NCBI GenBank assembly: GCA_028534125.1
Contig: CM052816.1
Span: 70,124,001 to 70,188,000 of the forward strand
DNA from: Lama glama
Taxonomy: Eukaryota
Length of the DNA: 64,000 nt
Direction of reading: 5' to 3'
The translations under genes were made by a program, and so were the position numbers. Every line of letters starts with the position of its first letter. Positions within the stretch are counted from its first letter, which is position 1. This document shows, piece by piece, positions 1-64,000 of this stretch. The notes beneath the pieces are model-generated. The model saw only the letters and a program-made list of their open reading frames with translations, made no database searches and was not told the origin of the DNA.

Positions 1-222
1 ATACTATACATGTAAACCTAGAAGTGGAATTACTGGATCATAGATAACTCCACTTAAACTTTGATTTGCTACCAAATTGTTTTCCAACAGTATTTTGGAA
101 ACTGTTCATATTATATTTAATTCCACCAACAAAGTACAAGTGTTCTAATTTCTCCACATCCTTGCCAGCTCTTGCTAGTAACTGCTTTTTTTTTATAGCC
201 ATATTAATAGGTGTGGTATCTT
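1..222 (-). mobile_element. Old L1 (L1M-type) fragment from the ORF2 3' region
   Basis: Antisense L1 motifs: agaagtggaattactggatcata, ttccaccaaca, tttctccacatccttgccagc, aataggtgtggtatct. Confidence 0.8.
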
Positions 223-3200
223 AAGTTTTTTTTTCCCAAAAGTAATAGATTCTTTTTGAAACTAAAGTCATATAAAGAGATTTTGTAATGAGGAAGCAAA
301 TGACAGCAGCCTGTACATTTCAGAGGAAAAAAATTCAAATGCACAACAGTGAACTTTGGTTTTGGTGGATGCAGTTGAGGAAAGTAGCTTATAGAGACTG
401 CAACACAATATAAACAATTCATTGAGGAAGAAAACACATTTCTCAGGTAGAGTGAAAAACTTTGAGATTACAAGAAGTCAACGCCCCATCAACACAGAAA
501 GATTCAACTCTTGCTACTAAAGCACTGGTGGGGGGTGGGGGAGGGGGAGAATGAGGGACACTTCTAAAGTTGGAGGTCATTTGATTTTATGTCCAGGGCT
601 TAATTCCTTGTGTCCTGCCTTCCCCTTTTTGTGGCTTGGATTCACATTTTCCAGGGTAGTTTTAACATTACGTTAAACTAATTTAATTTTTTATTTTCTA
701 ATTTTTAACTTCAGTTTTTTACTTTATAATTTTCATAGCGCCATCAAAATCTTGATTTTTTTATATCATTAATTAAATCATTTACTTTTCTTTTTCTGTG
801 TTATAAAGGATATGGTTTCAAAACCTTGCTTTTTTATGATACAGAAGATCTTAAAACCTATTTTTAAAATGTTTTCTCTTAGAATTTGTTCTTTAGATTT
901 TTGGCCTTCTTTGTGGAGAGAAAGCTCTCTTTTATCAGGGCTGGATTTGGAAAAGAGAATATAGAATTTACTGAAGCAGAAACACAGGGGAAGGGGTAGT
1001 GGTATGCTTTGGTAACTTAGGAAAACACAGAACTTTTTTTTTTTCCCTGAGTACAAAAGTGAAAAAGAACATTTGGAAAATATAGTAAAGGAGAAAATTG
1101 AAATCATGTGTTTTCTTACCACCCAGAGATAATGATTATTAATGCTTTGGTGTATATTCATCCAGATTTTTTTCTATGTATAAAAACAATGACTCAGAAG
1201 ATCACCAATACTAGTCCTTTTGGGCGTGTAGAATCTCACCAACAAAGACGTAGGGATGCTGCAAATACTTCCCACTTTTCAGGATTCTTGCCAACACACA
1301 GAGTCTAGCTCTAGGAAGGAAGGCTCATAGGAAGCAGATGGGATTCAGGGTTCTCAGCCTGCAGACTGAGTTTCAAGCAGGGTTCCAGGTCTCACTGCCA
1401 GTGAAGAAGACACAAGAGATTGAATGGAAGGCTCGTGCGTCAGGGGAAACTGACCTGCTGCCAAGCTCTTTAAGAATGGTAGGGTTATGGCTACTCTGTA
1501 CCTCTTTTTCCTGGTAGGACTGTCTCAGGAAAGGGGATGGACTTGGCCTCTATTGATGGAGCTCATCAGAGGCTCCAACCTGGGGTTCTGAGGAAAAGAA
1601 AGGCAGATAACCAAGCCAAGGACTAACACCGTGCAGGTTGAAAAAAAGTCTTATTTCTAATTATAGTTACACATTTTTTTTTCTAAAAAAAGAAGTCTTT
1701 AAAACTGTTTTAATATGGTGTCTTTTTTCTCAGCTCAGGCTACTAGTGGCCTTAATTGAATGTTTAAAGAAGTACCATAAAGCTTGCTCATAGACTATAT
1801 TATATTCATTAAAATGTTAATGAAAGAAGTAGAAAATTGTATTGTGTTATGCGAAGCAATTAGAGATATTTGAGGAATGTGTGTTCTTGTTGGCGTCACA
1901 ATAGCTAGACAGCTTTTAGCTTTCAGCCAAAGTGTTTTTTTCCCCCCTAGAAACTTTTAATAAGATACAAGCCATACATCAGTAGTCCAATTGTGGGTGT
2001 TCAATAAATATTAAACACTAACAACAATTGTTGAAATTTCCTATGTTATGTCTGCCCTAGAAAGGATTTCTTCAGCAGAGCTATGGATTAAGGACAGCCT
2101 GGGGCTGCAAGAAAGAGAGACATAGAAACTTTGCCCACAGCCCAGTCCCACACACCAATGTGTCAGAACAAAAAGATCAGTATATGGCGGTAACTTCTGC
2201 AGTCCTCCCAGCACACTGAGCTGCCTTTTCTTGCTATTGGCCCTTTATGAATAAGGAGTTGACTCAGCCTGTGATAAGGCAACTGAGAAGTGCTGGCATT
2301 TTCAAAAGGATAACCTGTGAATATGGTCTTGGGTTTTACTTACATATTTACATTTCCCCAGGTCTAGCTGCAACTTGAGAGGAAGCTGGAAATAAGGAGA
2401 TAAGGATTCTTTGGCCCAAACGAAGGGCAAAAGTCAGTCTCCCCCCTGATCTGCAGTCTGGATCTAGTATCTGCGCGTTGAATCTCTGCTGCATGAGGGA
2501 CAAGTGCAGACTGTGCAACAGAGGGCCCCTGTGTGCATCTGACAGGAGAAGTTTGTTCTGAGTGTCACAGTGTTGTTTTCACCTGGACAGGCTAGCATAG
2601 TCTGGGTCAAATGGTGGGGGAGGGTGCGGGGAAAGGACAAATGCTCAGGGAGCTGAACAATGAAAGCTCATGCTACACGGACAGAAAGGAAAGGAGAGCA
2701 CAGCCAGCTCAGTGAAACCGCTGGTTAGCTGAGGCAACGAGAAAGTGGAATGGGGATTTCAGGAAGAATTACATTGTGAAGGCTGAATATCATCAGGGGG
2801 CTCAGAACCATGTACTGGAAAAATGATGGGAAATGCAATGATATGTCCATTAACCAAAGCACCATCACCATCCATCATCTTCCGTCTGTGATGAGGATTC
2901 AAGACTCAAGAGAGGCCTGTCTTGACCTGTGTCTATACTTCATGTTAAGTATTTATTTTTGTCCTTGGTATTAGGAGACGCTGCCGCTGATGGCATTACG
3001 ATTCATGTGTGAGAGCGGGGCTCAAAAGCTGCCTGATTAATGACGCATAGTTCAATGGCGTCTAAGTACGCATGTAGACAGGCTGTCTGTGTGTCACCAT
3101 TGGTGACTTTCCCTCTTCACCTCTGGGGCTGCATGAAATCTCAGTTAACAAAAAACTCCTCCAGGTTTGAACTATGCAGCACTGATCTGTTGACTGCTGT

Positions 3201-5670
3201 GGTTTCCCAGAGCCAGAGAATATGCTGCGTGGCTAGCTGTTGAGCTTCTACACATTCTTCCCAGTTTTCTTTTGTTGACCCTGCTTCTAATCAGGCCCCT
3301 TTGGCTTACGGTGGGTGCAGCTGCTGTGGTTTAGTGCATATGTCTGGGGCAGAGATTCAATGAGCAGAGCTTAGATGCTGATGGAGTGACTATACCCTGG
3401 ATCTTTGTTTTCGGCACTCTTGCGTTTCCACTGATGTTAATTATGGCTGTGGAAACTGCGGGAGGGAGCAGATGGGAGCCCAAGTTACTGTCGTTCTTCC
3501 TTAGGAGAAATCCTTACAGTGCAGAGGTTTACTTTGGTTGACTGCTTGATGCCATGTCTCGGTCCTTTTGAGGTGATGTCCACCAGAAGGCAGCTTTTTT
3601 GAACAAGTGTTCTATTTTTTTTAAGGCTGCCCATGCATTTCTGAACAAGTTTCCTAGGAAGGGGCATTTGCAATTAGTTCTCCTCATTGGATTTCTGGAA
3701 ATCTCCTCCGTGAGGATGGGAATACCACCTCAGTCTTTGGATCATATTTTTGCCTTGGTGTGATTTTGCATCATCTGGGACAGAATTCCATGGAATCACA
3801 TGTATTTTCTTATGCTTTGGGTTTAGAAGTACAGTCAATGAATATATAGAAGTTCTTGAATGATTGCACCAATGTTGCATGATCCTGCCTTCTGTGCTGG
3901 CTTGATTTTTAAGAGAATGCTGGGCATAGTCAGATTCTGGCTTTCAGAATCATGGTTTTGTCTAGCACACTGCACAAATAGATGTACCCAAATTCAACTG
4001 GTGGTGAAGAGCAGATTTCATAGCTTTAGTAAAGTCTGCCACCAATCTAACATGCTGGCTTCATCATTATTTTAGAAGTTTAGGAAAACTTTTTTGTCAA
4101 GATACCTACTTGTTAAGATTTTGGTATAAGGGTCTGAGTTAGGCTAACAATATACATTGAACCGATAGTATCAAAGACGTGGAAATGAAGCAGATCAGGG
4201 TTAAGTTTAAATTCAAGAACCAAGTTCTGTGATTTTTGAGGATTATCCCTGATACCACAGAACTTGAACCTTTTGCTTCATTGAGAAAAAAAGCCTGTCT
4301 GTAGACAGATGTGACATTTGGACACTTGTTTTTATTACTGCATTCTATATTCTGCTTCTTATTAAAACTGCTCTTTTCCAAAAAGGTTTATATGCCTTGG
4401 TCAAAATAAAAACAAAAGAGATGAAGTGTAGCCATAGGAAGATTTCTGTTACTTATTAAGTAGAATGGTTGATATAAAATGATTAATGGGTATAAAAATT
4501 AGAGAAATATGTATTTAATATATGAAACATTTAGTGTATTTAGAAATGAGATGTCTTACACATTATGAAGTAAATTGCAATATTGGGGGATTAAGGAGGG
4601 ATTTACCTTTCTACTTTTGAGTATTTAAAGTCTTATAAAAATGTATTAATTTTGCAAAGAAAAAATGCGTATTGTCAATTTTGGCTATCTTTGAGGAGAA
4701 TACTAGCCTTCTATAAAGTGAAGCAGCATTTTTTAATGGTTGTTTAGGTACCTAAGGATAAAAGATAAATTCAAGCAGACTCTTAGATGAGAGAACTCTT
4801 GAGTATTCAGGTTCAGCATTCCTCAGAGATAAAATTGAAGAGAATAAACATTAAAATTTCGACTATTTGAATACAGAATGAAGCTTGCTCAGGTTTATAA
4901 ACGTGTGGCTATTCACTTTATTATACACAGCTACTTATGCTCTTGACCTATGAGGGAACAACAACAACAAAAAAGGTAGATCTGATCTCATTTCTTTAAA
5001 GATTGTCTAATTAAGGCAGAGAGTGAAGACTTGAACAGCAATGGACTAATCGCAAAGTAACCTAAAATCAAGTTAATGGCCATGTGGTACACATAGTATA
5101 CATAATTTCCAAAGGAATTCAAGATAAGAAAATATTTTGTGTGAATCTGTTAGTTAAGCTGTTCACGGTCATTATGTTTCCAAGACAGGATAATTTGAAA
5201 TGACAAATTCAACTCAAAAGATAAAGATGAATAAAGCATACTTAGTGTTCCCCAGAAGATAATAATTTTTATAATCTTTATAGGTAAAATGCTATAAAGC
5301 CTGTGCTTTTCATAAATTGGCACTATTTATTCCTCCATAAGTAATTAAATTTTCCAAAGAAGTCAAAGAAGTGGTCATAACATATGGAAAAGACCCCAAA
5401 AGAGAATTATTTTATTACGAGAAGAATGAATAGACGGGTAGTCCAGGCAGAAGCAGAAGAAACAGTGCCAATTTTTGAAAAGCACAGGCTTCTGAGGCAG
5501 GTACTGTAGCTGGTGAGTCCGGAAAGATTAAATTGTACAGGTTAATGGCATATTAAGACATTTAGATTTGATCTTGTAAACAATGTAGAGACATTAAAGG
5601 CCATAAAACATGACTAGATCTGTAACTGTTACTATGAAATACATCCAAAAATATTCAGGAATTGAAACAA

Positions 5671-5830
5671 GAGTTCCGGCTTGCGCAGCTGCAGTCCCGC
5701 CTCTGGGCAGAGGGTGCGCGCGCAGCGACGCCTGCGCCCAGCGGCCGTTTCTGCGGCGCAAGTCGGGAAGGACGCTGAGGTGGAGTTTCCAGCCCGGTGA
5801 ATCTGAGGCTTGGGCTGCGGCCCCATAAAG
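5671..5830 (+). promoter_or_regulatory. CpG-island-like segment derived from the VRK3 5' end, with ETS- and NRF1-like motifs
   Basis: 17 CpGs counted in 5671-5820 against an AT-rich, CpG-depleted background. Motifs ttccgg, tgcgcgcgca and gcctgcgc are present. Confidence 0.55.
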
Positions 5831-6310
5831 CATAATTACCTTCTGTCCAGATTGTGGCAGAAGTATGGGAGCACTGTGCGAATTCTGCCCCTAGCTCGGT
5901 GAACCTTTGCTCCCAGAGGAGCGTCAGGTCCCAGACCTTCGTCAGAGTGCTTGAAGCAGCCTTCTGAGGCTCGAGGAGGGGGCTGAATGCTGCTTCTGGA
6001 AATCTCTTTTAAGAAAGTGCAGTGGGCCAGCTCTGCCACCTCTCCATCAGCCCTCTTCTCAGACGGTGAGAGTCCTGGGTCTGAAGATACCTTGAGTCCC
6101 TTTGAGAGACCCAAAGGTCCTGGTGTAGACCCCAGCCCTCTAAAGCGGCCTGCACGCGACGAAGCGAAGCCCTCAAACACTGAAGTGAAACCAAGTGACC
6201 GCCTTGCTTGAGGCCTTGCCCGGGGAGACGGTACTGACAGACCGGAGTGGGCAGCACTGCAAACTATGGATCCCTCCGGACCAGGGATGATCAAGGCATT
6301 CTCTATTAAG
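5671..6310 (+). pseudogene. VRK3: VRK3 retro-pseudogene: 5' UTR plus spliced N-terminal coding exons, inactivated
   Basis: From 5832 it translates to (ATA)ITFCPDCGRSMGALCEFCP*, versus human VRK3 MISFCPDCGKSIQAAFKFCPY. Later segments SQTFV, KKVQWASSATSPSALFSDGESPGSEDTLSPFERPKG and SPQTLK*NQVTALLEALPGETVLTDRSGQHCKL..RTRDDQGILY* match VRK3 up to about residue 182. The start codon is ATG>ATA, there is a TAG at 5892-5894 plus frameshifts, and no introns lie between these segments. Confidence 0.93.
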
Positions 6311-6664
6311 GTACACTGTCCACGGAGGGCAGGTGCTGGGCTGGGCCCGGTCATCTCAGTGCCAGGGTGAGGGGAGGGGGACCCCTTTCTCCGAATGGGA
6401 ACGAAATCCATATCCCAGCTGCAGACCTGCCTCTAGGCAACCTTCTCTTAGACTAGGGACTGCAAACCTACCCCCTACAGTGACAGGGCAGGTAGAGTAA
6501 ATGAGTGCTGGACTCTGGGAGTAGGTAATTGGGAGTGGTGGGGACTGTGGCCAACTGGAGAGCTTGTGCCCGGAGTAAAGAGGGTTCTCTTCTTCAGTTG
6601 CACCTAGTGCTGTCATGTGGGAGTGCAGGCCCCAGTGTGGCTGATGGATAAGGATGATGATGAT
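6311..6664 (+). other. Probable retained VRK3 intron sequence within the retrocopy
   Basis: Starts with GT directly after ...ATTCTCTATTAAG, where VRK3 protein homology ends. It is GC-rich, unlike the flanking host DNA. Confidence 0.65.
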
Positions 6665-7028
6665 TGTTGTATAAACCCTGCAGAGAAAGGATGGACACCC
6701 CCCCACCCCCAAATTTGGCTTGATTGTTGAGACTGATGATGTCAGACATCAAGAGGATATGAAATGTTTATTGCTTGCATAACTGAGGTCTTTGGGGAGA
6801 GCAGGTTTGAAATGCCTTAAGAGAGCAAGGGAAGGAGTTTGGCCTGGGTTTTTGTTGTGGTTAAGGGGGCCAGGGCCTCACTTAGTTTGAATCCCTCACT
6901 GGCACCAAAGAAGGGAACACCCAGACTTTCTTATCAGCTTCCCAGATGTGGGTGGGTGGGGAAGAGACAGGGCCAGGCTTAAAAGCTGTCAGTTGTCAAA
7001 CATTAAAAAATTGAATCACTTTATTGCA
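6665..7028 (-). mobile_element. Solo LTR of ERVL class (MER76-like, tentative)
   Basis: TG...CA ends, a 5-bp TSD-like pair atgat/atgaa, an antisense polyA signal (gtttatt) near the left end, and terminal aaaagctgtcagttgtcaaacattaaaaa. Confidence 0.7.
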
Positions 7029-7069
7029 ATGAAGAAAATGATAACTGTGCAGGGGGTATTAGTATCAAT

Positions 7070-7130
7070 CATACCTAACATTCACTGAGTACTTACTCAA
7101 GGCCAGGCCCTGTTCTAAGTGCTTTATGTG
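7070..7130 (-). mobile_element. MIR SINE fragment
   Basis: taacattcactgagtacttact..ggccaggccctgttctaagtgcttta. Confidence 0.7.
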
Positions 7131-7148
7131 GTTTTTTGTTGTTGTTGC

Positions 7149-7413
7149 AATTTTTAAATTGAGATAAAATTCATATAACATAAAATTCACCATTTAAAGT
7201 GCATAGTTCAGTGGGTTTTAGTGTATTCACAATAGTATGTAACCATCACCCCTATCTAATTCCAGAACATTTCCATCATCTTAAAAGGAAGCCCCGTGGC
7301 TTTTAGTAGTCACTTCCTTTTCCTCTGGCTCTCTAGCCCTCGACAACCACTAATCTACTTTCTGTCTCCATTTGCCTGTTCCGGACTTTTCATGTAAATT
7401 GAATCATTCAATA
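7149..7413 (-). mobile_element. L1MB-type 3' end
   Basis: ttgagataaaattcatataacataaaattcacc..aaccactaatctactttctgtctc. Confidence 0.85.
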
Positions 7414-7869
7414 GAAACAAAAAACTCCAACAATTCAGATGGAAAGCCTATAGAGTAAGTTCATAGCTTCTCAAGCAGGTGCTGTTAACATTTCATACAT
7501 GTCTATTTAGCTAATCACACAACATATGATTGTGACCAAAAGGCACAAAGTATACAGTCTTCAGCACACTAAAACCTTTCCTATATAGTGCTAAAAATTA
7601 GATAATAGTTTTGTTTAAAGTTACAGCCTTTTGCTAAATATTATATAAAAAAGAAAACCTCCAAAGCAGTAAAAAAAAAAAAGATAACAAATAAACAAAC
7701 AAAAAACAACCAAAAAGCAAAAAGAAAAAGAAATTTACTATTTTAATGAAAAGATTTTGCTGGCTTCTCACTGCTCTTATTACTACTTGTACGAACACTT
7801 GCTATTTATCTTTTATTGAGGACCTATTATAGGCCAGATATTGTTTTGTTTTGTTTTACAAGTTAAAAA

Positions 7870-9460
7870 ATTTTTTTTTTCTGGAAAGAACACTAACATG
7901 AGATTTACCCTTTTAACTAATTTTAAAGTGTGTAAGTATATAACTGTTGACTGTGGGTACAGTGTTGTACAGCAGATCTCTAGATCTTATTTATCTTGCT
8001 TGACTGAAACTTTATGCCCATTGATTAGTTAATTCCCTATTTTCCCCCCCTGCACTTCTGACAATCCTGCTCTTTTGTTCTATGAATTTGACTATTTTAG
8101 ATACCTCATAAAAGTGGAATCATGTAATGTTTGTCCTCTGTGATTGGTTTATTACACTTCATATAATGGTTCATATTGTTGCATATTGCAGAATTTCCTT
8201 TTATTAAGGCCAAATAGTAGTCCATTGTATGTATATACCACAGTTTCCTTATCCATTCATCTATCCCATGGACATTTAGATTATTTCCACATCTTGGCTA
8301 TTGTGAATAGTGCTGCAGTGAGCAGAAGAGTGCTAATATCTCTTTGAGATCCTGATTTCAGTTCTTTTGGGTAAATACCCAGTAATGAGACTGTTGGATC
8401 CTATGGTAGTTCTATTTTTAATTTTTTGAGGAACTTCTATACTGTTTTCCATAGTAGCTGCACTATTTTACATTACCACCAATAGTGTCAGGGGCTTCAG
8501 TTTCTCCACACCCTCTAACACTTGTTTTGATTTATTTATGTATTTATTTATTAGCCTTCCTGACAGGTGTGAAGTGGTATCTTATTATGGTTTTGATTTA
8601 CAATTCCCAGATAATTAGTGACATTAAGCATCTGCATGTCTACTATCTATATGTCTACTTTGGAGAAATATCTCTGCAAGCTTTTAGTCTGTTTATAATT
8701 GCACTATTAGTTATTTTTGAGTTGTAGAAGTTTCTTATATATGTTTCATATTAACTCCTTATCAGATGGATAGTTTGCAAATATTTTTTCCTATCCCATA
8801 AGTTACCTTTTCACTCTGTTTCCTTTACTGTGTAGAACTTTTTAGTTTGGTAATAGTCCCGCTTGTTTGTTTATTTTTGTTGTCTGTGCTTTTGTCAGCA
8901 CAGCAATGATTTGGTGTCAAATCATTGCCAAGACCAATGTCATGAAGCTTTTTCCCTATTTTTCTTCTGGGATTTTTGTAGTTTCAGGTCTTGTATTTAA
9001 GTCTTTGATGTATTTTGGGTTGATTTTTTTGCTTATGGTGTAAGATAAGCATCCAATTTCATTGTTTTGCATATGGATATTGAGTTTTCCCAACATCATT
9101 TGTTGAAGAGACTGTTCTTTTGCCATTGTATGTTTTTGACATCCTTGCTGAATATCAATTGACCATATATATGTGGATTTATTTCTGGACTCTATTCTGT
9201 TCCGTTGGTGTATATGTTTGTCTTTATGCTAGTACCATTACTATGTTTTACAATATATTTTGAATTAAGGAAATGTGGTACTTCCAGCTTTGTTGTTCTT
9301 TCTCAAAATTGATTTGGCTCTTTGTGGTCTTTTGTTTTTCCGTATGAATTGTAGAATTTTTTTTCTCTTTCTGTGAAAAATGCCATTGGGTTTTAATAGG
9401 GATTGCATTGACTCTGTAGATTACTTTGAATAGTATAGCATTTTAACAATAGTAAGTCTA
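7870..9460 (-). mobile_element. L1MA-type element, 5' truncated (3' UTR plus end of ORF2)
   Basis: Poly-T head, tgttgtacagcagatctctagatcttatt, then continuous antisense ORF2 (cattgccaagaccaatgtca, catttgttgaagagactg, gggattgcattga). Confidence 0.92.
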
Positions 9461-9524
9461 TATATTATTCCCAATGCTTCACCTATAGTAACATTTAAAT
9501 TTTTTCTATTTCTAGTTTTTACCT

Positions 9525-9850
9525 TTTAAATAAACTGTTGATTTTAGGATACATTTGGATTAACAGAACAGTTAGATAATAGATAACAGAAAAGTTGTGA
9601 AGATAGTATAGAAAGTTCCATGTATCCTGCACTCTATTTCTACTATTATTAATTTTACATTATTATCATATATTTGTCATAATTAATGAATCTACATTAT
9701 ACATTATTATTAACAAAAAGTCCACACTTCATTTGAATTTCCTTAGTTTCTACCCAATTTCTTTTCTTTTTTTTGTTCTAGAATCCATCCAGGATACCGC
9801 ATTACCATTAGTTGTCATATTTCCTTAGGCTCCTCTTGGCTGTGACAGTA
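9525..9850 (-). mobile_element. L1MC/L1MD-type 3' end
   Basis: acagaaaagttgtgaagatagtatagaaagttcc..atccaggataccgcatt..tcctcttggctgtgacagt. Confidence 0.8.
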
Positions 9851-9864
9851 TAAATTAGTATTCT

Positions 9865-10005
9865 TACTCATCACAATAATTCCATGTGGTAGGACTGTTA
9901 TCATTTATTTTTAAAGATGTGAAAACAGGCTAGGGTCACACAGAAATGGGAGTTAGCTCTGAAAATCTGGTCCAGGTCTCCCTCTCTCAACGACTGCACC
10001 AAAGT
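9865..10005 (-). mobile_element. MIR fragment
   Basis: tcatcacaataattccatgtggtagg..agatgtgaaaacaggct..ggtcacacag. Confidence 0.6.
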
Positions 10006-10563
10006 GTTTATAACATATTAGGTACTCCATAAGGGGTAAATGAATGCACAACTGCACACCTGGACTGTGATGTAAGGCAGCATGTGGTAAGTGCTTTAGA
10101 GCCCCCGAAGGTAAAAGTTATTTGTAGGAGTTTAGTGAAATTTGTATAATATTTCAACAATGAGATGAAGTTTAGGCTAGGCCCTGAGAATTGGGAGGAA
10201 TAATTATATAATACTTTATAATTCCTTTCAAATATGCTAGAATCCCTGTCCCAGTCCATTTTTATAACATCTCCAAGTGTAGATGAATGGTTTTCCCCTA
10301 AAGTACGTGGCTTGGGGACAAGAAGTTTTGGGTTGTGGTTTAGTAAACTTTCAATGTCTAACCAAAGTCCTGTTATACAAAATTTCATTTTACTTCCAGG
10401 AGGACAAAACATTAAAAAATATATCTATTTCTTAACCTGTGAACATTTACTCTCAGAATTGGTTTGATCACATTCCTAACCTCTTTCTCAACCAACTGAA
10501 GATGAAGATGAGTTCAATTTTGTTTGATTAATGCATTGTTGATTCTTTCACACCATTCTGGCA

Positions 10564-10673
10564 CTTTTTGCTTATCAGCTCATGTTTGTAAGGCCTGTGT
10601 TTTTAAGGTAGTTATAATGTGTAAAAAAGATGTTATAACCCAAAATAAAATTGATAAATAAGAATAGTTGTTG
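10564..10673 (+). repeat. Copy 1 of a ~110-bp dispersed direct repeat
   Basis: ttatcagctcatgtttgtaaggcctgtgtttttaaggtagtt..caaaataaaattga..agttgttg, nearly identical to 11614-11729. Confidence 0.95.
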
Positions 10674-11415
10674 AATGAGTGAATGAACCCTGATTCAATT
10701 CAAAGAGATATTAAAGATACCTTGATTTTCTGTTGACAAGTAGAACCTACACAGGGTTTCTCTTCTCAAATGAAAACACTGTTGGAGAATCTTAGCATCT
10801 TTTAAGACTTACACATGCTCAGACTCCTTGAAGTCTGTAAAAAGGGGCAACAGAGATGTTCCAGAGAGTTGGGGGTAGGGGGAATCGGCTCCCTCAACCA
10901 GAACCCTAACTCTCTGAATTTGTGAAAAATCACTTTCAAAATGTTCTGGGAGTATGTTTTATTAACCTTTACAGCTTTCTAAAAAGCAAAGGGTAAGTCT
11001 TAGACTATTTGGAATGAACTCTACTGAGAAATTATTTTAAAATGACAACCAGCAACTTTCCTTTGTATTAATTAACTATGCTGGCCTGGGACAATAATGA
11101 AGTGATTCATGATTGGTTTTATGAAGCAGTGACTTTAGAAACAAAGGGCATTCTTCTTCAGAGGAGAATGTAATATGGATGTCATATACTTGATCTTTAG
11201 AGTTTTTTGGAAAATAACCAGACTTTTCAAATTTGGAGCATGTATTGTATTAATGACTGTTAGGGCTAAAAACGCTTCCTTTGGAATTATGACCCCTTCC
11301 CTGCTGCTGGCCCTTTCCCTCAACTAATGGTAGTTTTAAAAAGGAAAAAAAGGAAAACTAGCCAATTGGAAATAGTTCCGGCAGAATAAATTTAACCTTG
11401 CAGGAACCTGGAAAA

Positions 11416-11431
11416 CTGCCCTCTAGTGGAA
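11416..11431 (-). promoter_or_regulatory. CTCF core motif (reverse orientation)
   Basis: Reverse complement TTCCACTAGAGGGCAG fits CCASYAGRKGGCRS. Confidence 0.65.
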
Positions 11432-11613
11432 CTTACTGAAATTTAGGGCTGGAGGGTTCTAATAGAGAGCTGTCTTAGGGTCGAGGGTTGTACGCAATTC
11501 CATATTGTTTCTTAGATTTCTCTACAGCAGTGATGGGGAGGGCAATTTAAAGTAGAAAGAGTAAAGGTCAAATGTGACCTGTAGAGTATGCATTTATCAT
11601 TTTATTATTCTTT

Positions 11614-11729
11614 CTTTTTGATTATCAGCTCATGTTAGTAAGGCCTGTGTTTTTAAGGTAGTTGTAAATGTGTAAAAAAGATGTTATAATCCAAAATAAA
11701 ATTGAAAATATAAAAATAAAAAGTTGTTG
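11614..11729 (+). repeat. Copy 2 of the ~110-bp dispersed direct repeat
   Basis: Aligns with 10564-10673 with few substitutions or indels. Confidence 0.95.
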
Positions 11730-12291
11730 GCAGATTAATTAAACCTACAAAGAATAGAGGCATGGTCATTTTTACTATGGTGACTGGTTTTGATGTTTGG
11801 TTTTGACTGTGATTTTGAGGAAAAAGGCAGCATCTTTAAATTTAAACTTAATAAATTTTGTTTTCTGTTTAATTATATTGCTGTGTGGATAGCTTGGAAA
11901 TAGTCAGATATTCTGTGAATTTATCCTGAGGATTGAAGCAAATATGTATTGGTCATAAAAAGGATGCTCCAAGGGTCCCTGTCTTATGTGTAGGGTAGTA
12001 GTTATTTCTTACAGTGTTTTATTTGAGCCCTTTTTTATAGGATGAACGACGCTGAATGGGAGAGCACTGAAAGTGATCGGCATTTCAGACGTGATTGGGC
12101 ATGTTCAGGGCGGCATGGCTGTAGATCTTCTGCATTTCAAATATCCACTCTGTGGCCAGTATTACACCATTGGAGATACATATCTGAAGCTCTAAATACT
12201 TCTCATCAAGAGTTCTTTGGTGAAACCTAAGCTATTATCAGTGAATACTTTAATTACCAATAATACCATAATGCATAATTACCAAGCTTAG

Positions 12292-12456
12292 TGCAGTATT
12301 TCTTTATTGGTGAACGATCTGCATCAGAATTACCTGGAAATTCTGTTAAAAACACTGATTTGGGGGTCCTACCCCAGACCAGTTTGGACAGAATCTTTGG
12401 ATGGGAAGGTGAGTGAGCCAGGGTGACTTATATCCAGTGAAGTTGTAGAATCACTG
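12292..12456. mobile_element. MER5-family hAT MITE (degraded)
   Basis: ctgcatcagaattacctgga..ttaaaaacactgatt..ccccagacc..agaatcactg. Confidence 0.65.
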
Positions 12457-14602
12457 AAAAAAGTTGAGAGGCCTCTGAGAACAAAACTCTTTAGAATGCA
12501 GGGTAGTGCCTGAGGAGGAGGAAAGAATACGTCAAGATGAAGAGGACAGCAGAGAGGGGGTGAACGGGAGACACCAAAGCTGAGCTTTGGCCTCTTCATG
12601 ATTCTGTCCAGGGCCAGTCCCCAGAAGAGTTAAGTGTTGCTTTGGGCAGTGTATCTATGACTTAATCTCCCTCATCTGGAAAATGGGAGACATGAAAACC
12701 TTCTTTTGGAAAAGGCAGTACTGGTCCACAAGAAAGTCTGAAAAACAAAGAATTCTCGGAGATAAACTCCTTCAAATTAACCGAGCCGTAGGGGTAGAGG
12801 GTTTTCATTTCTGCTGGCTCCAGTGACATGTGGTGCAGATCCAGATATGTCCTGGGTCTTGTGATCACAGTCTTTCTTTTGAAAACAGTTGCTGACAATC
12901 TGTCACTCCTTTGTGTTAGAGCTCAGCCTGTTTGAAAATGCAGGGTATCAGCTGCTGTTGCTGTAGGTCCATTTCTGTTTTCCAGCAGGTGGGTGTGTCT
13001 GCTTCTTTCCTTTCATCTCCATCCAGGCTTTCTTCTTTCAGGCACTTTCCGGTTTGTCAAGCCAAGTATGCCTGTCATGTTGGAACCCAGCCCTGGGACA
13101 CTTACCAACTTCTCTTTGTGTTAGGATCTCCCTTGACTGTGTTACCACTGTTTCTTATCTCCCTGAAGCCTACCAATCCATTCACATGCTCACCTATATG
13201 TCCTATTCACTTTATTGTGAGTGCCCCCAAACTGCCAGGTAACCTTGTAGTCTCACCCTTTCTGTGTTTTCCCTTCATCTAGATGTGCCTTGTGCTTTTT
13301 CCTTTGATCACTTCGGCTGTTTCTTCTCTCTTCATCTCATTATTTTCTATATCAGATCATATTAAGTACTTCAGTGGCTTCCCTGAACTGAAATATTATG
13401 GGTTTCAGACTTGGGCCAGTATTGGAATTCTCTCTTTGCTACTTACTGGTAGCTCTGAAAACATAATTCGGTCACAGAGTGAAAATTTAATTAGATAATA
13501 TAGAAATATGCCAAGTACAGAGCCCATAAGAATAGATATTCAATACATGGTAGCTATTATTATTCACATTATTTTTGTATAAGAACTTTCCATATGACTG
13601 TAGCCCACAGTGCTTTTTCTTCCTTTGTGCTTGTGTAGATTTTCTTGGTTTGGTGTTCCAGGAGAGGTGGGAGACTGAGATATGCAGCCTTAAACAGGTG
13701 ACCCAGGAGTAAAGAGGCTCATGAGCAGGAGGATGCTCTCTGCTGCTGCTCAAAGGCAGAGGTTTCTCTTAGGACCAGGCCCCTGGTGGTCTTTGCCTCA
13801 GTGTTCTTTCTTTAAGCACAAGCCATCCCCAGAGGAATTTGCTTGCTGGAGGACACATGGTTTCCTCATGTTGAGTTAAAGCCTCAGAGTCATAACAGGA
13901 CCTACCCAGTGGGACCATGGAGCCCCCACCATGTTATAGGGTTTTGCTATGTCCTGGCTCTGGTACAAACACAATTCTCCAGCCTCCTAATATGCTTTCC
14001 CATTTCTGCTATTCTGTGTAAGAATTCTCTAGACTGAGGGGCCTAAAGACAGTGATGTCCCTGGCTCCTTAATCTCTGAGACCCCCAGGAGTGAGCTTCT
14101 GGTGTAGTCTACTCTTCCTTCCCTTTTGAACTTCCCAACTATAACATGAACATAAATAGCTTAGGAATCTCTGATTGTTTTCACCCTAAAAGCCACAGTC
14201 TCTCACATGTGTTCTAACCTAGAGGTTCTAAACGTGTTACCATACAGGCTTTTTCCATGAAGTTCTATGTCCTACTCTACCTTTACTTTCTTATTAAAGG
14301 TTGCTATGGAAAACCTCTAATAGCCTTTAAGAATGTTGAGAAAGAGCACAGGTTGATTAGAATTCTTTGATGAAATGAGAAAAATATTTCTTTTTTCCAG
14401 CTTTATCACAGTAAAATTGACATACAACATTATATACATTTAAGATGTACAACATGGTAATTTGATATACATATATATTGTGAAGCAATTGCCAAATAAG
14501 AGTAGTTAATGTCTTCATTGCCTCATATAATGCTTTTAAAAAATATATGTATGCTAAGAACATTTACAATCTATTCTCTTAGCAACATCCAGGTACATAA
14601 TA

Positions 14603-14810
14603 CAGTTATCCCTTGGTATCTACACAGAAATGATTCCAGGACCCTCTGTGAATATCCAGATCTGTAGGTGCTCGAGTCCCATAGTTGGCCCTATTTTTCT
14701 AAGGTTCCACATTCTTGGATTCATCCAACTGCAGGTTGTATACTACTATATTTATTGAAAGAATCCATGTATAAGTGGACCCATGCAGTTCAAACCCATG
14801 TTGTTCAAGA
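14603..14810 (+). mobile_element. Tigger2-derived MITE (MER8-like) nested in the L1
   Basis: TA|cagttatcccttggtatc..ttccaggaccc..gtataagtggacccatgcagttcaaacccatgttgttcaag; the last bases of the right TIR are missing. Confidence 0.8.
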
Positions 14811-14970
14811 GTATTATTATAGTATCAGCTTTTTTAGATTCCACACATAGTGAGATCATACAGTATTTATTTTTCTCTGACTGACTTATTTTGCTTAGCA
14901 TAATGCCCTCAAGATCTATTTGTGTTGTCATACATGGCAGGATTTCCTTTTTTCTCATGGCTGAATGCTG

Positions 14971-14973
<3 letters not shown>

Positions 14974-15044
<71 letters not shown>
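14974..15044 (+). repeat. Perfect (CA)n microsatellite, about 35 units
   Basis: Read directly. Confidence 0.98.
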
Positions 15045-15048
<4 letters not shown>

Positions 15049-15471
15049 CTTTCCAAACCTTGGTTAATGTACTGCAGTGAATGTGCAGCTATCTCTTCAA
15101 GATCCTGATTTCATTTCCTTTGGATGTTTATATCCAGAAGAAGAATTGCTGGATCATATGGTAGTTCTGTTTTTAACTTTTTGCGGTCTCCCCTTATTGT
15201 TTTCCATAGTGGTTGTACCAGTTTACATTTCCACCATCAGTGACCAAGAGTTTTCTTTTCTTTACATCCTTGCCAATACCTGTTATCTCTTGTCTTTTTG
15301 ATAATAGCCATTCTGACAAGTGTGAAGTGATATCTCTTTAAGCTGTTTTTTTTTTTTTTTTACTTAAATCAACCATTTTGTTATCATTTTATTACCAACC
15401 CCTGTTTCTGTGGTTGGAAATTCAGGGAGGGCTCAGTGGGAGATTCTGTCCTGGGGTCCCTTATGTGGTTG

Positions 15472-15757
15472 TGTTGAGGGAGAATAGGTTCTTGCCTCTT
15501 GCAGGAAAGAATTTAAGAGCAAGGCATAGTAAAATGAAAGCAAGTTTATTTAGAGAGATACACACTCCATAGACAAAGTGCTGTCTGTCTCACTCAGAAG
15601 GGGAAACGGCTTAGGAGATATACAGTCCATAGGCAGAATGTAGACCATCTCAGAAATGTGAGAGAGAGAGAGACTGAGAGGTGTGGGGTGTTCAGTTAAA
15701 AGTAAAAGTAGAAACACACTCAATAGACAGAGTGCAGGCTGTCTCAGAAGGTGAGAG
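15472..15757 (-). mobile_element. Partial ERV1-like LTR with three ~40-45-bp internal repeats
   Basis: TG terminus, antisense polyA signal gtttattt, and the unit gatacacactccatagaca..ctcagaag repeated at ~15557, ~15617 and ~15711. Confidence 0.65.
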
Positions 15758-16065
15758 TGACAGAGTGAGAATGACCATCTTCAAGGTTTTGATTTGCAGT
15801 TCCTTGATGATTAATGATGTTGAACATCTTTTTGTGTGCCCATTGGGCATTTGTATATCTTCTTTGGAAAAATATCTGTTTGGGTCCTCTGTCCATTTTT
15901 TAATTAGTTTTTTTTTTTGCTATTGAGTTGTATGATTTCCTTATATATTTTGGATATTAACCCCTTATCATGTAGATAGTGGTTTACAAGTATTTTCTGC
16001 CCTTCTTTAGGCTACCTTTTCATTGTGTTGGTTGTTTCTTTTTCTGTGCAGAGGCTGTTTAGTTT

Positions 16066-16438
16066 TTAAAATTGAAATATAGTTGCTTTACAATATTATG
16101 GTAGTTTCAGGTGTACAGTATAGTGATTCAGTATTTTTACAGATTATACTCTATTTAAAGTTATTACAAAAATAAGGGCTATATTTCCCTGTGTTGTATA
16201 GTATATCCTTGTTGCTTATTTATTTTATACATAGTAATTTGTACCTCTCAATCCCCTACTCCTGTCTCGCCCACCTCTGCCACTGGTAACCACTAGTTTG
16301 TTTTCTGTGAGTCTGCTCTGTTTTGTTATATATATTTGTTTGTTTAATTTTTAGATTCCATATATAAGTGGTAACATAGAGCATTTACTTTTCTCTGTCT
16401 GACTTATTTCACTAAGCATAATATTCTCTGGGTCCATC
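16066..16438 (-). mobile_element. Younger L1 3' end nested in the older L1
   Basis: 17-bp TSD cagaggctgtttagttt (16049-16065) / cagaagctgtttagttt (16439-16455), with typical L1 3' UTR sequence. Confidence 0.9.
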
Positions 16439-18029
16439 CAGAAGCTGTTTAGTTTGATGTAGTCCCATTTGTTGAAATAAACTCATGCATATGCAGCCAA
16501 CTAATATTTGACGAGAGAGCCAAGAATACTTAGGGGTGAGAGTGGTAAGGATAGTCTTTTCAATAAATGGTGCTGGGAAAACTGGATAATCACATGCAGA
16601 AGAGTGAAACTGGATGCCTGTTTTACACCCCTCACAAAAATTAACTCAAAATGGATTAAATATTTAAACATAAGACCTGAAATTGAAAAAATACTAGAAG
16701 AAATCATAGCAAAGAAGCTCCTTAACTTTGATTTTGATAGTGATATTTTGGATATGATACCAAAAGCATAATCAACAAAAGCAAAAATAAATAAGAAAAG
16801 TATTTCTCAAAACTTTAAGTTATCTACCAGAGTAGACAGTATAGGCCTTTTCTTTCTACTTCTTACTCCTCCCCCAAACTTTCTGGTAAAGTTGAAGCAA
16901 ATATATCTGAAAGCCAATCAACCAATGAAACAAACAAACAAATCCAACCTCTCCTCCAAATCCCTAAAACTGTCCAACAGCTAGAAAGCCCCCCTCCTCT
17001 CTTTCCTGCTCTGCTAGACTCTAGTCATCCATTCTTGGACCATGCTTCCCTTGAACTTCCCTTTTACATCATCTTGCCCATCACTGGCAGCTCTGTCCCT
17101 GTGTTTCTGGCCACTGCCCCAAACTCCACCTCTCCTCAGGACTCTCAAAGACATGTGTTTGTGCTTCATTTGATGCAGATCACATACTGTTAGTAACTGT
17201 TTTTTTTTTTAATTAGTAAGATTGTATGCTTCTTGAAGGTGCAGCATCTTATACCTGCTGTAGAGACTAGCACAATGATTTCCAAAAAGCAGCTGCTCAA
17301 TAAAAATATATTGGCTGGTTATTGATTTTTGCCCTAGTTTTACTTCACAATTTTCCTGCTTTCCAGGTCCTGCTTCTAGCCAACATGGGATTATGTGTGG
17401 CACCTCAGGACAAAGATGGCATAGAGAACTAAAAATCTAGAGATAATCCTATAAGCTCACTTAGAACAAAGGGTTTAATTATTCCCCTATCAACTGAGCC
17501 TTTTATCTGAGCTGAGTTGCAATAAGCAACAAATTGGTGAGTTTCGTTCACTCTGCTTGCTTTGGCCACAAATAGCATAAGGAACATAAGTCAGAGTGAA
17601 AGAGAAGCAAAGGATATGCACAGGACAGGTAGCTTTTGTCTGGTTACGTTGGCCAAAGAGCAACACCTGCCAAGTGCACTGAACAAGCATTTCACCTTGC
17701 TCTGTGGGGAAACAAGCATCTGACGATTTGCTTCATGAAGAGCTAGAACTATACTACTTACTTTCTAATGCCAAATTTTCCTCATTTATAAACCAAAAGG
17801 CTAAGTGGTGCTGTCCCTAGAGATGGAAATGGCCAAGTGTCAGTGGGAGGAATAGAAATAAAAAAAAGGGGATGGCGACTTCCCAGTGTGGTTTTTTTTT
17901 ACTGCTGCCGAATAAGTGGGCTCTTTCTCGCCCCTCTTGTGCCCTCAGTACCTCCTACCTCTCAGAGGAGGCTGGTGACCTGTGGTAAAGCCTGTTGGTA
18001 TGCTGAGAGGGTATCATTTCTAGCTCCTA

Positions 18030-19190
18030 GAAACTTCCTGAATTCTTCCATCTCTTTCCATCTCCACTACCACCTCCACAGCAGGGTTTATATTCAGAAT
18101 ATTTAATAACTAGTATGGCACAAGGCACTGACCTGTCAGGATGGAGGCTGGCTATAAATAACCAAAACAGTCATACTGGTCACCCCGCTTCTCTGGAATC
18201 TGAGGTCCAGGTGCCTCTGGCCTGGACCCTTAAGGGCCTCCTATGCGGGCCCTCTGGTGTGCCCTAATCTGCTGCACGGTCGCCAGAGTGATGGTTTTCA
18301 AGTACGTACCGTGTGGTCTCCTTCCTCCCCTCACTTCTCAAAACCATTCCAGGGCTCTCTGTACCTCTTAATGTAAATAAAGAGAGTGTCTTTTACTTAG
18401 CCTTACAGGCCTCATGCGATGTGCCCCCATCTCTCTGTAATAATACTGATAGCCTGTTTCCCACAAAAAGCTGTAAGCTCAGTGAGAGTGGAGACCGTAT
18501 TTGTTCTTTTCTCTGCAGTTATTTGCCCAGTGACTACCGAGTGTGGAGCTCCTTAAGTATTCTTTGAGTAAATAAAGAAACCATGAAACAATCCCAACTT
18601 TCCCAACATGTATCTTCATATCTAGTCCACGATTTTTAATGTATATGTATGTGGGTGTGTTTTTCATAGTTTCGTAGAAGATACTTGTTCATGTTTCTTA
18701 CATTGTTGAATAGCAGCAGCATTCTCCTAGTGGCGGATGTCAGGCATCTGGGGGTTAGTCTAGGCTGCCCCCTTCGCCCTCCCTCCTCCCCTCTGTCTAA
18801 ATAGTCATGTGGCACTAGAGTTCTGTTTCCCAAGTGATTCTCCCAAGTGATCTCTCCTCTCCAACTCCTGGCTATGCCTTGGTCCAGGTCTCATCATTTC
18901 TTGCAGTTACTTCCAACCTGGTTTCCCTATTTACTTTCTTACTCTCTTTAGTCTGTCTTTTGAAGGGCTGCTGGCAGAAACTTTCTAAAACTCAAACCCA
19001 GTCATATTATTCTCTTGCTGTAGAATTCTTTAGAGTGTCCCGTGGAGGATTAATTCTTAGCATAACCTACGGAACCCTTAGTAATTTGGAACCTCTCTGC
19101 TCTTTGAGACCTTATTCATTTAATAGACAGTTATTGAATGCCTACTGTATGCCAGGGGATCTATTGAAATATTATGGTAAATAAGGAGTA
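18030..19190. mobile_element. Cluster of degraded L2 fragments
   Basis: tctccactaccacc, ctgtaagctcagtgagagtggagacc, ccttggtccaggtctcatcatttct, cagttattgaatgcctactgtatgccagg. Confidence 0.6.
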
Positions 19191-21869
19191 CTTTCTTTGT
19201 CCTTATTTGAAAATACTATTAAATGATGGAGCAATCTTGCAACAACAATACATAGCTAATATTTGTGGATCCCAGAATTGCCACACCCTCATATTTCTTT
19301 GCCATGACTTTGGTCCCCTTCTATTCCTCACCTCTACCCACATCCACCAAACAAACTCCTGTTTATTTTTCAGGGCTTAATTTAAGAACCATTTTTAGGG
19401 GAGGACACTTGGATCACCTTCCATCCCCCAAGAAGGATTTACTGTTCTTTCATTATCCATCCTCTCTCAGAGTACTGGTTACATTATTTATCTTTCTTTA
19501 TTTTTTCTCTGTGCTAGTCTGTGAACTTCACATTACATGGCATTTTGCCTTAGTCATCGTTGTCTCTCCAAAGAATGGAAGGGTACGTGTTACATGGTAA
19601 GCAGGCATTCAGTAGTGCTTGTTGACTAAGAAAATCTTTTCTTGTAATGTGAGACCCAAGAAGATATGGCATATATTTAATAGGTCATTCTGTGACAAAA
19701 AGATCTTAAGATCTTAAGAAAGCATAATTTATTATAGTGATTTGTTGATATATTTAAAAATGTATTTAAATTTTATTCAATATCCTTTGTTTAAGTGGAA
19801 TCCAGTTGCAAACTGACCCCTTATAAATCTTACCAACTGTGATAATTAAATTGTACACCCTGAATGATACACAGGTAGCTATTTCAAATCTCAGCAGTAA
19901 AAATTTTCATTTGACCCTTCCCTGCTTTAATTTATGATGGACTTTGGTGTAGTCTGGTAAACATTGATATATTCCCACCTGGAATTTGCCAGCTTTTCTT
20001 CCTATTGTTGGGGATAGACATTTTAGAAATTCATTTTCAAGCTAGATCTCTCCGCCATCTTTTTTCCCCAGGACACCTATTTTTATTTCCATCTCTTGGT
20101 TATCCTTAAGCATGAAGTTAGTATTAACTACTCCCTGTGACAACAGACCCTGGTTAGAGCTCCCTGAGGTATGAGGATTGCAGTGGAGGGTTGTCTGAGA
20201 TGAGGCTTCTAGGGATTGGTCTTGTCCATGCACGGGTGTTTATGAAGCACATGCTCTGTGCCCAGCTCTCCAGGACGTATAATTACTTCTGTCCTATTCA
20301 CCACTGATTCCAATGCCTAATAAGTGCTTGATGAATTTTTTTTGAATGAATAAATTTTAGGAAAATATGGAGCCTGTCCTTCGAGGGGTTGAGAAGAATA
20401 GTAGAGGGAGCGCTATGGAGTTATGCTCCTACTATGTGCTAGGCTTTATGTTCACACTTTCCACACCTTGTAAGTTTTACAAAAGCCCTTTGAGGTAGTT
20501 GTGCTTAATTCACTTTCCATGCATTCCTTGTTTTCCTAGTTGCAGAATGAAGGGATAAAATAGGAATCACACACATAATATCATTGTGTTCCTAGCTCTG
20601 TACTTAAGCTGTCTATATTTACAGACCTTCACTCTTCCAAAGCCCCCTTAATTATTATGGAAAACGTCTGGGGGTGTCCCCTGTGTACTCATGAAAATAG
20701 TCTGCATTTACCACTGCCCTTCCATTTGTCATGTCGTGTCTACCATTTTCTTCCTCCTCTGGTCTACTGCTGTGGATGTCTGTGCCTGCTGATGTCTCCA
20801 GGGGTTGAAATGTGCAAGACCTTGTGGCACTGAGCCTGCTTCACTGTCACATCATGACCTATTTTATGCACAGATACAGCAGTATCATGGATCTATGAGA
20901 AAAACAATCTAGTGACCAGATGATCTTTCTCTACAGAGGACAAAGCATCTGGAAGGAAGGGCTGATGTGTGCAGGGCACTCATCTGATGTGCTTTTACAT
21001 GTGGTATGGCAGTCAGAGGCCTGGAAATCACTGGAGGGATTGTAGCTGGAGCTTCTGGCTGGATAGTCTACTGTCTGGCTCAGTCCAGCTGATGATAATG
21101 TTTGCTGTTAAGACAAATCTTCCAACCCTGCAGGAGAAGGAGAGAGGTAGGAAAGATTTGTGATCTGATGGAAAGTGCCTCTGGGGAACAAGTAGCATGT
21201 CCTTTTTTGTAGACACCCCCATCAAAGTTTAACTAGGGGGAAGCTATGACAAGAACAAAAGAATTAACCTGGTATATACTGTTAGCCTTCCCCTTTTTCT
21301 TTACCTTTGAAGAAGGAAGAGTTCTCTTTTCTTCAACTGTCCCAGGGACTGGATTTTGTTTTGGTTAATGTCTGGGGTATACTAAATGAAGAAGCTCTAA
21401 AAATCAATATTCAAGAGACGGAGTAGAGAAATATTCGGGGAGAATACTAGATTGAGAGGTAAGAGTATATGAGAGAAATAAAACAGGAGTATGGACTAGA
21501 GTTTTAAGGGTAGAGAATGTAATTAAGAGGGAGAGAGAAGAGTTACTACTAAGCAGCTGTTATAAAAGACTTCAGAGATAGTGATGGAAAAAGAGGATCT
21601 TTATGATATTTTCTGTCTGTTTGAAAAATCTCAGTATAAATTAAAGATATTCTTAAATGTATCTTGGGTTTTTGAACTTATGTTTCTGTTGGATACAGCA
21701 CTGATCTAAGACTGGCCATGAGAACGGTTCAGCTTTGTGTTACTAACATATTGAAGAGCCAAGTTGAAGCCATGAAACCACTGGCAGTGATGGATTGTGA
21801 GGTGCAGACAATACGTGTTTCCAGATACCAGACAAAGCAAGAATCAATGTGGGCTGTGGTTGTTGGTGA

Positions 21870-22850
21870 AGTTCTCAAAGAGCTTAATGGAACATAGCTG
21901 TGACTCGGATCTCAAAAAATATGTAGGACTTGAATAGATGGTGAGAAGGAAGGACATGTTAGCCAGTAGAAATATACCAAAGTAAAGGCAGGAAGTAGGA
22001 ATGAAAATTACATCTAAGGGGGGCTAGTCAGGAGTTCAGCCTAAGGGAAAGAGAAAGAAGAGTGATGAGTAACAATTGAGAATTACAATGTATCAGTAAA
22101 GTGGGATCAGTTTATAGAGGGTTTTAGAGGCTACACCAAGGAAGTTGTTTGTAACTACAAAGGACAACTGGTATATTTGAAAACTAGAGTTGTAAAAAGA
22201 CTCATTTGCAGGAAGTGATTGAAATAGAGACAGCCTGGAGACTTTTTGTCTTAAATCCATGTGTGAAGCATTTGGGTTTGGACTTGGTGGAGAGGAAATG
22301 TTGAAAGGATAAATCATAGGACTTGTAACTAATTAGATGTTCAGGACAGATGTGAGATCAGATTCAAATGTAATTCTACTTTTTCTGGTCTAGAGGTTTT
22401 TGAGAATTATAGCTTCATTCATTCATTTATCCACTTATCTTCTTACTTATTCAAGAAGTATTCATTTAGTACCTACTGTGTTCTCTGTACTGGGATACAG
22501 TGAACAGAAGCATTGAATACTCCCTGGCTTCATGGAGCTTACATTCAAGAGAGGGAGAAACAGATAATTAAAAATATAAACAAGTAAAATATATAGTGTA
22601 TTAGCTGCTGATAAGTTCTTTAAAAAAATAAAGCAGGGAAGGAGAATAATAAGTTAGGGGTAGATAAAGAGGTTACAGTGATAAATAATTGAAGTTGAGG
22701 TGTTGGAAAAGGAGCTAGTTGTTACGGAAAGGTAGGATTTATACACATTAGTAACATTATTTTCTGAGAAATGTAGGCCAAAAATTCTAACAGATGCATG
22801 GCTGAGAATGTAGATTTGGGAGCCGCTAGCATAGCTGCAGTAACTGAGGC
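21870..22850 (-). mobile_element. L2 fragments, including an L2a 3' end at ~22410-22670
   Basis: ttcattcattcattt..agtacctactgtgt..ctgggatacagtgaaca..catggagcttacattc. Confidence 0.7.
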
Positions 22851-22871
22851 TTTTATCTTGGGAGAACTCTT

Positions 22872-23090
22872 TTTGTTTAATTTTTTTTTAATTGAAGTAT
22901 AGTCAGTTACAATGTGTCACTTTCTGGTGTACAACATAACGTCCCAGTTATGCATATATATTCATTTTCATATTCTTTTTCATTAAAGGTTATTATAAGA
23001 TATTGCATATAGTTCCCTGTGCTATACAGAAGAAATTTGCTTTTTATCTATTTTTATATATAGTGGTTAACATTTGCAAATCTCAAACTC
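22872..23090 (-). mobile_element. Short young L1 3' end (camelid-type)
   Basis: Poly-T, then attgaagtatagtcagttacaatgtgtca..agttccctgtgctatacagaagaaa. TSD atcttgggagaactctt (22855-22871) / atcttgagaggactctt (23091-23107). Confidence 0.9.
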
Positions 23091-26000
23091 ATCTTGAGAG
23101 GACTCTTAAAAAAGCAGGATTTGTTGAAAGCCTGAGGTCTCAGTTCTAGAGGTTGCCCATTTGTTAGGAGAATTCCTTGGAAAGAGGAAGAAGACCCAGG
23201 GAAGGAGGAATAGTATTCACATTACCAGAGTTAGAAAGAGAGGCAAGAAAGGAAGGGAATTCGCTTCTTAAAAGTTGTTTTTACTGTTCCTATGTAAAAG
23301 GTATATGCTTATCAAAAGTGTATTCTAATACAAACAGTCTTCATCATCCTCTGGTAACGTCTTAACAGTTTCTGCAAATATCTAGAGGATTGCTGATTGA
23401 AAGGCAGTGAACCACTTTGTTGCCTAGAAATGGAGAACCAAAGTAAATTAATTTTTGTCTTAACACCAACATGCATTATTAAAATGACAATGCCCCAAAT
23501 AATGAGTATCTTATGACTACTACAGGGTTTGTAGATGTGTTTATTTCACAACTAACCCATCCACTCATCCTCTGTAAAACTATTATAATATGTCTCTGAA
23601 TGCCATACCCCTGATCTTGAGATTTGACTAGCATGAACAACACCAATGTGGCAGGGCATGAAAGCCTTTTTAGACAGGGAAAACCAGTAAGCAAATATGA
23701 TACATGAAACAAGAAGTAAATAAATAGGTGACTAATACCGTGGTCTGTAGGGAATGGCCTACCAGTTAGGCAACGGCTCCTTACCATTTTACACGGTGAT
23801 GTTACTAATCCCTTCCTACAAAGTCAAGGCTGCTAATGTACCTGTTATTTGTGTCCTCTGCATTAGAATCTTTTTCTTTCTAATTGAAAAGATTACGAAG
23901 ATAAACAAATGAAGCAATGAATGCTCTAGGACCCTGAGGGAGTGAATTATGAGTCTTGTCTGTGAACTATAAAGGCATCCTATGCTGGCACTCCTGTGTG
24001 AACTTGCAGGTTGGTATGATAAACAACAGTGATGCAGCAACAAAACTCGGGAGACTTCAAATGATGGTGACCTACATCTCACGTTACAAAAAACTTAAGT
24101 ATTAGTGATTGCTTGTAAAATCAGTATATATTGGACTGTATATACATTTAATAAGAAAGGAATGAATAACATTTAATATTTGTCAAAAGCTCCCAAGACA
24201 CTAATTTAAAAAATCGATTTATTACTTCTTTGTCCTATTCATTAACTTATAGAGGAATAAATCACAAATGATGATGGTGATTGAAACAAAAGTTCCTTAT
24301 CGTATAATAATGACACATGGAATTCTTAGAAGCTAAACATATTTATTTCTATCCTTAGATTACACAGGCTCTCTCTCAGTAATGGAAAGAAGCAAGTGGT
24401 CAACTTCAGTTTTGATACTTTTGAATGATGACTCATCCCCAGTTTGGGAACCCAGAATGGTTGAATAGTATTATCCTTGACTTGCAAGCTCAGGTTTTGC
24501 TATTGGAAGCAAATGCTTCCATTCCCATCTTCCCCTCTGCTCTTTTTTCTATAAAGTTCAGCACTGAAAGAGACTAAATATTTTTCAACTTGAACATTTT
24601 TTATTTTCAATTTTTCTATAGATAGTAAGCATACTGTCACCATTCTTGAACTAAAAAATGACAGATATTTGAAGGTAATATGATGTCACTGATTTTAATT
24701 GCCTGTCTTTTGTCAGGCTAGATATTTCTGTTACCAAAGTTGATTCAGTTTCATGTTTTTTTTTTTTTTGTAGTTGTTTCTCTTTGTTGTGAGAAAGGAA
24801 TTTTTACTTTCATAAAATATTTTAAAATATTAAAAAATTAATATAGTAACTCAATACTGGCCTCAGTATAATATTTAAAACAGCTTAAGCGTTGTTTTAG
24901 TTATAAAGTTCTATGCCCCTGTAATTGATAAATAGAACAAAGCAAAGTCAAGGAAACAGTAGTTAGATTGATTTTATAATCCTTCTTCCATAGGATCATC
25001 TGGAATATATTAAACATATCTTCCCTTTACCTTACCATAAAATCTAAGGGGAAATAAATATTTTTACAGAAGTGAATCATTCACATTTGAAGTTAATGAA
25101 ACTGAGAGCACACTCAGATTTCTTTCTTCATTAAGGTAACTCCAAAGGTACTTTACTGCATGGTTTAATCTGGCCAAATAAAAAGAGAAATTGGGACCAA
25201 GATGCAAGAAAAGTATGTATAGTGTACAATGTCTGTGTTGCGATATGAATTGAAAGACTCAGAAAAAACTTTACTTATCTTCCAACATATCACACATCTT
25301 TGCATATTATTAACATCTTAAAAAACTGGAAATAAAATGAAATTTGTAAAAGCCAGCATTATGTCATGAGGAGCAGAAAAGAGAAGAAGCAGACATTATA
25401 AACTTTCTTATATGCTTTTCCATCCCAAAATTCTTAAAAAAAAACAAAACACTAGAATGTGGCTTGCAGCCATAAGTGCAAAATAGATTATAAATTAATT
25501 TGGAAGCAGGTGTTTCCATGGTTGTGGGAAAAACAATGCCAACTGAACATTCCCATAGCATTAAAAGAGCAGACTATGGTTATACTTACAACGGGCAGGA
25601 AAGAGAAATAAGATCATAATGCTGGAACGTATTCCTCACTTTCTGAAACAAAACCTGGAGCCATAAATGCTGCAGCTGGAAGAGTTTTGTAGGAGTTTTG
25701 ATCTTGGTGGGTGAATTCAGCATTAACATATTTAACTCAGATGCATAGCTTACAGTAAAATCCATATCCACAAGGTATTTTCTATTCCCAGTTGTGAAAT
25801 TTCTGCTCTTTCTTTTTCTTTTAAGAAGAAATAAACAAAGACCAAAAATTATTGTATTTGCTAAACTTTAATTTGTCATTCTTGGAGCAAGTGAAGTTCT
25901 GAAATAGAAAATCTCAAGCTAGACATATATATAGTTACAGTATTCTACTGCTTTTTACTCACTGGCACAGAATCCCAATGCATTAGTGAGCTGTGTTGGA

Positions 26001-26882
26001 GAATAACAATGTTTATACTTCCATAGGCAATATTTTCCTCTGATAAGCACTGTGTTTCCACTTGATCACAGATTCCATCTGCTAGTTTTCCTATACCTGA
26101 TTCTGGTGAGTCCCACCTCCCTTATTTTCATTTTTGGGTAAAGGAAAAGATCTGACACAGGACTCATTTGTCTTTTTAGTCCCTGGCTTTGGCTGAATGA
26201 CAGTTGTGGCATCTTTCCACTCTGCTCTCCATAGAACTTGGACATATTGTGGTATACATATATGCAAATTAAAAAAAGTTACCTGACCCTCCTGATAACC
26301 ACTTGCTTGATTATTAATGGGCTTGTTAGATAGTACATTTGATTTCATAATTAAAATATACATACACATTTAATATAAAGTTTATATTTGAATATATGCA
26401 GACAAATACTAAAGATGTAAAGAAATACAGACAGTTGATCTTGTCATGTTTTAGTGGTAACTTTAATTTCTGCTTGTATTTTCATTAACTTGAAACTATG
26501 AGGCAAAAAATAAATAAATGAATCATTTACAAACAACTATTTCCCATCATCCTCCTCAGATTGAGTAATCATCTACTGAATTGTCTGGTTTATTAGATTT
26601 GGCTGAATCATATAGCATTGTTATTTCCGTAGGACAAAAACATTTGACTGTTAGCAACGTCATATGATTCAACCTAATAGATTCAAGTTCAATCACCAAC
26701 CATGTATTTCCCTTTGCTGGTTATTTCCAGCTAAAAATGTTAGGACCAGGAATCTTTTCTCCATGTGCTTTCATTGGAGCGTCTCAGCTTTCCCCCACTA
26801 ATTTACCATATGTCCTTGTTTCCTCTTTAAGGGGCCCATTTTCTCTGCCTTCATATTCTTTTCCCTTTCTTCTGTTGTTTCT

Positions 26883-27020
26883 GGGGAGGGGGGGAGAGAG
26901 GGGGGGAGAGAGGAAAGAAAGGAAGGAAGGAAGGAAAGAAAGAAAGAAGGAAGGAAGGAAGGAAAGAAAGAAAGAAAGAAAGGAAGGAAGGAAGGAAGAA
27001 AGGAAGAATAGAGGAAGATG
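26883..27020 (+). repeat. Polypurine (GGAA/GAAA)n compound microsatellite
   Basis: Read directly. Confidence 0.95.
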
Positions 27021-28718
27021 GAGAACAACAAGGTGAAACTGTCCCCAAATCCTCCTAAAGATTCTAGACTCAAAAAATGTTTGGGTGTGAGTAGATTTTT
27101 ATAGAAACTGGTGAACAGATTGGGCTTCCTGCTTGGATTGATGTGTGGAAGCATAGAGGCAGAAGCCCAAGGAAGCCAGTCCTGGGCACTCACAAGAATG
27201 ATGGGGAGGATTCTGCCTTTAACAATCTTACAGAATTTGGGTTTGCCCAAGTTTAAACAGATCTCCAAGTTTCCTATTTGACATCTGTGTTTCATTTTGG
27301 GGTCCTGTCCAGTATTGTTTGAATTAAGGGGCAGAGCTGAGCCAGAAGTACAGCCTTATAATGACTTCCAAACTGTGGGGTACACTGTACAGGGAGATTA
27401 TGGGTTTGTTGGATTGACTAAAAATTTTGATGATTTTGGAAATTCCATTTAAATTTAGAGCAAAGTTTTGGAAACCTTTTTGAAATATACAGTGCAGCCT
27501 TTGGAGAAAGTTTAATACTGGCTATTTCAGAAAGAAGCCAGGTATGTGCTGAATCACACACAAGATGGGTAGTAATATCTGTCAATATAAGAGACATAGG
27601 AGCATCCGTGGCAGTGTGGTTTTGTTAATGGAGAGAAGAGACATTTCGTGGCAAACTCCTACTAACAGGGAGAACCATTGCTTTTCCTGAAGGTGAGGAA
27701 GTGGGAAGAGGTCAAAGAAGTGAAGTACTCTAGCACCATGAGCAAAGGTGCTCATACAAACACCTAACCTTTCCTTGTATGTGGGTGAGGCTCTTGAGGG
27801 AGGAGCTGCAGGGGGGAGGGTACCCACTTAATGATATCCAGGGTGGTCTATGACTCTGAGGATGAAGGAAATGTGGCATAAGGTTTAGACTGGGAGTCTC
27901 ACCCCCTTCTTGGGGCTCCCTTAAGCCTAGTGCCACTGACTGTATTGCAGTAGTGCTACATTCACAGACTTCTCTCCAGGTTCTTTTTGCCAGAGAAGAC
28001 TGTCTGATTGGACTGAGTGGGAGAGGACCCCTCAGATGAATAAAGAAGCAAAACTGGAAGAGAATTCCAACAAGATCTTTAGAGGCTGGATTTCTTTAAG
28101 GCCATTGGAGAAGGATGGAGGAAGTTAGGGCCCTGTAGTGAAGCAGGTGTGGTGTGGAGGGGAATGGAGTGCCAAGTAATCAACATGCTTTGTCTTCTCC
28201 TCACTTTTTCCTTTGGGAGAGAACTTGGTAAAAACTGTGAAAGACTGCTAATATTCCCCTTTTCCCCTTCACTTAAGGGAATTTTAATAAGATGGAAAAA
28301 TTTCATTCACTAGAATTCACTTAGATGGACAAACGTACTGTTTAGGAAAGTGAGTGTGTTTTAGAAGAGATTCCAAGGATGAGGATGTAACTCTTTTGGG
28401 CTAGACAAAGAACTTTCTCACTTCTGGGAGGAGAGGAAAGGAAAGACTAGTACTGCTGTATCCACCCAAATGACAGAAAGTCACATGCTCTGTAATGCAC
28501 TCTCTCTTCATGACTTTAACAAGGTAATAAATTCAAGAGATGCTTGAGCATGAGTGGATTTTTGGTGGCAGCCAATGAGGAGGCTCTGTTTAGAATTATG
28601 GGAGCACAAGGATGGGAGAGCATGAAGCCAGGGAGAAGGATGAGAAACTTGGACATCATTTGTAATGTTGTGCACTCTCACAGTCTATAACTGGCAGCCA
28701 AGTTTAACCAGATCTATG

Positions 28719-28739
28719 GTGTGTGTGTGTGTGTGTGTG
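28719..28739 (+). repeat. (TG)n microsatellite
   Basis: Read directly. Confidence 0.9.
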
Positions 28740-31700
28740 GTCACCTAACTGAATGAAAGGAGTCCTGTCTTGCTGGGAATCTTTCTGCCCCAGGACTGTC
28801 CCATGGCAGCACTTTACACACTGTATTGTAATTATAATCCTCTGACTACCTTTTTTTCCCCAAACACAACATTTCCAGTCCACTGAGTTATCACAGTTCT
28901 CTCATTCAAAGGCTCCTTTGTCTTTCTTTTTCCATTGGAAGTCCATGTGGATGAGACAAAATTTTTTCAAATAATTCTAAACTTGTTTCCATCTCTAATA
29001 AGATCAGAAGAAAAATGGAAGGGAGGAAAGAAACCCCCTTGTGAATCCCATTTGACTGCCATGTTCCTGCCTTCACATCTTTGCTTATCTTAGCCTCTTG
29101 CCTAAATGCCTTCTTTTCACCCAAATCTTATCTGTCCTTCAAGGCCTAGCTAAAAGTACATGTCCTCCTGAACTTTTCTCTTATCTTTCCAGTCCTTGCT
29201 GATCTTTCTCACATTTATCTTGTCTCTAACTCTACTGCATCCTCTTTGAGGATGAGGCATGTTTTATGTGTCTTAAACTTCCACAGTACCTAGCAAAATG
29301 CTAAGTGCATGGTAAGCATTTTATTTAAACACATTTCTTACTAACTATGTGCAAGTGTGGTTTACCCACTAAGGATGTAAGCCCCTAGGGGTCACAGCCT
29401 AGGGCTTGCAGGGTTTTTTTTTTAAATGGGGCTTTAGACATTTTAGGCTGTTTGACTATATTGAACAATGAGGGCCATGAGAGTAATAGAAACCTCATTA
29501 AAAGTTTCCATGGGATGCATGCTTGCTCTGATACTTTATGATGGATGTGAGACAGCAACGAGCTATTCTGTAGGTATACTCCCAGTGGCCAGGCACGCCA
29601 GGAGAGCAATTATTGCAGTTACTACCTACTGAGATTTTACCTGATTTTCCTTTGTGCATATATTTCTGTTAGGCTAAAAAAATCTAACATCTTGATTTTG
29701 AATTCATCCCAAATTAAATCATGAATTATTATTACTAGAAAAGACATGAGAGCAAAGTAGAAGTAGAAAACCAGCAACCATTGGCCAATAGTAAGACTGG
29801 AAAAATGGAATTAAGCCAGAGTCTCTTTACTCACTCAAAGAGCTCATACCTTTCTTAAAGCCTTGTGTTATTAATAATAATAATAAAAAACTTTGTCAGC
29901 TACTTGGATCCAGAGAGCATTCCAAGACCAACAGAAATGATTTCAGGGAGCCAAGTCTTCAAGGTTTGCATAATTGCTAAACATTGTACTTCTCAACTTT
30001 CATAAGACAAACCCATCTTCAGAATTTATTTATGAGATGAATAATTGAGCCTGAAAATTTGATTCTGACATTTCCTGTCTATTGTGAACCTCTGAAGAGT
30101 TGTCTTAATCACGTTTTTAGTAGTGTCCAAGAATAACATTCTTCTGACTCCTTTTAAGCAGAAGCTGCAGAAATTTTTAGTGTGATTGCCTCAGTTTTGG
30201 TAGCCCTTTCCTTGGGGCACGCAGTTGTGCCTCTTTCCCCTGTGGAACAGAGCCTGCAGAATGGAGGAATCACATCCTTCCCCTTCTTCCTCCATGCCAT
30301 CAGCACTATGGAAGATTTGACTTCATGAAAAGCCTTTATGTATCATAGACAAAGGGTATTCTTTTTCATCCTTGTAAAAGTGGTCTTGCCCAGGTAGTCA
30401 CATAGAGAAGGGTTGGGTGAGGCAGAAATGAACTGACTCATTGATGTATCTCCCATAAACTCTCTGGATTGCTTTAGAGGGATGAAACGAGCAGTTGAAT
30501 GACTGTCTAAATTCCAAGGCAGAGAACTGGCTTAAGAACAACAAACACAGTTTGGGCCTGCGTAAAATAGAGGGCTTTCTAGGGGATCAGAAAAAACCTG
30601 TTTTGCACAGGTGTTACTCTGTGATTTAAAGCTATGGAGAATTTCACAGTGTGCTGCGGTTCCTGCACTGAGACCACAGCTGTTACAGTGCAAGTCCCTC
30701 CCCACCCTGCGTGGTGGTCTTGCATTGTTACATAGGTCCATAATAGGATGCACATAGAAAAGTACAAGACATCAAGGCTTGTGCCTGGTTCCAGTGAATG
30801 GAGGTAGCTTTTTTCCCAGTTAGGTTTTGATCTGTTTAATAGGCCTTTGGAGAGGCAAATGTACAAAATGAAAACTTCTTCCAGTGTATATAGAACTACT
30901 TGTCTTAGTGGTTACCAAGTGAAGATTGCACATGCTTTTCTTTAAAGTTAAAGTGAAAGGCAAAATTTTCTTAAAAAAACAAAACAAAACAAAAAACCCC
31001 CTGGTGTTCCAGAGACTAATACCCAGGTCAATAGGATATAAGTTTCTGTTAACAGGATTTTTGGTGTTATTGCTCAAAAGCTGATTTGGTCCTGAATGTT
31101 AGTCTTCTGAATATAAAATGTTACCTACTCTATCTATATTCGAGTCTTGGGGTAAGAATAAAGTGTCCATTCCTTTTCATTAATGAATTCATTTGATTGT
31201 ACATGGGTCATTTACTGGTCTGCTTTTAAACTGGTGAGTGTGGGTTTCCTTGAGGGTTGTCATCCTGTATATTGTTGGCACAAGATTTATGAAATATGGG
31301 GCCCAGTAGAGCAGACCAGTTTTTAAGATTGTGTGTTTGGTTTGCTGTACTTTCTGGGATAGGCAATAAAGTACTTCATCTCTGTGAAATTAACCTTTTA
31401 AAAAATACCAACAGTAAATAACTTTTCCTTGGTTATGAAGAACTCCTTATTGAACTATCAGTGTGATTGCTTTTAAATTTTGAAAATCTTGTCACCCTAT
31501 CATAGGTGACATTGTCTCCAGTCGTAAACTGTCTTGGGTGTTATCACCTCCCCAACTTTCTATAGAGTTTTTCTTTCCTCACTCAATTCTATATAAATTG
31601 CTTTACAGCCACTTGCCCATATAGCTATATTTCAGTGCTTTTTCCTTCCTATTCCCATAGCACCTTAGATGCTTTATTGGTAAAGAGGTTGTATATTCTT

Positions 31701-31874
31701 CAAAGGTTAGAAACTATTGTATATTTATCTCTGTATTTCTATTAAGCTGAATGTGTTTAATAACTCAAAGATTATTCCCCACCTCTTCAATCACAAACCT
31801 TTGTTTCTTTTCTTAATATGCCCTCTTTTTATCACCCCACTGAAAGATATAGTACTTTGTTAATAACTTTAATG

Positions 31875-32053
31875 CAGTGGCCCTCAACCTTTACTACGTA
31901 TTGGGATCATGTGGAGAGGTCAAAAAATACTGATACTTGGGTCCCATCAGCAGGAATTCTGATGGAATAGATCTGTAATGTGGCCCAGGCTTTAGGGTTT
32001 TATAAAAAGTTCCCTAGCTGATCCTAACAGCCAGCCAAGGTTGAGGGCCGCTG
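31875..32053. mobile_element. MER5-family hAT MITE
   Basis: cagtggccctcaacc...ggttgagggccgctg terminal inverted repeats. Confidence 0.8.
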
Positions 32054-32159
32054 CTCTCATGCTCTGTCAATTCCAGTCATGAGTTTAATTGGGTTTGCAC
32101 TGTCTGCAAATGTCTAGCACTTTAATCTTTGCAATGATGTTTATTTAAAATGATGATGA

Positions 32160-32400
32160 TGATGATAACTAACAATTATTGAGCACTTCTTATATGCCAG
32201 GCACTAAACACTTTACGATTTATTTTCCTTTTACAAAAACAATGAGATAAGAAGTAGTGTTACTCACATTTTATAGATGAAGAAGTTCAGGCATAGGGAG
32301 GTTAAGTAAATTCCCCCAAGTCACATAACTAGTAAATGACAGAGTGGAGATTTATACCCAGGCAGGCTAACCTCCAGAGTCCACACTCCCTGTCACATTA
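32160..32400 (-). mobile_element. MIR SINE
   Basis: ttattgagcacttcttatatgccaggcact..cattttatagatgaagaa..gaggttaagtaa..ccaagtcaca. Confidence 0.85.
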
Positions 32401-33496
32401 TGCTGTTGTCTGTCACATCTTCTTGGGATCATGACTCCTGATTAATGGGGATTTCTAAGTACCAGAAGAAAACTGCTAACCAGTCACATAGCATTTACTC
32501 TGTTGCCTTCACCTATTCAGCTCTGCCCTGAGGGCTATGAAATTTCTTCTAAAGAGGGAACAAGCAGATCATAATATAAAGAAAACATGCTGCAGAGCCA
32601 TGGAAACATCTGAACTAGTGTTTTCAAGTGTGGCACTATTGACCAGTAGCACACCGCCTCCACTTGTGACAATCAACAGTGTTTCCAGACATTGCCAAAT
32701 GTCTCCTCATTGAGAACCACCACTCTAATCAAACAGCTTTCAAGCTAATAATAGTAATTAAACTTGTAGTAATGTTTTGATTGATGGTGACAGCTTCTTT
32801 CAAAACAAACATATTATTATTTATTTATTCAAATGAGTGTTTCTATCCAAGTAATCGACTTGTAAGACTATACTCTTATTCCAACAATGCTGCTGTGTTC
32901 AAAGCATTTAAAAAATTGTCTTCAGGTCTTGTAGTACAATTTAAAAATACTACCGAGCATAATAAATCATCCTTTTACATGGTGGATTTAGTACTTAGAA
33001 ATCTCTAAAAGATATTTAGAGCCAAGTGCTCTGGTGAGCAGGGTGTGCTGATGAAGATGAACTGTAGAGATTTTAATAACCCAAACAATATGTCTTAGAA
33101 TCTGTCTTTGACATCCGTTAAATAAGAAGAGTTCAAACTAAAGTTTTAATTAGTGATGCTCTTTGTAGAAGTCCTTCTAGAACTTCTCTTTTGTTACTGT
33201 GTAACAATACTGTGTAGTGCTTATTTTTGTTTGAAAATAAATTTTATTTTCTAAGCATCATATATCATGCATGTCTTAAGAATTTTCATGGACGAGCAAG
33301 TCCTGGTACCAGAGAAAAGTGGGAAGGCTTCCTAAAGGGAGTTAGTCTTGAAAGAAGGAAAAGTCAAGGACTGACAGAAAAGAGTTGGGGAAACAACCCA
33401 GGTAGAGGCAGTAATTTGTGCAAAGCTTGGAGGTGGGAGGGAGTTAGTCATAAATTAGGGATGGTAAGCAAGTGTGCTTAATAGATTGAGTCAAGG

Positions 33497-33686
33497 ACTG
33501 TGGTTTCAATCCTGGCAGCGATATCAGCATCACCTGAGAAGTTAAACCAAAAAAAGTGATAGCTGCTTGAGCCCCACAGCAGACCTTTAAATAAGACACC
33601 ACTGGAGACGGTGTTCTGAGTCTCCGTGTTTTGTTTTGAAAATCTTCACAAGATATCTTAATGCATAGACATGTTTGAGAATCAAT
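33497..33686. mobile_element. MER5-family MITE (degraded)
   Basis: gtggtttcaatcctggc..atcagcatcacctgagaa..tttgagaatca. Confidence 0.6.
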
Positions 33687-34059
33687 TTAATAAGACATAT
33701 ACGTGATTGAGTAAAGAGCCTGCAGTCTATGTTTTCCATGACTCACAAAGTAATATTGGGCCAGGTCAGGCTTCTGAGCAAAGCAGTAATAACTTCATGC
33801 AGTTTTGTAGGTACCAGGATGATGATACTGACTTAATATCAGAGAATCCAAAAGAGGTTAAATAAGTTGTCCAAGGTCATCTATCCAGTAAGTGCAAAGC
33901 TGAGGCGTAATTCTCAAGTCTTTTGATTTCAGTTTCTCACACGGACAGACCAGAGAAAGAATTAGGGAATTTGTTGGAGAACAGGAATGGGAGAGAGGGT
34001 AGACTAATAAGGAAGGTATCTGTACCTTTAGGGGGCCTTAGAGAGTAGAAGGGAAGAAA

Positions 34060-34250
34060 ATGAAAATTGAACACCCACCATATGCCAGGCTCTGATTTAA
34101 TCTTCCCAGTACCCTAGCAGGGTAGCAGTTTGCATGCAACGGTACTGAGGCTCAGGGTGGTCAGTAACTTGCTCAGTGTCTCACGGATAGAAAGAGAGAT
34201 TCAGACCACACCCAGGGCTGCAGACTCCAGAACTTATGCTTTTTTTTATT
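34060..34250 (-). mobile_element. MIR SINE
   Basis: attgaacacccaccatatgccaggc..actgaggctcagggtggtcagtaacttgctca. Confidence 0.75.
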
Positions 34251-34276
34251 ACTTCATTCAGCCCCTTATCTGAGAG

Positions 34277-34475
34277 CAGTGGTCCTTCACTGAGGACAGT
34301 TTTGCCCCCAAGGCAATGTCTGGAGACATTCTGGGTTGTCTCAACTGTGGGGTAGGTGGAGGCTGCTGCTGGTTTCTAGTGGGTAGAGGGCAGATACGCT
34401 GCTCAATAATGTGTAGAATAGCCACAAAGAACAATCCAGCTCAAAGTGGTCAAGTGTTGAGGTTGAGAAACCTTG
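34277..34475. mobile_element. MER20 hAT MITE
   Basis: cagtggt..ttttgccccc..ggcaatgtctggagacatt..ggttgagaaaccttg. Confidence 0.85.
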
Positions 34476-36924
34476 ACCTAGAAGGATGGTTGTAGCTCAG
34501 GAAGTTGGAAAAGAGAGACAGTTTCATGGGTGAGATGAAGATGTGGCTTCAGACATTCCTGTTTTCCTGTGTCCAGTTAAATCTAGCTGTCTCATCTCTT
34601 CCCACCTCAGAGTTACTTGAGGCTGAGATTTTGCTCATTATGTTGTAATCTAGTAACTGACTTCATGCCTTAACTGACTGCTTCTTTACATGAGCCCTCC
34701 TTCAAGACCCCAGGTAGGTGTACCACAATAACAGCCAGCTTCTAATCATCTATTAAGATGAAGGCTTTTTTCCTTTTTTCTCCTCGTTTATTGTTATTAT
34801 TATTATTACTGTTTTTTTTTCTTTTTTATGGCCCACTGAGTTCTTGGCAGATCTGTTAGACATTTGCTCCAGGTTTCTGTTTTAAGCCTTTTGTTTGAGG
34901 GAGTTGGGTCCTTGTTTACCGGAACCTGAGTAGAAACGTCCAAGCCCAGAGGCCACAATAAGGCAGCCATTTTTCTGTCTCTTTCCACCTGGCCTGAATC
35001 TGAGCCAGATGATAAGAGGCAAAATGTATCCCATTATCAGGTCCCTAAGCCATCTACTCCCCTGATTTCTCCCACGGATATTCTTGTTCCAATGCCAGTA
35101 AGCCCACATGCTCTGTTTTTGGTGGCTTGGAGCCAAAATCCAGGTGTGATATTCCAAAGCATTCTTGTAGAGGAGTTTTCAGCTTGGTATTTTGTTTACC
35201 TGCATTTTTGGCCAGTCTCAATCCTTTGGGAGCCAAAAGCTTACAGAACTGTAACATCTCTAACTCCTACTATACCTGCCTGTAAAATATGCATGAATAC
35301 ATACTTTACACAATGTGTCTGCGGCCTTCGGTGACCCCTTCCTTGCTTTTGTCTTTCTTCAGGAAATTCCAAGAGACTGTGGAAACACCTCCTATTTAGC
35401 TAATGCTCATTGGAAATCTGGTACCCCCAGAAAGTGCTCTGAGGTCCTTGGCAGGAAAAGAAGCCCTCTAAAATTGAGGTATGTTGTTCTTGGGATTGTT
35501 TCCTATTTTTCAGGAGAAGACCCCTCTCAAATCTTTATCTTAAGTCAGCCCTGTGGAGGAAAATCCTAATAAATAAATTAGCTATAAATGAGTTCTTCTA
35601 CTCTAGAAAGAGACCTAAACATAATCTAGATTTGGATTTTGGTGGGTTTGGTTTTGGGGTCACCCTCCTCTTTGGCTTCTTTGGGGCCATTGTATTGTTC
35701 CTCTCACGTTGGGGCTTGGATGTATGTGATCTGGCTGGCTCTGACTTCCTCCTGTGGTCATCTCTGCTACTCCTCTAGGATTTATCTCTGCTATTTGCTT
35801 TGGCCTCTGATATGCAGGGCATGGGGCAGGTGGAGGGTTATGAGTTAGTAGACAGAGACTTATGGAGGAGGGCCTGCAGGCAAATACTGCTTCTATGACT
35901 TTTATTGTTTATACATAGTCGCTCAGTCTTATTTCTGTCATCTGTAAAATGGGGAAAATGCTCTATGGCTTCTTCACCCTACACCTGAATTAGGACTTTG
36001 CCTTGTTCACCATATCGAGGACAATGCATGGTGCCTAATAACCACACAATAAATATATTTTGAATGAATGAAGAAACATTATGTAAAATTCTCTAGCTCT
36101 AAATGAATTTTAGGTACTGCTTTCTGGGAGAGGATGTTGCACTTTAAACTAGTCTACTTTTTTTTATTAAACATAAAGTAAAACAAAAATTTTTGATAAT
36201 ATTTTTGCCTTGACTTGCTTCTGGCCCTGGGCCATGGACCTACCAGAAGAGCACAAGGAATGAGATTATCATAGATTTTTCATATCAGTAGTGAAGGGCC
36301 TTTCAGAGTACACAGTGTTTTTTTTCTAGGCATGGTTTTAGTGGAAAATGGTTATTGTTATTTATTATGTATTTTTAAAGGAAAAGTCACTGTATAGAAT
36401 CTTCTTCTAGATTTTTTGCATCTCAGTTTTTAAGAATTATATGAGAAGAGAACTAGATATAGGATGTAGGATCTTGATAAGTCCATTGCAGTCTATATTT
36501 CCTAGAGACTTCAAAGCAGGGAGACCCCTGGCCGTGGCTTGCAGCTCAGGGAGAGTGAAGGCATCTACAGTCTATGCCTGACTCTTGATTCATAAGCATG
36601 ATATACCTACACGTGTGCGCATGCACACACATGCATGTATACACACATGTCATCAGGACAGTGGCAGCTCACTTGATGGCTAACCTTGCTGTTGAAACAG
36701 TCGAACTTGAGTACTTGGCTTGTGCCTTTTGTTCAGATTCCTTGTTGCACTCTTGTTGAATCTTAGATAACTAGAGCTTGCATATGTTTTTGTTTAAATT
36801 ACTCAGTGGTAATTTTCCTTCTTTGAACATCCCTATGATTAAAAGCTGAAGTGTTGGGGCTTCTTTTGCCATTGGTAATCTGTCTGATCCTCATGCTAAA
36901 AACCTCAGGACCACTTGAAACTTG

Positions 36925-37261
36925 GAAGTTTTAGAGTTGAGTGTCTTAGAGATTTTAGACTTCATGTTTTAGATTTTTAGAAAGACAATAAGATGTATTT
37001 AGTATGTGATATAACAACCTTATCTGGATCTGGACCAGCATCCATAGTCAATCACATTTTTGCAATGAAATGCATAATATTTATATTATGAGGGCTAAAT
37101 CAAGACTGTAAATAGCCTCATGGACATTCAGGTCAGATTTTTGCCACCAAATGAGCTTTCAGATCAAGTCAGATTTGCCACTAAAAGAGTTTAGAAAAAG
37201 AAACCTTTTGGTCTTTAGAAACTTTTGGTTATCTGAGTTAAGGAAAAAGGATTGTAGACTG
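36925..37261. mobile_element. TcMar-Tigger MITE (MER46C-like, tentative)
   Basis: aaatagcctca..tcaggtcagattttgccaccaaatgag..aaggattgtagactg. Confidence 0.65.
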
Positions 37262-37473
37262 ATATTTCAAAAACAAAATGATGAATTAGCTTTATTTTTT
37301 GGATTTCATTAAGAAGAGAGAAATCTCATTTTATCCAGAGCTTTGTGGAGGGAGATTGGTGGCTTACCATGGGGTCCTTTGTCCTCCACAGAAAGCCTAT
37401 GGTGTTTCTGTTCACAGTCATTTGAAAATCAGCTCAATGTATTTCTTCATGCAGACTGTTAAAATGGCTTGGA

Positions 37474-37489
37474 TTCCACTAGAGGGCAG
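37474..37489 (+). promoter_or_regulatory. CTCF core motif (forward orientation)
   Basis: TTCCACTAGAGGGCAG. Confidence 0.65.
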
Positions 37490-37599
37490 ATGGGCCTTAT
37501 CTCAGTGGACTTTATGGTTACCAGCTCTGGTCATGTCAAACTGGGTAATTTTTGCCATTGACCACTACCCATTTCTATTTCTGTTCAACATTTGTCTGA

Positions 37600-38050
37600 C
37601 CCATTTGACATCACCGACACATCTATATATCAGTGATTCCCATGCTTACATCCAGCCTAGATTGCTTTTCTGAACTCCTGCTCAGCATCTCTAGTTGGCT
37701 GTTCTAAAGACCATTCAATGTGGACATATTGAATGTTGACCTCAAGAACTCTCCTGAGTGATCTCCACCTTCAGTTCTGTTCTTCCTGTGCTCCTTGGCT
37801 CAGGGAAGGTCACCACTGACTATTCGCTTATGCAAGCCTTGGAACCTAGGCTTCATCCTTGACACTTCCCTTTCCTACATAATTTCTCATCAAGTCCTCT
37901 CCATTTTACTTGCCAGATGTCTCTCAAGGTCTACTTGCTTTTGTATATCTCCACTCCTAGCTACTACCTTCTTTCACTTGGCTACTAGCCACCTAACTGG
38001 TCTCCAAGCTCTAGGCATGCCTTTCTCCCATCTTCCAAATTTCTCTCTTA
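37600..38050 (+). mobile_element. L2 fragment
   Basis: tgaactcctg..catctctagttgg..ggaacctaggcttcatccttgacacttccctttcc. Confidence 0.7.
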
Positions 38051-39097
38051 TCCTCTGCTTTTCCTTCTGCCAACCTCAGAAATTCAATCTTAGTTTCTAC
38101 CCTTACACTTGTGTATCCCTATCGATTATGAAACCTTTTTTTAAGCATGTGAAAGGCCAGTAAACTGAGGATGAAGGCAACAAGACTCAGTTTCCCAAGA
38201 GAGTAGTGAGAGGTCATATGTACAAGTAGTCTCCATTTTGCCTTGTTTCTTATATGTATGAATTTCAGTTACTAGAAGTTAAATAACACCATCCCTCCCA
38301 ACAACAAGGTACAAATTTTAGACTTCCACTTAGTCGTTTTCTTAGAGAAGTCTTCCCTTTGGGGGTCAGAACATCTTAAAGGTACTTGTAGCTCTCTGTA
38401 TTTTTTTCTGTGGCACTTACCATAGGTTGAATTATCTCTTTCCCCTTTCCTTCCCTGGAAACTGAGTCTTTCCAGGGTCTTAAAAAGAATTATTTGAACA
38501 ACTCAGGAAGATATATAAAAGAAAATTTAAAAGATCACTCGTAGTCCATCTCTTACTCCCTTCTTTTTTATTTTATTTTTCAAGTAGTACATGGATACAG
38601 TCTCGTTTTAGATTCACACCACACAGTTGTTTGAAAAAATGAAGAATAAAAGATGAAAATCTCTTTCTAACATCATTTCTGTTCCCCTCCCAGAGTAAAC
38701 CATTATCAAATTAGATGTACATTTTCTCTGCTACCCCTCTGTGCATTTCACAACCATATTTGTAGATGCACTCACATTAAAAAAATGGAAGAGAGAGAAA
38801 AACCACTGAGAAGGTGTGAGGCTGCAGGGCACCATGCGTGGCAAGGCAGTCAGTGAAAATACTTTAGTAGGACTATTAAGAAGAAGCAAATAACATATTT
38901 AGCCTCAAATTGATGTGCTATAGTGCCCTTTTCCTCTATGTTCAGCCCCAGGCACTCTTCAACAAAGCCTACCTCACACATATATGTGCACATACAAAAA
39001 AATCCAAAAAAACCCCCCAAAACAAAAACTTCCCCCCAAATTAAGAAAAGAAAAGAAAAGAAAAGAAAAGAAAAAAAAATCCAAAATGAGATCATCT

Positions 39098-39657
39098 TGT
39101 AGGGGAGTAAAAATAATTTTTCCTCTACCCTTCTAGGTTTTTGGCTGAGAACCTCCTGTAATAAAAAGTTGGATTAATAAGAGAAAAACAAACAACTTTA
39201 ATAACATGTATACCTGCTGTATACATGGGAGATATCCAGGAATACTGAGTAAGTCCCTGAAATGGCCCAAGCCAACCCTTAAATACTATCTCCAGCTAAA
39301 GAGAAAAGAAAGGTGTGGGGTGGGAGTGGTGGGGGAGGCCTGTTGAGGGAGGTTACCAAGAAAAGCACAGTGAACAAGAGTATAATTATTTTGCAGATTT
39401 ATTGTTTTCTGCATTGATAAGAGATTAAGTCTAAAGATTTAGAGTCAACTTCCTCTTCCTGGCACAGAGCGGGGAGGCACCCTTAAAAATGGAGATTTCT
39501 TTTATAAATGTAAATGTTTCTTGCAAAATGGTAACTTCCACTTGGTTTTCAGAGCTTCTCCTACATCTCTCTCTCTCTCTCTTTTTTTTAATAACCAGTT
39601 CAAAATAATCCTTATGCCAACGATGCATATTTTGGGGTGGCATATTCTGCTTCATCA
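39098..39657 (-). mobile_element. ERV1 solo LTR (MER34-like) inserted in an old L1ME-like sequence (~38560-40200)
   Basis: tgtagggg..attaataagagaaaaacaaac..caaaataatccttatgcca..ttttggggtggcatattctg..ca. Confidence 0.8.
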
Positions 39658-41670
39658 GTGTCTTATTGCTCTTCTTAATGAGAGTCAGAAATCTTTCAAC
39701 ATGGATAAGAAATTACGTCATTCTTCCTGATGTTGTCACATTGCTTCATAATCTGGTTGTACTACCATTTACTTACCATTCCTCTATTAATGGAAATATG
39801 ACTTCTCCGTTTTTTTCGATTATAAGCTATGCTTTGTTGAACCTTATACTTTTGTGCACATGTTAAGTTTTTCTTCTGTGTGGGTTCCTCAAAGTGAAAT
39901 TGCTACATCAAAATTTTAGCACATTTTACATTTTGATAGATATTGTCAAATTGAATCAATTTATACATTTGAGTGTGCTTATTTCCATTTGTCAAGATGT
40001 AATATTTGAATAATTATTTTAATTAAATAATGTCATCTGATAGATGAAAAATATTTCATTATTTTGGGTTACATTTCCCTGATGTGTAATGTGGATGATA
40101 ATCTTTTAATGTGTTTCATGGACATGTACATCTCTTATCTATTGCCCATTTTTATAAACTTTTATTTTTTAATTTAGAAGAACTTTTCATAGTCACTTGT
40201 TTAATCTTATCAACAGCCATTTATTAACCACTGGCATTGTACAGGCATAATGCTAGGTGTTGGGATTTCAGAGAATATAACACAATATATGATATATAAT
40301 ATCTACCCTCTTAAGGGTGGGGTGGTTGGAGGAAGTGCAGATTTGCAAAGAAATAAATGCACTAAGGTGTTACACTTGTCATGTTAATCAAACTTACTAC
40401 TTAAAGAATAATAGAGTTGTGAGCAGTTGCTTATAAGTCATCTCGGAGAAAAATTGAAACTGGTATAATATTTCCTCTCTCTATTAGCAAATTCACAATA
40501 TATTGGAACTTGCTTAATATGTTTTAGCTTACTGTTCTATCTTTAAATGAGACTTTTTACATATTTAACTCAGTTCTTATTGCTTATGCTTATGCTACTG
40601 TTCTGAAGGCCAGAGAACGAAGAGTAAAGACTCTCTGAGGTAATTTAGTGTGAGTGATTTTTACTTTATCTTTAATTGCAGTGATGCTCTCACTCAGCTA
40701 GATCCTTTGATAGCTTCCATGACCTTCCACTGTACACATTTAAGCAGACCTACTCAAGCAGATAGAGTCATACAGACACAGCTGAGCCAAGTGGCATTAT
40801 GAGAAAGTATTAGACAGGATGCTGGAGATGAGGATGTTACTTAGGTGAAGAGGACACTCCAGCTGGGGAGGCCCATATTCATGAGATCTCTATTTGCCAA
40901 TTAAAGCAAAGCTGATTTAATACATCAGTGCTGCAGTTTATTAAGAACCATATAAACCTGAGTGAGTTAGTAAGATAGTAAGTGCCCTACTTACATCCAG
41001 TAGAGAGTTAATGTTTGTATATCTTTTTGGAAAATTATAAAACGTATCTGTACAAAAGTCACCAATAGTTAAGTCTCTTCTTCAAGTGGGAAGCAGGAAA
41101 GGTAGTTCAAATGTACTGGCAGTGAGCTTCCTGGGGATTTAGGAAGGCAGAAGAGGTGGTGGTCTTAATTCCTTTGAAGTTCAATCCCAGTTAAGCTGAT
41201 CAGAAAGGAGATGGGAGAGTAGGCAGGATTATTGGCCAGGTCAGTACAGAGAAGTGCATGATGCCTCCTTCCAGCCTCTATAACTCTGTGAGTTTGGGGG
41301 AGGGTGTCAGAAATATGATAAACTGTGAAATATAATAGAACATTCAATACCTTGTAAATTGGGTGACATAAGTCACAGTGATATTATTTTCTGTAAAAAT
41401 ATAAATCCCAACCATGTGCATTGATGTTGAACTGTAGAATAGTTTTATAAGCAGCAATCTGTCTGGAAAAGAACTTGCCTCAAAGCTGTACATTTTTGCT
41501 ATACATTTTTGTTTAGATTGTATGCAGGTTGCTAGGAAAGGCACCAGTGTAGATTATGGGTCACTACAACACTACATGTACCCTCATTCCCAAAGAGATC
41601 CCGTGGCAGAATCACTGAACCTCACAAATATTCTGTCAAGATAGACACTGAAAACAGAGATAAACTCTGA

Positions 41671-41685
41671 CCGCCATCTTGTGGA
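41671..41685 (-). promoter_or_regulatory. Overlapping CTCF and YY1 motifs
   Basis: Reverse complement TCCACAAGATGGCGG (CTCF-like); CCGCCATCTT matches YY1. Confidence 0.55.
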
Positions 41686-42830
41686 GGGGTCTACCATAAC
41701 CAAGTGAGATTGAGTGTGATGTGGTGATAGTTGGGGAAAGGCTGAGAGGGACATAGAAGACCTGGGAATGTTTTTTCTCACCTGAGAATTCTGGTAGACT
41801 CTAGGAGAGATAAAACCCCTCAGATACAAAATTTGCTAACTGACAGGAGAACTATATTAGCTGAACCTGTAGAGGAGGTCTTCCCTTAATTTGATTTAGG
41901 TTTAGCATGGAGGATCTGGAGTAGCTTTGAGAGAGCGTTATCATTCCTTATCTCCCTGTTTCCGGATTCCATAGCTTGGGAAGGTATTTTCCTCACATTC
42001 TTAAGAGTTTAGAGAGCTTACCAAACAAGAGACACTCAATATTTATTCTTCAATATTATTCCATTATATACTTCACTAGAGCACATTTGTTTTCAAAACA
42101 TTTAATTGGATTTCCCGGAAATGGAAAAGCCATTTGCTTTTTTATGGATTTACTATCAGTTTGAAACCCAAGAATCTTTCCAATATTTTAATACAAACCA
42201 GTCTTACTGGCTTAAATTAAAGGAATGTGTTCAAAGTAGGAATTAACACTGATAAAAGAGGCTTTTGATACGTCCCTAATAGCACCCAGCCTGACAGGAT
42301 GACATTTTGGTGAAAGTGAATAAGACATGTTATCAAAGGGAGATTTTTCTTTCCTGAAACATTTAAAGCATAGTTTGCTTTTCACTTGGCAGAACAACAA
42401 CAACAACAACAAAAGAAACCATGTGGGCATTTTTCACTTTGCAAAGCATTCTTTACAGATGCCTGTCTAGTTGTTCTTGGATGGCTTCAGGGCACCGACA
42501 CCGTATTCATCTTTTGAAAGTTCTCCACCAGGCTGATGTTGATCCCAGGGATGGGTGAGGCACATCATGACTTCCAGTGGGTGGAGCATTTCAGTTGTAA
42601 TGTAGCATGCTCTGGAACACATGTGGCTAAACACTGTCATTCATTGTGTCGAACCTTGCAGGACTGCGACATTCTGTGTTTCTAATGTAAATTTTGCAGC
42701 AGTGCCTAGTTCAATGCCTGGCATATAGTCGGTGCTGAATGAATGCTCTGAGACAGAAGGGTCTAGCTATTACCTGCAAACCTGGAAACGTATTGGAATT
42801 CTTGTATTGATGTGTGCAGCAGCTTCAAAC

Positions 42831-43051
42831 CATGGCCCCAAATTCTGCTCTGTTGCCATTTTGGGCCTGACCATTCTTTGTTGTTCTTTGTTGTAGGGGG
42901 CTGTCCTGTGCATTGTAGGAGGTTTAGCAGCATCCCTGGCTTCTGCCCACTAGATGCCAGTAGTATTCCCCAGTTGTGAAAACCAAAAATGTCTTTAGAC
43001 ATTGACAGAGGTCCCCTGGGGGGCCAAAATCACTCCCAGTTGGAGTCACTG
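42831..43051. mobile_element. MER20 hAT MITE
   Basis: gggggctgtcctgtgcattgtagga..cccactagatgccagtag..aaaaatgtctttagacattg. Confidence 0.9.
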
Positions 43052-45274
43052 CCCTAAACTAAGCGTGGTTGTGTGGAATAGATCTGGCTTTATGCATGAG
43101 TTGAGTCAGCAGTAGTAAATAATGAAATACGATATAAGCACCCTGGAAATACTGTTTTGACCAGTAATACCTACCCCTGACCACAGCATCTTCTAGGAAG
43201 GCTGACCATAAACATGTTAGCTGGAATAGTTACAGAAAGTTGAGAATAAGTAATTGGGAAATCAGCCAGGGAAATGGTTCCTTTTTGATTTAAAGAAAAA
43301 GACAGCCACTCAGGAGTCACACAGTCACTTGTGAAAACCAGGTGTCCATGAGATAATGTGGTGTATTGGGGGGAAAAATGGAAAGGAAATCAGGAGACTT
43401 ACACTCTAATCCTGGCTTGGCTACTGACCAGCTGTATCTCCTAGGGGAACTCTCTTCCCTTGTCTGATAGCAAGGGAGCTGAACTAAGTGACCTGTGAAG
43501 TTCTTCCCACCCCTCAGGTATGAAGAGATTACGGGTTTGATTTTTCTGGTGAATAGCCCATTATTACCTATTTTTGCAGAAGAGGGTTAGGGCTTTGAAG
43601 GAATGCAATATAGAAATCAGGGAGGTGTTAATTAGGACTATGGGAAGATACATAATGGATTTTGGGGTATGACAAAATCTAAGATGAGGGTAATGGAGTT
43701 TGTGCTAAATGGGAATCAGAATATACAAGGAAGACACAAAAGCCATACAGTTTTGCTTTTGTGTGTGTGTGCAGGTTGGTGGTGAGGGTGTTGAGTGGAC
43801 CACAGCTAGGCTAGCAAGCTTGTCATCTTCCACATGACTCCTTAGGTAGGAGGATTTACCCAGAAGAACCGTCTATTTTCCCAAACATGAAAACCATCAT
43901 CATAGGTTACTGATAGCAGTGGGCACTCTTGGATGTGTATGGAAGTTCTCACTGGAGCATTCATCGGATTCAACTGCATTACCTATTTCGTAGATGTACA
44001 TGTCAAAACAGTCCATAAATATTATGTCTTGTGGAAACCAATGTCATGATTCATTGACTGAAAAAAGTAAAATGCCCTAAAAGATTCTGATACTCAATAA
44101 CACAGAAACCAGGGTAGGACAAATCTGGCTGGAATTTGAATGTTTGAAGAGTTTTTCAGCCATATTGGGTTTGATAAAAGAGCAAACTCATTTTATGAAG
44201 CAGTTTTGCCCTTACTTTCTAAACACTGTGTGTATTTGAAAGGAAATTCAATCCGTATGTTTTTGATTAATCTTCAAAATATTATTTCTTAAGAGTTGTT
44301 TGATGTCTAAGAAGTATTTAAGCCCTTTGAATAATTTTAAAGAAATATATATATAATTTTTCTCTTTAAAACAGGAAATCACTTTTTAAAGAGTTTAAAT
44401 GGGTTTGGACACAAATGAGATTCAGACTTGAAATCCTGACCCTGTAAGATTAGGGAAAGTTTGAAACTTGCCAAAATAGACTCTCATATTCCTCTCTAAA
44501 TGTCAGTACCTTCTGATATTATATTGTTAGCAGAAATACTTGGGCATTGTCCAACAGAATAAAGTGGTATGGTTTTCTCCCAAGTCGTAGGGTTCATAGC
44601 CTCAGTAAACTTTGACTCTTTTCTCTCTCCTTTACATTGGCGTTTGTATCAAAAGGTAGTTTTGATTTGGTAGTTCTCTGCTTCTTTCAGTCTGTCTCTT
44701 CCTCTTGTTTTCTGCTGCCTTCAGTCCTTTCAGGCTTTTATCACCTCAGGCCTAGATCATAGCATTTACTGTCTAGCTGGTGCTTCCCTCTGTCTGGTCT
44801 CTCCTGGCACCAATCAAATGTGTGTGCTGTTCCCTTTAATCCTCACCAAAATCCTCATTAAATCTTGACTAAAATTCTCGCTTTCCCCCTAAAGCACTGT
44901 CAGTGGTTCCTAAAGCCCATGAATCCTTTAATCTTCCTTCAGTGCTTCTCTGCATTCATTGGCCCCAGTGTACTTTTCAAACATGTCAGCCAGTGGGGAA
45001 TCTCTTCTCAGAGTGGCTTGGTTAGCTTTGCGAAACACGACTGAGATGCCCTTCCTCTTCTTCCTCCTACTAATTCAGTGAGAACCAACCCAAGTCTCAC
45101 TTCCTTTCTGTTGACTCATGCCTGTGGTATCACTCCCTCTGTAGGGTCATCACTCTCTTTTGTACCACTTATGTTTCTGAGTTGGTGTCTGATCTGATGC
45201 TACTGCGCAGAATTCCTTCCCTTTGTAGATGTCTGTGCCTTGCTTCTTTATCTAGGCTACAGACTCGGTTCAAT

Positions 45275-45463
45275 AGTGGTGGTTCTCCAAGTGTAGTTCC
45301 TAGGCCATAACAGCATCATCTGAGGATTTGTTAGAACTATAATTTCTTAGGCATACCACCCCAGAGCTGCTGAATCAGAAATTCTAGGTGTGGGAGCCAG
45401 CACTCTGTAGTTTAACAGGCCTTCCTGATGACTTGAGTGTACACTCAAATTTGAGAACCACTG
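45275..45463. mobile_element. MER5A MITE
   Basis: gtggttctccaagtgtag..cagcatcatctgagg..tgaatcagaaattct..tttgagaaccactg. Confidence 0.88.
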
Positions 45464-46334
45464 TTGTAAAGGAAAAGACAAATCTTTGTATCCTTCACAA
45501 TGACAGGACAAAGCTGAAATACAGAAGTTATTAAAATTCTAGATAACTTTAATTTTAAATTCTCAATGACATGCAGAGAAGAGAATGGAAACACTTTCAA
45601 AAGTTTATGGAATTTTAAGAAATAAAAAAAACTACTGTTTTCTTACTGATTGCCATGGAGGATTAGGTTGCAAGTTTGTTAATAATCCTCTTCATGAGAA
45701 TTTCTTCATTTTTTCTCTTTCCTTTTTTAAGGATTTTAGTATTGTTTAGCACTGAGTAATCAGATGATAGAATTCAACACATTATGTTTCCAACATTCTT
45801 TTAACTAAATCTGTAGTTTATAGATGATTTGTTTTTCCTTTGGAGGTTGTGTGCTTGATGGCCATATGTGAACATGGAGAATAATTTCCTCTTCTTTTAT
45901 TTCTCATTAAAATGCTTTATTAATGGCCTAGAATTCTCATGCAGAGGTGAATGCTGCTACAGAATTAAGAAAATAGTGATATACAAAAAAAATCAACTTT
46001 TTGCATGTATCTATACACCAACAGGGGAAAAATAAATTTAACTTACCATTTTTCAAGAAGTGTAAATATTGCATTCTTCTCTTTTCTATCATCTTCCAGT
46101 CAATTTATACACAGCATCATAGTTTATAGGCTTCATTGCTGTGGTGAACCTTAACCCAGTAATATTTTTCCTGTACTCCCCAAGAAAGTTGTTCAGTCAG
46201 GATGAACCCTATGAAGTCCCTGGGTCTGGCAGGCTTGCCTATTGGGCAAACCCACAGTTTCGCACCAGGCCAGTCTGACAACACCTGTACACATGAACCT
46301 GGTTTTTTGATTAGAGGAAGCAGCCAGTTAGTCA

Positions 46335-46550
46335 GCATAGCTTTGAAGAAACCATTTGTGTCTTGGAGTCTGACAAACCTGGGTTTGAGGCCCAGCTCTG
46401 TGTCTCTAACTAGCCATTTGACTCCTCTTTGTTTTTCCTTTTGGAATGAGGTTCCTAGTATCTGCCCTATAGGGTTGTTGAAAAAAGTATGGCTAATGTA
46501 TACAAAGTGCATGACCCAAGTTGGATGCTCAGTAAATGCAGTTATTATTG
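46335..46550 (+). mobile_element. MIR SINE
   Basis: ttggagtctgacaaacctgggtttgaggcccagctctg..atgctcagtaaatg. Confidence 0.8.
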
Positions 46551-47381
46551 TTAGTCTCTCATAATGACTGTAGTTCTTTTATTTTTAATCTTAAATACAT
46601 AACTTGAATTAAGTCATCCTTTGATTGGCTTTTTTGCTTTCAGAGAGCTCTGCTTCTAATTGTTCTTGTCTAATAGTAACTGTGTTGCATTGACTTAAAG
46701 TGTGTTGAACAGTTTTTCTTTTGCTTTTTTTCTGCTCTTCTTTATTGAAATTGTGCCTGTTGAGTTTCTAGAAAGCAAGTAGGTAGCTACATCAGTTCTT
46801 TCATTTATTCAGAAGTTAAGTCTGCACCTTCCTTCTTTTATTGAACTAGTGTTTATCGAACGCTTAGTCTCTGGCAGGCTTTGAGGATACACAAGTGTGC
46901 ACAGAAATCCAATCATGATCTGTTATTTCTGCCAGTGGAGAGCTAAAGTAAAAACTTATGACTAAAATTATTCTATTGTCCACATTGTCCCTGCAAACTC
47001 AGATTTAGGAGTTGTGGAAGCAGGTATATGCCTACGTGGTGAGATTTTCCCAGGACTTTAATGCAAGGCATTTCCCCCATTTATTTGTAGTATACTTGAT
47101 GTTTCCTTCCCTAGAGTTAGTGCCTATCAAGGACTTGGCTCTTTTATTCTCTGATGAAGGAGAATGTGAGCTGGAAGTAATACTTTTCCCCTGCAGCGTT
47201 CTCTGAACGCATTAATAAAAATTACTTACCAGATCAGCAAAGCTACACTTAGTAAAGAATAGAGAATGAAGAGGATAAACACATTAGAAATTTGCTTTGT
47301 TTGGGGAGGCCATCTGGAGAGGATGGCCAGAACCCATGAGGGTGGACAGGCCAGAATGGAAGGCCTTAGGTAGTTAGGGTC

Positions 47382-47830
47382 TGTGGTGACCTCCCAGATG
47401 GCCCCCAGTGATTCTCGTTTCCTATTAGTCACACTTGTGTTGTCTCTACCACTTTGAGTAAGGGTTGCATTATAACCAACCAATGTCACATTGAGGCTTC
47501 TGTGAAATCAATCTTTCTGGGAAAGCAAGCTGCCATATTGTGAGGACACTCAAACAGCTTTATAGAGAAATTCTTACAGTGAAGAACTAAGGCCTTCTGC
47601 CAAATAAGCACTAATTAGCTGGGTAAATGCACAAGCCATGTTGGAAGTGTATTTTCCAGCCTGAGTGAAGCCTTCAGAAGACTGTTGACTTCAGTGTCAT
47701 GAGATACCTGGAGGAGAACTACCTGGCTAAAGCTCATCCAAATTCCTGGCCCACAGAATCAGTGTGAGATAATAAATACTTATTGTTTAAAGCCATAAAG
47801 TTATGTGGTAATTTGTTAAACAGAAATAGG
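47382..47830 (+). mobile_element. MaLR LTR (MLT1E/F-like)
   Basis: tgtgg..agatggcccccagtgatt..gaagaactaaggccttctgcca..aaattcctggcccacagaa..gagataataaat..ggtaatttgtta. Confidence 0.85.
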
Positions 47831-49575
47831 GCCCGGCATATGGTGCTAGATTCTCTGAAGAAAAAAGCAAAATTAAGGAGGGAGATATTGAAAGGAAACT
47901 TCAGAAAAGTCAACGACAGACACTATTTTATACTTTATAAAGGGTATATAGAGATGGGGCTGGGAAAGGTGGGGGTGGGGAGGAGAAAATGAATTTAATA
48001 CTCCATTCCCAGAGTAGAAGAAAGAAAGGAAGAAGTCAAAGGGGTGGACATTAGTTTGGGAAGGACTCCTGAGTATGAAAACTTGGAAATGGATCTATCT
48101 TTTAACACTATGTGAAGTTTCAAAAATTGATTTTCACTTGAGCAAATCTTGGATTTCATCAAATAGTATGATGATAGTAATAGAGGTGAGAAATTTTCTT
48201 TATGGAGATTCTTTAGGCCTTTTTTCCCCCTATACAAGACACTAGTTGAAGCTACCAAAGACTATCTCACCTTTTAAAAGTCAGTGTGCCAAGGAAAGCA
48301 GCAGTTTCCAGAGTTTGGCAAAAGGTTTCATATTCACTTAAACAAAAGGGGCTCTTTCTAAAATTATTCCAACTATATTAAACTATGAGTCACTTTTCTA
48401 ACTCCAGGAAGGACGAAAATGACATATCGGCATTTAAGAAAGCTTTGTATTAGAGATTAAAAAAATTCTTTTAAACAAATTGCTTTCTTTCTAAGTGGTT
48501 TTATAACTGTCAACGTTTTATATGTTTTTAGTTGGGGGAAGGGATGAGGTTCTTTGGAGAGAGGTAAGGCAGGAAATCAGTAGTGATTCATACCACTTTT
48601 TTTCACATGCTTCTCTGACGAGTTTTAATCACAAATCTGGGTCCACTTGTATAACAAAAACATTAAAAGAGGGTGTTTTAAACTCTGTCTTTTTATTAAT
48701 CATGTATTTGGTTTTGTAAATAATACACGCAAGTACATCCTTGTTACGTCAGTTGGAAACAGTGATTAACTAACTAGCTGTTTAACTAGGAGACAAGAAT
48801 ATCTTGCAGTTTTATGTGTACTTCTGAAATAGCTATGTGTTTTCCCTTGTGCTGCTTAATTTGCTTTAGGCAAATATTTTAAATTTTAGAATGTTTTTAA
48901 TTGATTTTTAATTTTAATGATCCTTCCTATCTTCCTTTATATTTAATGGCAATTTTTAGGACTCTAAAGATAGTTTTCTATGCCACAATAGGCTTTTGAA
49001 AGAAAGGCACATTTATTTGAAAGAAACACACTCTGTTATTTCTAAAACCCTTTGGTATCACTGAAAATGGTTTTACTTTAGCTTTCCCTTCGGCTTAATT
49101 CCTTTTTCCCTTTGTTTCTATTGGGATGAGGTAATCCTGAGTTTGTAGAGTCTTTTGTGATGTAAATGATTATGACCACACAGACACAGCATAATATTTA
49201 CTAGGAATAAGAGAAAAAGAAATATCAATAGTGCTGCTCACCAAGCATTTGAAAATACTTAAGTTCTTCATTTCCAGAGGGAAAAATGCCACTCAACATG
49301 TTTATTATTAAGGACTGAAACATAGTGTGTACACATAAATTGTGAACCAAAGTTGAGTAGGAGGAGAGGAGTGAAATTTAAAAATTAATTATGGCAAGTG
49401 GGCATGATGGTCTGAAGTTAAGAAGGCCAGATGCATTAATAATGCACTTATATATTACTGGACATTCATAAGTAGAGTAAAAAAAATTGTGTGGAGCTAA
49501 ACAAGCTCAACAGATGAATAGGGATGTGTGTTGAGTACAGCAGCCAGCTTAGTAGTTGTAGCCTAGATTCTAGAG

Positions 49576-49798
49576 CAGGGCATAGAGACCATTTTCTGTA
49601 AGGGACTAGAGAGTAAATATTTTAGGTTTGGGGCCCATAAGGTCTCTGCCACAACTGCCCGACTCTGGAGTTGTAGTAGAAAGCTGCCATAGACAGTACA
49701 TAAATGAATGGACATAGCTGTGTTCCAGTAAAACTTTTATTTACAAAAACAGGCTGCAGACCAGATTTCACCTGTGGACTGTAGTTTGCCACTTCCTA
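49576..49798. mobile_element. MER58A hAT MITE
   Basis: agtaaatattttagg..gctgtgttccagtaaaacttt..gtagtttgcc; 8-bp TSD ttctagag/ttctatag. Confidence 0.9.
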
Positions 49799-50734
49799 TT
49801 CTATAGTATATAATTTTTCTTATTTACTTGTTTGTAGATCAACACATTGCATAATGTTTGAAGCCACTTACAAGAATTTATATAACACTACATGCTTAAA
49901 AATGCATATAGCAGGTTAAAGGGTCATTGGGGCCTGCTGAGATTTTGTGGTAGGAATGGAGTGAGCTCCTGTTACATGAGATTGAATACATCCATTGCTA
50001 GTACCAGGAAATAACTTGGGTGCAAAACCAATGTCTGTGGACCGTTCTCTTTCCCTTTCACTAAATATTATACATAGCTTGTGCTGAGGACCTGCTTAGA
50101 TGTCTTTCATATTCACATTGGTGGGAGCCTTCCAGGCCTAGTAGCCAGTATATTTCCCAGTGATCATTCGGAGATTATGGTCAATTCCTATTTGACTTTA
50201 GGCAAAAAAGACCCTCTTTTCAATGGCTTAGAATAATCTTAGATGCCCTGAAAAGGAAGGTGGGGCCCTCAACACCTAGAGGGGTGATGATGGGGAAGGG
50301 AAATCTGCATCGATACTGGGATGTGATTAAACAGGGCTAACTCAACATTTCCATTCCTCACCAAGTGAAATGGGAATAAAACACACCCTCTATGAATGTA
50401 TATGTCCTTTGACCCTGTAATTCCACTATAAGAACGTATCATAAGAAAAATTTTAGAAGAGCTGCTAAAGATTTGTATGTAATACATGAATTTTAGTCTC
50501 ATTTATTAAATCAAAAACAATTTAATTGAAAAGAAGTTAAATATCCAACAGCAGGAGAATAGGTATATACAGACATAATAATATATTGTCTTTTAAAACT
50601 GCTTTTGAAGACAATTTTATGACAGGCAAATGGTTAATATAATTTTAAATGAATAGTGAATAAAATATGATCCTAATTTTGTTGGAAAAAAAAAAGCAAA
50701 AAGTATAGAAGAAAATACACCATGGAGGAAACTA

Positions 50735-51130
50735 CTATGATTATCTACCAAAATCCTTTTGCTTATTCCTAGTGTATAGCATATAGACTATATTTCCCAG
50801 GCTCCCTTGCACTTTTGTGTGACCATGAGAACATGTGATTTAGTTCTCTCCAATGGAATGTGAACATAAATGATGTATTCCACTTTCAGGGTTGAATTAT
50901 AAAAATGTCCCACAGGTTTCCCCTGCTTTTTTTTTTTTTTAAATACTTTCAGTTGATTGGGATGTCAATACTCCAGGCAAGTTGGAAGTCACATGTTGAA
51001 AATGGCAGAGCAGCCATCAGCTTAGGTTCATGAGTGACCATGGAGAGGTGAGTTGCCCTGCTGACCTGAGTATGCATTTAGAACTGTCACTTGAGGGGAG
51101 AAATACATGACTGTGATGTTCAGCTACCAT
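50735..51130 (+). mobile_element. MaLR LTR (MLT1I/J-like) following an L1ME fragment (~50340-50725)
   Basis: agactatatttcccaggctcccttgca..ccaatggaatgtga..gttgaaaatggcagagc. Confidence 0.75.
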
Positions 51131-51959
51131 GGTGGTGCCTGATAGGAAAACTGACGTGTATAAATCCGTGTAAAACACCCACTGGAGACTTCCAGAAACA
51201 TTTGGTTGGGGGCAGATGTGACATGTTTTATAGAAATCTAAAGACTTTCATGAATAAATAAGAGTATAAACTAGTAAAATTTTAATTATTGTTTGAGTTA
51301 CCGTATTTATATTCATATGGTGATGAGGTCTGAGGAAACTTGGGCTACATGTATTTAAAAAAATTTTATAGTTAAGTGTATATTGTATTTCTTAATTGGA
51401 GGAGATAGTGTAAAATATAAATATATACATGATAAAATGGGAAAATTTAAGTAAATTAAAAAATATGGACTGGGGAAAGCATAAATTGTGTGGGAAGTAT
51501 GTGAAGATATAACATACAAGCCATTGTGTCCTATGCAGTTTCTGAAAATTGAGTATAAGTTAGCTCTAATTTTCCTATCAGACAAAATGATAAGTTAAAT
51601 GATTAACACACCAGTTTCTTATATTTACAGATGTTTCTTTTGGCATTAGTTCTGAAAGAAATTTCTCAGTGGACCTTCATTATAGGAAGCAATGTCCTTA
51701 GCAGTATCACTAAGAAGATATCAGAATTGGATTTACAGTGCTGCCTCTAGAGTGAATTGAATACTAGTGCCACCTCTAGATATTGAATCAAAACAAACCT
51801 TAGGGAAAGAAAATAAAAAGTGAGAGTGGGAGGTGCAGTTTGACAATAGGACATGGGAGATGATGGCTCTACTTGATCCAGGAAGTAAACCTGTGTCTAG
51901 AGAAATGGTTGGAATTTCTGTACTTCAAATAGTCCTTCATTAATATCCTTGCTCTTCAT

Positions 51960-52270
51960 GAGGCTTTTTAAAGTTGGGAGCAGGTGATTTTTCAGGAGCT
52001 TTCTCAGAAATTGCTGTAAACACCCATCTTTTCCCATTTGTCCACATCTGTCCTCAGTGCCTAATAGAAAATATTGTCTCTCCTCTATTGTCTGCTTATT
52101 CTTGTGAGGGTACCTCTTACTGACAGAATTTAACTCAGAACCAGAATTAAAAGGGATTCTAGGAAAGACAATTTTAAGCTTTTCCCTTGTGATAGTAAGA
52201 ATATAGAAGGAGGAAGCTATGATGTTGACCATTTGACACACTGTTGAATATTGTGTGGTACATCTCCTAT
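51960..52270 (-). mobile_element. ERVL LTR fragment (LTR33-like, tentative)
   Basis: cagaatttaactcagaacc..aagggattctaggaaagacaattttaagctt. Confidence 0.45.
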
Positions 52271-53639
52271 ATGCTAAGTCAACAAATAAACAAACCAAGT
52301 TGTCAACAATAGGTAATTGTAATATTATTAAAAAAAACCTTAAAAACAAAATTACATGTAGAAATATTTGTATGTAAATGTGAAGAAAAAAAAGATATAG
52401 ACCAGTCTGAGAATTAAAGTATGTCAGCGGGTGGGAGTGGGATTTTGTAGGACCAAGAGAGATTTGTGCATTACCTATATTATCTGAAATTTAAAAAATG
52501 AATTTCTGTGTATTATTTCTTTAATTAAAAAGAGAAAATAAATGGGACTATCCTGGGTTAATTAGTCCTGTAATATAATAGTTTAAACTAATTTTTCTGA
52601 TACAGTATTCTATGATAGTTCTGAAGCAGTAAATGGTAGAAAGCTTGAATTCCAGCTAAATTTCTGTATTAGCACTATATGGCATAACTTTGGATAAGTA
52701 ACTTTGTGTTCTTAGGCCTCTGTTTCCCCAGTTGTGAAATAGGGGCCTTGGGTTACATGATTTCTAAGATTCCTCTTAGCACTGATAACCTCTAATTCTT
52801 GGATTCATTGGAGAGAAATATTGGAAGCATGGAACAGTTTTAGGCTTGGGGAGGATAAGACACTGTGATGCTGGTCTCTGGGAAGCAGGAGGAACTGCCT
52901 GAAGCTACGAAAGATTCAGAAAATAAAAGTGTGGGCAGTTGTGAAGACAATTGTTGCAAACATTAAAATTTCACTGAAGTTCAACTGTCTTCCTATGAGA
53001 CACTCGAAGTTAACAGAGAGTTCTCCTTATGTCTATGAACAAGGCTTGTATTTAGTTGGCTTGCAACAAAATTGCTGTATGGTTTATTTCTGGAGGGTAT
53101 CTTTTCTGATTGTTTAGATCTATTCTGTTTGGACTGTTGAGCTTTAACCCTAGCCATACATCATACTCATATATCTAAAGAGATATAGTCCTTCTTATTT
53201 CCATTAAGAAGAATCTAGATGTGAAATCTTGAGATTTCACCACTTTCTGCTATTCAGGGACAGATTTTGTAAAGGATTTGCTCAGACCTGAGGAACTGAA
53301 AGACTGAAAGTGAAGGTGAATATCCTTTAAGTAAAAAGTGAAGTTAGACATTTATTTACACAATCCAAGGAGAATAAATACATAAAGACCAAACAGCATA
53401 ACAATTTTAAAAAGTCTATTAGTAAGAAGGCATATTAGCAAAATTAAATGTAATAATGTAAGTTTTCTGTTATTTGTTGTAATCATAATATGCTTTTATA
53501 CCATTTCTTGTGTAGCATTATTGACTTTGACACTTATTAGACATCATATACGTCCTCAATACTGAGTGCTATAAAAGAGAATTTTGGTTCTAAAAAATTC
53601 CAAGAAAAATACTTAGAAAGATTGATAACACAGGCATAG

Positions 53640-54215
53640 TGATGAAAAAGGAATTTTGTATGTTCGTGATTGGAAATAGTGATATTGTTAAGATGTTAAT
53701 TCTCTCCAAATTGATTTATAAAGTCAACTTGAACTCAATCATACTATCAGTAAACTTTTTGTTTTGTTTTGCTTTTGAACAAACTGATTCTGAACTTTAT
53801 GTGGAAATGCAAAGAATTAAGAAAAACCAAAAAGATTTTTTAAAAGAAGAAAAAAAATTGGAAGACCTACACTACCTAGTTTCAAGACTTGTAATAAAGC
53901 ATTAGTAACCAAGGCAGTGTGGTATTGGTGTAAAAATAGACCAATAAGTCAATGGAATAGAATAAAAAATCCACAGATCGACTCATGCATATATGGCCAA
54001 TTGATTTTCAGAAAAGGCATCAAAGCAATCCAGTGGGGAAGAGAATGATCTTTTCAACAAAGGGTGCTGGTACAATTGGATAGTTATGTACAGAGATATA
54101 AACCTCTACCCTTACTTCACATCATATACAAAAATTAGTTCAAAATGGATCACAGATCTAAATATAAGAGCTAAAACTATAAAATTGGTAAATGCAAACA
54201 TGTGAGAGAATCTTA
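53640..54215 (+). mobile_element. Old L1 ORF2 3' fragment
   Basis: IVKMLILSKLIYK; aaggcagtgtggtattgg; ttttcaacaaagggtgctgg; tcaaaatggatcacagatctaaat. Confidence 0.9.
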
Positions 54216-54984
54216 CAAAACATATCGGATGGTGAGCTTCTTGAGGCTCTAGGGATCCACAGCAACATTCATCATTATCTCTCTCTCTTTAGCACCTGGC
54301 ATGGTGCCTGGCCATAGAAGCTATCCAAGAACTTCTGGAACTAAGATCTAGATTTGTTCTCTTATATTTCACATCCCTGGTATAATCCTCAGAGTTGGGC
54401 TTTACTCCTTTTGTACTGGTGGAGAATGGGGAGCTCCATAAGCCTCAACCCTGATGAGAAATTCCCTGATGCTCCTCCCCTCGGGAATCTCCCCAAAGCA
54501 CTTCTAAACCAGAAGAATGGGACTCCTAATCTTGACTCGTAGTTTGTTATGGCCTCAGCTCCTGGTTGTTCCTGCTGTAGATTGGATCCAGTGATGTGCT
54601 GCTCCCTGGCCACCCAGGCTGAGAACCTGAGAAGACACAGAAGTGAGTGCTGAGGTTTATCAGTGAGAGGGTAGCTCAGTCTAGGGTAAGAGTTGTTCCA
54701 AAGGAATATAATGAAGGGCACTTAAATCACCATAAACAAGTAAAATATTTATTTTTAAAGTATGCACAGGAAGGATGTGATGCTATTTTTATAAGAAGGG
54801 CAGAATTTCTTCATTTCCTGTTTTCCTAAGTAGAAGTCTCCAGTTTACTTTGCTTATAACCTAGACAAGCCCTAGAAAGAAATACTGCAGCTGAGAACTT
54901 TTTTGTTTTTCCTCCTTTTAGTCTCACCTTTGTGCTGTTTTCTAAGCACTAGTGACATCTTAACTTAAAACTTTAGCTGATCTA

Positions 54985-57900
54985 AAAAGAAGAAAGGAAC
55001 ATAAAAGAACCGTGAAAACAACCCCAAAACAATGAACAAAATGACAATAAGTACATACCTATCAATAATTATTTTAAATGTAAATGGACTAAATGCCACA
55101 GTCAAAAGATGTAGGGTAGCTGAATGGATACAAAAACAAGACCCTTATATATGCTGTCTACAGGAGACTCATTTCAGATCTAAAGACACAGACTGAAAGT
55201 GAGGACATAGAAAAAGGTATTCCATTTAAATAGAGACAAAAAGAAAGCTGGGTAACAATACTTATCTCAGACAAAATAGACTTTAAAACACAAAGACTTA
55301 CAAGAAACAAAGGACATTACATAATGATAAAGGGACCAGTTCAACAAGAGGATAGAACAATGGTAAATATATATGCATCAAACACAGTAGCACCTAAATA
55401 CATAAAGCATATATTAATTGACATAAAGAGAGAAATTGACAGTAATAAAATAATAGTAGGGGACTTTCATATCCCACTTACATCAATAGACAAATCATCC
55501 AAGTGGAAAAATCAATAAGGAAGCACTGGCCTTACATGACACATTAGCACTGGCCTTACATGACACATTAGACTGGATGATGGACTTTATAAATATATAT
55601 ATAAACATTCTATTCCAAAGAAGCAGAATACACATCCTTTTCAAGTGCACAGGGAACATTCTCCAGGATATATCACATGCTAGGACATCAGACATGTCTC
55701 AGTAAATTTAAGAAGATTGAAATCATATCAATCATTTTTTCCAATCACAGTGCTATGAGGCTAGAAACCAACTACAAGAAAAACACTGCAAAAAAACATG
55801 TTAACATGGATGCAAAGCAATATGCTACTAAACAACCAGTGGATCACTGAGGAAATCAAAGAAGAAATAAAAAAATTTCTAGAGACAAATGAAAATGAAA
55901 ACACAGTGATATAAAATCTATGCAATGCAGCAAAAGCAGTTCTAAGGGGAAGTTTTAAAGCAATATAAGCGAACATCAAGAAACAATAAAAAATCTCAAG
56001 TAAACAACCTAACCTTACATCTAAAGGAGCTAGAGAAAGAAAAACAAACAAAACCCAAAGTTAGTAGAAGGAAAGAAATCATAAAGAAAAAACAAACAAA
56101 ACCCAAAGTTAGTAGAAGGAAAGAAATCATAAAGATTGGAGCAGAAATAAATGAAATAGAGACTAAAAAAAAAAAATAGAAAAGATCAATGAAACTATAA
56201 GCTGGTTCTTTGAAAAGATAAAATCGATGAATCTTTAGCTCAACTCATCAAGAAAAAAGAGAGACCTCAAATCAATAAAATTAGAAATTGAAAAGGAGAC
56301 ATTACAGCTGACAACAGAGAAATACAAAGGGTCATTAAGATATTACTATGAACAATTATATGCCAATAAAATGGACAACCTTGAAGAAGCGGACACATTT
56401 CCAGAAATGTACAATCTCCTAAGACTGAATCAGGAAGAAATAAAGTTATAAATAGACCAATTATCAATAATGAAATTGATTCAATAATTTAAAAAACTGT
56501 CAACAAACAAAAGTTCAGGACCAGATGGCTTCACAAGTGAATTCTACCAAACATTTAGAGAAGAGTTCACATCTATCTTCTCAAATTATTCCAAGTATTG
56601 GTGAGGAAGCAATGCTTTCCAAACTCATTTTATGAGACCAGTATCATCACTCTGATACCAAAACCAGACAAAGATATCTCCAAAAAGGAAACTTACAGGC
56701 CAGTATCACTGGTGAACATAGATGCAAAAATCCTCAACAAAATATTAGCAAACCATATTCAACAATACATTAAAAAGATCGTACCAGAGGATCAAGTGGG
56801 AGGCCAGGGATGCAAGGATGGTTCAATATCAACAAATCAATACACCATATTAACAAACTGAAGAATTAAAATCATATGATCATCTCAATAGGTGCAAAAA
56901 AAGCTTTTAACAGAATTCAGCATTCATTTATGATAAACACTCAACAAAGTGGTTATAGAGGGAACATAATAAAGGCCATAAATGATGAGCCCACAGCTAA
57001 CAACCTACTCAACGGTGAAAGCTGAAAGCATTTACTCTAAGATCAGAAATGAGACAAGGATGCTCATTCTTGCCACTTTTATTCGACATAGTATTGGAAG
57101 TCCTAGCCACAGCAATCAAAGAAGAAAAAGAAATAAAAGAATCCAATTGGAAAGGAAGAAGTAAAATTGTCACTATTTGTAGATGACATGATACTATAAA
57201 TAGAGAATTCTAAAGATGTCACCAAAAAAAACCTACTAGAACTCATTAATGAATTCAGTAAAGTTGCAGGATATGAACTTAATATATAGGAATTTGTTGT
57301 ATTTTAATGTATTAACAACCAACTATCAGAAAGAGCAATTAAGAAAACAATCCCATTCATAATCACATCAAAAAGAATAAAATGCTTGGGAATAAATCTA
57401 ACTAAGGAAGTAAAAGACCTGTACTTGGAAAACTATAAGGCAATGATGAAAGAAAATGAAGACAATACAAACAGGTGGAAAGGTATACCTTACTCTGGGA
57501 TTGGAAGAATCAATATTGTTAAAATGACCATACTTCCCAATGCAGTCTATAGATTCAGTGCAATCTCTATCAAAATAGCAATGGCGTTTTTCACAGAACT
57601 AAAACAAATAATTCTAAAATTTGTATGGAAACACAAAAGACCCCGGAAAGCCAGAACAATCTTGAGAAAGAAGAACAAAGCTGGAGGTATTTTGCTCCCT
57701 GGTTTCAAGCTATATTACAAAGCTACAGTAATCAAAACAGTGTGGTACTGGCACAAAAAGATCATTGGAGTAGAATAGAGAGCCCTGAAACAAAACCACA
57801 TTTTTATGGTCAATTATTCTACAAAAATGAGGCAAAAATATATAATGGGAGAAAGACAACCACTTCAATAAATGATGTTGGGAAAAGAGTCAAACTGGAT

Positions 57901-58880
57901 TACTTTCTCACACCATATAAAACAAAAACTTAAAATGGACTTAAAGGCTTATATTTAAGACCTGAAACCATAAAACACCTAGAAGAAAGCATAGGTGGTA
58001 GGCTCTTTGAAATCAGTTTTAGCAGTATTTTTTTGGATCTGTCTCCTCAGGCAAAGAAACAAAAGCAAAAATAAACAAATGGGACTACATCAAACTAAAA
58101 GCTTTTGCACAGTGAAGGAAACTAACAACAAAATGAAAAGACTGCCTATTAAATGGGAGAAGATACTTGCAAACAACATACCTAGCAAGGGGCTAATAAT
58201 AAAAAATATGCAAAGAACTCATTAGAACACAACATCAGGAAAACAACCAACCCAATTAAAAAATGGACGGAGAACCTGAATAGACATTTTTTTCAAAGAA
58301 GACGTATGTATTGCCAACAAGCACATGAAAAGATACTCAGCATCACTAATCGTCAGGGAGATGGAAATCAAAATTACAATGAAATATCACCTTATACCTG
58401 TCAGAATGGCTTTATTGAAAAGACAACAAATAGCAAGTGTTGGCAAGAATGTTGAGAAAAGGGAACCACTGTGTGCACTGTTGTTTGGAATGTAAATAGG
58501 TGTAGCCACTATGGAAAACAGCATGGAAATTACTAAAAAAATTAAAATTAAAACTACCATACTATCCAGAAATTCCATTTCTGAGTACTTCTCCAAAGAA
58601 AACAAAAACACTAATTCAAAAAGATATATGCCTCCCCACTACCATGTTCATTGCAGCATTGTTTACAGTAGCTAAGATATGGAATCAACCTAAGTGCTCA
58701 TCAATATATGGATAAAGAAGATGTGGTATATAAACAGTGGAATATTACTCAGCCATAAAAAAGAATGAAATCTTGCCATTTATGACAACATGGATGAACC
58801 TAGATCGTACTATGCTAAGTGAAATAAGTCAGACAAAGACAAATACTGTATGATTTCACTTATCTGTGGAATCTAAACAA
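54985..58880 (+). mobile_element. L1 with near-complete but disrupted ORF2 (endonuclease, RT and C-terminal regions)
   Basis: ATG at 55041 begins MTISTYLSIIILNVNGLN..ICCLQETH (APE endonuclease). Also [36 protein letters not shown], and RT motif FVDDM at 57176-57190. Many stops and frameshifts. Confidence 0.96.
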
Positions 58881-59139
58881 GAAAAGTCCAGGATCAAGGT
58901 GCTGGCAGATTTGGTTTCTTGGTGAAGGCAGTTTCGCTGGCTTGTAGATAGCTGTCTTCTTGTTGTATCCTCACATGGTGGACAGATGGGTACTAATCCC
59001 ATCATGGGGGCTCTGTTCTCATGACCTCAAATTAACTTAATTATTCCTCAAAGGCCCCACCTCCAAATACCATCACATTGGGGATTAGGACCTCAACATA
59101 TGAATTTTGGGGTTATGCACACATTTAGTCCATAGTACA
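58881..59139 (-). mobile_element. MLT1A-type MaLR LTR, partial
   Basis: aagtccaggatcaaggtgctggcaga..aaaggccccacctccaaataccatcacattgggg..caacatatgaattttgggg. Confidence 0.88.
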
Positions 59140-60939
59140 CCTCTTGCTCTTAGTTGCATGTGGGGGTCTTCCAATGCCTTCGCTGGACATAATGCATGAG
59201 AACCTGAATAAGATATCAGTTGTGCTTCTTATTATTGTTCTCCAGGAATAGAAGGTCTTGTGAATTTCAATTCTTGTGAATTTGCCCTCAAGGGAAAGTT
59301 ACATAATTGTGATTACAACCTGGAATCCAGAGAAACCTATGTTAAGCATTCCTCATTTATCGGGGATACCCTGAATAGCACATTGGCAGGAATACTTTTT
59401 AAAAACTATGTCAGGCTGGAAGGATTTTACTATTTACTTTTTACTATAAACAGGTTTTATCCGGCACTTACCAACAACTTGACCTACATTTCGTATGGTA
59501 CAACAAAAAATTTCAGTGAAAAATAGAAATCAAGAGTGTTGGGATTAAAGCTAGAAATATTTAAGAGAGGGGGTGTTTATTGGTACTTCTTTCTGTTTAC
59601 CATCTTAAAATGGATGCAGTACCCATGAAGGTTCTAGGATTTTATTTCATCCCACATTTAAAATGTTCTGAGTAAACGCATGTGGTTTACTTTCATAATG
59701 TTTACAGAGCACAGTTAAACAGTATTCAATGTCTAGGGTTAACCTCAGAATATTATGCGTTTTACTGAAGTAGAGTGTTGTCTCCTGAACAGGGCTGGAC
59801 AGTAGGTGCGTTTATTCTATGCTTTTTTATTCAGTCTGTTCCATTGACTATACTGAAATTTCACTCTTTAGTTCAGTGATAACTACTTGTGATAAATAAT
59901 ATTTTTGTCCCTAATATTTTTATTTTGGGTGGAGGACAGATACTGTCAGATACTTTGAAAGCCTTTTAGGAAAATAAGAAAGAAGCAGGTTTCTTTTCCT
60001 TCTAATAATGCAGCACTTTAAGGATGTAAGCTGTGTTCCTTAGGCCAATGATCAGGGATGCCGAGTTGAAGACAGTGATGACTTTGTTGACCCATGGTCA
60101 GTTGCTTGTCTCAAGGCCTAGGGAAATAAATCCAGTGCTGAGGGCTGGGGGTAGTGTTTCTCCAACCTTTTCTCAGCATAGTAAGTAATTGTGTGCTGCC
60201 TGGTCCTGACTTTAAGACTAGAGGAGATACTGTTTTTTCATAGAGATGTGGAGTCTTTCTTCATAGGATTCAATTGTCATAGTATTCTCTAGTCAAAATC
60301 ACACAAATCTTTTATCTAAATCCTTTCTTGTTGATAGGGGACAGTTTCTTTCTCTATTCCTCTTAGCATTGACCTTCCTTTGAAATACACAGGGACTTTG
60401 TTTTGACTTTAGAACTAGGAAGTGGAGACAGAGTAACAGGGGAACAAGTTCCTAAATAACAGAGAAGACACTTTCTTTGAAAAAGCTGAATTTAAAACAC
60501 TCTCTTGAGCTTTTGGATAGGGTATTTTGGAGCTGCCTAAACACATTTACCAGTCCACTTGTTATGAACAAAGTCATCAGTAGGCACTTCTGGAAAGATA
60601 CATTTCCTCCTCTTTTGCTACATCACCAGGCCATGAGAGCTCTCGTAGTTTAGTTACTTAAAATCAATGCAAAAAAAACTAACTCTCATGAAATCTATTA
60701 GAAAAAAATTAGAGAACCCATGGCTGATTAAATATCTCATCAGACTAATCTATAAGCATTTAAGTTCATATAATTATGCATGTTAGTGTATATAAGGATT
60801 AGTGTGTATAGTAAAAGATAAATATTGGCAAACTCAAGTGCAAAGACTTTCAGTCTTAGAGCAAACTAAATCTTTTCTTGGGGATGTTTTCAGATGTACC
60901 TCTGAATCCTCTGCCTGGTAATTTTTACATAAATGCATA

Positions 60940-61511
60940 TGTTATGGTTAATTTTATGTGTCAACTTGGCTGGGTAAGGGATGCCCTGATGGTAAGACAC
61001 TATTTCTGGTGTGTCTGTGAAGGTGTTTTTGGAAGAGATTAGCATCTCAGTCAGTAGACTGACTGAAGAAGATCCCTCACACCAGTGTCAGTAGGCACGA
61101 TCCAATCCATTGCCTTAATACAACAAAAAAGACAAAGGAAAGGTGAGTGTGTTCTCTGCTTAAGCAGATATTCATCTGCTCCTATCCTTGGGCATTGGAA
61201 TTTCTGATTCTCAGGCCTTTGGACACAGACTGAAATACAGCACTGACTTTCCTGGGTCTTCAGTTTGTAGATGGCAGACTGTGGGACTTCTCAGCTTCCA
61301 TTATAGTATGAGCCAATTCCTATAATAAATCTCTCTTTGTATATATATATATGTGTATATATACACAGACACACACAGTAATATATACTTTCTCTATATA
61401 TGATCTCTCTCTTTATATATATATCACTCTGTCTATATAGACTTAATATATGCTGTATTAAGCTCTAGAGACTATCCTATTTGTTCTGTTTTTCTGAAGA
61501 ACCCTAATATA
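60940..61511 (+). mobile_element. MLT2-family ERVL solo LTR (MLT2D-like) with an internal (TA)-rich tract
   Basis: tgttatggttaattttatgtgtcaacttggc..gatggcagactgtgggacttctcagc..gaagaaccctaata. Confidence 0.9.
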
Positions 61512-61905
61512 GCCTATAAGATACAAACAAAATTACTGAATCTAAAATCCTCATTTTAGTGATGTCCACTGGTTTATTCTCATTCCTCTTCTCCTGAAAA
61601 GGTGAAGTATGAGAACAGTGAAGTAAGACACAGTCTGATTGTGATTTTAGGAATTCTTTATATATTTATTGGAAATATATCCAATTGAAACAACCTAAAG
61701 GTTCAACACTAGTGCACTGCTTAAAGATTATCAATATGATATTCAACTTGTAATGAACATTATTAAAAATGTGTTACAAATAAATATTTACTGATATAGA
61801 AATATCTTCATAATATATAGTTAAACTTAAGAAGTCACTTAAAACAAAAAAGCATATATAACACTCATAATGAGATAAATATATATGCATAAGAATGTTC
61901 TAGAA

Positions 61906-62733
61906 CAGCATTATTCTGTAGAAATACGATATAAGCCACATGTCATTTAAAATTTTCTAGTAACTACATTAAAACAAGTAGAAAGAATAAATGAAACTAA
62001 TTTTACTAATGTATATTTAAACCAGTATAGCCAATATTTTATTAATACTAATGACAAACTCCTAATGTAACTAATAGAAATCATTGATATTTGTATATTT
62101 TTGAAATCCAGTGAGTATTTTGTCATTAGAGCACATTTCATTTCAGACTAGACACATTTCTTTTTTTTTAATTGAAGTATACTCAATTTACAATGTTGCG
62201 TCAATTTCTGGTGTACAGCACAATATTTCAATCATACATGAATATACATATGTTTGTTTTCATATTCTTTTTCACTGTAAACTACTGCAAGATATCAAAT
62301 ATAGTTCCCTGTGCTATACAGCATAAACTTGTTTATCTATTTTATACATACCAGTCAGTATGTATCTGCAAATCTTGAACTCCCAATTAATGCATTCCCA
62401 CCCTCTTCCCCTCTGATAGACATAAGTTTGTTTTCTGTGTATGTGAGTCTGTTTCTGTTTTATATGTAAATTCATTTGTCTTTTTTTTTTTTAGATTCCA
62501 CATAGGAGTGATATCATATGATATATATTTTTTTCTCTTTCTGGCTTACTTCACTTAGAATGACATTCTCCAGGGCCATCTATGTTGCTGCAAATGGCAT
62601 TATTTCATTATTTTTTATGGCTGAGTAGTATTCCATTGTATAAAAATACCATAACTTCTTTATCCCAGACTAGATATATTTCACCTGCACAATAGCCTCG
62701 TGTGGCTAGTGGCTACCAAACTGAGTAATGCAG
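61906..62733. mobile_element. MER33-like hAT MITE split by an L1 insertion
   Basis: taagccacatgtcatttaaaattttctagt..tgaaatccagtgagtatttt.. [L1] ..tgtggctagtggctacca. Confidence 0.8.
62161..62665 (-). mobile_element. Young L1 3' end (camelid-type)
   Basis: Poly-T head; TSD cagactagacacatttc (62144-62160) / cagactagatatatttc (62666-62682). Confidence 0.92.
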
Positions 62734-64000
62734 AGCTAGAAAGACATGCATCAAAATATTAATACTATTTATCTATAGATGATATAATTATGAATTCATC
62801 TTTTTGCTTATCCATTTTTTACAATAAACAAAACATGTTTTTACAGTAAACATCTATTACTATTATCTATTTTATAAAATAAAAAGTTACAAAAATCTAT
62901 ATTTAGTTTAAAGTTTTTCATGAAAGAAATTTAGATTCTGTGGTGAAACTCCCATTTACTCATACCTCTAAGAAGTCCTTTAGTAGAGGAAGATGTAGTC
63001 TGTGTTTTCAAGACAACTGAACTTTATGAATGGAGACATTTATATCAATACTACAGGCAGTCAAGAGACTGTGTATGCATGTATGTATATGTACATGTAC
63101 TGTGGCAGTCCCCACAGTCATGAGACATGGTGGTCCTGAGGCATGAACATCATAGCCTTTCAGTGAGGATTATTAACCTGAAGTGATAGTCCTCAGTCTC
63201 AGTTAATCTGTTTTTCTTTACCAGAATATCCTCACATTTCTTAGCCCAGGATGACCTGCTGGACTAAACACAAAATCTGGGCTAGATAGTTCTTGGGTTG
63301 AGTTGTAGAGGTTAAGCATGAATATTTCAGATCACTTGGGGCCAGATTCCCATCAAAAGCAACCCCTTGGGAATTTGGAGTACTCAAGTATTAGCCAAGT
63401 TAGGGTCTAGTTCAGTATTCTTCCGAAATGACACACTGGAATTATTCTGTCAGAGGGAGCTATGGAATGTACCCCACCATGTGATCAGAAAGCCCTGAAC
63501 TGTAAACAATGGAACTGTTAGAATGCCAAATGCAGTCATACGGAGATCAGTGACACTTTACATGCTGTCGTCTTAGTGGCCTCATAACAAACATTGTATT
63601 CATTAAAACTTTGCCCTTGGGGTACCTTGACCTTTGTCAACTATAGTCTAAAATACTGGACTAAATCATTTCTAATTCCTTTCGCTTTTATTAAAGTTGA
63701 TCATGATAAACACATTTGGTGTTAATGCCAGTCTATAAGTACTTTATCAAATTTCTCCTCACAATTTATTATTAATTTTTCAGGAGATTACCAGATATCC
63801 CTGGGATGGAGTTAAGGTAAACATGAACTTGGTTCACCAAGGTTATGAATAGAGCAGTTTGAGCCAATCTGACAAAGCCTCATGTGCTTTCAAGTGTAAA
63901 GCACCTGCCAACCCACATGTGCAGACCACTGGAATTTCTTGGCATTGTTTTCCTATGCAGGAGGCTTGGATAGTGGGGTGCTCACCAAACCAATCAGTAT

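Follow-up and report, generated by a model that had tools for sequence, protein, structure and literature searches.

The window, by which we mean the whole 64,000-nt stretch of llama (Lama glama) DNA that we analysed, contains between 5671 and 6310 what is confirmed at the level of sequence as an old copy of VRK3, with the leader and the coding exons fused at the expected junctions. The features of the copy, of the intron material that follows it, and of its flanks are listed in Table 1. The numbering of VRK3 exons and the repeat names LTR, MIR and L1MB are used as we take them to apply.

Table 1. The VRK3 copy and its surroundings, in coordinates of the window.
Feature	Position	Strand	Evidence
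Candidate target-site duplication (TSD), 5' copy; 7-nt core at 5664-5670 after TT, like an L1 endonuclease site	5660..5670	+	10/11 match to 7410-7420
VRK3 5' leader (first exon), CpG-rich	5671..5830	+	P0191 leader alignment; CpG count
Start-codon exon with zinc-ribbon CxxC..CxxC; start mutated, stop at a Tyr codon, no intron before it	5831..5969	+	alignment
Ser-rich exon (equivalent of c.140-289), fused on both sides	5970..6117	+	skipped as a unit in P0067, P0072 and P0009; P0047
Exon up to the c.547-equivalent donor, start of the pseudokinase N-lobe; frameshifted, stop at 6307-6309	6118..6310	+	PDB 2jii (E 0.023); alignment
Retained parental intron, with weak donor GTACAC at its start, running into the LTR	6311..6782	+	P0081, ruminant-like tails, P0195
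Old solo-LTR-like element; first 55 nt common to the parental intron	6725..7028	-	sequence; P0080/P0081
Putative rest of the retained intron: LTR remainder, MIR-like piece, antisense L1M-type 3' end breaking at 7412/7413	6783..7413	+	comparison with the parent reaches only ~6782
Candidate TSD, 3' copy, within a short A-rich stretch, possible tail remnant	7414..7420	+	exact 7-nt core

A phmmer search of 1.84 billion representatives with the read-through of 5832-6305 returned 18 hits. By sequence, 14 of these are VRK3 or derived from VRK3, and the clusters that carry a name are VRK3; left out of the count were P0003, P0011 and P0013, which show low identity spread over many stretches, and P0016, a generic zinc ribbon. 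Ubiquitin matches were rejected as repeat-summed noise (1.9 bits per stretch). The Pfam domain Zn_Ribbon_1 is found on the intact relatives P0058 and P0007, and Pfam gave no match on any of the three window translations. An Rfam search over 5200-7100 returned no matches, none of the 70 candidates of a word search with the 74-aa ORF proved to be a match, and scans for host VRK3 DNA confirmed no pattern match in contigs from metagenomes (0/285) or viruses (0/10).

The leader of camel VRK3 isoform X1 (P0191) aligns with 5683-5858 at 35 of 57 residues and leads straight into the start-codon exon. Similarity to the parent begins at 5683 and does not extend into the upstream flank. The alignment of the leader from this position implies that the copy starts at the 5' end of a transcript. 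At the position equivalent to 5830/5831 the parent presumably has an intron, which the macaque model P0018 fits by beginning a single base upstream of the start codon. The junctions in the coding region, at c.139, c.289 and c.547, follow from two isoforms: in the exon-skip isoform P0067 of the chimpanzee, residue 47 is followed by a gap of 50 residues, and in the partial isoform P0069 the last residue is 182. P0047, a genomic ORF from ruminant-like host DNA, reads through an exon, about 80 intron codons and the next exon, and the same two exons are fused in the window at 6117/6118; the c.289 intron is thus present in P0047 and gone from the copy, while the c.139 junction is set by the isoforms. 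Homology to the mRNA ends at 6310/6311, where an AAG/GTAC donor is located. These results bear out two claims of a first-pass annotation that had been made from the letters alone, namely that VRK3 homology extends from the 5' UTR to exactly this donor, and that the exon boundaries fall after c.139, c.289 and c.547 with the first two fused. In the 64-kb window tblastn found no VRK3 exons that follow c.547 (best E 1.4-1.8 for all three C-terminal queries, compared to 1e-15 for the N-terminal control), and no other VRK3 exons beyond the copy.

The same annotation had described the homology as uninterrupted; it is continuous, but the frame is not open. In an alignment guided by the horse sequence the start codon reads ATA, and the copy has four frameshifts and three internal stops in addition to the stop at 6307-6309. 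The open reading frame expected of a functional retrogene is therefore not retained. The VRK3 copy is dead, and nothing found here shows a function for it. The leader contains 17 CpG in 160 nt, with an observed/expected ratio of 0.91 versus 0.14 for the window and 0.16 for the intron part of the copy, and the next best 160-nt stretch outside the copy has seven. The setting of the copy is AT-rich. Perhaps the leader escaped methylation, and it might serve as a promoter. Two RNA runs, both from the same study, contain words of the locus at 0.30-0.31; four smaller shares (0.09-0.18) carry no weight as evidence.

Several other features of the window were recorded. About 180 nt upstream of the copy lies a 36-nt inverted repeat (5297-5332 and 5456-5491, 33/36 matching) that looks like a small non-autonomous DNA transposon. 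A direct repeat of about 110 nt (10564-10673 and 11614-11729; 104 of 116 columns identical) has its two copies 1050 nt apart. There are also a long CA repeat at 14975-15045, a purine-rich (GGAA/GAAA) microsatellite at 26885-27010, and an A-skewed stretch at about 54900-58900, whose plus-strand translation we take to be that of a decayed L1 ORF2.

For comparison with the DNA that follows 6310 we used gene-caller ORFs, located on genomic contigs from other mammals, that cross from the c.547 exon into the intron. We regard these ORFs as parental because they start in the preceding intron and their exon is intact. Their intron tails were aligned to 6311-7100 with frameshifts allowed and 12 shuffles each, all of the intron evidence being at the level of protein. 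Ten of the 15 read-through tails score clearly above their shuffles, one is tied (P0007), and four are not above them (P0006, P0010, P0060 and P0062); the tails that tied or failed are short or distant, and the ten include two duplicates that are not parents, P0071 and P0058. Three spliced controls, which continue into downstream exons, score at background. The first 130 residues of the cetacean-like tail P0081 score 294 versus a maximum of 43 in 12 shuffles, and at full length this tail is identical at 93 of 144 positions over 6317-6779. The ruminant-like tails span 6328-6686, and the dromedary model P0195 has the same intron start. These protein comparisons show that the sequence directly after 6310 is parental VRK3 intron over at least 470 nt. 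An unspliced parental intron at this place had been postulated in the first-pass annotation; the similarity on which that idea depended is now found over the 470 bases that follow 6310, far enough to take in the beginning of the LTR. The tail of P0081 ends about 55 nt within the LTR, which implies that the LTR, presumably MER76-like, was in the parental intron before the copying. The remainder of the stretch up to 7413 was aligned to other parts of the window: the MIR-like piece matches a copy at 32162-32205 (73%, E 0.27), and there is a weak alignment of the L1M-type piece with a copy at 8021-8128 that ends at 7412, a point reached in one of three comparisons.

The copy looks older than the camelids. 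Compared to 26 VRK3 N-terminal parts its identity is 53-62%, highest to horse and with no excess for camelids, and it is about 60% identical to all boreoeutherian VRK3s. Its branch has a length of 0.5-0.6 changes per site and is placed outside Cetartiodactyla by three trees, although the data do not reject a tree that joins the copy to camelids (p-AU 0.096 and 0.20). Four codons precede the first Cys in the copy, as they do in 21 of 21 non-cetartiodactyl rows of the analysis table and in none of the 16 cetartiodactyl ones; beyond the table, three codons also occur in some rodent rows. Given that the host is a camelid, the placement of the copy outside Cetartiodactyla and the four-codon trait suggest that the insertion predates the cetartiodactyl crown.

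A decayed ORF, P0071, aligns over 5634-6433 (162/256) and has the same anatomy as the window copy. The two have derived changes in common: the loss of one base, and Ser-Gly-Leu where the parents have Ser-Pro. P0071 also resembles the 13 flank codons before the junction, with a score that is equalled by 0.15% of 7858 random placements and, by back-translation, by 1.6%. Unanchored, the similarity of the flank is weak, the best local hit lying elsewhere at a level that 2% of 300 random stretches reach. P0071 is probably the orthologous copy in another mammal. Another decayed copy, the 99-aa Logan sequence P0014, has fused exons and the start of the intron; it has a 7-codon deletion in common with P0071 and is without the changes that P0071 shares with the window. 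Words of the copy are present at 0.94-0.99 in 14 DNA runs from five coded organisms.

Taken with the spliced early exons, these observations make it very probable that the locus is a semi-processed, 3'-truncated retropseudogene of VRK3. L1 proteins in the germ line of an early placental ancestor would have reverse-transcribed a VRK3 RNA in which the leader and the first three coding exons were spliced, in which the weak c.547 donor was unused, and which ended about 1.1 kb into the c.547 intron. The product would then have entered a TT/AAAA-like site through target-primed L1 insertion, as can be expected from what is described of L1 biology (PMC4151081, PMC5470649). A partial duplication of VRK3 at the DNA level, followed by exact loss of the early introns, would likewise carry intron sequence; however, two or three introns would have had to be lost precisely from a dead copy, and the copy begins with the transcript leader, downstream of a flank that differs from the parent. 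We consider this origin very improbable. Hardly credible is a plain 3'-truncated processed pseudogene, or a chimera that arose by template switching to an unrelated RNA after 6310, as the match of 6317-6779 to the parental intron refutes both for 6311-6782.

The retropseudogene would end at 7413. The expected number of chance TSD matches in the 3' search zone is 0.10 for an 11-mer with one mismatch and 0.28 for an exact 7-mer, which taken alone is not significant; the candidate gains weight because it coincides with the break of the L1M-type piece at 7412, itself seen in a weak alignment. A semi-processed copy might instead end somewhere in 6783-7409, the MIR and L1M-type pieces then belonging to the host site, or have its true tail in the A-rich tract at 7645-7735 (65/91 A). 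The chance odds of the TSD (10-28%) and weaker look-alikes at 7009 and 7397 leave room for such an end, and the repeats are old enough to have predated the insertion at either locus. Nevertheless, beyond 7420 the GC content drops and CpG vanishes, the look-alike at 7009 is inside the LTR, and the A-rich tract has no better TSD partner, the best one being 15 nt long with two mismatches and ending 19 nt before the 5' junction. An end at either of these places is quite unlikely.

The first-pass annotation had proposed a partly spliced template, either a nuclear pre-mRNA or an intron-polyadenylated isoform. The match at 6317-6779 agrees with partial splicing. We give about even chances to an RNA that was polyadenylated within the intron, its short tail having since blended into the A-rich target site. 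A realistic but lesser possibility is internal priming, in which the nicked T-rich target strand annealed within an unfinished nuclear pre-mRNA and gave rise to a tailless retropseudogene; the copy would then record the order of splicing and not an isoform. This explanation has to account for the 12 A among the 16 nucleotides of 7410-7425, in a copy old enough to have lost a tail, and for a hexamer, 15 nt before the end of the copy, that is one transition off TATAAA and that we take to be a weak poly(A) signal. In its favor, no run of A separates the L1M-type piece from the 3' TSD copy, which starts right after the last base of that piece, and tailless copies of mRNAs have been described and ascribed to internal priming (PMC5322556).

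Semi-processed pseudogenes are uncommon and already known as a class, to which the VRK3 copy adds a case. The TMF1 pseudogene in intron 1 of human CYBB is similar in that its 5' exons are spliced, it ends in a downstream intron, and the 3' part of the gene is absent; as described in PMC4151081, it is a new insertion with two introns kept and a 100-nt poly(A) tail after AGUAAA, whereas the VRK3 copy is ancient, is fixed in five coded organisms, keeps one intron and has no clear tail. The semi-processed preproinsulin I retrogene of rodents also keeps one parental intron, but according to the same source it is full length and functional (PMC4151081), and the VRK3 copy is truncated and dead. The tailless retropseudogenes described for therians (PMC5322556) resemble the copy in being 3'-truncated with the TSD right after the last templated base; unlike it, those treated in that source are mostly derived from small RNAs, L1 and histone mRNAs. 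We found no paper on a retrocopy, retrogene or pseudogene copy of VRK3 in a search that had most subscription journals outside its reach.

A second duplicate ends at the same place in VRK3. In RefSeq, Delphinus delphis has a 175-aa VRK3-like protein (XP_059871386) on a chromosome-size contig of 115.5 Mb, whereas VRK3 itself is on a contig of 59.5 Mb. The VRK3-like protein comprises the same exons as the window copy and reads into the same intron, and its orthologues in Monodon and Sousa end at or just past the same donor (the proteins from the three genera are P0058, P0076, P0077 and P0078). The three cluster as a single clade within Cetacea (100/96), and a tree that unites them with the window copy is rejected (p-AU 0.0002 and 0.006), which identifies the delphinoid paralogue as an independent duplicate. 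It is a candidate retrocopy or a candidate DNA duplication, and the protein evidence is compatible with both. Its frame is open over 160 codons. In Monodon a zinc-ligand Cys of the paralogue is gone, and so is its Pfam match, which looks like drift.

What the two duplicates have in common is the donor. The retained donor, AAG/GTACAC, departs at +4 to +6 from what we take to be the consensus. Among stored read-through proteins 51 of 55 continue with Gly-Thr after the exon, which translates into a parental donor G/GTAC; the 55 rows are redundant and represent seven mammal groups, with ruminant-, cetacean-, camel-, primate-, bat-, rodent- and dog-like sequences. Judging from these proteins, the c.547 donor is weak in the parent across mammals. 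Weak donors favor slow splicing and intronic polyadenylation. The weakness would explain why the RNA lingered unspliced and why the delphinoid duplicate ends at the same place. VRK3 isoform X7 of the dingo in RefSeq (P0158) uses a donor 15 nt further downstream; in this isoform and in dromedary P0195, the c.547 exon is lengthened by a few codons into the intron and is followed by later exons, consistent with a weak donor. Logan contigs that lead from spliced exons into the c.547 intron were found in three mammals, one fruit-bat-like (P0060), one rodent-like (P0164) and one unplaced (P0007). Since chimeric assembly paths occur, these contigs are no more than suggestive of present-day read-through products; the earlier suggestion that the copy might be the fossil of a lost isoform was therefore too strong.

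Our search of the literature found no description of a weak spot at the c.547 donor of VRK3. In human, an isoform of VRK3 that arises by intronic polyadenylation has a poison exon at chr19:49,981,818-49,982,188, which its primer places close to where the coding region ends (PMC13187750). As presented in that source, this parallels the copy in that VRK3 makes RNAs that terminate in an intron, tissue-specifically, but the intron is a late one and not the one retained in the copy. VRK3 RNAs that are truncated or have an alternative last exon are mentioned elsewhere as well (PMC11541570; bioRxiv 10.64898/2026.10.21.760529).

Retrocopies are dated snapshots of germ-line RNA, and the copy in the llama indicates that tens of millions of years ago there was a VRK3 RNA from which the early introns had been removed but not the c.547 intron. 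A broader scenario, which we regard as somewhat unlikely, is that owing to the weak donor the VRK3 RNA of the germ line ended in the c.547 intron through most of placental history, and that L1 copied it at least twice, in an early ancestor (giving rise to the window copy and P0071) and in delphinoids; the 160-codon frame of the latter, with the zinc ribbon and the Ser-rich region and without the pseudokinase, could then be a young retrogene. The second duplicate at the same donor and the current read-through point to a lasting weak spot in the splicing of VRK3, and the prediction that follows is a poly(A) site or a pause in splicing about 1.1 kb into the c.547 intron.
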